Assembly (NCBI GenBank): GCA_002256025.1
Contig: NKIB01009642.1
Coordinates: 1-64,000, forward strand
Direction of reading: 5' to 3'
Length of the DNA stretch: 64,000 nucleotides
Source of the DNA: Asterionella formosa
Taxonomy: Eukaryota
Shown here: in pieces, positions 1-64,000 of the stretch
How the letters are laid out: each line of letters starts with the position of its first letter
How positions within the stretch are numbered: the first letter of the stretch is position 1
The notes under the pieces: generated by a model
What the model saw: the letters and a program-made list of their open reading frames with translations, nothing else
Database searches by the model: none
Told to the model about the DNA's origin: nothing
Program-made: the position numbers and the translations under genes

Positions 1-1994
1 ACGTTACCAGACGCTCCACAACTTGTTTCACACATCCAACCTCACTGCAGCTCAAAAAGCTACCCTACAAACAAGTCTTGTCAATGCATCCTACCAACCA
101 ACCGAGACTCCACCAAGACACCCTGATCGCATACCGGTACCTACCTACCAGAAGGTTAGGCGATGCAGCTTTCCATTCCAAACTCTCTTAAGTAACTTTC
201 TTTGCTGTTTAATATCATTCACTAAATCCAAGTCACTTTCTGATCATCACAATCATGTTCAACTAATTCCACAGGTGATAGTATTCAGCCTTTGGTGAAG
301 TTGGTTGCTCATAACGTTTGGCAATTAAGAAGGGCCAATGTCTTGTACTCCTCCTCTCTAAGGCCCTGGCTTACCAGTCAGGAAATCACATTCGAAAAAT
401 TTACTCAATTTTTCAATTCCCAAAGAATTGAACCCGGCGGCAGTGATTCTCTGATGCCAAAACACGCCATTTCCTACCGCAAAGGAAGTCCATTTTGGGA
501 GTTGTTAGTTTTTTTTGAAAAATCCTGTCCTTAATGCGCTAGAATTCCATCACTTCTTGCTTTTTTTGGAAAAATCGGCCATTGAAACACCCCTTGAGCA
601 CAAAATAACACAACAAAACCACAGGTGATGTTAAATCAACTAGCTGATCATCAATGGTAGAGCTTTTGGTAGAATTGGTGAAGACCTAACAAACAGGATA
701 AATGATAGCAAATTATAGATAAAATGATAAGATACAATTATATGTTTTAGGCACTTTGATGGTCTGATGGATCTGTATGCCATTTGCTAGGCGATCCCTA
801 TGCAATGGCGATTCCGAAAATTGAGCTCCCAACAAGAATCCATCTCCTCAATCATCGCTACACATGTCCATAGAACTACTTGCTTGATGATTCTCGTGCC
901 CCTGCTGATCTGTTGATTTTATCATTGCTGAAACCTGCCAATTGGTTGCTTTATTGCTTGCCAATGTCCGCCTTGACATATCTTTTTTTGACTTTCATTT
1001 CACGAGTTTTCTTGCAAATTCAACCATTTTTCATGTCATTGTTATCATTGCTATGATTGCTTGTTATTGCTGCTTTCGCAAGAAATAGGAGGTATGAAAA
1101 TGTACAGCAGAGTGAGATTCTGGTGGTCAAAGATGTGCAACAATATTCGGTTTACTGGTCGTAACTAACTTACTTTTAGGAGGTCTTCATGCTTGTTTCT
1201 TCAGCGCCGACATCTTTTCTTCATCTTTTGAGCTATCCTTAGCAATCAAGTCGAACAACTCATTGAATACGACATTGTAGACAATATGTTGCCAAGGATC
1301 ATCAGTAGAATTCCTCTGGGAGGACAGCAAGGAGGACAAGGAGGCAATGGTGGATGAGTGAACGATTATTGATTGCAATCGTACTGATTTTCGTACTGAT
1401 TTTTATATATAGATGAAGAGTCGGTTGTCTAATCAAATTCTATTATTAATTTTGTTCTATCCAGTGCTTTGGGTGTGACATCAATTTCCCAAACATGACT
1501 AAAGTTTCTGAAGAAAATCGTCTGCCCCCCCCTGGAACTGTTAAATTCCTGTTGTTTCAGTTTGGCAACTTTAGAACACATATAGAATCACACAGTCGAC
1601 TTTTGCTGAAAAAAACACAGTGAAATTTTTGAATCACTTGCTTGCACATATATGACTGGCTGTCAACGAAAATAATATCATGAGGACTTGATTGCCAGCT
1701 TGTATCAATCCTATCTTTGCCAAAATCTAGTTTAATTGATTGTAAAAGACAGTTGAAGACAGGATGTGATTCATGACTATATGGATGTAGTAAGGCCAAT
1801 CTTGACAAGGGAGGGTAAAACTGGTCACTTCTTATCTTGTGTTAACCTTTTGCAGTTAAACCACCTACACACTCTATAAACCCTATGCAATCTTGGTTCT
1901 CCTAGTGGTAACCATCACGACTTAATTGGGCTGGTGCAAGACGAAATTTAGCTCATGTCATTTGGTGAAATAATGCAACCGGATCCAAATGAGA

Positions 1995-3339
1995 CTAGTG
2001 ATTCTTTGCAGCTTCGACACGCTCCAGCCATGATGGCCAAAAGCGTTGAAACCGCTCCATGGCAGATCGCGCAGTTTCAATCCCTCCAGCATAACTAATG
2101 CGGAAACGACGATTACCTAGATGGCCTAAAGGGTCCTCAAAGTCATTTCCTGGAGTAAATGCAACAAACTCCTCCTCCAACAATGCCTTGCACATGGCAA
2201 CTGATCCAAATCCTGGCGCAACATTTTCTTCTCCCAAATCAACATAGATGTAAAACCCTCCATCTGCAGGAGCAATATTGGCAGGATCAATTTCTGGTAG
2301 TTGTGCTAGTGCTTCCAACAGGACGGCTCTGCTGGACCGGTACTTTTCGACATGCTGTTCCAAAATTTCAATCGTTTCTTCGTCCCAACATGCCATGGCA
2401 GCTGTTTGAGAAATAGTGGGTGCGTTAATAAACATGTTTTGTTGCAAAGCGTTGATAGGCTCTACTAGCTGCTCTGGAATAACAAGCCAACCCAATCTCC
2501 ATCCCGACACTTGGAATTGAGGTTGCTGTGTTAATGTTGGTTACTAAACAGCATAATCATCAGTGAGATCCCATGATCAACTTACTGGAGTAGTATTTGC
2601 TAAAGGAATTTATCACCAAAGCCTTCTGGGAAAACTCCAATGCCGATGCTTCTGGCTTGCCATAACAAATTCCGTGATAGATTTCGTCACTCAGAAATTG
2701 AATTCCTTGTTCGTCACAAAGCGCACACAATTCCTCCAACTCCCCAGGATCCAACATGCTACCCGTAGGATTAGATGGAGAGCTCAAAATGAGGCCTTTG
2801 AGTCTTTTCTCTCCAACTTGTTCACGGCGGTCTATTTCCGCTAGTAATTCCTTCGCGGTCAGTTTAAATTGTGCGTTAATTGGGACATTGGCTAGCTCAC
2901 ATCCAAGTGCCGACAAGATGTTTCTATAGCAAGGATAACCCGAAGATGCAATCGCCACAATATCCCCTACGTCAAAGCAAGCAGTAAAGGCTAACAAGAA
3001 TCCTCCGCTAGACCCAGTGGTTACTACAATCCGAGATGTGGGAACGGGTTGGTCCAAATTATATTTTCGGGAATAATGGTCCGCAATCTTTTCTCTCAAC
3101 TTCAGCAGTCCAAATGCGTCCGTATAACCCATGACTTGTGGTTCCCTCAAGGCAGAAATAGCAGCGTCAGCGACTGTTTTGGGTGCGCCAGTTTCAGGTT
3201 GACCGACTTCACAGTGCAACACATGTTGCCCGGCAGTTTGGAGTTCATTCGCTCGCTTCAAAACATCCATAACTTTGAATGATTCGACGGAAGCCGATCT
3301 TCGACTAATATTGACGGTAGGAAATGTTTCTGAGGACAT
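1995..3339 (-). CDS. PLP-dependent aminotransferase class I/II (AspC-like), 2 exons (3339-2586, 2509-1995)
   Basis: Motifs TTGSSGG, SPSNPTG and SDEIYHG. A 76-nt GTAAG...AG intron (2585-2510) joins the two ORFs into the PLP-lysine motif SFSKYYSMSGWRLGW. C-terminal RISYA. Start at ATG 3339 is assumed. Confidence 0.9.
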
Positions 3340-3469
3340 GGCATTGATTACAAGTGATGGTGGTGCAGATGATCTGAGGATGTTTGTGTGATTGATTTGT
3401 TGTCTGTCATGGGCTATGAAATTGTTCAAGATATCATTTTGTTGGCTTGCGGCAACAAATTGTCATACC

Positions 3470-3850
3470 GTAGTACCGGTATGCACGTAGCAAGTACACG
3501 CTACCAGGTACTGCTACACTGGCCGACGAGTACCTGGTACCTGGTACCAGGTACCAAGTACCGGTACCAGGTACCTGGTGGTTACAAAGTGAACGATACC
3601 GTGGTACCAAGCAAGTTGCGGTAATTTTGCTGAAACTAAAGATTTAGCTTTAAGCAAAATGACCGCCACTTGCAGGTCTGGTGCTATGGTACGAGGTACC
3701 TGGTACCTTGTACCTGGTACCATGTTACCAGGGTACCTGGTACCCTGGTACGATTTACCGGTACTACTACTTACTCTCTCTATATTTCCGGTACCTGGTA
3801 CCTGGTACCAGGTACCAGGTACCAGGTAATCTGGCAGACTAGCAGGTACG
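3470..3850. repeat. Palindromic TACC(A/T)GGTA / GGTACC array in a divergent intergenic region
   Basis: Many copies of tacctggta, taccaggta and taccggta, e.g. 3530-3580 and 3789-3828, between two head-to-head genes. Confidence 0.9.
3611..3673. mobile_element. 63-bp MITE-like hairpin element (GCAAGTTGCGGT..TTTTGCT family)
   Basis: Imperfect inverted ends gcaagttgcggtaattttgct / agcaaaatgaccgccacttgc. A second copy lies at 14914-15002 and a related end at 53417. Confidence 0.7.
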
Positions 3851-3982
3851 TGTGATCACCATCGTTGTTCTCGCTTGCGTCATACCATATTTTCCTGTTG
3901 ACTCGTCTTGTCGAACCTCCCTGCCCCTCACATTTGTCACGCTAGGATCCGTTGTAGAGTAATTATCTCCATCATCAGCTCC

Positions 3983-5107
3983 ATGTTGGCAGCTCGATTA
4001 TACAGCCATAACAAGGGATACCTGGTATCCGCGTCGGCACGTTCACTGTCGACCGCTGCTGTGGAAATCACGAAAACAACGAGTTCCCTGCGCTTGGCCG
4101 AGCTTCGCTCCAAACTTGACCAAGAAGAATCCAACTCCTTGCAAGACTTCGCCATGAACGAACGACCTGTTCGAAAAAAGGCACCCGCTCGATCTGCCAA
4201 GACTCTTCCCAAACCTAGCTGGCTTAAGGCAAAGCCAGCAACGTCAGACAACTACATGCGCCTGCGAGAGACAGTACGCGAGTTGGGGCTGGCAACCGTC
4301 TGTGAAGAAGCGAGATGTCCTAATATTGGGGAATGTTGGGGTGGATCGGAAGGTACAGCGACAGCAACTATTATGATCATGGGAGACACTTGCACACGAG
4401 GTTGTTCCTTTTGTTCGGTCAAAACGTCACGGGCTCCACCTCCATTGGACCCGAATGAACCGGAAAAGGTGGCGACTGCAATCAACAAGTGGGGCCTCGA
4501 TTATGTGGTATTGACATCAGTGGATCGTGACGATTTGGAAGATCAAGGCTCTCAGCACTTTCGTCAAGTTGTAGTCAAATTGAAGGAGTTGAATCCGGAC
4601 TTGTTGGTGGAAGCTCTGACACCGGACTTTCAAGGGCGCAAGGATCTTATCGATGCGGTGGCGACGTCTGGTCTGGATGTTTACGCACATAATGTCGAGA
4701 CGTGTGAGCGTCTTACCAAACGTGTTCGTGATCATCGTGCTGGTTATCAGCAGTCGATGAATGTTTTGGAGCATGTCAAGTCCTTGGATATTAGCTGCTT
4801 GACCAAGACTTCCATCATGATGGGTTTGGGAGAGACGGACGAGGACATGCGTCAAACCCTTGTTGACTTGCGCAACGTGGATGTGAATGTTGTCACTTTT
4901 GGACAATACCTCCAGCCGACTAAGAAACACTTGGCCGTCAAGGAGTACATTACTCCAGAAAAGTTTGAAGACTGGCGCTTGGAAGCAGAGCAAATGGGCT
5001 TTACATATGTTGCTAGTGGTCCTTTGGTGCGGTCGTCGTACAAGGCTGGAGAATTCTTTTTGAAAAACTACTTGCGGGAAAGGAAGGAAGCCGCAGCGGC
5101 ACATTAG
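3983..5107 (+). CDS. LIAS: Lipoyl synthase (radical SAM), probably mitochondrial
   Basis: [12 protein letters not shown] auxiliary-cluster motif, CTRGCSFC radical SAM motif and RSSY motif. Arg/Ser-rich leader starting MLAARL. Confidence 0.95.
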
Positions 5108-5595
5108 GCTCCAGTGAATTGTACAAAATAAATATCCACACAAACTACGTTGCTTCATTGCCTTGTCCACCTAGTATGCGGCACCAAACATGTTGATGTT
5201 GCATATTATATTCCCACTTGAGTGCATTCCAGCGTACGACTGAACATGTATGCAGCATTCAAGAGGAACCCTCGAAAATTCCATTCTTGTTTCGGTTGGA
5301 GATACTGTATGCATTCCAAGGAATACATGGAGGAAGTAAGGGTAATCCATTTATGCAGAACTTGACGAGTTGCTTGACATGCACTGAATCCAAGCTACTA
5401 CCGATGTATCTACTCCAAGTGCCCCTGTTACTATGAGCCCCCTCTCACGTCGTTATCAATTTGAACTTTTGTTAATTAAGAGGTTGAGAAAAAGATGTTG
5501 AATAACCTCCCGTTATTGGATTAACACATCCACAACTAGAGCCATTACTGCATTCAGCATAAATACATAATACATATTATACAATCAAAACACAA

Positions 5596-6676
5596 TCATG
5601 CCATTCGTTGCTCGACGTGGTCGAACTCCCTTTGAATGTGTTCGACGGCCGCGGCTACTGCCTCTTGTACATTAACCATGCTTTCTCGTTCTCGTAAGTG
5701 TATTTCTCGAATATCAATAGGAGCAATACCACCAGATGCTCGCCGACCAGCAATTCGAGATGTGGTGGCAGTGCTGCGCCTCCCTTCCTTCTTTTTTGAC
5801 CGCAATCTCCACCTCGCCGACACGACAAAGGCAAATAATGGATTGTTCAATAGGTCTTCCTTATTGCCGTTACGAAACTCTTCTGGAAGATGCTTCTTAG
5901 TTACATCCCACAAAGTTGATCTAACACGCAGAAAAGGCACTAATCTCGAAACTCCACCACTTCCCAAGATAATATGCCCTTTCCGAATACAATCCTCCAG
6001 GTAATCGAGAGCTGCTTCGCGGGATCCCTCAAGTGCGAATTTGTCACTAAGTTCAAGTATGGAAATGAATTCATGAACGTCTCCCTGCATGAATGATAAA
6101 TAGGCAATGACTAGATGAGCAAACACAACTCGCCTAGGTAATCGATCAATCGTACCAGTCACGACAAAAAATTGTTCCAATGTTCACAACATGGTTGACC
6201 ATCGTGTTCCTTACCTTAATCTTGGCATCCCGAGTCTCTTGCACCTTCTTTTTCAGAAATTGATCAGCCTGTTCCAGCAATGCATCCATTTGTAACTCGT
6301 GAAACCAGGGAAGCAATTGCTGAATCGAGGCCAAGGACAGAGCGGGCGCATGAGGCTCCAGAAACGGCATGAGTGCTTCCCATTCCTGAGGGTCCTTATT
6401 GGCAAATTCAATCGTCCCAGATAGACGTTCTTTCATCTCGATACTTAACATTGTATCGAAATAGGGAGAAGCCGCACATAAGAGGACTGAATAGTGCTCG
6501 TATTTCTGATCGCCCACCTTGACAACAACGTCAGGTTCAGACACCCGGAGACGTTTGGGCGCTCGTGAACGCTGAAGCCCTTCATCTTCACCAATGGAGA
6601 GGACACGCTTCTTCGAGCCGTCGTCCACACCGATATCGGTCTTTCCCGTGCTATGATCCGCTTCGTCGTTGGGCAT
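5596..6676 (-). CDS. BTB/POZ domain protein, 2 exons (6676-6215, 6084-5596)
   Basis: BTB signature PDVVVKVG...HYSVLLCAASPYFDTML..MKE. A phase-0 intron GTAAGG...TGCAG (6214-6085) joins KIK to GDVHEF. Confidence 0.75.
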
Positions 6677-6869
6677 TACTGTATACACGAAAAGAGGAGT
6701 GTGTCAGAAAATTAATGTGTCGTTGTTGGCTGATAGGAGATGTTGTTACTACCGTACGTATTCTAATGATTATCTTGATTGTAGTACCCGGTGTGTTGAG
6801 TCGTTGTTGTGTGCTACTTGTGTAGCCTTGTAGCATTCCTTCTACATATATTGTACCCTTTACCTGGTA

Positions 6870-6930
6870 CCAGGACCAGGACCAGGACCAGGACCAGTAG
6901 CAGTAGCAGTAGCAGTAGCAGTAGCAGTAC
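6870..6930. repeat. Compound hexamer microsatellite (CAGGAC)n followed by (CAGTAG)n, next to GGTACC motifs
   Basis: Directly visible tandem units at 6871-6929. Confidence 0.9.
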
Positions 6931-7352
6931 CGTGATACCGAATAGGACTGCACACCGTACCAGGTACTCGTAACCGTAAACATAACTTTAACGCCAGGCA
7001 GGTAAAGGTACGGCACCGGTAAGAGGTACTGCTACTGGTACCAGGTACTCGAGGACTGCTACATTCGACATAAGAGAATTGGACGTAGTGCCAGTGTATC
7101 CGTGTCTTGAAGATATTTGCACGCAGACAGGTATGGATGTTCCATTGATTGGTGTGGCGTATGTGGTACCAGTGTTGTTTGGGGTTGTCCATGCATGAAT
7201 GCCGACGACTCTGTGGTCGGATCTGATCTGCTCTGCTCAACAAGAAGGCCATCATTTGTGGCTGAGCTCATACAAAAAGTCATTCACATCCTTACTCGCT
7301 TACTAGCTTATTCCTCTACTCTTTGCTGATACATAGTACGCCATTCGACAGC

Positions 7353-10300
7353 ATGGACTTTGACGAGGAAGAAGACGATAATCAACAGCAGCAAGATGAA
7401 GCAGAGGACGTGCAAGAGTACGAAGACGAAGGAGATGGAATGGATATGGATGACATGCCCGTGACGCAGGAGGATGCGTGGGCCGTCATTAGGTAAGGCT
7501 GTGTTGTGGGATCATGGCTGCAATCGCCCTTACTATTCTGAGAAACTCTTATCAATTACAATGCCATGCTCTGCAGCGCCTACTTCGAAGAAAAAGGCCT
7601 GGTGAGACAACAACTAGACAGCTTCGACGAATTCATTCAAAATACAATGCAGGAGCTTGTCGACGACTCTGGGGATATCCGTGTCTCTCCCGAGATCCAG
7701 CACATGGTTGGATACGATGAAGACGGAGCAGAAGCTCAACTTGAAGCGAAACAAGTCTTCGAGATTCAATTTGGCCAAGTATACCTATCCAAGCCAACCT
7801 CCGTCGAAAAGGACGGAACTGTCACCAACATGTTTCCTCATGAAGCTCGTTTGCGCAACATGACCTACAGCGCACCGCTATACGTCGATGTTACCATGAA
7901 CCAGTACCAATGCGCGCCGACGCTCAATGTGAATGACCCGACGGAAGATTTAGGAGAACCCTTGTCAACAGAGCACGCCCGCAAAGAGTTTTTAGGTTAC
8001 GTTCCTATCATGCTTCGCTCTCTCTTTTGTGTCCTTTCGGACAAGGATGATGCAGATTTGTCGGATCTAGGGGAGTGTATTTACGATCAAGGAGGGTACT
8101 TTGTCATTAATGGATCTGAGAAGGTCATTATTGCACAAGAGCGCCTTTCCAACAATCATGTATATGCCTTTCATAAGAAGCAACCTTCCAAATTCAGTTG
8201 GGTTATCGAGACCAGATCGCAGGTAGAGAATTCCACGAGGCCAGTGAGTACGCTTTACATTCAAATGTACCACAAAGGTGGACGAGGAGCTATTGAAGGA
8301 AACCAGATTCGAAGTACGCTCCCGTACATTCGCACAGATGTTCCAGTAGTTGTCATCTTTCGAGCATTGGGATATGTGGCGGATCGTGACATTATCGAAC
8401 ACGTTGTTTATGATTTGACAGACGGTGAAATGATGGATTTGTTTAGGCCTTCTCTAGAAGAAGCATTTGTTATCCAACGCCAAGATGTCGCTCTTGATTT
8501 CATTGGTCGTCGTGGATCTGCTAAGGACGTTACCAAGGATGATCGTATACGATATGCATCGGGCATTTTGCAAAAGGAAGTCTTGCCTCATGTAGGAACC
8601 GAGGAACACTGTGAAACCAAAAAAGGGTTCTTTTTGGGTTATGCTGTACATAAGCTACTCATGTGCAGATTGGGCCGCGCTGAAGAGGACGATCGTGATC
8701 ATTTCGGAAAGAAGCGATTAGATTTGGCTGGACCACTTTTAGGTGGACTCTTTCGACTTCTCTTTCGCAAATTAACAAAAGATGTCCGAAAACATCTACA
8801 GCGTTGCTTAGATGAAGGCAAGCACTTCAATATTGGCGCTGCCATCAAAAGTAACCACATCACGGATGGACTAAAATACTCGCTTGCGACTGGAAATTGT
8901 AAGTATTGGATGTTCGTTGGAGCGATCATCTCCGAATTTTTCAATGAATCTCACATCTATTTGACTACAGGGGGCGACAAAGGCAATGCCGGAAAGGCTG
9001 GTGTATCGCAGGTGTTGAATCGATTGACATACGCGTCGTCCCTTTCTCACCTGAGACGTTGTAATACTCCTTTAGCTCGTACCGGTAAACAAGCAAAGCC
9101 ACGTCAGCTACACAACACTCATTGGGGTATGGTGTGTCCTGCCGAAACTCCTGAAGGTCAAGCCGTAGGTTTGGTTAAAAATCTTGCCTTGATGGCGTAC
9201 ATTACGACAGGTACCGCCCAAGTACCTGTCATGGAATTTTTGGAGGAGTTTAGTACTGAGAATCTGACCGATATCCTTCCTTCCGTTATGGCGGAACCTA
9301 ATACATGCAAAATCTTTGTCAATGGAAACTGGGTAGGAATTCATCGTGACCCAAAGGCCCTGGTTGATACGTTCCGTTCCTTACGTCGCATGATTGACAT
9401 CGATGCCGAAGTTAGTATAGTAAGAGATATCAACGACAAGGAAGTACGAATTTACACGGATGCCGGCCGAATTTGTCGGCCGCTTTTTATTGTGCACGAG
9501 CAACGTTTGGCAATCAAGAAACACCATATCTCACAGCTTCAAGGAGTAATTCAAGGCCAAAAGAAAGTGGCATGGTCAGATTTACTAATGGAAGGTTTAG
9601 TTGAGTACATTGATACTGAGGAAGAGGAAACCACTATGATTGCAATGGAACCAAAAGATCTTTCGTCAGACGACTCATACTCTTCAACCTACACTCATTG
9701 TGAGATTCACCCTTCGATGATCTTGGGTGTTTGTGCCTCTATTATTCCTTTTCCGGATCACAACCAGAGCCCTCGTAACACCTACCAAAGTGCCATGGGC
9801 AAGCAAGCTATGGGTATCTATGCATCTAATTACCAGGTCAGAATGGACACAATGGCACACGTCCTTCATTATCCACAGAAACCGCTCTGTACTACTCGAG
9901 CAATGGAATTTTTACATTTCCGAGAATTACCTAGTGGTGTAAATGTTGTTGTCGCTATCATGATTTACACTGGATACAATCAAGAAGATTCTTTAATTAT
10001 GAATCAATCTGCTATTGATCGTGGACTCTTCCGGTCTTCGTACTACCGTTGTTATATCGATCAGGAAAAAGCCAGTTCTGTCGGAACTGTTGGGTCGCTC
10101 ACGGCAGAACTTTTTGAAAAGCCCTCCATGGACAACACTCGTGGTATGAAGCATGGCGAGTATGGTAAACTGGATGACGATGGACTGGTTGCCCCTGGTA
10201 CACGTGTGTCAGGTGAAGATGTCTTGATTGGAAAGACGGTCCCTATGGACAATAATGTCGGCCAACCCACAAAGTTCACCAAGCGGGACGTGTCCACTTG

Positions 10301-11174
10301 TATGAAGGCCAGTGAAAACGGTATCGTTGACAATGTCTTAGTGAGTACCACAAAAGAGGGATATCGCTTCACAAAGGTTCGTATCCGCAACGTGCGAATC
10401 CCGCAGGTTGGTGACAAATTTGCTTCTCGTCACGGGCAAAAAGGCACAATTGGAATGACCTACCGCCAAGAAGACATGCCGTGGACGGCAGAGGGAATCG
10501 TTCCTGATATTATTGTAAACCCGCATGCTATTCCATCGCGAATGACTATTGCCCAGCTTATCGAATGTATCCTTGGGAAGGTGACTGTCTTCCAAGGCTG
10601 CGAGGGCGATGCTACTCCATTTACGGATGTGACGGTAGAAGATATTAGTACACGTCTCCACGCCATGGGTTACCAGAAGCATGGAAATGAGGCCATTTAC
10701 CAGGGGCACACCGGCCGCCCGTTATGTGCCCGCGTCTTCATTGGCCCAACTTTCTATCAGCGTTTGAAGCATCTAGTCGACGACAAAGTTCATTCTCGTG
10801 CTCGTGGCCCAGTTGCCATGTTAACTCGTCAGCCGCTTGAAGGCCGCTCTCGAGATGGTGGACTACGCATGGGAGAGATGGAGCGTGATTGCCTCATTAC
10901 TCACGGCTGCGCCAATTTCATGCGTGATCGATTCTTTTGCAATTCTGACCAATATCGCATTCATATCTGTGAGCGTTGTGGTCTAACGGCTCAATCGAAC
11001 CTCAAGAAAATGTCTTATGAATGCCGTACGCCAACTTGCGTTGGACGTCCAAATAAGATTTGTCAGATTGAAATCCCTTATGCCTGCAAGCTTCTTTTCC
11101 AGGAGATGGCATCTATGTGTATCAGCACGCGCATCTACACTGAAGTACGTCCAACGCGAGATAATTCTTACTAA
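7353..11174 (+). CDS. RPB2: RNA polymerase II second largest subunit, 3 exons (7353-7492, 7577-8898, 8971-11174)
   Basis: Motifs [29 protein letters not shown] and [11 protein letters not shown], plus a C-terminal zinc ribbon. Introns 7493-7576 and 8899-8970 restore WAVISAYF and ATGNWG. Confidence 0.98.
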
Positions 11175-11288
11175 ATTGGGAGAAAGCATTGCAAACAATC
11201 TATTTCATCGTGATTTTTAGGAGTTTTCATTCGGACTTGTGTCGAGAAACCGTTGGGACTGCTGCGATAGCTTAGCTATAACTGGACA

Positions 11289-12359
11289 CTACAAGCCCTT
11301 CTCCTTGATATTCTTGACAAAATCACGAAAGACACGAGTATCTGTAGATTTCTTGTTGTTTATGGCTCCTGTGTTGAACCCTTTCTGACCCGCTTTCGCG
11401 GGCCCTTCACCCTTTGCTACTTGTCGAGAGGCCGCAAATCCCATGCGATCTCCCTCACCATCCTCTACCGATTTCTTCCCTTCAATGCCGGTGCCCACCT
11501 GCAGTTTATTCCTGCGTTCCTGGGAGTGAAGTATGAAGTTGTGAGTGTAGGACGATGGTAGATCCTGGGGTTTCGATAATTGGTTTAACGAGCTCATGGT
11601 TTTCGATGTATCATTTTCAAAGCTTCCTTGTCGTCTTGCTCGTTTGCCAGGCCCAGTGCTGAAGCTCATAGGCATCTTAATCGCTGGTTCGTGTAACATG
11701 GTACCTTTGTGCTGTAATAAGTAATCCTTTCTCATTTTAGAAGTAGCTTCCTCTGTGGCCCTCGCCGCCGCTATTCTACTTTCATCAGGAAGAATAACTT
11801 CAGCAATCCCTGTTCCTCCCAACATGGCACCACCGGCACCCACATCTCCTTCTCCTGTTTGTTCAATTTTAGAATCAGTCTCTCCACTTAGCCTTTGAGC
11901 TGTCAGCTGTAGATCCTCAAAAAGTTTTGCCTCCAAGTCCGTCGCCTGTTCTGTGGTAGCTGTACCTTCTTGTGTGCCTTCGTCAGTCTTCAAATGCTTG
12001 ACAATGAAGTCCTCCATAGCTGCCTTGTGCTTTTGTTCCAGAACACCCTCACTCGCTGTTCGATTTCCCGCGCCTCCACTGAAAGCTCGCACTCTGTCAG
12101 GATCCTTACTTGCGTCTTCAACTTTTGCCGGTGCTACAGCGTCAGAAGATGATTGCAACGATGATTTTGATGTGTCCGTGACATCCAATCCCCGTTTGTA
12201 TGACATACTATTGAGGAGCTTGCGCTTCCTTCTGGCGCACTGAATGGATTCCGATGCCCCAACATCTTGTTCATCCTCGCTATCATCCTCGCGCTTTCGA
12301 AGCGCTTTCTTCTTGGACACACTCCGGAAGTGAGCCTTTCCTGCGGATTGTTCAGTCAT
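11289..12359 (-). CDS. TLS1/C9orf78 (Hep_59)-like splicing-associated protein
   Basis: Motifs MEDFI, MLGGTGIAEVILP..SRI, LPSSYTHNF and C-terminal KSTD..VF..F resemble the C9orf78/Tls1 family. Start is uncertain. Confidence 0.65.
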   Translation of the reverse strand: MTEQSAGKAHFRSVSKKKALRKREDDSEDEQDVGASESIQCARRKRKLLNSMSYKRGLDVTDTSKSSLQSSSDAVAPAKVEDASKDPDRVRAFSGGAGNRTASEGVLEQKHKAAMEDFIVKHLKTDEGTQEGTATTEQATDLEAKLFEDLQLTAQRLSGETDSKIEQTGEGDVGAGGAMLGGTGIAEVILPDESRIAAARATEEATSKMRKDYLLQHKGTMLHEPAIKMPMSFSTGPGKRARRQGSFENDTSKTMSSLNQLSKPQDLPSSYTHNFILHSQERRNKLQVGTGIEGKKSVEDGEGDRMGFAASRQVAKGEGPAKAGQKGFNTGAINNKKSTDTRVFRDFVKNIKEKGL

Positions 12360-13023
12360 TGCAATGATTTTCCTCGCCTTCCAATTATTTTCTCTCGTCC
12401 TTATCTCACTTTGACAGGACGAATCTAGTTTATATAAATAACGTGGTATGGAGGCAGTAGAGGCCTCTTTCGTTTCAAGAGGTGCCACAACTATCTTGTC
12501 GTCAATAATTAGAATAATGGTAACCAGGGCGTATGGATTACAAAGCTAGCAAATCATGAATTAATTTTGGACGGGAAGAAAAACAGCTCCTCTCCAGCAG
12601 CCGCATGGATTTCCTGGTCCAGCATTTCGACGACCTACAGCGGCAAGGACTACAAGCAAATAGTAGACTATCTGGTACTCCCTCAGAACGAAAATAAGTA
12701 CCGGTACCCGTAGTTGAATCGATTATCGGAACCCTCATTGCCGAGCAGCTTATTTTATCACGGATTATGTAGACTACATACCAATTTTCTACGTGAGGGT
12801 CGGCCTACTCGGAAAAATGCGTTTTTATGAGTTACAAAGACACGATCATCAACTCTGTTTTTGTAATTAAATATTTAGCATCTAAATAAATAAATCGAAA
12901 GCAATTTAACATATGTATAGTACACATTGGGTACATGTATATATCAAACAATACTAATGTGTTGATTCTTCTAATATTTTTGTATCCAGCACCAGCGCCA
13001 TCATCATTATCATTATCGTCCAA

Positions 13024-13302
13024 ATGGATGTTGACATTGACGACATGCCCATTCCTGATGGTCAGATCCTCGGCTTGATGGCAAGCAATAATGCGCGCAG
13101 CTGTGCCCATCATTGCTGTTGCGGATCAACTGTGAAAGTTGGATCAGTGGTCTTTTTTCATTGGTGTACAGTGCTGGACGAGGTCCTACAAGAACTCGAG
13201 GATGCAATCCAGGTGACAATGGACTGTGACCTCCATCCAGAAGGTCAAAGGTGCAGAGTTGGATATCTTTCCAGGAGAATTCTCATGACACATTCAAGGT
13301 GA
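13024..13302 (+). CDS. Small Cys/His-rich ORF carried by the mariner-like element (possibly decayed)
   Basis: RSCAHHCCCG...CRVGYLSR, lying between the TIRs and convergent with the transposase remnant. Confidence 0.4.
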   Translation: MDVDIDDMPIPDGQILGLMASNNARSCAHHCCCGSTVKVGSVVFFHWCTVLDEVLQELEDAIQVTMDCDLHPEGQRCRVGYLSRRILMTHSR

Positions 13303-13610
13303 CTAATTATGTTCATCGTGCTGCAGTAGTTATGATTAGTATGTTTGAGAGGATGCCCAGCCAAGAATTTGCGGGAAGGCGATGCAAACACGTCAACATC
13401 ACCATTATAATTGGATTCAAGTGCGCAGTTCCAAATACATTGTATAGTTGTTTTATCCACTTTAAACCGGCTAACCAAATATTTAACGGTTCCACGCACT
13501 AAAACGCGCTGACCATCAATTTCGTAATCTCCATCGGTCCTCTTTTGAGGTTCCGTAAACCATTATCCAACACAAGTTGACCGTCTTCTGGTGTTAGATC
13601 CTTTCTCATA
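13245..13610 (-). pseudogene. Transposase N-terminal HTH remnant
   Basis: RGTVKYLVSRFKVDKTTIQCIW...SRKF.AG resembles the N-terminus of plant/oomycete-type mariner transposases. Upstream stop codon; no DDD domain seen. Confidence 0.55.
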
Positions 13611-14589
13611 TTCTTGTTGAGAAGAGGTGGTAGCAAAAAAGGGGGATCATGCATCTTGATTTAGCTCGAGATGCGCAAGAGTGGAAATCGAAAAAGCCCT
13701 AAAACGTTTTTTTCAAATGCAGTTGCCATTTTAAATCTTTCTTTATAAAATATATTCATGATTATGAAGCTTAGAGGAGCAAGCCGGACAATAGGGCAAT
13801 TGAGCCGGAGAAAATGGTAGGAGTCAAAATGCCCCCGAGAAATTTGAAAAATCGATGCAACTATTTTCGGATAGAGGGAGTACTCTGGAGTACCTGGAGT
13901 ACCAGGTACTCAGAGCATCTTAATCATGATGGTAAAATAGTGAAGAACCGGGTTCAATTCTTCGAATAACTAAATGACTGCCGCCTATATGTACTGTTTG
14001 TACGATGATGAAAAAAGTCCCTTCACAGCCAGCATGATGTTTTGCTTTCATCTCCATGAATACCGGTATACCAGTACCGTAGTGACAGTATTAAAATGCC
14101 CCCAGTAGACAAATACCTGAGGCCTACAGGAAAATATGTGCAACACTTGGGATCAATTTTACCAATTAGGGTACAGAATGCTGTTAATAAATTGTAATAC
14201 TGCTTTCATAAATATACAATGTATGTTTGTCTCTAATCAAAGGGTTTAAATGAACATTTTCTTGTGTAGATATGAATTGAACTTGTCTAAACTACTACGA
14301 CGGTATCAGGCAACCATATTATGATTCTCGCCAATATACCTGTTCTTCCTTCTCATAAATCCATTCATCATAAGATTTGATTTTGTAACAGGTCAGCCCA
14401 AGTCAAATGGTGCAATGAACATAGCATGTTGGTCAATTTATTTCCTACTAGTACAATTGTTATTATTTCATGTGGTACTATGATTCATTTTTTTCTGAAG
14501 TGCTTCTTTTATGGCCTATAGCCGCTACTGGTGTGATTTGCTGGTTAGAATGGAATGCAGAGCGAAAACTCCCCTCCTCCACCTGACCT

Positions 14590-14901
14590 TTATTGTTCTT
14601 CATGATCATCCTTATTGTCAACTTCCTCAAGTTCACGAATAGTACAATATGCAGCTCCGGAGCCACAATAGCCATAAGTAGAGCAACACAAACCTGCTTG
14701 GGGACAAATGCTATTGCCACGTTGGCCACCACCACATGTGCCTGTCAAGCCAGCAGTGTCACACCATGGCAATCCAACTCCACAATAGCCCCAAGTGGAG
14801 CAACTTTGACCAGTTTGGGTACAAATGCCATTTCCGCATTGCCCAGATCCACAAGTACCAGCTTCCACCACCAAAGGTGATTTGATTGTCGGAAGTGACA
14901 T
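14590..14901 (-). pseudogene. Fragment with two hevein-type (CBM18) chitin-binding repeats
   Basis: [25 protein letters not shown] and [31 protein letters not shown]. No signal peptide; the first repeat lacks one Cys of the CC pair. Confidence 0.65.
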
Positions 14902-14913
14902 ACCAGTAGACTA

Positions 14914-15002
14914 GCAAGTTGCGGTCATTTTGCTTAGATCAACAAATTAATCTGGTATAAAGATAGCTAAATCTTTAGTTCAGCAAAATTACCACAACTT
15001 GC
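14914..15002. mobile_element. 89-bp MITE-like element, inverted copy of the 3611-3673 family
   Basis: Ends gcaagttgcggtcattttgct / agcaaaattaccacaacttgc. The internal agctaaatctttagttcagc matches the reverse complement of the first copy with one indel. Confidence 0.7.
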
Positions 15003-15354
15003 AAGGTACCAGTAATGATGGTCATGTCCGCCTGCCCTGCGATCGCAAGCATCAGTAAGTCGAGTCATAATCCAGTCGATAATGTTGCCTACATTCTGTG
15101 CGTATTATTCTTACGCAGCTCGCACTACACCCATACCCCCATCTACCAGTAGTGCTCCCAGGGTACCAGTACCCATCAAAACCTTTCGAAGTCTCATTGC
15201 TCTTTGCTGCAAATCCTTGAATGACTACTTAGCCAAGCAGAGCCATTTAGCAACAATATCTGGTAAGTTTCCAAATACTCCATCATTGTTGAAACAGATA
15301 AGTCAAATGAATCTTGTATGTATCTCCAAAAACACATCAGCCCAGCACCATCAG

Positions 15355-15427
15355 TCATAATCCTTTGAGTCTAGTCATGGACATGAATCAATCTTTGAGT
15401 CTAGCCATGAACATGAGTCAATCTTTA
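15355..15427. repeat. 30-nt tandem repeat, about 2.3 copies
   Basis: atcctttgagtctagtcatggacatgaatca followed by atctttgagtctagccatgaacatgagtca. Confidence 0.8.
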
Positions 15428-15867
15428 CTCCTGATATATGCACAACTTAACCAATTTATATTTCGGAGATCATACAAACAATATTCATTTGACTTATCTG
15501 TTTCAACCATCATGGACTTTGAAGAGAATCGTTCTTGAAAATTGAGTTTTCATTTCTTCATTATAAGAATTGAAAGAAGTGGTAGAGATGAACCAAGCCC
15601 ACCATCACAATGAATCAAGAGCAGCTCAACAGCAATCAACAAACAACAAGTGATCTGTTATCAACAGTCGCACAGTCAATACTTGGGCAGCAGTACAAGC
15701 TTCCTTGTTGGACCTTGCAGAGGCAATCATCGAGGAACATGCAAAAAGAAAGAATAAAAAGTCCAAGAAAGTGAACAGAACATTCGATATGAAGGACATT
15801 GCCCAGTCGGAACTTCCTGTGCTGTACCTACAACAAAAACTACTAGCAGTGGTTCTGCGAAAGGAAG

Positions 15868-15972
15868 AGGGGGGGGGGGGGGGCGCGGGGGGGGGGGGGG
15901 GGGAAAAAACAACTANNNNNNNNNNCCCCCCCCCGCCCCCCCCCCCCCCCCCGGCGCGGGGGGCGCGCCCCC
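15868..15972. other. Scaffold gap (10 N) flanked by poly-G and poly-C low-quality sequence
   Basis: N run at 15916-15925 with homopolymer flanks. Confidence 0.9.
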
Positions 15973-16292
15973 ACAGGATGGTGTTATCAGTACAAAACTA
16001 CATAAGAAAAGCTTCTCTATATATCAGCAGACAAGGCACCCACAAAAGCATGACAAGGGGTACTGGTACCTTAAAATTTACAGTGGAGGAATAAGGCGAG
16101 GATTACTAGCATACAGGGGAAGTACTAGAGTACATGAGCATGCCAAGACATATATCCTTGCCAATATTTGGTAGTTGATTGAAACGTGGAAACATATGCA
16201 GGGGAGGGTTCCAGTTTCAGGGGAAGTACAGCAACTGTACCTCATCAACAACATCTTAAAATGAGCGAACCCCAGACCACTGCACATTTGAG

Positions 16293-18200
16293 TTACGCCC
16301 GTTGGCCCATAAGACTCCATGTTCTGGCTTCTGTAACCTTGACAGTCACCAGTTCACCGCTTAGTTCTTCTAAGTTTCCATCAAAAAATACTTGCCTTCC
16401 TTGTCGCGTTCGTCCTTGAACTTGCCGAGGATTTCGGGGATTCCCACCTTCGACCAAGACTTCCACAGTCCTTCCAACGTACCTCATAGATCGCTCCATG
16501 CCATGCTCGTTTGCTAGTTTTTGAACCATTTGAAGTCGAGCTGACTTGATGTCTTCTGGTACTTGGTCCTCCCACGTGGATGCTTCCGTGTTTGGTCGTG
16601 GAGAGTAGGCAAAGGTATTTAGATTGTCAAACTTGACCGCATTCATGAGGTCTAGCGTTCGTTGAAAGGCTTCGTCAGTTTCACCAGGAAACCCCACAAT
16701 GACATCTCCGCATATTGCAGCATCTGGGGATTTTTCTTTTATCTTGTCAATAATGCGCATGTAGGAATCAAAAGTATAGCCTCGTCTCATTCTTCGGAGG
16801 ACTTCGTCATCTCCAGCCTGAAAGGGAACATGGAAGCATTCACAAACCTTATCCAGATCGGCCACTGCGTCAATTACCCGATCTGAAAAGTATCTAGGAT
16901 GAGACGTGACATAACGAATTCTCAGTTTGGAAGGAAGGTTAGCATTGAGATAGTGAAGCAAATCGGCAAAGTTGCGTTTGGGGGTCATATCACGCCCATA
17001 TGCATCTATGTTCTGTCCCAATAAAGTGATTTCTTTGTATCCATCGCTAGCAAGATCCATGCACTCCTTCAGAAGGGCTTCCATTGTTCTAGATTGCTCC
17101 ATTCCTCTCACCGCAGGAACAACGCAATATGTACAATGCTCATTGCATCCATAAATAACATTTACCCAAGCCTTGAAAGGATGATCTCGGATTGGCTTTG
17201 AAAAATCTTCATGATGAATCATGGGTGCAGTGGCAACTACTTGGTGGCCCCATTCTACACTCTCGAGTACATTTTGCAAGTGAGGCACATATTGAGGTCC
17301 CAGCACCACATCAATCTCAGGAACGCGTCGAAGCAGTGCTTCTCCTTCTTGTTGCGCTACACAACCAGTGACAATGAGTGCCAGTTGTTGTCCGTTCCGT
17401 TTTTTGGCGGCAAAGGGTCCCAATGCATCATACAGTTTTTGTTCAGCATGATCACGAATAGTGCACGTATTAAAAATCACTACATCCGCGTCCTTGGGGT
17501 TTGTCGATGGCGTAAGGCCTAGTTTGTGCTCCAAAACACCAGCCAACCTCTCGCTGTCTGCCGCATTCATCTGACAGCCCGCCGTTTGAATCAAATAAGT
17601 TTTATTTCCATCTTTCAAAGTGGGAAATGTGGGCATGACGCCTTGTCCCTTGAGCTTGCCTCTCGTAATCAGTGCATTCTTCCCGGAGTGCGAGCCAACC
17701 CGTTCTCTTGAAGGGTCGTCCAGATTCACACGATGCAATACGGAAAGCTCTTCCACCTTGATGATATGAAATTGGTTGGAAATATTAGACTCTAGAATGT
17801 GTATATCGCCAGACTTTGGCGACATATCAAAGAGTGCTCTTTGTAAGTCCAAGGGGAGAATCAGAGTTGTTGCATCTTGCTCTGATACGTCAGTGTCCAG
17901 CCATCCCACCCTTCCGCCTTCTTCACGTGTATGAGGACAAGCGCTCAGCACGGATGCAATATTTCCAAAAGGGTCTTCCTCCTGCGATTCCAAATACTGT
18001 TGAACAACTAGTTGGGCCATGGCTCTTGTTTCTACTACAATATGGCGGACAAAGGCCGATTCGACCACTTTGGTGTAATCAACCTCTTCTTGGATACGAC
18101 GAGGAAACCACGTCGTTTCTTTTGGTAATGTAGTAGTCAAAGCCACGCACACTTGCAGGAGCGAAAGCGTGATGACCAGAAAGGACGTCGCTCTTGACAT
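16293..18200 (-). CDS. miaB: tRNA methylthiotransferase MiaB with N-terminal signal peptide and parvulin (PpiC-like) domain
   Basis: TAGCQMN..DSE, NTCTIR, GCVAQ, GCNEHCTYC radical SAM motif, IVGFPGET, YSPRPNT and a TRAM domain. N-terminal VRHIVVET..SACP..GGRVGW..FHIIKV. Start may be 18200, 18216 or 18219. Confidence 0.92.
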   Translation of the reverse strand: MSRATSFLVITLSLLQVCVALTTTLPKETTWFPRRIQEEVDYTKVVESAFVRHIVVETRAMAQLVVQQYLESQEEDPFGNIASVLSACPHTREEGGRVGWLDTDVSEQDATTLILPLDLQRALFDMSPKSGDIHILESNISNQFHIIKVEELSVLHRVNLDDPSRERVGSHSGKNALITRGKLKGQGVMPTFPTLKDGNKTYLIQTAGCQMNAADSERLAGVLEHKLGLTPSTNPKDADVVIFNTCTIRDHAEQKLYDALGPFAAKKRNGQQLALIVTGCVAQQEGEALLRRVPEIDVVLGPQYVPHLQNVLESVEWGHQVVATAPMIHHEDFSKPIRDHPFKAWVNVIYGCNEHCTYCVVPAVRGMEQSRTMEALLKECMDLASDGYKEITLLGQNIDAYGRDMTPKRNFADLLHYLNANLPSKLRIRYVTSHPRYFSDRVIDAVADLDKVCECFHVPFQAGDDEVLRRMRRGYTFDSYMRIIDKIKEKSPDAAICGDVIVGFPGETDEAFQRTLDLMNAVKFDNLNTFAYSPRPNTEASTWEDQVPEDIKSARLQMVQKLANEHGMERSMRYVGRTVEVLVEGGNPRNPRQVQGRTRQGRQVFFDGNLEELSGELVTVKVTEARTWSLMGQRA

Positions 18201-18783
18201 TGCGGCAGTATCCATCATGATGGCTGCCAACAAAATAAGTACCGCTACATCAAAATAAAATCAATACCAGGTACTAAAATTTTATCACAACCTTTCGAGC
18301 ACAAACACCGGATGTGGTAGCAAAAGAACTACCAGGTACCACAACCCCGTAGACTACCAATTGTACCTGGTACCGTACGATATACTGGTAGATAGAAATG
18401 CATCGGTATACACCAGGGTTACCAGATACCATTGCTTGCGCGCCCATGATCACAGGTCTACCATACATATTTCTTACCGATAGGCGGAAAATAGCCGCGC
18501 CATTATAACATCGGAGCTCCCTCCACTATGTACCAGGGGGGTAAATTTAACGGTATACCGGTATGTACTGCCGGCATACGTGATAGCGTGATAGCTATAT
18601 CAACACGGACTCTCAGCTATAAAAAGTACCAGGAGTACCAAGTATTAGCCAAAGCAACTTTGGCCACATGGCGGCGCCGATCACTTTTGTCACTGCACTG
18701 CGAGGATCTCCATTTTCATTAAGTTGACGTCATTGTTCACTCTTTCCCCTTCGCCGGTCCCTGGAATTTCTACTAATTTAACA

Positions 18784-21700
18784 ATGGCAGAATTAGATGC
18801 CAAAAGATTTCATGAACGCTTAGAGAAGTTTCATGCGAGTCTGTTGAAGCACAGGTAAGCAAAGCTCACGTTGACAGGTGTGACAGTGCCATGGACCGTA
18901 CCCCTCTCATGGAATCGGACTGGCGCAATCCCGTGTCCCGGCTAGTTTGCTCACGCCGCCTGTCTCACAGGACCTTGTGGTCGAATGCCACCGCGGTTTC
19001 GATTCATCGCGGTCCGGTGGTGGAAGACGAACCATACCTGAAATCTGTCATCTTCCACGAGTACCTATTTGGATACGAGCTTTCGGATACTGTCGTGCTT
19101 CTCACGCTGGACGGCGATCTCTACATTCTCACCACCAAAAAGAAGTGTGAATTCCTCGAGGGTGTCTCCAAGATTCCAAAGGGGTCATCCATAAAGGCCG
19201 TTCACCTTCTTCAAAAAAATAAGGCCGATGACTATGCAGACAACTTTGAAACTCTTCTTCAAGCTATCCATGCAACGGATGAGAAAAAAAGCTCTATCGG
19301 ATGTCTTACCAAGGAAGCAGAGATCAACTCATCTGGGATGGTTGCGGCATTTGAAGCCAAACTTAAGGAATCAGAGGACTTTGAAATAGTTGACACTGGG
19401 CCAGGTCTTTCCTTTGTCATGGCCATAAAGGACGAAGAGGAATTAGATCTCATTAAAAAGTCATCTGTTCTCAGCAACAAGGTTATGAAACATGGGTGCG
19501 TGGCGCGTCTGGAAGAGATTATTGACGGGGAAGAAAAGATTTCGCATGAAAAATTAAGCACATATATTGATGAGATCCTAGAGGACCCCTCCAAGATTAA
19601 ACTCAAGGTACCCAAAGACGACGTCTCTGCGTGCTACTTTCCTATCGTGCAATCTGGAGGGTATTATGATATTAAAGTATCTGCAGCTTCCAACTCAGAT
19701 GATCTCAAATATGATATTGTTATCGTTTCCCTGGGTGCGCGATACAGGAGTTACTGCTCCAACATTGCGCGGACATTCCTGGTGGATCCGCCCAAGAAAG
19801 TCAGCGAAACATACGAGCACCTCTTGGGTATGCAAGAAGCTTGCATTCTGGCCATGAAGCCAGGAAAACCTCTCAAAAATGTGTATAAAGCTGCGGTAAT
19901 CTACCTTCAGGAAAATGATGCTAGTCATCTCATTGCTCACCTGCCAAAGACTTTAGGGTTCTCGATCGGAATGGACTTTCGTGATGGGAATTTAACACTC
20001 AGCCCCAAGAATGGTGCTAGTTTCAAGGCGGGCATGACATTTTCGCTAGCATGTGGATTTCAAAATTTGATTCTCACTGATAAAGACAAATCTTCTACTC
20101 CAAAGCAGAGCGCGGTAAGTTTCGCGTCCTCGGATAGAAATTTTTGTTCATGGTACTGATTCTTTTGGTCCCTTGACTTCCTCTCACCATATTTGCATCA
20201 TTTTTTAGGTCAAATCTCTGGAAACTTATGCTCTTCTTTTGGCTGACATGGTTACCATTACAAAGGATGGTGGAGACGTTTTGACGAAGATGGCAAAGAA
20301 TGTGACAGATATTTCGTACACCATCAATGAAGATGAAGATAGCGGCGACGATGAGGAGGACGAGGATGACGAAACTCCTGGTGCACCAGAGGGGGACGCT
20401 GCTTTAGCTCGACGCATTGCAAAGGAATCAAGCGGCCAACGTGCTTCTGCTCGGCTAGCAAAGGATTCTGATGCCCAAGTGGAAGTTCAAGATAGTATCG
20501 TTGAGCGAGAACGCAAACAAATTGCACTTATGACTCGTCGCAATGAAGATCGTCTGCGCGAGCTTGCACGAGCAAATGCAAAGAATAGGGGAAAAGGTAA
20601 TGAATCAGACAAGCCAGAGGAACTAGAAGCTTACAGGAGAACCCGCGAATACCCAGATAATACTTTGCCGAATCAAGTCAAGGTTGATATGGCAAACCAA
20701 TGCGTTATTCTACCAATTTGTGGAAATCCTGTTCCGTTTCATATATCTACCATCAAGAACGTCGTTTTGCCGGATCCTGATAACGCTACATATCTTCGGA
20801 TCAACTTCTATACAGCTGGCATGGCGGTTGGTAAGGATGCGCCTACAAACACTGCCAAATTGGTTTCCAAGTATGCCCATTATGCTAGCTTCATCCGTGA
20901 GCTTACGTTCAGGTCGCTTGATAGCCACAACTTGACCCAAGCGTTCCGAATGATTTCCGAATTGCGCAAGCGTGAGAAGCAAAAAGAGCTACGTGCTCAA
21001 GAGGAGGCGGATCTTGTCGAACAGGAGAAGCTTATTCGTACCAAGAACGAACGTGTTCCTCGATTATCAGACTTGACCATGCGGCCTGTTTTTGCTGGTC
21101 GAAAGACCCAGGGTAACCTTGAAGCTCATTCGAATGGTCTGCGATTCATTTCGACTCGTTCCGAAGTCGTCGATATAATGTACAGCAATATCAAGTACGC
21201 TATTTTCCAGCCATGTGAGAACGAAATTATGGTTTTGATTCATTTCCATTTAAAGAATCCCATCATGATCGGAAAAAAGAGGCAAAAAGATGTCCAATTC
21301 TTCACGGAAGTGGTAGACGCAAGTCAGACTGTAGATGCCGGTAGGCGCAGTATGTACGATCCAGATGAAATGGACGACGAGCAACGCGAACGGCAACTTC
21401 GTAAACGATTGAACCAAGCTTTCAAAGATTTCTGTAAGAAGGTTGACGCAGTAGCTAAGAAGAACAGCTACGAGGTGGAATTCGATATTCCGTATAGGGA
21501 TCTTGGCTTCACTGGAAATCCCCACAAGGAAATGGTTTTCATCCAGCCAACTCTCAATTGTCTGATGAACTTGACAGAGACTCCTTTTTTTGTTGTTGAC
21601 CTGTCAGAAGTTGACCATGTTCATTTTGAGCGTGTCACCTACATGAGTAAGGCATTTGATTGTGTGCTGATCAACAAAGATTTTACCAAGCAACCCTGGA

Positions 21701-22301
21701 GAATCGACATGATCGACAATAATGACAAAGATGCCATCCAAGAATGGTTGACCGACATGGAAATAACATACACCCAAGGTCCTATGAACCTGAATTGGAA
21801 GCAGATAATGCAAACCATCGCACAGGATGATAGATTTTACATGAATACAGAAGAGGATGAAGTGACCGAAAAAGAAGCCGGCTGGGAATTTCTTCGTTTG
21901 TACGGACGCGAAGATGAAGAGGACGAGGATGAGGTAAGTGCCTATAGTAATGTTGAAATTATCAATCTAGGTTGTTTTTGTTGTTAATTTCCGCTTAAAT
22001 GTTTCAGGACGAAGATGATTCCGAGTTTGGCGAGGAACCTGAAGATGACGAAGAAGATTCAGAAGAGAGTGGAGACGAAGAAGAAGGCTTTGATTCCGAG
22101 GAGGATGACGAATCGGACTTTGACGCTGACGAAGAATTGGAAGAGGAAGGCCTCGACTGGGATGAAATGGAGAAACAGGCGATTGCCGAGGACAAGCGCC
22201 GTGGAAGAGAGGGCGAGCCACCGGTTGAAGAACCTCGAAAAAAACCAAAGCGAGGAAATCAACAACAGAGCCGGCAGCAACAGAACAAGCGAAGACGTTA
22301 A
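18784..22301 (+). CDS. SPT16: FACT complex subunit SPT16, 4 exons (18784-18854, 18971-20114, 20209-21933, 22008-22301)
   Basis: YLFGYE, PIVQSGG, GARYRSYCSNIART, VPFHISTIKN, LEAHSNGLRF, FERV and an acidic tail with GLDWDEME. Three GTAAG...AG introns restore the frame. Confidence 0.97.
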
Positions 22302-22374
22302 TGTAGCAGCACAATATAACCGGGCAGGGATAAGAATACAAGGAGACACAATACTTCTATTTTACTGAAATGCT

Positions 22375-23264
22375 CTATCCAGATATTGATACATTGATTG
22401 GCCCAGTACCTGGTTTCTTTGGGTATGGATCGAGTTTGAGCCAAAAAAGTTGCGCAACCAGTTCACCAATATCGAGAGTTCCATCCTTGGAGAAAATTGC
22501 TTCATCCTCCATTACATCATCTTCGACATCAAAATCTTGCAGAAGCATCTGAAGCTCCATCATATCCATTTCATTGATGTTGCGGTCTGGAGTTTTGACT
22601 TTCTTCTGCTTTCTTGGGCTTGGACTGTTCTTCTTGACGTAACTATCCAGCTCCGACAAATCTTCAGTCTCGCCCTTGCCTTTAATGAAGAATTCAAGAG
22701 GCCTAACAATGGCGAAGAGAGGAAATTCCACGTCTACATCAAACTTTTCTCCAGTTCGCACGCAAGTTTGTGTTACTCTGGCCACCACTGTTCCTTCCAC
22801 ATGGACCCCTGTAACTAAATATGTACAATATCACAATGAATGAACGGTGGTCAGGGAAAAACTCAGCGGACAAAAGCTTGACACACAGCTAGGCTAGAAA
22901 TTCACTTACCTTTAGTAGAACCTCCCAGTCTTCCTTCTTTACGTAACATCAGATCCGCTTTGAGCTTGTCAATATTGAATAGCTCGAATCGATTGGCAAG
23001 CCCATTTCTCTCTTCCTCTTTTGCTTCAATACTGGTTCTGAAATCTCTCTGTCGGGGCCCACCTCCCAATATAGATTCGACATTATACTTTCTAGAAAAT
23101 TCATTGGGTGGTCGGAAAACATTACCAGGCCCTTGTGCATACAACTCAATAGACAATGCAGTATGTGATGCTCCGTGATGGAACGGTGACCGAGTGGGTG
23201 CTATGAAGGCAGCTGTTGACGAGAATGACACCAACGAGAGGAAAACAATTGACTCAGTTCTCAT
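22375..23264 (-). CDS. DUF177/YceD-like protein, probably plastid-targeted, 2 exons (23264-22910, 22808-22375)
   Basis: Leader STAAFIAP; motifs NEFSR, VTQTCVRT and LDIGELVAQLFWLKLDPYPKKPG. Intron 22909-22809. Confidence 0.85.
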
Positions 23265-26200
23265 ATTAACTTTCAAATCGAGTGATGGAACTAGGAAACA
23301 ACGATAACCAAGAGTGAGAACCGTGGAGTACAGCAAGGACGAGATGGACGAAGGACAAGGCCTGCCAAGGTAATCTTTTTCATGTCCAAAAATAAAATGT
23401 ATTCTTAATGCTTCATTTTAAGCATGATAGGACAGTGATCAGCTGCGGTACCTGGTACCTTGTAGTATGTAGAAATACCAACAGCACACCACCGATGAAG
23501 TGATGGCGGTGACAGCATGACTCTGATGGTCGTCGTACAGCATACCGGTATCAGGTACTAACGTGGTAATGTACCGGTAGTCTGGTACCAGGTACCAGTA
23601 CCAGTGAGCAATCCCGCTCAACTACACAAACCCCTACAGGGTTAAGGTTACATAGATTATATAGAACTCTATCAGGAGAGAACTTGACTAAACCTATTGA
23701 ATACTTTTGTGTCGACCTAGGAGAACAAGTTGCATACAAGGATTAACTATTATAAGCTCATATATTCAGCAAATACTACTACTTCTAGTTGGATATTTCA
23801 CTTTGAATTCAAAAAGAGGAGTCAAATACTGGGACTTGAGATCAAGGATTACAACATACATAACATCAAGGCTCAGAACTTTCTTTTATACCTAAAAATT
23901 CAACATTTGGAGTCTTTCAACCAAGATTTGATCAATGGATGCTCAGTGGAAGCTTTGTTGCAAATCTTGGAAATGGAAAGAATTCATCAGCTCAAAATGC
24001 AAGAAAATACCTCAACATCCTTTTGTATTATCATTAATGGACAAATAACATTGCGGCATCAACTTTTTGTGGCGAAACAACAGGGTAATCAGGTGAAAAA
24101 TGGAATATTAGAAATTACTCATTAATGTATTAAAAACCAATATAGCTTTTGAGATTCATTCTTATGTGGCAAAACAATGGCGTTAGAAATTCTCATATCT
24201 CAAGAAATATTAATGCACTTCACCGAAGTTTTACAATTAGACCTAGTGGTACCTGACAGGAAGGCAGCCCAGAGCAAAAAAATTCTTCATATACTTGCTT
24301 GAACATTACCGTGAAATTGGACCGGTTTGAGCCGTACCATATGTAGGGTAAAATACTGATGACTCTCAGTTTTTAGTTGGTTGCTGAAGGCAATACACGC
24401 CCGAGGTGGTCTCTTGTTCCCTGCGAGTATATATGTGTTTGAGGCTGGGTGGCACGAGAAGGTCATCCTACGAGTGCCATCCCAGCCAAGTACACATGTA
24501 TGCGAGAAGGCAAGTAGCCGCCAAGAAGGGTATTGTTGTGGCAGTTCCCGCTCTAGCATCGTCGTGTCATTCGCTTACCTACTGCCCACAAGTAAAGCAT
24601 GCTGATAAATGTCAATTTAAGCTTACTATTGGCCATATTATAAAGTATTTTTCGTTTATTTCCTATCTTCACATCGAAATTTGCAATGGGTCTATATTTT
24701 GTATATTTCCTATGTTCGCATTTTGGCATTACAATTTGCAGCAATGCATTGCCCCTCGGTTTTCCAGCCCTGGGATTGCTGAGATTGGCTAGGGGCTACT
24801 TAAGGAAACCATTTTATACTTTTTTCAGATTTTGGTAATTTATATCTCGAATTCGCCACATTTTTGTTCCTCTCCTGAAAAGTGGACTCCGGCAATTCAC
24901 CTTTCACCATGCCGATCGTCGTCCATCATGACCGGTTTGAAGCGAAATCAGTTCACTGATGATGCCAGTAGCGATTCATTGTCTAACGGATGCGGTTGGT
25001 TGTTGTATTGCTTGTCTACTTGAGGGATTCATGTAGTGGCATCGTCCATATTTCGTCGGACAAATGATGATATCGATACATCTGATGTTGGCGGCAAGTT
25101 TTTGTTCCGGTCATGCATGTGATGATGCTTAACGGATATTCTACTGGTAGTCATCTAGCCTACATATGCACGTGGTACTCGAAACAACCATGCATGGTTT
25201 AAGCTAAACTTTAATGTTTACTTTGAACACATTATAATATTATCGTTGTAGACTTGGTATGATCTTTACGAGACCAGAATGTTAAATTATATCGTTCACA
25301 TTTTGATTGATTTTACATATGTATGCCCAATTTCGTCCTCACAATTATAATTCTCACTCTATCCTGCCTGCCATTGCTCTATTCGGGCTTGCAACAGGCA
25401 ACGTTTGTCTTTCTTTGATCCTATCATCTGCTGCTTGTTATGCTAGCTGAAGCGGATGGGTGAGTACAACAGTGAAACACTGAATGTGGATTGTAGATCC
25501 TATTTATCGAATTTCCGATTTGATTGCTTCCATGGTCTGTTTTGATCGCTTCTGTTGTTGTTTGTTGTTCCGCACTGCTGTTTTGATTCAATTTTATCTA
25601 TCTACATAAGAACCAATGTATTTATCAATGACTACTCGTTGAAGATGTATTATTGTGCCATTGTTGATTTGTATAGCTAGTCATTGACAATAATGTCAAT
25701 ATTGCCGCCAAGCAACGCTTTTCTTGTACTAATGCGCTTTGCTACATTTCTACTACTACGAGTCCATATCAAAAGCTACGTATATTCAGCTAGAGGGATT
25801 CGATAGTGCTGGAGCAGCCTGGCGATCATACTCAATCCGAATGGATTGGAATGGAACAATGATCAGGGTTGTTTGGTGGTGGGAGGAACAACTGTTGGCA
25901 GAAGGACCACCGCAACTTGTGTCAGGCTAGTACTACAGCAATGTGAATGGTTGCAACAACCAGATCATCTACGCTGCAACAGCCAGATCATCTACACTAC
26001 ATCACGAGGCCGATGCAAGGCTAAATTACTAGTTTCAGCTTTTTTCGTTCTTATTTCGGTCTTTGATTGTGTGGTGATGGAAATTCAATTGCCTGCTGTG
26101 TAAAGTGCTACAATGTCACAATGCATACTATGTCTCCATTGAAACTCCTATTTTTTACTTCATTTCTAACCCAAAACAATTTTTTCTATTTCTCATTTGA

Positions 26201-26875
26201 CACTAGTACTCATTACATCGCATTTCATACTTTGGTTGCTCCAAACATTATGTTCAATTTTCATTAATGCTGCATGTTACAATCATTCTGGTGTGTTTTA
26301 CGCTTGTTGTATCATCTCTAATACATATTACCGTTATTCTGGCTGACATGTTAAAATCGGCAATTTAAATGCCGAAAAATCGATGTGCCCCATATTGCCC
26401 ATAAAACAAATTACTTCAAGGCAAAAATTACGTAGAAGTACCCGAATGGCAAGACAATAGCTGGAGCGGGAATTGCCTACTCGGTAATAATAGTCCTGCT
26501 TCTATCTTACGGTGTTCTCTCCATCCAATAATAGTTGAACGGTAGTTTATTGGCTGGTGACGAATGTACCGGGGTTTGAGTGACGCACAAACTGACACCT
26601 TGGATGACACCATCTATCACATGAATTTGAAAGGTGAGCGGAAAGGTGAGTGGTGACGAGGGCGATGTGGAGGAGCAGGAGTACGGTAGAATTCTCCGTT
26701 CCTTGGACTTTTATCAATCGATCGCTCACCAGTGTCTCTTCGTCGTCACTTCCATCGCTCCACCATGCATCACATTTAGACATCACCCATCACTTTTCTG
26801 ATTTTTTTCAAAGCACAGCACACGTTCAGAGTAGACTTTTGGAACCTTCAATCCCGATTAAATAACAGAGCGAGA

Positions 26876-28176
26876 ATGATCCCTGGAATAGTCTTCTACA
26901 ATCCACTGACAACCGGGGCCGCGGTGCTCTCCATTCTCGTTCTAATTGCATATTCGTGGCCCCTTCCTGAATGGAATGACGAGGTCTCGGTGGCGTTCCT
27001 CGGCAACTCGATGCAGTACTTCAATGACTTCCCGAGGTTTATGGAAGTGCTGAGCGGTGGGAAGATTTCCCAGTCATCTTGCTTGCATGGAGATTCTACC
27101 ATCCCAAACATGCTCAGGAACGGTAAGTCAGTGCATTCTGCTGCGAGCCAATGAACTTGGTGTACCGACGCTCACTTTCGCTCCTAACAGGAAACGGCAT
27201 GTTCGGGAAATGGAACACCTCCGATGCTCTTATTAAGGGATTCCATGGAGAAGAAATCTTTGACTATGGTGCCTGTAGTGTTCCTCAGTTGTTGATGGGC
27301 AAGGATCCTGTCTTGACGGCGTATGACGGACGCGGTGATTACGAGGAGTTCCTCGATAGCCACAACGAGACATACTACGCCGATGGGACAAACCCGTGCT
27401 ACGAGGACCCTGTATACCTCGAATTCGCCATACAAAAGTATCATGAGGACAACCCGAATCTTCCAAAATGGGACTTTGTCGTCATCAATGACAATACCCG
27501 TTCCCCGGCGGAGTACGAAACACGACGACTGGCGCTGCATGTGTTGAATTCAACTTTTGTCGATTGGTTCAAGCACACAGGAGCTATTCCTGTATTTTGG
27601 TTTACCTACGGATATTGGACTGAACTGCGGAACACTTCCAATTTCAAAGATGTTCCAACCTTTACTTCCTTGACCTATGTTGGCTATCGTAAATACGCCG
27701 ACCTGGTTGGGGATCAGCTGCCAGAAGCACAAAAACCCCGAATTGCACCCATCGGATTTGCCTTTTTGACGATTTGGGAAGAGAACTATGACTTTTGGTT
27801 GACTCTGTTTCATTGGGATTATATCCACCCATCGCCAGCTGGAACCTACTTGGAAGGACTTATCATGCACTATACACTTTATGGTCATTTGCCCAAGAAG
27901 TCCGACGTTATCTTGGACGATATGTCAACTTTGTGGCGAACAGCGCGACTCATGGGACCAATCGCAGATCCTCCCAAGCCATTCCCAACGAGAGAGGAAG
28001 CTGTTTATTTGTTTCGTATTGCCCAACGAGTCACTCAAGAGGGTCATATCCCGTCAAGTTTCATAATGTATGAAAATGGTGAAGCTGCCGACGGTGATAG
28101 TATACTTACGGATGCCGATGAATCTAACCGGCCAATGAACAGGAAGAAAAAAATTATCTATAAACAAGGCGCCTGA
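26876..28176 (+). CDS. SGNH-like hydrolase with N-terminal membrane anchor, 2 exons (26876-27122, 27191-28176)
   Basis: FLGNS block I, WDFVVIND and DYIHPS block V. 68-nt intron 27123-27190. Confidence 0.75.
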
Positions 28177-28562
28177 TATCTGAACATTGAAATAAATCCT
28201 GTCAATGATATGAAAAGAATATCCTTATAAAGCAATCCCCTGCCAATTCATTTACTGGTGGACTTCAGACTACTGATTTATTTGGGTTAGAATGAGTTTG
28301 AGTTGATTCTGGATTATAACTTGGAATAATACAAGTCTAGGTCCCCAATACAACTCCTGGTATATTTCTGGTTTCCTCTGTGTCATCAGCAGGATGGATA
28401 TCCAACAAAGAAGAATAGTAAACTTTTGATCCCGGTAGGTAGGCACCATCAGGTAAACATATACTTATGCATCCTTCATACAACATAGGAAAAACATGAA
28501 TTTGCAACCTTCATACCATGTATTATACAACCGGTATGTGCATGGTACCCTGGTACCAGGTA

Positions 28563-29397
28563 CCACTAAAAAACTGCATTGACCCACTGTTTTATCCCAT
28601 TCGTTTGATTAGTTCGACTAACACTTAGCTCCCCTCTCTCTGAAATCTGTTTGGAAGTATCGATGGCATAAGGAAGGCGTCGGTACATTAGCATCCTTTT
28701 CCTAGTTAAATTGAACATCTGGTTCAGAAGATATTTATATACATCTAGACGTAAAATTCAGTCTCAGTGGGTCAATGGAGTATATGAAATTTTTTATCAT
28801 ACCTGAAAGTAATTTTATATTCGTTGGTGAACATGGATTACCGGGTATCCTGTTTGGTTCAACGCGAAAACCCATAAAATGCATGATGCTCCATACATGA
28901 TAGCCGTACATTGTACAAGTACCGGTACCTTGTACAATAGATGTACAGTATCAGTATTGTACACAGCCACGGGTACATATGGATAGGTACCTGGTACAAG
29001 GCATCAGGTACTCCGTACCACTTATGATGGTCTGCCTACATACATATTGGTATTACACAACTGCACCGGGTTTCATCAATTTTTATTTACTGAATTATTA
29101 TTAACAAGGTTATGGATAAGACATAAAATGCGAAAAATTTATATTTATCGTTGCAAACAATATAAGATGAGAACTCCCAACCTTGGAATAATCCGTGCTT
29201 TTCACTTTTTCTTTGATTGCCACTTTTGACCTAAATTAACGAAAGATCGACATCCAATCGGTTGAGAACTAACAGCATGACTCCATCCGGTATATGCACA
29301 ATATACATTCTGGAGCTTAAGAAATAGAAAATGAATGATTTTTCATAACAAAACGTGTTTTTAATACTATCAGTGGGTCAATGCAGTTTTTAACTGG
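28563..29397. mobile_element. Non-autonomous TIR element A (835 bp, CCA...TGG ends, TA flanks)
   Basis: Left ccactaaaaaactgcattgacccactg versus right-end reverse complement ccagttaaaaactgcattgacccactg (2 mismatches). A partial internal copy of the TIR lies at ~28766. Confidence 0.85.
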
Positions 29398-29399
29398 TA

Positions 29400-32300
29400 C
29401 CACCTAAAAACTGAGAGTCATAAAAACTTTCAGTTTTGTACTGCTAGCGGATTCTTTCCGGCTAGACTGATTTCAGTCTAATAGACTGGATTCAGTCTGG
29501 GTTTTCAATCCCTTGCCCCTAGCTCAATTCAACGGATATTTTGTTTCTGAAAAGTTAAAACTAAATCTAAAGAACTGTATGTTTCTGGAGGTATGAATGG
29601 CAATAAGCTTATATATATGTTTAAAAAATTTCAGATACATGCTGAGAAGTCTGCATGCCAAAAAATCTCAAAAATATCTGTGCAGGATGGCGCGAAAACA
29701 AAATTTGACAATGGGCAAAGGTGCCGTCGTTTCATGCCTTTCCAAAGTACATTCACCCATCTCTGTGGGTCCAAAATCATCATGTGAACATCTCAAAAGG
29801 CCATCAACTTGAAAGAATGACATTTCGGCAGAGGGAGCTCAAGGAAATCAGAGGTAAGGATGCGATGGCCATTATGGTCACTGCTCCTGGGACTGTAGAT
29901 GATGTTCATATAATTGTTCTTTGCTCGTCGGAAATATTTGATATCCGCATCGTCATTTGCTTGTTGGAACTGTCCGTTGCCTCAAACCTGCTTGGAGTGT
30001 GCGTACACACACTGCTGACTTGTTTTCATTGGTATGTTGATCTTGTATTCACTGTTGAACTTGTCTGCATCTTTGTTACCATCAATAGAGCGACAAGTGT
30101 ATCTCTTCATTGTTGTTTGCTCCTGGAAAAGTCGGTGTCCATGTCATCCTCATCAATAGAGGGACAAGTGTCCTTCATCATTGCGGTTTGCCACTGGAAA
30201 AATTGGTACCCATGGTATCGTCATTCGCTTGTTGGAACCACTGTCCGTTGCCTCAAACCTGATTAGCGTGTGTGTACCGGTATCCTCAACCATCAGCCAT
30301 CTCGTTCATTGTCATGTCTTTTTTCCTTGTTATAGCTGTATTTATGCCGGCATGTGTATTGTGTAAACACTACGCTGATGGAACATGCATATTACACTGC
30401 TGTGCTCTGTTCAACAATTACTACACTCGGTTACCATCACACCATTGAATATTTTCGAATTGTCTATATGCGAATATGATCATCTTAACAATACCAGACG
30501 TTCCATATTGAGAGTGCCTTTGATTTTTATAAATGTACGACACTTGATATATTTATGTATGTACAAATTTTATAACTATATACATGGCAAATATATTTGA
30601 AATCGTTCTGTCATGTTAACAAACAATGCCTGCTTCATGAAAAGAAATATCGTAAAGCACATGACAAGAAAGGAAAGTTTACGCAATAACGAAAAACATT
30701 GTGGCTTCGACACATTGCGCCTTCGAAGGATGAAGTATGTTTAAGGTAATGAAGCCATCAATGTGGTACTTGGATGAAAATCGTTGTGAGGCAGGACAAC
30801 AACAAATTGTTAACTAAACGCACATTTCCTTTTTTCTCAGTTGAATCAACAGCTCGTTTCGCTTGTTGGGGAGCACCAATGTAAAACAAAACAAAGCAAA
30901 ATTGGTAAGTGCTCTTGTCATTGGACTTTTTCACTTATGATGGAACATCACTGACGGACACGCCACTTTACCTTCTCTCAAAGTTAAGCTAACGAAAATG
31001 AATCGGTAAGTTTTATTCGGCAACATTGGAAACATGAAACTTACTTATTCAAGGATATACTGACAATTTACTATTACAGACTTATACATCACTTGCTTTG
31101 ATTTGGCTGTGGTAAGTGAAGCAAGCAAGAGGATACAATGGAATGGCGTGATGTTGTGTCAGTGTAACAGCCATGTCTAGCTAACAAGTCGTTCCTTCTC
31201 ATTGTTACTGTAACTGCATAAGACAATAAAACCGATCAAATGGAATAGCCGGCGAGTTCAGAATGCCACTAACAGCAGGGAGAGAGACGCAACATTAGTA
31301 AGGCATTGCTTGGCACAAGATTCAGAAAAGAGGAAGAAGATAAGGGCGAGACAGGAACAATATACATTGAGCCGAGTAGAGAGAGAAATGTTGGGTTGCT
31401 GGCATGTAGATTAATAGATAGCATTGCTAAATTTGATAGTTAAATTACGATCCATTTCAATCTATTTTGAGCAATGCTTGTGATTAGAATTATGATCATG
31501 TTTATGATAGATTTACGATGAAATAATTTAAATGATAGCATAGAGTTGAGCTGATTTTAGGATGCGTTGTAGTAATAATTTACATTGGGCAATCACGAGA
31601 ATTGAAAATAATATGAGAAGGTTTATGATGTTGATGAGTAATGTTGTTGATCAGTTGATATACATTGTGTGATGATAATGTTCTTATTATCATTATACTT
31701 CAAGGTCGGTAAAATATTAATAAATCATCATAGTTATTGGATAACTTGATCATAATTTTGATCCAAAAATTATCATATATATGAATATCCTGTGCCACTT
31801 AGTGTACGATACCCTTGATCCTATATGCATGATACTTTTTATTTGCAGATGTAGGAACCGTTGATGCTTCTTTCCTGTAATTTAAACAAGTAATTGCCTA
31901 TTTTTTCCTTTGTTTGGCTGATACTCATGTCGAAAAATCATCACCTTTCTGCCAGAAGAAATCTCGACCTCCTTTGCTTCCAAAGATAGATTTGGAAACA
32001 CCTTATTGAGATACCTTATCAATATATTAGTATTAAGGTTTAAATTATCGCCAAGGGAGTGCTTTCATGACGATATTCCCTGAATTGATTGACCAGCAAC
32101 CAAATACCATGAATGGCAGGGTCGCTGATAGCAGCCATACCTGATATTGCTACAACTTTTTGAATATCATGTGAAAAGTGATTCCCCAAAAGCGTTCCAC
32201 TCATGACTAGAAGAACGCATCTAAAAGCCTTTGGGGAGTCACTTTTGCGCAAATAATGGCAGCGATATTGAGCAACATGGTGTGGTGATCAAAGCGAACA

Positions 32301-33506
32301 AATTGGCGTGATATTCCTTAAACCTATAGAGATAAGGATAACATTTTGTACCACTTCTACATGGGCTACTATAATAATTTTTTTGATGCAACCAGCCTTA
32401 GAGCCTGGGCTACATTTAGGCTGAAACTTACGGTGCCCGAAATACGAAGATCGAATATTGCGAAGCTATCGCGGCAAAATCTTCGATCTTTGTATTTGGG
32501 AAATTTTGTGGCTGCCTAACAGTCCCGAAGATTAAATAGTACGTCAATCCATGCGTCAAATGTCCGATCTCGTGAATTGAAATTTATTCCTACATGAAAA
32601 TTGGTAGTCTCGTCAGTAGGAATATTATAGTAATTAATTATATTGCAAATCGTCAACACTCAATGCTCCATCATTGTTGTTGCTGTTGTTGTAAGGTAAT
32701 CGGCCTTCACATCCTCTCGGCCTATCTCCTTTCTCCTCTCCCACCACCAGTATCCCCCTACCATCACAATGACGACTCAGAGGTCATTTCATTCTTTTTC
32801 GCTTAGCAGATGTTGTTGGATGGCGATAGCTGATTCCCTCATTCAGATTGAACTTCCAAATGAAACTGAGAAACCAGCTCATTTCGCAACGCAGCTGGCA
32901 AGGCAGCTGGTAGTTGCCATGACAACCATTGTTGCTTCCATGGCTGTACACACTGTTGATAATGTGCCAGGAAGGTTGATGATAGCATTGGCGGAGTCGT
33001 CATGTTACAAATTATTTAATCATAAAAGAAATATTCAAAGTAAGGATAATTATATTTTAATATGTAATAATAATGACAATAATGCTACAAAAGAAGTATC
33101 GAATACTATGTCATCAGTATATGTGATGACAATTATATATTGTTTCCGCCATACTGATTGGTGGAGACAATCTTCGTTTGCCCGAATATTAATCTTCTGG
33201 AAACGAAGATTGTTCAAGAAAATACGAAGATTGGGTGAATATCGGGGATGACCCTCGAAATATTCGGGCGAACGAAGATTAATCTTCGTAATCGGGGGGG
33301 ATTTGCGAGTTATTTAGCCCTCAAGGGACGAAAATACGAAGATTAAACGCCCAACAGGTTATCCGGGCGACTCAATCTCCGTAATTCAGGCATCGTAAGA
33401 CGGGGCCTTAGTCACGTACTTGATTTCTTGTCACCATAAAATTTGACCAAAATATTTTGAGTCGAAACATGGTGTAAACTTTATATGACTCTCAGTTTTT
33501 AGGTGA
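29400..33506. mobile_element. Non-autonomous TIR element B (~4.1 kb), related to element A and abutting it
   Basis: Perfect 22-bp inverted repeat cacctaaaaactgagagtcata (29401-29422) / tatgactctcagtttttaggtg (33484-33505), with TA on both sides. No transposase recognised. Confidence 0.85.
32419..33407. mobile_element. PIF/Harbinger-like non-autonomous element nested in element B
   Basis: TTA|GGC...GCC|TTA. Imperfect TIR cttacggtgcccgaaatacgaaga versus cttacgatgcctgaattacggaga. Repeated subterminal (aaat)acgaagat motifs at both ends. Confidence 0.75.
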
Positions 33507-33713
33507 TACCTGGTACTCCGAGTACCCCACCAGGTACAGCTACGGTGCCGTATTTGCTTACCGGGTAACAAGATTCGCCTTCAAGTCATTGCTGATCATA
33601 GTTCTCAATCAAGGAGAAACGCAAGCATTCATCTCTCAGGCATTGAGACAAGCAAACCCAATAACTCACCAGCGGGAATGTATACATTCGACTCTCCAAC
33701 AATTGGGTGCAAC

Positions 33714-34442
33714 ATGAGAATCGCCGTAGTACTTCTTTCTTCGCTTGTAGTAGGCTCCCAGGCTTTCATAGTAGCCGGTAAACAAAACACGAAATTCTCT
33801 TTCAAGGAGCCTTTGAAAGAATGGCTTGGACAAGGACCAGATGGATCCAAGAAGCGCAAGTGTCTACGCTGTCCAGAAACAACGAGGGAAGACACTGATT
33901 TGGACAGACGAGAAGCATTATTCGCGATGGTCGGAACTTTGTGGGCTTCCACATCTACTTTTCCACCTGGCCCCGCAAATGCTTTGTATGGAGCTGATGC
34001 AAAGATTGAGCTCCCAAACATAGTGGATGGGATGACACAACGAGTCAACCAGCAGTGCCTGGTCGAGTCGCTAGGAAACCGTGAGTGCCTCGTGTACATG
34101 GATCCTGCCAATAAACTATATCAAGGAGCAGACAGCCGAATTCTGCTACAACGAATCGAAACAGCGAGTGAGGCTTTGGCGACTATTCCATCGTTGGTTG
34201 AAAGCAAAAAATGGAGCCAAATTAATGGCGTTTTGACTGGGCCATTGGGGACGTTGCTGTCCACCATGAGCCAACTAGCGGCCATGTCTGAGAATGGAGC
34301 CAGCGCCAGCGAACTTGCCAAAAAAACAAAGATCGACATTTTTGCTATAGATGCAGCAACTGGAAGGAAGCAAGGCGACGCCACATTAAAAGCACACAAG
34401 GATGCCACCGAAAGCTTGGTATCATTTATCAAAATGTTATAA
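33714..34442 (+). CDS. PsbQ-like thylakoid lumen protein
   Basis: Signal peptide ending SQA-F, twin-Arg RREAL with hydrophobic stretch and ANA site, then a helical domain IPSLVESKKWSQINGVLTGPLGTL. Confidence 0.6.
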   Translation: MRIAVVLLSSLVVGSQAFIVAGKQNTKFSFKEPLKEWLGQGPDGSKKRKCLRCPETTREDTDLDRREALFAMVGTLWASTSTFPPGPANALYGADAKIELPNIVDGMTQRVNQQCLVESLGNRECLVYMDPANKLYQGADSRILLQRIETASEALATIPSLVESKKWSQINGVLTGPLGTLLSTMSQLAAMSENGASASELAKKTKIDIFAIDAATGRKQGDATLKAHKDATESLVSFIKML

Positions 34443-35234
34443 CGAGAGCGTTCGCCATTGATTCGACTTTCCTCTTCGCTCCATTTTTCATTTTCCACGA
34501 AGATGACCTCCTTGATTTTGCCTTGCTCGTTGATGGTATGCCACATCAATGAGTATGACATGGCGTTCAATTAAATTTCTCCTCCTCTTTCTGTACTTCG
34601 ATGTGCTCCATTGCATTATGGAATCAGTGTAGCCGCTGCAAAAATTTATCGCAGGAAGGGAAAGGATAAAGCGCGTTACGATTAACATGGTATTCTGATG
34701 CTGTACGAAAAACATTGGAATGAAAATTGATGCGCCTTTCAGTATCAAAAAGTATTGTAATATCCATAGAGTGGAAAGTGCCGAGGGAGCCAACACCTTT
34801 ATATGTATGTGTCATTTTCCTATTGATAAGGGCTTGCAGCTCAAATAGCTAAAAGTATTATTTTCGGTGCCGATTATTGAAATGCTCATTTGATCAGTTG
34901 ACAGTGAGACAGTAAGGAAACTAGAATGTAGCAACTTGACTGAAGTGGCTTCGGGACCAGCTGACAATGAGGGGGCGGGGGGGATAGATTGTGGCAATTG
35001 GGTTTCAGCACATCTTGCGTTACTCTCAATTCTGGCTCAGGTTGTTGTTAGCTTCGTTGTTCTCTGTGTCACCCTTCATATCGAAGTTTTTCCTCCGCAG
35101 CATTCTGCATTCATCAACAAAACGAATAGGAGCTTCTAATGCAGGTGACTAGCCAGTGGCATGCCTTTGCCAAATACAAGGAAGGATAACGTCCAATGTG
35201 CTATGGATTTGGCTATCTTACAGTCTTAATTACG

Positions 35235-38200
35235 TCAATTCGAAGCCTTCATTAACGTTCCACTGAGGACGCTAAGCGAGTGGATCTGCACACTAACAGC
35301 CTTCGCTCCCATTGCCTTGCTGAAACTGAGTAACCTCAAAATAAACAAATGTGTGCTTGACAAAGGCATTTCGCCTGTATCGTCACTTATTTCATCGATG
35401 AGTGAAACGGAGAGCTCGGCGTGCTCTCGAACCCATTCGCAAGTGTCGGCGTCTAGAAGTCCCATTACTTTTCTAATTTGTGCAGATCGTTTCACATTCA
35501 GAACATGATTGAGTCGACGGCAAACTATGCCAAGACCATCTTCAACAAATCGATTAAGGTCCATAACCTGTGCACTCCTTGTGACGAGAGCATCTACAAC
35601 TGTGTCCTTGCCAAGTTCGTACATGGCCAAGAAAAAGATGGTGCGTACATCGCGAACCTCAATTCCCCACAGCTCGGCGAGCACCTCGATTTCACCTAGA
35701 TGATAGTTGTCTATGATTGTCTCGCTTGTCAACCGACACGCCTGATTTATACTGGCTTTTTCTAGGAATTCAATTTGCTTTTCCACATCCCCCATTAAAC
35801 CGAATGAAGGATCAAAAATTGAAGTAGGTAGAAACGCTTCATAAAAACCATTGACACAAATCGCAAGATTTTCATGGTCTTCTGATACCATACAACCACA
35901 TATTATCACACGATGGAAGTCCAGAGCGTTGATGTTTGGTTTATGGAATTTTTCCACAAGACGTTTCAGGATAAAATCTTCTTTAACTGGTGGCCACGTA
36001 CCACTAGCGTCGCCATGTGGTGCTGACTGAAAGCCTGGTTCTGTACAATTATCTAACTGACCAGAGCGATAAAGGAGAGACAACACTTCAAGACTGACCT
36101 TTCCAAAACTTTGCAGCCAATCTGAGTCTAAGAACAGTGGGCTAATAAAATCCTCAAGGACGTCATGCACATCATGGAATCCAAAGAAAAGGGCCCGAAA
36201 GACTGGCCTAACACAAGTTTGCCATACTTCCAGTCGAACAGCAGCGGCCAGATTATTATACGGGCCTTCTTCTTCGACAAATGATAAAGCTTCAGTGCAA
36301 TCCTGCAAAAGCTCCAGATTAGACGGCTTGATTAACATGGTGTCATAAGAAAGTTGAGACAAAATAACTGAGTGGAAGACATGCAAACATCCATTTGTAT
36401 ATAATTACCTCATTTTTCCATTTCCCTGCCAACAAAAGGGCTCTGTGAGCAACTAGCAAAGAAGGATTGTTGTGGCTTCCAAGATATAACAAAAGTGCAC
36501 CTTGGACATTGTCATCAAAGTCGACTAGATATTCAGCACGTTCCTCTTCGCTTATGGCAGTCGCCAAGCAAGCCAGCTGAAGTAATTTCCATCGCAAAGG
36601 ATTGTCTCCAACAGAAGTGGATGGGTCAAATGCAATTCCACTTCCCTTACAAGTCTTCTCCAATGCAACAATGACAGCGTGCTTGTGACCGGAAATGAGC
36701 TCATCTCTCGCGACCCATTCGTAAACGCTAAAGGTGTCGTTGCTTTCTACATTCTCCACAGTGATTGGGAAAGTGCCCAAATTCATGCCATACAAGCGTA
36801 ATGATACAAAGAGACAAACTCGAATCTTTCTGAGCAAAGTTTCCCATGGGTGCACTACGAGAGCAACAACGTGAGTGGGAAAAAGTACGTGACATCTTGA
36901 AGTAGGGGTCCCGAATCTTTTATCACTCACCGCACGCGTCTCTACTGATTTTTCCGAACGTTTTCAGTTCCTTCTTCTTCGCTACAACGGAAACAGCTTC
37001 TCGACACAGAGACGAGAGAGTGAACGTTCTAACTAAGTCATCTGATGACGAACAAAACTTGTGTAGAGATCCAAGAACGACAAAATCATTCTCAGAATTG
37101 CTAGCAACATGAATGCTGATCTGGCGGTTCACGATTTCTTGAAGCCAACGTGCCATTGGCGAGTACAAGCCAAAGAATGCCTTGTTCGCTGCTTCTTTGG
37201 CAGGAATGCTCATAAACCATTCACCAAAGCACTAAAGTGGAATAAATAGATAAGATACGTATTCGTCTAGACAATGGGTTCACAAAGAATTGAGAGAACT
37301 TACTGTTTGCAAGTATTCAATATCATCTCTGAGGCCTAGGTGCTCGAGAATGGAATTCGTTACGTTGAAAGAAAAGATGTCACTTAACAGCGGTTTGAAT
37401 ATATGTACAAGGAGTTCCTTCCTTGTCCGGGAACTGTCGCTGAAGTAGATCGTATAACGCTTTGACTCCTTGTCTTTCACATTAATTTGGTCACGGGGAG
37501 AGCACGAACTTGCAAAGGTTGCGAATCGTGCAACTGCCCGTTTTTTAGTGATAACACAGTCGTCCAACGTACCCCCAGAAACGGTCTCAGCCGTCATCAG
37601 CCACGAAATAGCTTCGTCTGACCAAGGGGTTAGTGGTACATTGTTTACTTTTTCTTCCTCGACTTCGCCATCACCATTGAGTTCATATTCATACAAGACT
37701 TCGTAAGCTTTAACAAGCTAACGTTGAAGGAGGTGAGACATTCCAAAATTCATCGGTAGCTTGTCAATTTTGAGGTTTGAACTTACCTGCGAATGAAACT
37801 TGATACTGGACGACAGCGTTTGGATCTGAGGGTTATTGGTGTCAGCTCCAATGCCAATACTGGAAGAATCTAATAATTGCTTACAATGTGCCAATGCAAG
37901 CCTCTGGAATTCAGCCCCATTAACGCTCATTCTTTCAGCAAGAGATGAAGAAACTGAGAGAAGATCAAGTGCTATGCACAGATCCTTCAAATTGATAATG
38001 TTTGTCAAAGCTTCAAAAACATTTTGTTTTTGGCACGGAACATTGGTTTCAGCTAACAGCTGCTGCAATGTTTGCAACCTCATGGCCGCAGCTTGAATAG
38101 AGGTACTCGAGCCGATTCTTGTCTGATTTTTGTCCAATGGAATAATATCAGCATCTGAATTTGCATTTGCTTTCGGTCTGAGCAATTCCAATTGATTTAT

Positions 38201-39850
38201 TGGCGACCCAGGCGTAGAGTTTTGTAGAAGCATGCAACCGACAGAGTAGCGTGTCTTGCATGGGACAAGCTGCGCGTCTCGACCTACTTGTATGGATTGA
38301 ATTTTTTCAGCATGTCTTATTTTCCATATATCAACCGTTCGTCGTTGTCTTGAATGTATGACAATATATAAAACACACTTTCCGTCTTGTGATGTGTCTT
38401 CCATCCAGCAACAGGAGGCTTCACGAACTCCTTTCCAAATCCTGACCACCTGTTTGGTGGACAAATCGATTAGAAGAACTCTCCCAAGTGCATCTGTTGT
38501 CGCTGCAAGGTTTCCTTCGGGATCAATTGACACAGACGTCACAAGTCGTGGCGCATCATGAAGCTCGTATCCAGAATAGAGCTTGTATGGTTCGTTATGC
38601 ATTGTTGAGAAGTGCCCTGGGGCATCTGGCTCTTCTTCCACCTCTTCTTCCATTGAGTGCTTCATAGCAATGCCTTTCGATTGAGTATTATCATTGCGCT
38701 TTCTACCCCCAAATCCCCATTTGACGACACCAATGGCCGCTCCAAAAACTCCTCCCATAATGGCTGTTGTAGCTTCGATCGCGTTGTCAAAAAGGACCGA
38801 TTCTTCATTCAAAGGTTGTTTATTTCTTCCGTCCGAGTCGCCCGATGTCCTTCCCCTGAACTGGTCTTCAGATGTATAAAAGGAAATAGTGGGCGCGAGA
38901 TCACCAAATCCAGTCGCTGTCGCTCCTCCGTAAGATAATGCTTCATAGACCTCGGGCACACTATCCTCTTCCTCATCTGACATGAGCGATGATGGCACGC
39001 TTTTATCAAAATCATCCGGCTTCCAGGGAATCAATGGTGACAATGGCGATGGATGATATTTTGGCAGCGCAACAACAAAAATGTCTGTTCCAAAGGATGC
39101 CGGAGGGAGCACGACTTGCGCTCGAACTAACCTATCGGAGTGCTCTTTCCATAGGTCATTATCGTGAAATTTTGAAGGGAAAAATGATGCTGAGGGTAAG
39201 CGCACGAGGTTACCGTCTTTGTAGGATATCCACACGACATTCTTGCTTTCGATGTTGTATTGATCGATTGTGTGGACACCTCCCTTTGGTCGAAATGCTG
39301 TGGTTCGCTTCGTCGCCCTAACTATTGCTGCTTTGCTGTCATGTCTAGAAACATTCAAAGCTTCTGAATGGGAAGAATCTTCCTGAGAATCTTTTGGTAA
39401 ATCCAATGGTAGTGGTTCGAAATGGAGAGCATTCGCCGCACTTGGTCGAACCAACATCATCAAACTAGAGTCGATCATCATCTCTACGGAAAGGATCCGA
39501 GAAAACGAAGTTCCGACAACTACCGCTAAGCGGTGAGAATCTTCAGAGGTGACGATTGCTAAGGAAGTGATCAGTTCCTCATCTGGTTTTGCTTCGCCTT
39601 GGGGAGGTAGACAAAGAACTTCTTCCGGCTCACCTACTGCAGAATCCGTGTGAATTTGGGCGGATACGCATCGTTTTGTTTGGCTGATCAAGAGAGAAAC
39701 ACCATCAATAACAAGCACTGACACTTTCGGTGGGTGAGGGTGACCAAAGTAGGCATCGGGAGACTCTGGTAGGAACGATTCAGAACGTTGTACATGCTCA
39801 AGGAGTTTTGAACAGTTCATTCGAATTCCAGTACTGTTTTTCTCGTGCAT
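35235..39850 (-). CDS. RAB3GAP2: Rab3 GTPase-activating protein non-catalytic subunit-like, multi-exon
   Basis: DAPR..SVSIDPEGNLAATTDALGRVLLID...VVRIWKGVREASCCW matches RAB3GAP2_N. Five consecutive minus-strand ORFs are separated by short introns (e.g. donor at 37786). Start and some junctions are approximate. Confidence 0.8.
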
Positions 39851-40802
39851 TTCTCGTCTGATCAATGACAAGAACGTCAGAAGTCTTAACTTTCAAATGG
39901 GGTTGATTATGAGATGCAATATACGGACTATTAGAAAAGTTGACGCCGACAAGAAGGGGTCGAAGGAAGCTTTATTGAATGATTTCGTGTCATTTCTTGT
40001 CTTTCCAATGTTGTGCTCCTTGCTTGTGCGCATGATACCTTGGGAGTACCAGGGTATTTATTTCGGAATTGCTTGACCACAACAATCCTCATCAGCAAGT
40101 ACGAGGTGAGTCTACCATCTGTAACTGTACGCATAATGTACGATAAAAATGATCTGTGAAATGTACCAGTGTGGATGTGGTAAGATATGTTTGCAGGTGA
40201 CACGTATGATGTACGTGTAAAAATATGACAAGTTGACTATGAGGAGGATTTAAGGGGTACCTGGTACCAAGGACAGGTATTTTGGTACCAGTTACCATGT
40301 ATACCGGTACATACCTGACAACGGTATTTTGAAAGAGTCGGACATCGCACCGCCATTTGAAATACCGGTACCGGTACTGGTACTCTATGTAGCTATAGTA
40401 CTGGTACCGATGCAAACGAAAAACATTGATAGCTACATAAATATGAGAAAACATTTTAGTGCACCCCAGTATATACCAGTAGTGTAGAGTAAAAGTTTGT
40501 TTCAATTTTATCTTGTCTATTTGTTTCTCTTGCTATACTGTGGTGGACTGGCGGCCACTGGCATGACAGATTCTGTTCGTATTTCTTTGTCTTTGACCCA
40601 TGGCCATCTAGGTCTGGCACAAGGGTTACAGCTTTGTTAGAGGATTGATTCCTTTGAATACATTACATAATGTCCCTTCCATTAACATTGACAATCCGCC
40701 TTTTACTTAATTAACAAAAACTAAGATTATATCTTTTAGATCCAGCGTAATTAATATCATTTCGGATTTTGATGTTACATACAAAGAAGAATATCAACAC
40801 CA

Positions 40803-42992
40803 TCAGAAACGGCCCCGCTTCTCTTTCTTGGATTTTTCTGCTTGACCGGGCTTCCGCTTCGCTGTGTCTCTCGGGAAAAGCTCGAATAAGGATCTCATTC
40901 GTCGCTCAGCTCTATCGAATGCCGCAGCCTGAGATGATAATTGGTATTGACCCTTGGCGACAACAACCCACCCATAGATCAAGGTCGTTACGTCGTCCTT
41001 CCAGCCAAACGCGCTTGTGTGTTCCACTAGATGTTTCGATTCGTGCTCTTTGAATGATACCTTGTCACTGTATTTTATCACGCTATCGAATACCACCCAA
41101 CCAACTCTCTTTACGAGACCAGAATCAAGACGAACGAAATTGCCCAGCGAGCTGATACCTGCATCACCGCTGCCTGATTGCAATATTTCAATGCGTTTCC
41201 CAAGTAATGATGAAGGCAGATTGTATGCTCGTGTTTCGATCGACTTGCTTCCATCAAGAAGCAAGCTTGCCCAGGGCTCTTGCATTTCTAATCCAACGAG
41301 CGCTGTATTCCATCCATTCCAGTCTGCCTCCTTTGCGTGGGGATCTGAATTGGCATCGACAGGGTATTTCAATGTTTTCAGATTGGGTAGATCGCATTCT
41401 TTTGAAGTTTCAAATGCCTTACCGAATGCCCTCAGTTCAGATGCAATTGCACTTACATCGGCAATCATTCGGGAATGCCCTGCTTCGCTTGAACATGATG
41501 CAAAATAAAACGGAATGGGAAGTGGGCGACTTTCGTGATCAATCTTGGTAAACGCATGGTCTTTCTCACGTTTCCCCCACAGTTCTCTCATTTTTGCACG
41601 CTCGTCAAGTAACCCCGCCAAGGATTCAAACATGTCTGAGTTTTCACTCGCTCGAGACACCAGCTCTTCTAAAGTTACTAACGCCTTCTTTCGCTTGTCT
41701 CTTAATTTTCGTTCTTCACGAGAAACCGTATTTTGAGAAATTTCCATTTTGCATTTTCCTTCGGCACCCAATCGTAATAATTCAATAGTTTGTCTTGTCC
41801 TTTCTTCTAGCTGGGACCAATAACCTAGGATCTGTTGTATTGGTTCTCCCCAGGACTTCCACAACAGATTGTAGTGTTTCGTTCCTTGAACAAAGAATTG
41901 ACGGATCCATTCCGATTCTATGTCTGTCAAAAGGAGCTGTTCAGATCTCCACACTTTAATTCCCTTCTTGTGGAAGCTCGCAACTGTACTCTTGCATCGT
42001 TCCAAGACATAGGAAACATTGTGGGAGTCTCGGAGTAGTCGGTGTGTAGATGAATAGCGAACGCCTTCGACTTCACCTTCCGCCAGTACCACATGCTGGT
42101 GATGGTGATTAAAATCGTCAAGTAAGTAGTAAGTTGATCTGGATGGTAGAGAAACCGCGATCGGTGGAGTCTCAGTTACAATGGATGATACAATGTCAGT
42201 TCCCCGACGTGAGGCTTGCGGGCCTTCCGAATTGTGAGCTACACGAAGCCCGATCGACCATTTACCTTTCTCATTTCCCTCGTGAGATAATGTTTGATAC
42301 ACGGCAATGGAGGAGTAGTGTTCTAGACTAGAATCTGCATGCCAACTTACGGAGCACCGTCCTTCCCCAGTCGATGGTTCTGGCTTTAGGTCCGTTGAAC
42401 ACTCCATCCTATTTATCAAGCAAATATCAAACCCAGCCCTTCCTTTGACCGGCTGCCCATTACGTTTCCGTCTTGTCTGATCCAATTCCGTAAGATGCCT
42501 CGATAGCCTCTTCGTTAAATGCTGATTGAGTAATTGAATACTTTGCAAGGCCTTCTGCACTTTTGCATCTTTTTCATGCAACCCATCCCAAGGATGCCCG
42601 AACAGTCGAAGGCCCAAATACTTGTATGTTGTTCCTCTCTCTCCTAAGAGACACCGCGTTACGTACGTCGTAGCACATTTTGTTCCTAAACCGAACGGCT
42701 GCGTCACATCAGTGCGGAAAAAATGACTAGCCTGGAGCTGCTCGAGTGATGCTTCGATTTCGACATGAGCAACAACGGTTTCCTCAGGAGTATCAACAAC
42801 AAATCCTTCATACGAAGTTTTCAGTGCTATCTGGAATGATTTGTGGTATTTTCCCTCGTCTCGTAAGAAGCGTCCATCGGGTACTTGACAGTCACAAGGA
42901 AATGGCAAGGGCAAGGAGTCCGGATTTGTCAATGTTGAATGCCCCACAACGCGCGTTTGGCTCTGTTTGCCTTTGTTCTTTCCTTTTCCCAT
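40803..42992 (-). CDS. FTO: FTO-family 2OG/Fe(II) dioxygenase with C-terminal ASCH domain
   Basis: VTRCLLGERGTTYKYLGLRLF, CLINRM, VSWHADSSL (HxD), HHQH, RYSSTHR and FTO C-terminal EWIRQFFVQG. Then LEMQEPWASLLLDGSKSIETR (ASCH). Start MGKGK at 42992 is assumed. Confidence 0.9.
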   Translation of the reverse strand: MGKGKNKGKQSQTRVVGHSTLTNPDSLPLPFPCDCQVPDGRFLRDEGKYHKSFQIALKTSYEGFVVDTPEETVVAHVEIEASLEQLQASHFFRTDVTQPFGLGTKCATTYVTRCLLGERGTTYKYLGLRLFGHPWDGLHEKDAKVQKALQSIQLLNQHLTKRLSRHLTELDQTRRKRNGQPVKGRAGFDICLINRMECSTDLKPEPSTGEGRCSVSWHADSSLEHYSSIAVYQTLSHEGNEKGKWSIGLRVAHNSEGPQASRRGTDIVSSIVTETPPIAVSLPSRSTYYLLDDFNHHHQHVVLAEGEVEGVRYSSTHRLLRDSHNVSYVLERCKSTVASFHKKGIKVWRSEQLLLTDIESEWIRQFFVQGTKHYNLLWKSWGEPIQQILGYWSQLEERTRQTIELLRLGAEGKCKMEISQNTVSREERKLRDKRKKALVTLEELVSRASENSDMFESLAGLLDERAKMRELWGKREKDHAFTKIDHESRPLPIPFYFASCSSEAGHSRMIADVSAIASELRAFGKAFETSKECDLPNLKTLKYPVDANSDPHAKEADWNGWNTALVGLEMQEPWASLLLDGSKSIETRAYNLPSSLLGKRIEILQSGSGDAGISSLGNFVRLDSGLVKRVGWVVFDSVIKYSDKVSFKEHESKHLVEHTSAFGWKDDVTTLIYGWVVVAKGQYQLSSQAAAFDRAERRMRSLFELFPRDTAKRKPGQAEKSKKEKRGRF

Positions 42993-45267
42993 CAATCTAC
43001 TGGTACAGAATTCTAAGGGGGGGGGGGAGCAAGTGGCACGTGAACTGGAAATCAGCTCGTTAGATACAAGAAAGTACCGGTAAAACAATTCGACCCGAAG
43101 AACAAAATTGGTGGTGAATTCTTGTTGTGAGCCCATCATTCGGATGGCTGCTTTGGTGATGACCACATGCAAAAATGCGAACACATGATGTACCGGTACC
43201 GGTATGTCTGGCTGAAACAAAATAAATACCGGCATATGTACATGCCGGTATGTCCGTACGTTCGCATGTGCATCTTTGATGAATGGCCAGACTAAAAAAG
43301 GTCAACAAAAGTCTATCATACATGTGGTGTTTCTTCACATTTTGGGGGATAAACATACTACCGGTATGACATATTGATGCATCATGTTGGGGATTTATTG
43401 TGAGCAAATGGAACATGGGTTATTTTCCGTCTATGCATGATAGCCTGCTGATTTTTCAAACCCGCATACATAGTCACACAAAACGATTGATGCGACAAAG
43501 TATTCAGAGGCGGTAATACCAGGTATAATTCCAACAAAAGTATACAAAAAGAAGTTGTTCACAATGATCCGCCCACTAGTAGCTAGCTACTAGGAGTAGG
43601 AGGCATTCGGCTGTCCTTTCACCCAAAAAATGTGTTTGAACACACTTCTAATTCATTCACCACGAATGGTGGCTACCAGCTGGCACGCGATGCGTTCTTA
43701 TTGGCAATGGGATGAAATACTCATGCCCACACTGCAAACAATCTGACGACACACGCCTTCTCCTCATTTGCCACTCTCCCAAAATCATGTGGCAATGCTA
43801 GAAATTCAAGTATGACATGATACTTTGCCTCCAAACTCAACTAGATTAAAGTGGGCAAGCTAGTGAGTCCAGTTTTTATGGAATACTACAAGCATCTATT
43901 TTCCGAAGATACCACTTGTTCATTTGATCCTGCTTTTACACCTCGTACAGCCCAATCAACGAAAGATTTTTTTACTAGCAATTATCCATCAAGATTTTAT
44001 CGGACACAGCCACACTAACAAGAATGCATGACTAGTATATAAGCTCATCTCCTTGGTTACCCACAACGAAGAGGGTAGAAGAAGACCCTAGAGACTGGCC
44101 GTCAAATGAGGCTACTACACAAATTTGGATTTTTTCTAAAAATACCCGCATAGAACGGAATGTGATTCTTCACAAAGAATCTAGTAGAAATATTGCCAAC
44201 TCTGATCTGAAGCAGAAAATTCGAAAATTATCACACCAACCAGGGACTGATTTGCACTCGCTGTGCACACCTTTTCCAAATACAAGTGTTTGTACCACTC
44301 CTCTTGGCACGAGCAAAAAAGAGGACTGTTTTGGAAAAAGTGGAGTTCCTCTATGCAACCTCTGCTACACTCGCTAAACACCAGGCAGGGGAACTTCCAA
44401 TCCACAAGTTTTTCGTGTCCGGATCTATGCAACCACAACAACCCAGACCACCTTGAGTGTGGCCAGTACTTTCTCCAAAAGTACAAACAACCTCAAACCT
44501 GGTCAATAAGGATGCTCATGGCGCTTAAACATTGTCAACCCATTTTTATTGACTGGTGGCCAACCATTCTTGATTGCAACAAGCTGTGCAAAAAGGAAGA
44601 GTGTCACCTGGTAGTGAGACAATCATCCCAAGATCAAGAATTTTGTTTCTCCCGCCATTCATTCAAGATTGGGCATCCAAACACACCTCCTCTGCTGCAT
44701 TGAAATGATTGTCACCATGTCTGTTGGGTTGATCCTTGCAGAAACAGCCACCAAGGGGAGCCATGCAAAATATTCTATTCCAGTACTAGTATAGTTTTTA
44801 AGACCCCATAAAAATGATGTTAAATATAAATATATCTTTGGATCTTCGCCTGCAGTTACTATTCTACATGATCATTACAATCACTATGCATTCAATTTGT
44901 TAACATGGCTGTCACGCGCAAAGGAAATAACGATTTCAACATTCCTAATTCTATCGTGTATTACGCACGACTGAAAAAGAATGAGAATGAATATGTCATG
45001 TCTTTACGTTATGTATGATAGCTATGGCTGATCGTCACATGATTGTATTTCTCGCTGCTGACGCATGTGCGTGGTTTTCTTCTCGCCAACGCACAACAAA
45101 ACATATGATGATGGGGGATAAAGATCGTTGCTCCGCCAGACTGGTGGAAATGACTACCGGTATGCAGGGTCAAATTAATCTCTCAACGACAGATGTGAAG
45201 ACACAATACTCGTCAATGACAACAAAACAACAGAATAGCATTAGATCACCCAGGACGATAGAATATC

Positions 45268-47310
45268 ATGAGAAGTCTCAAATCTTTGGCATCCTTGCTC
45301 TTAGCAGGGAGTTCGCCTCCACAATCCATCCGCGAAATGGTTCAGCCGATTAAAGATATGTATAATGAGTTGGAATCTGGTGCCAGAAGATACAAGGAAT
45401 ACTCTCCAACGATCAAATTTTCATTCGTCGAACCTCAAGATGAATCTTCTAGGTTCGAAGGAAAGCCTATTGCTGTTTACCTACCCGGGCTGGACTGTTT
45501 CGGCATTTCCGCCGTTTCGCAATTTTCTGATTTGTCCAGGACCTTTGACTTGTGGCGTATGACGGTATCGGTTGACGATCGTTCATCTTTTGGAGACCTA
45601 TCTACCGCTGTTTCCATGTTCATTGACGATGTAACGCTAGATACTGGGAAAAAAGTAACCTTGATTGGCGAATCTTTTGGTGGTTTGTTGGCTCCCGTTG
45701 TTGGTCTTCGGCTTCAAAATTCAGCAGAACGTGAGGGGCGCGAGAATCCTGTGGAAGGTATGGTACTTGTAAACCCAGCGACCTCTTTCGATAGCACAAA
45801 CTGGGATACTTTGGGTCCCCTTCTTGCTTCACTTCGATTGCTGGAGACCGATGGCGCATCTAAGCTCGGGGCCACACCGTATACAGTTGCTGGGGGTTTA
45901 GCCCTTTCATTCCTGATTCCGGATAGGAAGCAGTTTGATCAGATTCTCTCTCTGATACTAGGTCTTCCCCTGGAAAGTCTAACAAATCTCCCCGACCTTC
46001 TTACTGGAATGAACGAAGGATTTTCGATCCTTGGCAACAAGTTGCCCGCTGAACTGATCGAGCATCGAGTGACTCGGTGGTTACCGGTGGGAACTCAAAT
46101 AATAAATCCTAGACTATCAGGTATCAATATTCCCACATTAGTCATCGCCGGCGAGGAGGATAATTTCCTACCTTCAACGGAGGAAGCGGATCGACTTGTG
46201 AAAATCATGCCAAACTGTAAGAAGCTGTCAGTCAAGGGCTCAGGGCACTTCATTCTCGATAATCGAATCAATCTTACGGAGGCAATCATCTATTCAGACA
46301 TAAATCCTCTCCAGAGAATGGAAGACAAGTACGATCCCATTACTGATTGGGCACTGCCTCCTCAAGATGATTTTCGCATGATAGTAGATAAACGCGTTCA
46401 ACCCATACGCCGACTGACGAGCCCTGTTTTCTTCAGCACCGACAACAATGGTAACCGGTGGAAGGGATTGGGACGCCTCCCCTCAGGTGGACCTCTAGTT
46501 TTCGTGGCAAATCATCAATTGTTTGGATTGGACCTTGGAATGATTGTTGCCCAGTTGATTGAAGAGCGTGGGATTGCTGTTCGTGGGTTAGCTCATCCCA
46601 TCTTATTTTCCAACACTACAAATTCGCGCCCTAATAGTAGGGCGAAAAATGGATTAAGAGAAGAGGAGACAACAAACCCCTTAGACAGTAAGCTATTTCA
46701 ACAATTTGGCGCTGTCGAAGTGTCTCCTCGGAATTATTATCGCATTTTACAGACTGGCCAAAACACTTTACTGTTTCCTGGCGGCGTTCGCGAGGTGTTT
46801 CACGGGAAGGATGAGGCATATACACTTTTTTGGCCTGACAAAGTTGACTTTGTTCGCACCGCTGCTCGATTCAATGCAACTATTATCGCTTTAAGTGCCG
46901 TTGGAGGCGCAGATAGCGTCAAAATCTTAATGGATGCTCCAGATATAGCCAAGCTACCTTTTATCGGGAAGGGGGTTGCTCAGTCGTCGGCCAACACTCC
47001 TGCTGCCCGATTCGACGCAAGTAATGAGGACGAATTATTCATGCCGCCATTTATTGTCCCTGGAATTCCGGCTCGTCACTACTTCGTGTTCGGAAAGCCA
47101 GTATCCACCACTGACATCAACCCCAAGGACAAGGAGGGTTGCGAGCAAGTTTATCGAGCTGTCAAGAGCGAATTGGAGAGAGGATTGCACGACATTCTGC
47201 GAGCTAGAAAACATGATCCCTACGTTGATTCGATCAAGAGGTTGGCACTTGAACAAGTGACCGGAAAGAGGGCCCCAACATTTTCAGTAAACGAGTTGAA
47301 CAAGTTGTAG
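45268..47310 (+). CDS. Phytyl ester synthase-like acyltransferase (alpha/beta hydrolase + DAGAT-like domain)
   Basis: YLPGLD, GESFGG, LVNPATSF and GHF, then FVANHQLFGLD, RGLAHP, LFPGGVRE and FVRTAARF. Confidence 0.9.
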   Translation: MRSLKSLASLLLAGSSPPQSIREMVQPIKDMYNELESGARRYKEYSPTIKFSFVEPQDESSRFEGKPIAVYLPGLDCFGISAVSQFSDLSRTFDLWRMTVSVDDRSSFGDLSTAVSMFIDDVTLDTGKKVTLIGESFGGLLAPVVGLRLQNSAEREGRENPVEGMVLVNPATSFDSTNWDTLGPLLASLRLLETDGASKLGATPYTVAGGLALSFLIPDRKQFDQILSLILGLPLESLTNLPDLLTGMNEGFSILGNKLPAELIEHRVTRWLPVGTQIINPRLSGINIPTLVIAGEEDNFLPSTEEADRLVKIMPNCKKLSVKGSGHFILDNRINLTEAIIYSDINPLQRMEDKYDPITDWALPPQDDFRMIVDKRVQPIRRLTSPVFFSTDNNGNRWKGLGRLPSGGPLVFVANHQLFGLDLGMIVAQLIEERGIAVRGLAHPILFSNTTNSRPNSRAKNGLREEETTNPLDSKLFQQFGAVEVSPRNYYRILQTGQNTLLFPGGVREVFHGKDEAYTLFWPDKVDFVRTAARFNATIIALSAVGGADSVKILMDAPDIAKLPFIGKGVAQSSANTPAARFDASNEDELFMPPFIVPGIPARHYFVFGKPVSTTDINPKDKEGCEQVYRAVKSELERGLHDILRARKHDPYVDSIKRLALEQVTGKRAPTFSVNELNKL

Positions 47311-47336
47311 GTAGCATTTAATACCGATAATCAATT

Positions 47337-48467
47337 CTACGGGTCTACATCCAGTGGTCTAATGGACCGATCCCGGACGCCTTGCCGTTGAAAGTTGCTG
47401 CGGTTAGGTTTTGTTCGCCAAGGCTCCTCACGCAAATCTGATTTGAAAAGGTTGACCTGCATTCTCCTCTTAATTTTATTGAACCTTCCCCCTATTTTCC
47501 CAGGTATGCTTTCTATATGTGTTGGAAGCCTTAATATTGGTCTATCCACAATTGTTTGTCGACCATTTGGTAGCGTTGCAATAACTAGGCGTGGACCAAA
47601 CATTGTTGCAAAACCTGCTCCCCCCATGAGTCCCCCCAAGTGTGCCCAATTATCTACCATTGGCATCATTGCACCAAACAAGAGGTTTACGCCAATTGTT
47701 CGTGTTAACGATTGCACCATTGCGTCTCCTCTGGCTCCAAAAAGTCCGTCATTTCTCAACAGGAAAACTGCACATGCCCCAATTATTCCAAACACCGCAC
47801 CCGAAGCACCAAGAGCTGGATTGGGAGATTTGTACGCACTAACAACATTCCCGGCGATTCCCGACACAAGGTAGGTCGCGAGAAAACGACCCGTCCCAAA
47901 GTAAGATTCAACTTGTGGTCCCACCGAACTCAGCGAGAGCGTGTTAGTAGCCAAATGAATGAGGCCGCCATGCAAGAATATTGGCGACACTAAACGATAG
48001 AGGTCTTCTCCGCGCGTAATTTTATCCGACAACTTTAATCCCCACCTTGTAAAAGACGGGTAAGCGACTTGAATGCCGTATGCAACAACGTTAACCCAAC
48101 CTATCCAAGACGTAGCGGAAAGACTACCGGGTCGCTTCATCTTCTCTCGGTCATATGTCAGAAAACTCCAAGGTGTCAGATCTTGTTGCCGTTTTCGAGC
48201 AGTCGGCTTTGTGACTTCCACTGGGTCGTCATCATCCGGTTCAGATCCGTCTCCGTAGAATAGCGTGCTGCTTCGATCAGGCGGCGACTTTGCTTTGCGA
48301 GGACTAAACACGCCTTGACGATGTCGAACCTTTCTGTATTGAGGAGGCAACGTTCGATGGAAGGACGAGGCCACCAGTGGGACATCGCGGCAGTCAATAT
48401 TGGTGAAAGTCGATGCAAGGACGAGCAGGAAGAAAAGGACGCGATTGATGCTGACGCGACGATTCAT
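47337..48467 (-). CDS. Rhomboid intramembrane serine protease
   Basis: YRLVSPIFLHGGLIHL, GASGAVFG and AHLGG motifs; N-terminal signal peptide. Confidence 0.92.
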   Translation of the reverse strand: MNRRVSINRVLFFLLVLASTFTNIDCRDVPLVASSFHRTLPPQYRKVRHRQGVFSPRKAKSPPDRSSTLFYGDGSEPDDDDPVEVTKPTARKRQQDLTPWSFLTYDREKMKRPGSLSATSWIGWVNVVAYGIQVAYPSFTRWGLKLSDKITRGEDLYRLVSPIFLHGGLIHLATNTLSLSSVGPQVESYFGTGRFLATYLVSGIAGNVVSAYKSPNPALGASGAVFGIIGACAVFLLRNDGLFGARGDAMVQSLTRTIGVNLLFGAMMPMVDNWAHLGGLMGGAGFATMFGPRLVIATLPNGRQTIVDRPILRLPTHIESIPGKIGGRFNKIKRRMQVNLFKSDLREEPWRTKPNRSNFQRQGVRDRSIRPLDVDP

Positions 48468-48889
48468 GGTACCGGTAGCAAAATTGCATGAACTCAAAGT
48501 TTCCTTGTGAGCCATGAATTGATGCTTTGCTTGTCCTTGTGTCGGTGAGCGGGAGTGATGCAGAGGCTGATTGATTGAGTGGGAACATCGACCAAAGTCG
48601 TCCTTTGCACAATACCGGACGTAGCTACATAGAAGCTACATAAGCTACGGTATAAAACTTGAACTTTTCGCTCCGACTTTCCATTTTATATACCGGTATA
48701 TATACGTTTACATACATTTATTAGTTTCGTTGGAGGAAATGAAAACACCAACATTTCTAGCAATTCCCTTACCAGTATTCCAATTATAACTAAGTTTCGG
48801 TATGATGTACAATATATAATTTTTATAAAGAACAAGAAAAATCCATGTGTAATATAATTCCGAGGCATTGGAAAACCCATTCTTTTTAC

Positions 48890-49960
48890 AAGTGATTTTC
48901 ATTTTTTGGGAACTCTGACAATGATAGAGTAGTAAGGCTGCTTGAAATGTATAGGTACTGCCTCATGCATTGATGCGCAATACATATTTATTCCCACCAC
49001 ATGCTTTGATGATGGTACTGAGGGCACTAGCAATAGGTACCGACCGGTAAGCCAGATTTGCGACAAGAAGGCATCAAAACCAACCAGATTTGCTTTCCAC
49101 GACGCATGCAAATAAATGTGCCAACCATCTACAATGACACAGGTCAAATATCAGCCCCATTATCTGAAATGCTGAGGAACGTATTGCCTTTTAACCATGA
49201 AAGTAGACCACACTGTTGATCATATTGGGATTGTGAGAATGGTATCTCTCGGCTGTGATCAGTATAAATAGAACAGAGCCCATCATGTAAGGCCACCTAA
49301 CTCTGTAGTGCTTCAGTAAGAAGGAGTATTAATCTCTTCATGCACTTCCTTGAAAGGTTCAACTAGTTCTGGGGCAACTGACCCTAATTGTCGTGAGTGT
49401 TGAGTCGTTGCATGGATGCTACATTCTGCAGGGTTGGAATATTGTTTGGGAGCCATTTTGGTTCGATTAGCTTTGCCGACAGCAATGAGTGTTGATGCCA
49501 TATCATAATTTGATGTAGATGAGGTAGAAGGGATACTGCCTCCTGATACAGACGTTAGCATCAAGTCATGGATATGTTGCACTTCATTTCTTGTTGTGGG
49601 AGACAACTGTTCCCAGATCGCATGGTGTAATATAAACCCATCAGTATATTGGTTACTGCGCCTTTTTTGTCTTTGGCTCATCATTGTATTCAATAATTGG
49701 TGGACTGTCATATCATTTGGATCAGTTGGTCTGAAGAAACTAGTTCAGTCATTGAAGCATTGTTAGCAGCTTCGAGTGTATTTCGTGCAGGGAGGCTTTA
49801 AGCATTGCATGCAGAGGCCCAATGTATTATTGGGTCCTTCCTACAATGATTTGATAAGGAAGGGTGGGATGTTGATGAGACCTTCTTGTGGAAAGCTGGC
49901 TTTAGGAGTTCGTATGAGGCATCAGTCTAAGTGCCAAAAAACAAAAATAAAAAAATTGAT
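48890..49960 (-). mobile_element. Degenerate Ty1/copia (CoDi-like) gag-protease remnant
   Basis: Frameshifted ISDNGAD/TCVIVDGWHI...KANLVGFD protease-like motif at ~49170-49075. Upstream gag-like IWEQLSP..R. No LTRs recognised; boundaries approximate. Confidence 0.55.
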
Positions 49961-49966
49961 TCAGAT

Positions 49967-52237
49967 CTATTTCCCCGTTTGATTCACCTTCTTGTTGCAA
50001 TAGTCATTCCGGGGATACTCATTTACTTTCCTGTAGGTGTCCTCGAGTATGTCACAATCTACGGTCTCCCAACCACGCAACTTCCCAAAACTCACTGGCG
50101 TAAATAGGACTCGCTGTGTCGTCTTCAACGCAACAATGGCAGGAATCATGGCAAACGTTGACTTGGACAAAATTAGCATGTCACTCCTTTGCATATCGCC
50201 CCATACTGTCTGCAGCGATCCGTCAACATACATGGAAAAGTTTTTGAAATCGTCTAAAGATTCTGCACTTTGTTCTGACTCCATATAGATCGTCACATTG
50301 GCACCTTTCGGAGCATACCTCTCAATAATTTGAATGTAGTGCTGATTGGGAAGGTACCGAGCTGGATGTGACTGACAGGTGCTATTGTTGTTGTCAATCG
50401 TTGTCTTGGGAGTGTCGTCCCACATGCAAGGGCTAATGTCCCCTCTACGAACATGAACTGCAACCTGATACAAAGTACTGGCATTCAACAACGGACTTAT
50501 TGACGATGATCGGGTATGACTCCTAATAAAAGCGAGCCATTCATCTGTGAATAGCTCATCCATAGGGAGAAGCAGATACAAGGTATTGGACAATGAGATT
50601 TGGGAAGAATTCCTCCTAAGAGGACATGCAAATTTCAGGATATCTTCCAGGCCAAGAAATAAAATCAATTCTTTTTGAACCACATTTGCTTTACCATCAC
50701 CATAGATGCAGGCCCCACCGTACTCCACGCCATGTTTCAGAGACCATGCGTGGGCCCTCATCATATCCAAAAGGGCAGCTCCACTACGGTCGTTTCGCGC
50801 CTGAGAAAAAACAGTTGTAATGTTATTGAGAAAGGCGGGTCGATCAGTCGTCGATGTATTCATTAAGGGAGTAGATGTGGTCATGAGGTGGTTGCTAGCC
50901 AAACCAAGCGGTCTGGTGGCTTGGTTTCTGGTACGTTCTACCCTATCCCCGGCACTTGCACCAGTACTTGTTAGATCCACAGATGCATCTAGATGACAGT
51001 ACTTTATTCTCGGAAAGTCCGCCATTTTTCTGAACGTTGCCTCCAGTATATCACAATCTACAGCTTCCCAGTTGGGAATTCTTCCGAAACTCACTGGCGT
51101 AAATAAGACTCGCTGTGTCGCCTTCAACGCAACAATGGCAGGGATCATGGCAAACGTTGACTTGGACAAAATTAGCATATCACTCCTTTGCATATCTCCC
51201 CATATTGTTTGCAGTGATCCATCGATATACATGGAAAAGTTTTTGAAATCGTCTAAGGATTCTGCACTTTGTTTTGACTCAACATAGATCGTCACATTGG
51301 CACCCTTTGGAACGTATTTCTCAATAATTTGGAGGTAGTGTTGATTGGGAAGATATCGAGATTTATGTGGCCGACAAGTATTATTGTTTTCATCCACTGT
51401 AAACCGGGGAGTCTGCCACTCCTCAATGCAAGGGCTAACGTCACCTCTTCGGACATGAACTGCAACCTTATACACATCACCGGAATTCGGTTGTTTCTCC
51501 ATTGATGATGGATGCGAATTATTCCTGACAAATGCGAGCCAATCATCGGTGAACAATTCTGCCATGGGAGGCGGAAGATACACTGTGTTGGACAACATGA
51601 TTTGGGACGAATTTTGCCTATCTGGACAGTCAAATTTAAGTATCTTTTCCAAGCCAAGAAATGTAATCAGTTCTTTGTGAACCAAATTTTCTTTGCCATC
51701 TCCATATATGCAGGCACCACCGTATTTTCCACCTTTCTGCATCGCCCATGCGTGAGCTCTCATCATATCCAAAAGGGCAGCCCCTCCTCTGTCTCGTCGA
51801 GCCTGGGAAAAGTACGCGATAGCAACCTTTTCGACAGGGGCAGGTTGATCCATCTTTGATGTGTTTGCTAGCGGAAACAATTCAATAGAAGTGCCTGAAA
51901 AAATTTCTGCAGGGCGATCAATTGTTGATGCGCTACTATGGGTTGTGTCTGATGTACTGGAACGAGGCTTGACTACGACCATCTGGCTGTTCTCTCGGAT
52001 TATCGTAGAATTGTTTTCGCGCACTAAAGATTTCGCCTGATCATGCATGGGTTCGTTTTCAGCGTCTAGGCCTACGATTTTAGTGTTTGCTGAATGGAGA
52101 TGATCTGGAACCGGCAATTGTTCGCCTTCACGGAGCTCTGAAGCAAACATGTCGTTCTGTGTCTGAAAAGTAACCCAGAGACTCAACAAACATACTGCAA
52201 TTGCGAGGATCAAAGTGACCCTCAACGAAGTGATCAT
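49967..52237 (-). CDS. Type II membrane protein with two tandem fucosyltransferase-like (GT-B) domains
   Basis: N-terminal TM helix and Ser/Thr stem, then two copies of DRxGAALLDM...VAVHVRRGD...RYLPN...DMLILSKSTF. Confidence 0.75.
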   Translation of the reverse strand: MITSLRVTLILAIAVCLLSLWVTFQTQNDMFASELREGEQLPVPDHLHSANTKIVGLDAENEPMHDQAKSLVRENNSTIIRENSQMVVVKPRSSTSDTTHSSASTIDRPAEIFSGTSIELFPLANTSKMDQPAPVEKVAIAYFSQARRDRGGAALLDMMRAHAWAMQKGGKYGGACIYGDGKENLVHKELITFLGLEKILKFDCPDRQNSSQIMLSNTVYLPPPMAELFTDDWLAFVRNNSHPSSMEKQPNSGDVYKVAVHVRRGDVSPCIEEWQTPRFTVDENNNTCRPHKSRYLPNQHYLQIIEKYVPKGANVTIYVESKQSAESLDDFKNFSMYIDGSLQTIWGDMQRSDMLILSKSTFAMIPAIVALKATQRVLFTPVSFGRIPNWEAVDCDILEATFRKMADFPRIKYCHLDASVDLTSTGASAGDRVERTRNQATRPLGLASNHLMTTSTPLMNTSTTDRPAFLNNITTVFSQARNDRSGAALLDMMRAHAWSLKHGVEYGGACIYGDGKANVVQKELILFLGLEDILKFACPLRRNSSQISLSNTLYLLLPMDELFTDEWLAFIRSHTRSSSISPLLNASTLYQVAVHVRRGDISPCMWDDTPKTTIDNNNSTCQSHPARYLPNQHYIQIIERYAPKGANVTIYMESEQSAESLDDFKNFSMYVDGSLQTVWGDMQRSDMLILSKSTFAMIPAIVALKTTQRVLFTPVSFGKLRGWETVDCDILEDTYRKVNEYPRNDYCNKKVNQTGK

Positions 52238-55200
52238 TGTGTTCGAATCAATGATCAAGCTTTCTTCATAGAGACGGACATGTCCTTTGTCCAAACAAAC
52301 ATGACCTTTTTGTCAAAGTTACCCATATAACGACGTTGTTGTGGTTCCAGGTACCGGTAATTGTATAAAATACCGATATTTTAATTTTTCCTACAATATA
52401 CATATATATTTTTATAGCGTATTCTTACCAGTGTATTCCCACATTTGCATTCATCGCGCCATGCATGGTACCTGGTACCAGTACGGTAATTACTTCCTCG
52501 AGTGGAAGTATTTGTTAAAAAATTGTGGTAGCTGGGGTGTGTTGAAAAATATGGCGCGACTCCAGCGCACTCCAGTACTGCCCTGGAATGACCGGTCAAG
52601 ATCTTTCTCACGCCGCTCGTCTGCAGATTCTTCTTCTATATAAATCCTGTCTATTTCCGTTTAGCCATTCCTCAGACCACCTAGCCTTCGGACACCTGTC
52701 GACATCAACAGCCTAACAGACACACTCTGACAGGGGTGTTCCTGGTTCAATTCTCTATGACTGCAATTCTCATGTCAGTTGGAGAATGGGATGGTGAGTG
52801 TTAATTGGGTGAAAGATTTCCTTTTTGGCCCCACTCTGTCTGGTTGAGTTTTCTGTATTGGTTTGTTTCTCATGAATCCTTGGATTCTAATTTGTCTGTG
52901 ATGTCGTTGTGTGGTATTTGCCGGTAGTCTTTGATTGTTCTATTATTTCACTGCATTGTTGCTTTTGCTGGTAATTAGCTCAGTCTTGTTTTGTCACTTA
53001 TGTCATTTGTTTTTTGCCTGTAGCTAGTTCTTGATTTGTCACTAATGCCAGTGTTTGGCTTTCGCCAATAGTCGTTGATTTGTCTCTCATTTCATTTGGC
53101 TTTTGCCAGTATTCCTTGATTGTTCTCTAATTTCATTCCATGGATTTTGCCAGGAGTCCTTGATTTGTCTCTCATGTCTATTGCTTCATGGAAAACTAAT
53201 GAAATCTTTCTATCAGAATTTAACACAATAGCTTGATTGATCGATGCTGCTCTGACACTATTGAACAAATGGGTCTCCAATGCGATAGAATTTACCTTTA
53301 GTCAGAGGAGTCAAACAAACACCCTAACTCAATGGGTCATGCAAGGCAGTTTTTATTGGTACTGTAAAGGCCACATATGTGCAGGTGACCATGATTGTCA
53401 GTTGGCAATAGGTTCTGCAAGCTGCGGTCATTTTGCCAAAACTGAAGCATGGTGCCGGCAGGCACTCAAATTCTTCGACCCCTATGATAATATTACATCA
53501 CCATTTAGAAATTTCTAACGGTTTCACGCTGGACCATTTTCAATGTTATCAAAATCTAAGAAAAAAAATGATTTTCTGATTAAAATGGTTTCCCAATTGG
53601 TTTTTTTTTTCAAATTCAATTCTGAGCGAGTGTCAAGATTCCTTATTCAAGAAATCTCCTCATGTAGATGCATTTCATGAAGAGTAGTCCAAAGGGATCT
53701 ACATACGAAAAACATGCGTAACAGGCATGTTCCATACATATATATGCTATAATGAATCGAACATGATTCTTCATTACCATCATCATTATAAGAACAGACC
53801 ATGATGAGATGATTTTAATATTGAATTTTGCACGACTATGTAAATCTTTTAAAAAATATCTTAGATAGAATATGCTTGACAAAAGCAAGTAGTGAAACAA
53901 ATGTTGACATAGCTTTGGTATTCTTTGCAAAATAGCTAAAATAGAAAATCGGCCAAAGCAAAATGGCGCTTGACTGAAGCGACAATATCTCCATGATTTA
54001 TTGCCAGATCAAAATCCGTCATGTTTACATACATCAAATAGCCATAAACTACTACAACATCATTAGCTGAAAACAACTATTGATTTATATTGCTTGATTG
54101 ATCTGTCTACAATAGGCATATCATCATTGTCATGACGTTTCTACTTCCAAGAACATTCATAAGTAGAACAATTGAATAATATATATATTGTATCCCTCAG
54201 TTCACCAGTATACATAGCTACTTAATATGTATTCAGTAATGTTGGGGCTACACATCTTCTTCATCAAAATATGTAGTAGCATTCAAGTCCTTCTCCTCAC
54301 AGCCCAGCATTGCAAAATCACACCTTGAAATTAAGCCAATCTCAACCACATATCATTGATCCTCTTCCATCCAGAGTGACAATTCCAAACCAGTCAAGCC
54401 TGCACAGTATGAAAATACTTTAATTGACAATTCTGTGTCATGCGCCAGGAACTCTCCAGAATTTGAACATGTGATGTTCCAGCATTATTCCACTTGGTCA
54501 ATATGGTTGCTGAGACCATTATGGACTGCTTGGGTTGCAATCTAAATGTATTCGCAAGAGAACAGTTGATTAGCTTCAGTCTAGTAGTCCAAATATCTGA
54601 CTCTAATACATAAATGATACTGGTATTCTGCCTTGTCTATCGTAGCAGAGAAATATTACAACATGTCCCAGGTAAGCAAAATCATTCAATAGTGAACAGG
54701 CACAGTATGGTGGAAATATGTATAACCTATACATATGTATGTTGAACAACCCATAGATTCGCTCATAACGGGCAGCCAACAGCTACTACCTGGCTGGTAC
54801 CAGGGTACTTGGTGTTAAATTCTTCTGCAGCCTGACTGCAATGCTAGCTCGTTCTAGACAAGCTCAGTGTATGAAAACCTTCTGTTCTAATCCCACCTTA
54901 TTGTGAGCTTATTTGATCAATCTTGTAATCGTTCACATTACCAATTATTACGGTTCTCTTCCCAAATTTGTATATAGATATTCATTGTGTTGTTAGACAT
55001 TCAATTCTCAACTGACAACTCAACTCCACTCACTTAGTAGAACAATCGTGAATATTCAATGCTATCTGCATTGCATATATACCTTTCCTTCATTGAAATA
55101 TTGATTACTTAGAACATTCTCCATTCGAATATTTACCTTGGTTTGCTGATATAGTTCTTGGCAATCAATGCTGTTCAAATTCTCACAGCATTTCAATACG

Positions 55201-56044
55201 GGATTTTGGCTGGAATATTGTTCAAGATTGATTAGTTCGACTGAACTTATATGCACGCAGTACTAAATCTTGACAACCTGGTACCAGCATGCAGTAAAAC
55301 CAACAGGGTACGAATATAATTATATAGCACACATTAGTAGAAAAAAGCACCTACCGGTAGTAAACGTTTTTCTCTGTGTCATTTGATAGATGGATTCATC
55401 GTGTGATTTGCGTTACAGCTGTTCATATACTGAATTCGTTCTCCTTTACTATATCTATACATAAAACCGTACTCCTTATTCGTTCATGAAAGACTATTAT
55501 TCATACCAGGTACCAGTACCGGTACACACAGTATGTACAAGAAATGAAAGCAATAAGCGATACATCTCGACGCACGATAGACAAAAAGAATACATGTATG
55601 ATCATACCGGTAGTGGTGAATATTTACTATCATTATAAGAACATGTTGTGGTATCCACGATTTCTTTTGTTGCATATACCACGTCATATGTGTGATTGTG
55701 TGATGATGCTATGGATATAAATACATATAAGAGATGCGATTCTACGTAATCTATATAGATCTGCAGCCGTTACAGGACGGCCTCGGCCGTTTCTCATGTC
55801 CACTAATAACTGGTAGATTATAACTTCTAGCTGCTGTACAGTGCATAATATATACGTCAATCTTTTCGGGGCATGTATTGGTGTATGCATTATAGCGTAT
55901 ATATTTAGAAAAAGCGAATGTGACAGGCTCGTCGATGTAACTGATCACAATACTATCAATTGTTCGTATCGGAACTTTACCATTACCAAGTAAATCTCCT
56001 CGGACTAAACACCGTGGAACAAACATTGCACCAGTACCTCTCAG

Positions 56045-57508
56045 ATGATGGTGTTTGGTCTGTTTGCTAAGAAAGATGTGCCTGCTTCCGATTGCATTGC
56101 GGTTACGCTGAGAACGCGAAGGCCACGGGCAATCGTGGTCATCCTTGGTTGGATGGGATCCAGCGAAAAAGAACTGCAAGAATACGCCTCGCTCTATCAG
56201 AATTTGCTATGCAGTACTGTATGTGTGACTGCTCCTACGATGAGCTTGGCGATGCACGACGCTACCACGTTGGGAGAGATAGCTGTTGCAGCCCTGCGAG
56301 AAGCGTCACGATTAGTACGGATGGGGGAATGGAGCGAAATGGGGCGTGGGCATGTTCCTATTATAATTCAAGTGCTCAGTCATGGTGGTGCCCAACTATT
56401 GGAAGAAATTGAGCGACGTATCAGAGAGGTTGTATCACCTGCAGCATTGGCAATCATGAACGATGATTGTTCTGTTGTTTCTTTAGGAGGAAGGCCGATG
56501 ATGCCATCTGTGTCGAACGCCAACACTAGAACACCAAGTTTGACGTTTTCCAATGTTTCCAATGTGACGGAGGAGCATCATGAGGATGTGCGGCAGCAGA
56601 AGCGATGGATTCCATTACTGAAATCATCGCTGATTCAAAATACGATACCATTGTTTGACAGGCCTAATACCTGTGGTCAGAGGCCACGACGGCAGCATCG
56701 GAAACGACGAATCCCTATATTAAAGAGATTCGATATGGAAAAGAATAAGACAGTCACAACAGAACAGGCTTGTAATTCCGATGTTGAAGCGTATCAGCGT
56801 GATTTGCAACTATTTGCTTCTCGGCTAGCATTGGGTGCGATTGTTTTCGATTCTGCGCCATGTTTTCCCTCCCTTCAACGAGAACTGTCAACCGCTGAAG
56901 TATGCCTCAAATCTGATCCTGTGATGAGGTTGGCAGCGCAGTCTGCCATTGCCAGCCAACAAGTATTACATGGAATTATGCATCACTCTTTGATGGGCAG
57001 ATATCCATCGACGACGGGAGAGAGCGTTGAGGTTGGTCGTCCGGAGCAGTTTTGGCGTAATTTTCTGGATCTTGCCTTGACCAAACGACATGCCTTCATA
57101 TACGGAGCGGCGGATAATGTTTGTGACGCATATAAGATCAAGGAACTTATTGCTTCTCATCGCAAGCGTGGCCTCAGCATTATTGAATGTCCAATTGGTG
57201 GCACTGGACATTTGGAACACAACCGTCGCCACCATGATCTCTACATGGAATTTCTCTGTCAAGTACTAGATAGCGTGTGTCCGAAAAAATCGGGAGAAGA
57301 AAACGAAGAGGATGGGTGGTTAGATGCAGGGGCGGAGAGGGTCATCGAGAAAATCGCAAAGACTCCTCGGCCAAAAAATTGGGATAGCAAATCTATGAGG
57401 AATGTTGTAGACATAGAAAATGAAAACCCAACAAAAATCTGTTCCAAGGTAGCATCCAAACCAACGGCATTCTTACACGTAAGGGAGATGTTGAACAATG
57501 GAATATAA
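56045..57508 (+). CDS. DUF829/TMEM53-like alpha/beta hydrolase fold protein
   Basis: VILGWMGS, LSHGG, IVFDSAP, FIYGAAD and GHLEH motifs, with a long low-complexity insertion. Confidence 0.8.
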   Translation: MMVFGLFAKKDVPASDCIAVTLRTRRPRAIVVILGWMGSSEKELQEYASLYQNLLCSTVCVTAPTMSLAMHDATTLGEIAVAALREASRLVRMGEWSEMGRGHVPIIIQVLSHGGAQLLEEIERRIREVVSPAALAIMNDDCSVVSLGGRPMMPSVSNANTRTPSLTFSNVSNVTEEHHEDVRQQKRWIPLLKSSLIQNTIPLFDRPNTCGQRPRRQHRKRRIPILKRFDMEKNKTVTTEQACNSDVEAYQRDLQLFASRLALGAIVFDSAPCFPSLQRELSTAEVCLKSDPVMRLAAQSAIASQQVLHGIMHHSLMGRYPSTTGESVEVGRPEQFWRNFLDLALTKRHAFIYGAADNVCDAYKIKELIASHRKRGLSIIECPIGGTGHLEHNRRHHDLYMEFLCQVLDSVCPKKSGEENEEDGWLDAGAERVIEKIAKTPRPKNWDSKSMRNVVDIENENPTKICSKVASKPTAFLHVREMLNNGI

Positions 57509-57834
57509 GGCAGATGCGTCCATAAATTGGCAAATTCAATGGAGCCCTGTCAATGCGATTTGTTCTAGTGTTGGGCAACTAGAACAACGGAGGGAACACA
57601 AACAAAAAAATTGTGTCAGCCTACAATGATCATGCATTAAATTAAGGTTTAGTGTGTCTAGCAAGGGGTTTTGTAGAATGTGACAATTCTAAATATTCAC
57701 TGGAACGAGGACTTGCAGAGATCCAAACGGCGTTGACACTATATTAAAATGGTATCAATTTATGCCTTGCACATGTGATGTACCCTTGGTGGTAGATTCT
57801 ATTCTCGCGTCGAACGACGGAGAGTCGTGTCTGG

Positions 57835-58859
57835 TCAATACCATTGATAATTTTTAGACAGGTCATCCCAATCCACTAACTGCCACGATCCTTGCGCTCG
57901 CTGGCCTTCATCGCCAGGAGTTGTGACCATCTCAAACCGAACCAAATGGGTCACTCGTTTGCTTTCGTTTGTATCTGTACCTTGAATTAATTCACCAGTT
58001 TTAGCATCTTTTATTTGGAAGGATTCAATGCAATCGATGGAAACATCGAAAATAACTGTTCGGACGCCAATGTTCCCTGTGGCGTCAATTATCTCGTTTG
58101 CTAGCTGTCTTGCCTGAGATATGTCTTTATTCTTTTGAAATTCCGCTTCCATATTTCGATAGGATCCTTTAATTGAAGGCTTTTCCTTCACGCTCGCTCT
58201 GGTCAGCACGGGAACAACAAAGGCATGCTCAATTCTAGCATCCACAGGAACGATTTTGAGTCTCAAACGAATCGTGGTTGGATCTAAGGATTGATACTTT
58301 GCCCACAACGTTTCTTCTAGAAGCGTCTTCGTCAGAGATTGCGCTGAACTTCGTTCCGCATCGGTACACGCATTACTTTCAATGGATTCGTTGAAATCAA
58401 CAATTGCCTCGTCTGCCTTGAAAATGGAATCGATTTTCACTATTGGACGCATTTGAAGGGAGGAAGAAGTGTTCAGTGCAGCTCGAGGGAACCGAACCAT
58501 CTGCTTGGAGTGAGGAACAATGTGATTTACTGAAACTTACCTTGGAATAGCTCAGCCAACAAGCTGGCAATTCCCACTTGAAAGGCATAGGAAAAATCGG
58601 CAGCGAGTTCTTTTCTCCAAGCCGACTGTAGAAGTATTTGAAAGTATGTCTTGTTCAACTCCCGCGACGCAAGAATGTAACGAAAGAACAACGCTAGCTG
58701 ATTTTGAGGCTGCCCACTTAGATCATCCACAGTAACAGTCCGATCCAAGGCGACAGGAGAATGACGCCAAGGAAATACAGTTTTCTCCGTTGAATACTGT
58801 CGTTGATTGGTAGCGCTCAAGCGGCAAGCGATTGATCGAAATTGCAATGCCCTCTTCAT
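57835..58859 (-). CDS. Tim44-like domain protein, probably mitochondrial, 2 exons (58859-58541, 58439-57835)
   Basis: Arg-rich leader MKRALQFRS. C-terminal C.ESFQIKD..TGELIQG..VTHLVRFEM..WQLVDWD. Phase-1 intron 58540-58440. Confidence 0.65.
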
Positions 58860-59770
58860 CTTTGTTGGTTCCAGGTTTTGTGCTTTGCCGTTGCTAACAA
58901 CGGTGGACCAAAACGCCAACCAAATAGTGTTTTGACTCCGACAACCCAAAAAAACGATGCTATCGGTAGTGAAAAACCCAACGCAAGCAAAGAAGGCAGT
59001 AATTTTCAGGGATTCTGTGCCCATATCCCAATAAGTTACTACCCATACGGGTAATGTTTAGGAACCTCCTTTTGCTTTCACAGATAGCTAGCTACCTTTA
59101 ATTCTTACTCTCATTCAAGAGAGTGTACCTCACCAACTTTCCCTGCATGCCAGGGCCAGAAGTCACCACGTTTGTTGGGATGATATCTGGAGGGCGCCGC
59201 TTTTCTGTGCCCAAGCTGTTCATACCAGGAAGCATTACACAGGCTCCCCTACTAACCTAGAGTAGTAATTGGAAATAAAGGTGGTAGTGAAATTTTGGGG
59301 TCAGAAGCTATTTTTTGGTGTGGGTAGGAGCTGAGCTTACAAAGAATGGCATGCAGAAAAAGAAAATTGGGTAGGGGGAAATAGCCAGATAATTATTGCA
59401 GTAATCTCTTCATGGAAGGACACAACTCATTCTCTTGCTGCAACTTTACTGGGAGTATCTATGGAGTTGACTATATCCCACCATCCCACATACAGCAGCA
59501 AGACTGTTACTATATCCGATTTTTAGATGATAGAAACGACATAACAAACAACTTTACTGAACATTGATCCAACAGATGGGGTTCTAGAATCAAATAAACC
59601 ATGAGGCATCAAACTTCTCATTTGCTCATTCCTTATTTTTGAATACACTTTGCGATATTTTTCTCAACCTACTACGTAGGCTCCTGCATTGCCCATAAAT
59701 GCAATATGACAGGTTTCTGAGTTGCTGCATTTTGGTAGTAGCCATGTACCTCTGTACAGAATATTCATCA

Positions 59771-62700
59771 TCATCCATCTCGTGATCTCGAAACCTTCAC
59801 AATGAGGGACTGATGTTCGGTGGACAGGACTGGAAGAACCCATTCTCCACATCTAACATCCCTACATCCAAGCTGAATGTCGAGTCGGTAAAGGCCTTCA
59901 GTCCGAAGCGCTTGACATTCAATGGGCACAACGAAAGTGCCTGCAGGTGGGATTTGGAAAGAAAATGGAGGCATAACATCTATTTCGACTGACTCCCTTA
60001 ACCCAAAAGGACTGACTTCTTCAGACTGTGCTTCATCATCCTGACATCCGAAGTCTGTAGTATGGAGTGGTGCCACAAAGCGAAATCTGGTCCAAATCAA
60101 GAGATGAGAAAACGGCAGATTCGTTATCTCGTGAAGTGACTGTGCTATTTGCCCACTTGCCAAAATTGGAATTGGGGTTCCCGGATACACAGATATGCTT
60201 TCGATGTTCACATCATTCTCGTCGTTACTGATATCTTCTACCAGTAAAGACGCAGACTTTGGCACATCATCGTAGCGATTCAGATCGATGGAAAGTTGAA
60301 GACAGGATTGGGGGATGTTTTTTGATTCAAGAAATGATTTTGGAAAAGGAATCGGAACCTTCAGAATGCCTTCGAGGATATCAGTCATTGCTTTTGCTCG
60401 CACGGAAGCGTCCGTGGTCTTGTCCACCAAATTAACGACGATTTCGTCAAACTTCCGAAGTAACTGTGTCACAGACTGAGCTTGATCACCACGCGGCCAA
60501 AGACCGGGTGTATTGCTATCATTGTCCACGAGAAAGCTGTCAGACACTTCAAAAAAGAATCTGTGTCCGGTCTTACCAATATATCTACACATCGCGTGTA
60601 GAGTGCGAAAGGAGGTGCGAGATTCTTGGGACATGACCATGCCATACCGCTGATAAATTGAATAACATCGCGATGCCAATGCAAAAAAGCAGTTTACTGA
60701 GTTCATGAGATGCAAACCTGTTCGTGTCGTCACCTTCGGGATGCCCCCGGTGAGACGGCCTTCTTGACTAGTTTGTATCGTAACAGCAACAAGGTCAAGG
60801 AAGTCTATTCGTAAACGGAGAAACTCGATTTGAAAAGAAAACCTTGCGCCATATCCGCATATTTGGGACATAGAGTCAAGGTAGGACACTCCTGACTCGA
60901 GTAGAATCGATGCGCCAGTGATTCCTTTAGCGCCGTGTGCCAGCAAGGAGGCCTCAGCCTGCGATATCTTAGATAAAGCCACCATCCAAAGGAAAGATTC
61001 TTCGTTTTGCACCTTCGTTGAAAGATTCTCGTATATTTCCCTCGCGGTATCAAAGTTTCCAGTTACAAGGGCGTGGCGTCCCATTTTATAGGCGTCCCAT
61101 GGTTCTAATTCGGGTAGAAAGGCCTTTACCGCATCCAAATATTTAGCATCTGCTTTCTGTTCTGCAAAAAAATATCCCCGGCGCGTAGAAAGGAGAGCTG
61201 CAGCCAAGTGCCGCTTCGTCGACTTGTTTTCTTGCGATTGAAAAAGTGATAAGATATCGTGAGCCTTGGACATGGTTGCAGCGGGTTGGACTACAGCTAC
61301 GCACGCTATCAACTTTGAAATAGCATTAGAAAATTCGCTGTTGCTATCTGCCCAATGATCCCTCATTTGGGATGTAAGGTATCCCAGTAAATACAGTGCA
61401 AAGTATCCAGACCTCCGTGACGCAACGACACAAATCGAAGAAAGGCCTAGCTTCCCAGAAGGGTTGTTCACAAACGATTGATTCAGTGCAATTTGGATGC
61501 TTTCCAACGTTGGCTTGATGAATCTTCTGGTTTCATTAAGGGGCATATAGCAGAGAGCCAATACCAAGAGATCGGAAGCGCTCGATGAAATCGCTAGTTC
61601 AGAGTCCTGCAATAGTTGAATGGAAGCGTTCAGGAGGGTTGCGCGTTCAACTTGTAGTCCGGTCACGTCTTCGGTTTGTTCATCTGAGGATGCAATATCC
61701 AACATGAAGTAGAATAATGACCTGCTTGCTCTTAACAGCGCAGCTAATCGACAAGTTTGGAACGCGAACTGTTGGTTGCTTTGGCACATCGTGACTTGTT
61801 GTTGAATAGAGTTAAGAAGGTCAAACAGTGCCCTCCTCGTGAAGTGCTCATCGGCGTAATGGCGTGATCCATTGTATTCCATTATAAATTGTTCCAAAAG
61901 TCTGCCATTATTAGCATGTGTGCAGAACTCCTGTTTCTCGCAAACACATGTTCTTGGGTTGTTGATGGTCGATTCGAGTATGCGATTCCATTCCTCTTCA
62001 ACGCAAACGTCTAACCCGGTTTGCAATGCGATCTGTACGAGAGCACGATTTGCCAATTGGCAATCATGGGTACATATTGCTCCACGTGAAAAAGAATGCA
62101 GTGAAGCACGTAGATGCGAGATGGCTCCATCCATGAGGGGGCAAGACATTGAGTTAGACTCCGCCTCGGGAAGGACCAAGTTTTCGCACAAGATGTTGAC
62201 AAGCAAAATCCTATGGGAATAATGCAATTGAAACGAGTGCGCATATGGAGACTTCATCAGTCTTTGTGCTCGGATCCACGATGGCTTGTTCAACGTAGCT
62301 GCAGTTTTGGGTATCATTCGCGCGCTTGTGGTTGGTGCGATGCACATTGCAAGAAGATGGTAAATATCAATCTCTTGCTCATGCGCTGGTCGACCTGCTA
62401 GTAACGGCGCCAGCCCATTGTTAAGAAATGATATGAAGGAATTCTCCCGTTCAGTATCACTGCAAACTTCAAATTCCCCATACTCATGAGCGGCAAAGAA
62501 ACGACAGGTACTTTCTAGCCGCTCTTCAAGATCCAACGTGATAAATGCGTCCTGGTCAGTTCCCTCTGACCGATCAAGTTGAAAACGAAGGGTGAAAAAA
62601 TCATTTCCAGTCGAAGTGGGAACAAGGAAGCCTAGCAAGTATATGGCAGCGTATCGAAGAATTTGGGCAATCTCAGAATTCTTCATAAACGGGAACAGAG

Positions 62701-63009
62701 TGGAAGCTAGAGCCAGAATCTGAAAAATTGAAAGACGAGTTGGGCGTCATTAGGGACCGCAGCGGGTACGGATGTACTGGAAGCAGCTCAATTAATCGGT
62801 TAGTTACTTCTACTTACGTCTTCCCATCGCCTAGTCGAGTGTTTTCTGCTAGGAAGCCTTGGTTTCTTCGAGAAATGGTTTGGCGGGCTATCCAATAATG
62901 CTATTTCAACGAACAACGGGCGAGAACACGCTTGCTTTGCCTGGACTAGCAAATCAGCCACCTTCTTTCTCGTCTCTTGAGTGCTACCGGTATGCCAATT
63001 TCTCTGCAT
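59771..63009 (-). CDS. Integrator complex subunit 7-like, 2 exons (~63009-62818, 62719-59771)
   Basis: WDAYKMGRHAL..G.F..A..IYENL..KV..E....W..AL....AE and IPFPKSF resemble INTS7. Phase-0 intron 62817-62720. Start is uncertain. Confidence 0.6.
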
Positions 63010-63517
63010 AATAATCATTGATTGCAAAATGGAGACCTTCGTTTGTTTTGAAGCGCATAGCCGAGCAGTAATGGTTTCAAAGAGAGACAATCATGTGAAA
63101 TGTAATTTTACCCGCGGCATTATTACCTGCATGTTCTTGCTGCCGCTGCGTTTCTGCCTGATGGGCGGGCGGTCTGTGTTATTTCATATGTTTGTTTAGG
63201 TTACGGCCCCGGCTTAACCCTAGTTTGTGGAAAAAACTAGCTAGGGTTGTAAAATTGACGTGGAACAGGGAATTTGTTTCTGTGTAGTCCCATGATGCAA
63301 GTATCTGTCTGAATATTTAAACTAAGTAGAAAATGGGGCCACATTGACAGAGTTCTATTTCAAAAGGAATGAAGACGTTTATGTTATATCTACATTGCTC
63401 AATGTAGATATAATTTTACTCCCCACCAGAACACATGATGTATAGACTGTAACTACTAGTATATATACCTCGAGCGTAGAGTATAGTCATCTTTGAGCAA
63501 AAATATTAAGTCAAACA

Positions 63518-63983
63518 ATGCAACACCAATCAACCATGAGTTCTGTTGGATTGCCCCTACTAGTGAATACCAATCCTCTTCCATACAATCATGTTCCGTG
63601 CCCTACTTGTGTTGATTGTGTCATTGTTGAATCAGAAGTTTCAGGCTGTGGAAATCACATCTTCTGTGACTTTGCATGCCCAGAGTGTCAATGTTGGTCA
63701 ATGTTGATGGGACGAGATGGAAGAGTTAGTTGAGCAATACATGGAAACAAACTTAGTTCAGCTTCGACTTGACGAAGATATTATCACGCCGGGCCAAGGA
63801 AGAAACCTTATATACAAGTTTCTGGTCAAGACATTCTGTGGTTCACTTGGGAAAGGCATCCGAATGGAACTTCCAGATCGTTGCTTGAAGGGGGTTCGTT
63901 TGCTTCTCAAGAATAAGGACCCCAAATACGAGTACACTGGTTACCAACCAGTGTCTAAAAGTATCAAACATAGTAGAAAATGA
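63518..63983 (+). pseudogene. Frameshifted Cys-rich ORF pair resembling the P2X7 C-terminal (ballast/ZCD) domain
   Basis: RNLIYKF....CGSLGKGIRMELPDRCLKGVR....DP..EYTGY, preceded in an overlapping frame by CPTC..C and CPECQC. Confidence 0.5.
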
Positions 63984-64000
63984 GTGTTTGTCATATATTA

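Follow-up and report, generated by a model that had tools for sequence, protein, structure and literature searches.

The closest described system is a group of algal proteins. According to section 3.6 and the legend of Supplementary Fig. 8A of Tung et al. 2015 (PMC4354923), the FTO of marine algae carries an ASCH domain at its C-terminus. The algal fusion has proved its usefulness, for it served there as a Rosetta-stone clue that led to the binding of TRIP4 by mammalian FTO, an interaction that the same account ties to NF-kB co-activation. The paper offers no biochemistry of an algal protein, that section and legend contain no residue-level analysis, and the literature searched yielded no biochemical characterisation or activity of an algal FTO-ASCH protein. 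In its treatment of fusions, a 2026 preprint on EOLA1 (10.64898/2026.08.01.741249) likewise states that TRIP4-like ASCH domains of eukaryotes have, as one of their fusion partners, a 2OG/Fe dioxygenase related to AlkB.

The gene described here lies in a stretch of 64,000 nucleotides that was analysed as a whole (the window), and it shares with the proteins of Tung et al. an FTO body that is followed by a C-terminal ASCH domain. The architecture is already known and this gene belongs to the same algal group, so the novelty that the earlier note attached to this domain arrangement is lost to the 2015 paper and the 2026 preprint; prior documentation was one of the outcomes that the note itself had named as refuting it. 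The algae of Tung et al. are marine, whereas the present copy looks like that of a freshwater diatom because the RNA runs that match the gene are labelled as lake-water and freshwater metagenomes.

Several better-characterised proteins resemble one or the other half. Human FTO (PDB 3lfm, 6aej and others) shares the FTO_NTD and FTO_CTD domains and has identical metal- and 2OG-binding residues, and its structures match residues 105-407 of the diatom protein with an E-value of 4.3e-34. However, the human chains of 463-495 residues end after the helical domain and have no ASCH domain, and the ASCH partner of human FTO is a separate protein, TRIP4, bound in trans as described in PMC4354923. The ASCH domain of TRIP4/ASC-1 (PDB 8alz, 8yew, 9kyk) has the same GxKxxExR octapeptide and QPWAxLL strand (Z 8.3 by VIA-align), but TRIP4 joins this domain to PWI and zinc modules, whereas the diatom protein joins it to a dioxygenase. 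The best fold match is TthASCH (TTHA0113, PDB 2dp9/1wk2), with Z 10.8, an rmsd of 3.1 over 109 residues and 24% identity. TthASCH is a stand-alone bacterial protein of 121 amino acids whose ac4C amidohydrolase activity is reported as measured in a preprint, and the diatom domain was compared with it in fold and residue set. A further parallel is provided by the AlkB-SAD/SRA fusions of fungi (Iyer, Zhang & Aravind 2016, PMC4738411), which likewise combine an AlkB-family dioxygenase with a PUA-like modified-base pocket but differ from the diatom fusion in dioxygenase clade, PUA-like family and lineage.

The gene, its transcript and its FTO module

The FTO-ASCH coding sequence occupies positions 40803-42992 on the minus strand and consists of 729 codons plus a stop, without an intron. 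The ORF listing and translation give a frame that runs uninterrupted from an ATG at 42992 to a stop at 40803-40805 and encodes 729 amino acids, and thus the claim that both domains are encoded in one frame with no stop inside holds. The same frame is open upstream of this ATG as far as 43235. The ATG at 42992 is favoured as the start because M1 is kept by 90% or more of 77 homologues, because the X1 and X2 RNA contigs are 2 nucleotides short in a run of C at approximately 43017-43027, which would shift the upstream extension out of frame, and because the contig from the poly(A) library ends at 42979.

There is a 2583-nucleotide RNA contig from the X2 run on 40682-43239 and a 2298-nucleotide contig from the X6 run, which is the poly(A) library, on 40682-42979. 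Together these place the approximate mRNA at 40682-43239 on the minus strand, where the support consists of contigs and not of reads, and contigs give neither the true ends nor the strand of the RNA. The bins that flank the gene have zero depth in both X2 and X6. The whole ORF is covered colinearly by RNA contigs from two studies, and a transcript that continues across 41600-41200 is supported because these contigs bridge the FTO/ASCH junction. Transcripts that end or are spliced before 41300 would have been at odds with a fused product, but both the X2 and the X6 contig reach 40682 with no joints reported. FTO-ASCH is an ordinary nuclear diatom gene with one intron-less mRNA. The X1 contigs break near 41538 and 42986, and we attribute these breaks to the assembly graph and conclude nothing about the transcript from them. 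An operon-style context was also considered and set aside as irrelevant, since the genes on either side are ordinary nuclear genes of a eukaryote.

The FTO catalytic domain (residues 52-319, 42036-42839, minus strand) matches PF12933 with an E-value of 2.1e-64 and 217.9 bits against a Pfam cut-off of 27. It is followed by the FTO helical C-terminal domain (residues 324-506, 41475-42023, minus strand), which matches PF12934 with an E-value of 3e-18 and 66.7 bits, also against a cut-off of 27. Mean identity is 0.59 for the catalytic domain relative to 76 homologues and 0.51 for the helical domain in the homologue alignment. The HxD motif H218-A-D220 (42333-42341, minus strand) aligns with SWHhDenL of human FTO, and H300 and the RxxxxxR pair R312 and R318 (42039-42095, minus strand) align with HQHcVL and pRfSSTHR. 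Each of H218, D220, H300, R312 and R318 is invariant in all 77 aligned homologues. From what is generally held for the AlkB/FTO family, we take H218 and D220 to be Fe(II) ligands, H300 to be the third metal ligand, and R312 and R318 to be the 2OG-binding pair. Thus both FTO domains, including the intact HxD...H and RxxxxxR motifs, are as the earlier note had described them, and residues 52-506 form a complete, intact FTO-type Fe(II)/2-oxoglutarate dioxygenase module.

Among the matches listed, an ASCH domain is present in 89 of 120 FTO homologues and in 86 of the 99 that have a complete FTO body, and these include named species and MMETSP transcripts. One of ten cluster relatives, P0197, is by its accession from Yihiella yeosuensis, which we take to be a dinoflagellate. 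There are also stand-alone ASCH homologues of 140-180 amino acids and fusions of ASCH to unrelated enzymes, including P0206, in which the same ASCH subfamily is joined to an unrelated 2OG oxygenase. One diatom subclade appears to have lost ASCH while keeping FTO, which indicates that FTO function is not strictly dependent on the ASCH domain.

The ASCH domain and its pocket

The ASCH domain is formed by residues 565-705 (40878-41300, minus strand). Its signature, MQEPWASLLLDGSKSIETR, spans residues 570-588 (41229-41285 in the window) exactly as it had been noted, and ends in the octapeptide G581-S-K583-S-I-E586-T-R588 (41229-41252, minus strand; GxKxxExR). The approximate limits first proposed for the domain, 41300-40930, agree with those of the modelled domain, 41300-40878. 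The HMMER comparison gave a divided result, in which FTO_NTD and FTO_CTD exceeded their cut-offs but Pfam ASCH (PF04266) did not, with an E-value of 0.0094 and 17.1 bits against a cut-off of 21.2 bits when this sequence was used alone. Among 40 chosen relatives, six exceed the Pfam ASCH threshold, seven fall below it and 27 have no match at E <=0.01. This threshold is a limit of detection and not a defining trait of the family.

Comparisons by profile and by model lead to ASCH proteins. When a profile built from 44 ASCH-domain sequences was compared with the PDB, all 15 matches were ASCH proteins, the best being TRIP4 (4.3e-5) followed by TTHA0113 (1.4e-4), with ZmASCH and EOLA1 also found. 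The AlphaFold model of the domain has a pLDDT of 92.3, and all 17 of the structures matched by Foldseek at E <=0.001 are ASCH structures. VIA-align places TthASCH, ZmASCH, EOLA1, TRIP4 and YqfB at Z 10.8-7.1, and 17 of its best 18 rows are one of these five proteins; the model also resembles EVE/THYN1 and YTH domains at Z of about 5. Taken on profile and model together, the identification of the C-terminal domain as ASCH, with its PUA-like fold, is confirmed. The domain has a mean identity of 0.48, which is near that of FTO_CTD (0.51), and its pI of 7.04 is neutral and not strongly basic. In the ESM Atlas, the best clusters for the ASCH part (scores of 0.90-0.92) are mostly viral or without a name, and one of them bears the name 'ASCH domain-containing protein'; this is a lead that does not add to the assignment.

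The octapeptide is highly conserved, with G in 75 of 77 homologues, K and R in all 77 and E in 76 (the remaining one has D). K583, E586 and R588 align with K23, E26 and R28 of TthASCH, which according to mutagenesis reported in a 2026 preprint needs these residues together with Y14 and Y81 for ac4C hydrolysis; K and E are also described there as essential in EOLA1 and TRIP4_ASCH. All five positions have conserved equivalents in the diatom domain, namely W574 (74/77), K583 (77/77), E586 (76/77), R588 (77/77) and W664 (76/77), and so does the HL and YxW region. The third conserved octapeptide position is Glu (E586), as in GKER/TRIP4-like domains, and not Thr or Ser as in the YqfB-type GK[T/S]R, and by this residue the domain is classed as GKER/TRIP4-like and not as YqfB-type. 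The E. coli ac4C amidohydrolase YqfB (PDB 9kyf, 9kyh), which the earlier note cited as an ASCH protein, has the same fold (Z 7.7) and shares the octapeptide Lys and Arg, but it carries Thr where the diatom domain has Glu (GKTR versus GKER) and its Foldseek E-value is just 0.17. On this detail of type the earlier note is therefore corrected.

In the EOLA1 preprint's description of the TRIP4-like clade (10.64898/2026.08.01.741249), the octapeptide Glu is absolutely conserved, and with such clade-wide conservation the K/E/R residues cannot tell whether a domain is an enzyme or a reader. The same description reports as universal a pocket Ser/Thr (S7 of EOLA1) located 14 residues before the octapeptide Lys. 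Mapped by ungapped register to the TRIP4 stretch and by the preprint's wording, this position is E569 in the diatom protein and is Glu in 77 of 77 homologues, so that the Ser of the TRIP4 'LSVHQ' strand corresponds to an invariant Glu in the diatom family. By the same count TthASCH has Ile at this position, which makes the 'universal' rule doubtful. Q571 is invariant in the family as well. With E569 in place of Ser/Thr, the substrate or the chemistry of the pocket may differ from that of other clade members. What is new here is the assignment of the fused domain to the GKER/TRIP4-like type, the retention of all residues that TthASCH requires, and the invariant Glu at the reported Ser/Thr position.

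Possible functions of the fused protein

The explanation we prefer, tentatively and with a probability of roughly 0.4, is that the protein is an enzyme with two modules that removes modifications from nucleic acids, and that its ASCH pocket probably acts by hydrolysis. It builds on what was observed, namely that the two domains are fused, that this fusion is conserved and is expressed as one RNA, and that the fold and the residues are those described above. The FTO module would oxidatively remove N-methyl groups from bases, with single-stranded RNA or DNA as its presumed substrate. The TRIP4-like (GKER) ASCH beta-barrel would hang on a flexible linker of approximately 58 residues, with a basic tail behind it, and its pocket would accept a modified base that is flipped out from that same RNA. 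Beyond mere binding, the pocket would probably hydrolyse an N-acyl base such as ac4C, because every residue that TthASCH, the closest structural relative, needs for amidohydrolysis is kept. One protein with two eraser activities would then be a cis version of the mammalian FTO-TRIP4 partnership. We infer both activities, the substrate and any coupling between the modules. Several observations weigh against this explanation: the pI of the ASCH domain is neutral, Glu stands where the clade is reported to have Ser/Thr, TRIP4 ASCH is also known to bind DNA, an earlier study cited in a 2026 preprint saw no ac4C nucleoside hydrolysis by related domains, and the subclade that appears to lack ASCH has kept FTO. 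The earlier suggestion that a base-recognising pocket or a second de-modifying activity is coupled to oxidative demethylation seems reasonable on these grounds, and it gains strength because the residues of the ASCH pocket are fully conserved.

Perhaps the ASCH domain is instead catalytically silent and binds nucleic acid or a modified base, thereby bringing FTO to its substrate or raising its affinity, like YTH, EVE and SRA domains. This is a serious candidate, albeit a somewhat doubtful one. The PUA-like fold group includes ASCH and the model resembles EVE/THYN1 and YTH domains (Z of about 5), TRIP4 ASCH has been crystallised with dsDNA (8yfi, 8yfj, 9kyl) and is called a DNA-binding domain in PDB titles, and eukaryotic ASCH domains have been proposed as discriminators of modified bases (Iyer et al. 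2016, PMC4738411). In addition, an earlier study, as cited in a 2026 preprint, saw no hydrolysis of the ac4C nucleoside by the GKER-type domains ZmASCH, TRIP4_ASCH and EOLA1, and E569 replaces the pocket Ser/Thr of the clade. Against a silent pocket, all five TthASCH hydrolysis residues are kept in 74-77 of 77 homologues, deacetylase activity is reported for GKER-type TthASCH, EOLA1 and TRIP4_ASCH in two 2026 preprints, and a domain with a pI of 7.04 is not itself basic.

It is also conceivable, albeit very improbable, that the ASCH domain hydrolyses the FTO over-oxidation product N6-formyl-adenine, which is an ac4C-like N-acyl exocyclic amine, so that the two modules would carry out successive steps of demethylation. 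The oxidation products hm6A and f6A (N6-hydroxymethyl- and N6-formyl-adenosine) are persistent ones. Their formation by FTO is reported in work attributed to Fu et al. from 2013. The known ability of ASCH enzymes to cleave N-acyl groups from an exocyclic base amine, as a 2026 preprint reports, is in keeping with this idea, as are a fusion that is obligate in most of the family, a subfamily-specific pocket with invariant E569 and Q571, and the presence of the same ASCH subfamily in P0206, where its partner is an unrelated 2OG oxygenase. An adenine deformylase or deacylase that acts on the N6-formyl (or N6-hydroxymethyl-derived) adenine made by FTO itself, in a complete, channelled route from m6A to A for which E569 and Q571 would adapt a cytosine-type pocket to an adenine-type ligand, would be a variant that we consider equally unlikely. 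However, the terms 'N6-formyladenosine' and 'amidohydrolase' occur together in no paper of the literature searched, known ASCH substrates are cytosine derivatives, and vertebrate FTO and one diatom subclade do without a fused ASCH domain. Very unlikely, in our view, is a role in which the domain makes no base contact and acts as TRIP4 does in the ASC-1 complex, so that FTO would be docked to partners such as a helicase or those of transcription. The best sequence-profile match is indeed TRIP4, from the cryo-EM entry 8alz of ASCC3-ASC1, and PMC4354923 ties FTO-TRIP4 to NF-kB co-activation, but invariance is seen in the octapeptide and at aromatic pocket positions and not at a known interface, and the domain also occurs as stand-alone proteins of 140-180 amino acids and fused to unrelated enzymes. 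The existence of many such ASCH-only proteins in databases, and RNA evidence that consists of contigs and not of reads, could suggest that adjacent FTO and small ASCH genes share a frame by chance or were misassembled, such that there is no fused protein. This was rejected as having a negligible chance of being true, given 729 codons without a stop, a junction that RNA contigs of two studies (one of them with a poly(A) library) span colinearly, the same architecture in 86 of 99 full-body homologues that include named species and MMETSP entries, and conserved positions in the linker.

If the two-module enzyme that we prefer is correct, the fusion could be a natural 'double eraser', in which one protein removes both a methyl and an acyl mark, since GKER-type ASCH domains are reported as ac4C deacetylases in the 2026 preprints. 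Another possibility is a demethylase that carries its own pocket for modified bases. Characterisation would tell whether the mammalian FTO-TRIP4 contact has enzymatic meaning and would open a first way into RNA de-modification in diatoms. Should the ASCH domain act on FTO over-oxidation products, the mammalian FTO-TRIP4 pairing would be the same two-step machine in split form. The value of this gene is that of a well-defined, testable enzyme and not of a new discovery.

Linker and basic tail

A linker between the FTO body and the ASCH domain, which had been recognised from the start, comprises residues 507-564 (41301-41474, minus strand). It is less conserved than the domains on either side (mean identity 0.29), with S507, P508, L513 and A526 nearly invariant. 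The protein ends in a basic tail (residues 706-729, 40806-40877, minus strand; pI 11.1) whose consensus across 77 homologues closes with KKxKKxRx, and this tail may have a role in nuclear localisation or nucleic-acid binding. The ASCH-less relatives P0073, P0090 and P0102 have a similar basic tail that is preceded by the same linker.

Reading frame, transcripts and FTO body

The gene at 40803-42992 on the minus strand is a single open frame of 729 residues, running without interruption from an ATG at 42992 to a stop codon at 40803-40805, as the earlier note had described it. This one polypeptide carries an intact FTO body, a flexible and poorly conserved linker, a conserved GKER-type ASCH pocket domain and a basic tail. 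The frame is also open upstream of 42992, as far as an ATG at 43235. However, a coding extension is unlikely given the conserved M1 of the short form, kept in at least 90% of 77 aligned full-protein homologues, and the length of a C-run in RNA contigs. This 11-C run (minus strand, about 43017-43027), in the presumed 5' leader, is 2 nt shorter in contigs of the public sequencing runs X1 and X2, so the upstream extension would go out of frame. Either the homopolymer varies in length or the assembly is wrong at this point.

Nine of 11 listed runs contain part of this stretch, and eight of those nine are recorded as RNA. Contigs of four runs, from three studies, were aligned to the window. A 2583-nt metatranscriptome contig (X2) is colinear with 40682-43239, and a 2298-nt contig from a poly(A) library (X6) lies on 40682-42979. 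Both span the FTO_CTD/ASCH junction with no joints reported and with empty flanking bins; being contigs, they do not prove strand or exact ends. Together with the open frame they rule out an annotation artefact as the source of the fusion. A variant of the gene, 95-99% alike and with some 49 substitutions listed over the length of the ORF, is found on 40514-43026 in a freshwater metatranscriptome from another study (X7), presumably from a related strain or species.

Pfam recognises FTO_NTD at residues 52-319 (E 2.1e-64) and FTO_CTD at residues 324-506 (E 3e-18), both encoded on the minus strand, and human FTO structures match the query with E 4.3e-34. Residues H218/D220, H300 and R312/R318 align with the HxD, H and RxxxxxR positions of human FTO, and each of the five is present in 77/77 homologues. 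At the sequence level the FTO body is thereby shown to be intact, in agreement with the first reading of these motifs.

The C-terminal domain and its pocket

The Pfam ASCH match of the single sequence is below threshold (residues 568-666, E 0.0094, 17.1 bits against a cut-off of 21.2). Such a match is insufficient alone, and ASCH identity was therefore tested in three further ways. A query with residues 550-705 gave 463 relatives at E <= 0.001; among 40 of these, Pfam reported ASCH above threshold in 6, below threshold in 7 and no match in 27. Judged by these scores, the family is at the margin of what the Pfam model detects. A precomputed PF04266 label is already attached to one database homologue, P0033. 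A domain alignment of 44 sequences (A2) served both as a profile against PDB sequences and as AlphaFold2 input. All 15 profile matches are ASCH proteins, namely TRIP4/ASC-1 (4.3e-5), the stand-alone bacterial TthASCH (TTHA0113, 1.4e-4), ZmASCH and EOLA1/CXorf40. The predicted model is confident (pLDDT 92.3, pTM 0.86), and all 17 Foldseek matches at E <= 0.001 are ASCH structures. VIA-align places TthASCH nearest (Z 10.8, rmsd 3.1, 109 residues aligned), followed by ZmASCH (10.2), EOLA1 (9.8/9.4), TRIP4 (8.3) and YqfB (7.7), with the further PUA-like folds Lon-N, EVE/THYN1 and YTH lower (Z about 7 to 4.5). Profile and structure comparisons alike thus lead to ASCH proteins, and the signature motif and domain coordinates first proposed were correct.

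The octapeptide G581-S-K583-S-I-E586-T-R588 assigns the diatom domain to the GKER group, which comprises TRIP4, EOLA1, ZmASCH and TthASCH, whereas YqfB belongs to the GK[T/S]R group (preprint 10.64898/2026.02.27.708502). YqfB, which the earlier note had cited, is therefore of a different type. In TthASCH, ac4C hydrolysis is reported to be lost on changing Y14, K23, E26, R28 or Y81, and in EOLA1 and TRIP4_ASCH the Lys and Glu are reported as essential for the proteins to reduce the ac4C content of tRNA in E. coli (10.64898/2026.02.27.708502). Mapped through the A2 profile alignment and counted over the 77 homologues, the corresponding diatom residues are W574 (74/77), K583 (77/77), E586 (76/77, plus one D), R588 (77/77) and W664 (76/77). 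TthASCH also shares equivalents of H654 and W675, both invariant in the diatom family. The pocket position S7 of EOLA1 is described as universally Ser/Thr in the TRIP4-like clade (preprint 10.64898/2026.08.01.741249), whereas in ungapped register the diatom subfamily has E569, which, like Q571, is invariant. On this alignment, the Glu sets the diatom ASCH subfamily apart.

Possible activities and earlier descriptions

The FTO body would act as a demethylase on bases of single-stranded nucleic acid, and a modified base flipped out of that molecule might enter the ASCH pocket. If the ASCH domain were an active amidohydrolase, the protein would be a dual eraser. This reading is tentatively favoured, with a probability of roughly 0.4, because all the residues that the nearest structural relative needs for hydrolysis are kept. 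A silent reader or targeting module is judged slightly less likely. In an earlier study, cited in 10.64898/2026.02.27.708502, GKER proteins did not hydrolyse the ac4C nucleoside. Because K/E/R are reported as conserved throughout the TRIP4-like clade (10.64898/2026.08.01.741249), sequence does not separate an active from a silent ASCH. Hydrolysis by the pocket of FTO's own N6-formyl-adenine product is chemically attractive but unsupported, and seems very improbable; a literature search found no paper combining N6-formyladenosine and amidohydrolase.

The architecture itself is already known. The proposal that it was new is refuted by Tung et al. 2015 (PMC4354923), who take up the algal fusion in section 3.6, the discussion and a supplementary figure legend. 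Reasoning that domains joined in one protein often bind each other as separate proteins, these authors went on to FTO-TRIP4 binding, shown by co-immunoprecipitation and yeast two-hybrid. The original interpretation is partly supported: FTO and ASCH in one polypeptide stands, and a modified-base pocket or second demodifying activity coupled to demethylation is still a reasonable idea; the YqfB type and the undocumented architecture do not stand. Iyer et al. 2016 (PMC4738411) cite the FTO-TRIP4 interaction and describe analogous AlkB-SAD/SRA fusions, and Sanchez-Pulido & Andrade-Navarro 2007 (PMC2241624) had identified FTO in diatoms without finding any homology for the C-terminus. Supplementary figures of two key sources may name further lineages with the fusion. 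A full-text literature search found no assay of any algal FTO-ASCH protein, and the only diatom FTO paper among those listed concerns overexpression of human FTO (PMC12024952). FTO-ASCH is a well-defined, uncharacterised enzyme, made more topical by the 2026 ASCH-deacetylase reports.

Spread of the fusion and genomic surroundings

The named close homologues are all from pennate diatoms (Cylindrotheca, Nitzschia, Pseudo-nitzschia and Fragilaria). Among listed FTO homologues of 400-1276 aa, ASCH is present in 89/120, and in 86/99 of those with a complete FTO body. Mean identity to the query is 0.59 for FTO_NTD, 0.51 for FTO_CTD, 0.48 for ASCH, 0.29 for the linker and 0.22 for the tail, so ASCH is under constraint similar to that of the FTO body. 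In a FastTree tree of 88 FTO bodies, 9 of 13 ASCH-less proteins (P0075, P0090, P0095, P0099, P0102, P0111, P0112, P0119 and P0120) form one clade of diatom-type FTOs with local support 99, which also encloses P0056, a protein with ASCH. The remaining four are singletons scattered over the tree; one of them, P0068, is almost the same as P0008, which has ASCH, and so represents a truncated gene model. In the ASCH-less P0073, P0090 and P0102, the conserved linker leads directly into a basic tail like that ending the fused form; this looks like clean secondary domain loss, as P0090 and P0102 in particular suggest.

The same ASCH subfamily occurs at residues 4-140 of P0206, a 519-aa metagenome protein known from a single 1727-nt contig, N-terminal to a different 2OG oxygenase (DIOX_N + 2OG-FeII_Oxy); this is apparently a second, independent ASCH-dioxygenase fusion. 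Other relatives lie in P0224/P0252 (733 aa), P0146 (672 aa), P0167 (531 aa), P0185 (1082 aa) and P0232 (822 aa), which include fusions to a protein kinase, a GT4 glycosyltransferase and an RmlD/epimerase-like domain, as well as long proteins without other Pfam match. These fusions may be gene-model errors in metagenome contigs. There are also dozens of stand-alone proteins of 140-180 aa (P0141, P0156, P0161, P0184 and P0197, for example) made up of the domain only, with its N-terminal DWxGW helix region; some of these proteins could be partial ORFs from fused genes. The accession of P0197 points to a Yihiella yeosuensis transcriptome, and we take this species to be a dinoflagellate.

The gene's surroundings are ordinary eukaryotic nuclear DNA, with RPB2, SPT16, lipoyl synthase, a MiaB-like radical-SAM enzyme, PsbQ, Rab3GAP2, rhomboid and INTS7 in the window. 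For two ORFs, 27151-28176 (plus strand, 341 aa) and 35235-36338 (minus strand, 367 aa), Pfam gives nothing at E <= 1e-4. The MiaB/CDK5RAP1-like methylthiotransferase (16293-18218, minus strand; UPF0004 + Radical_SAM + TRAM) is another RNA-modification enzyme; it lies some 23 kb away from FTO-ASCH, a proximity that in a eukaryotic genome gives no ground for assuming a link. SPT16, a FACT subunit, is divided between two successive plus-strand ORFs with a gap of about 88 bases, with the N-terminal lobe and M24-like domain in 18891-20159 and the middle and PH domains in 20248-21987, consistent with one gene containing a short intron.
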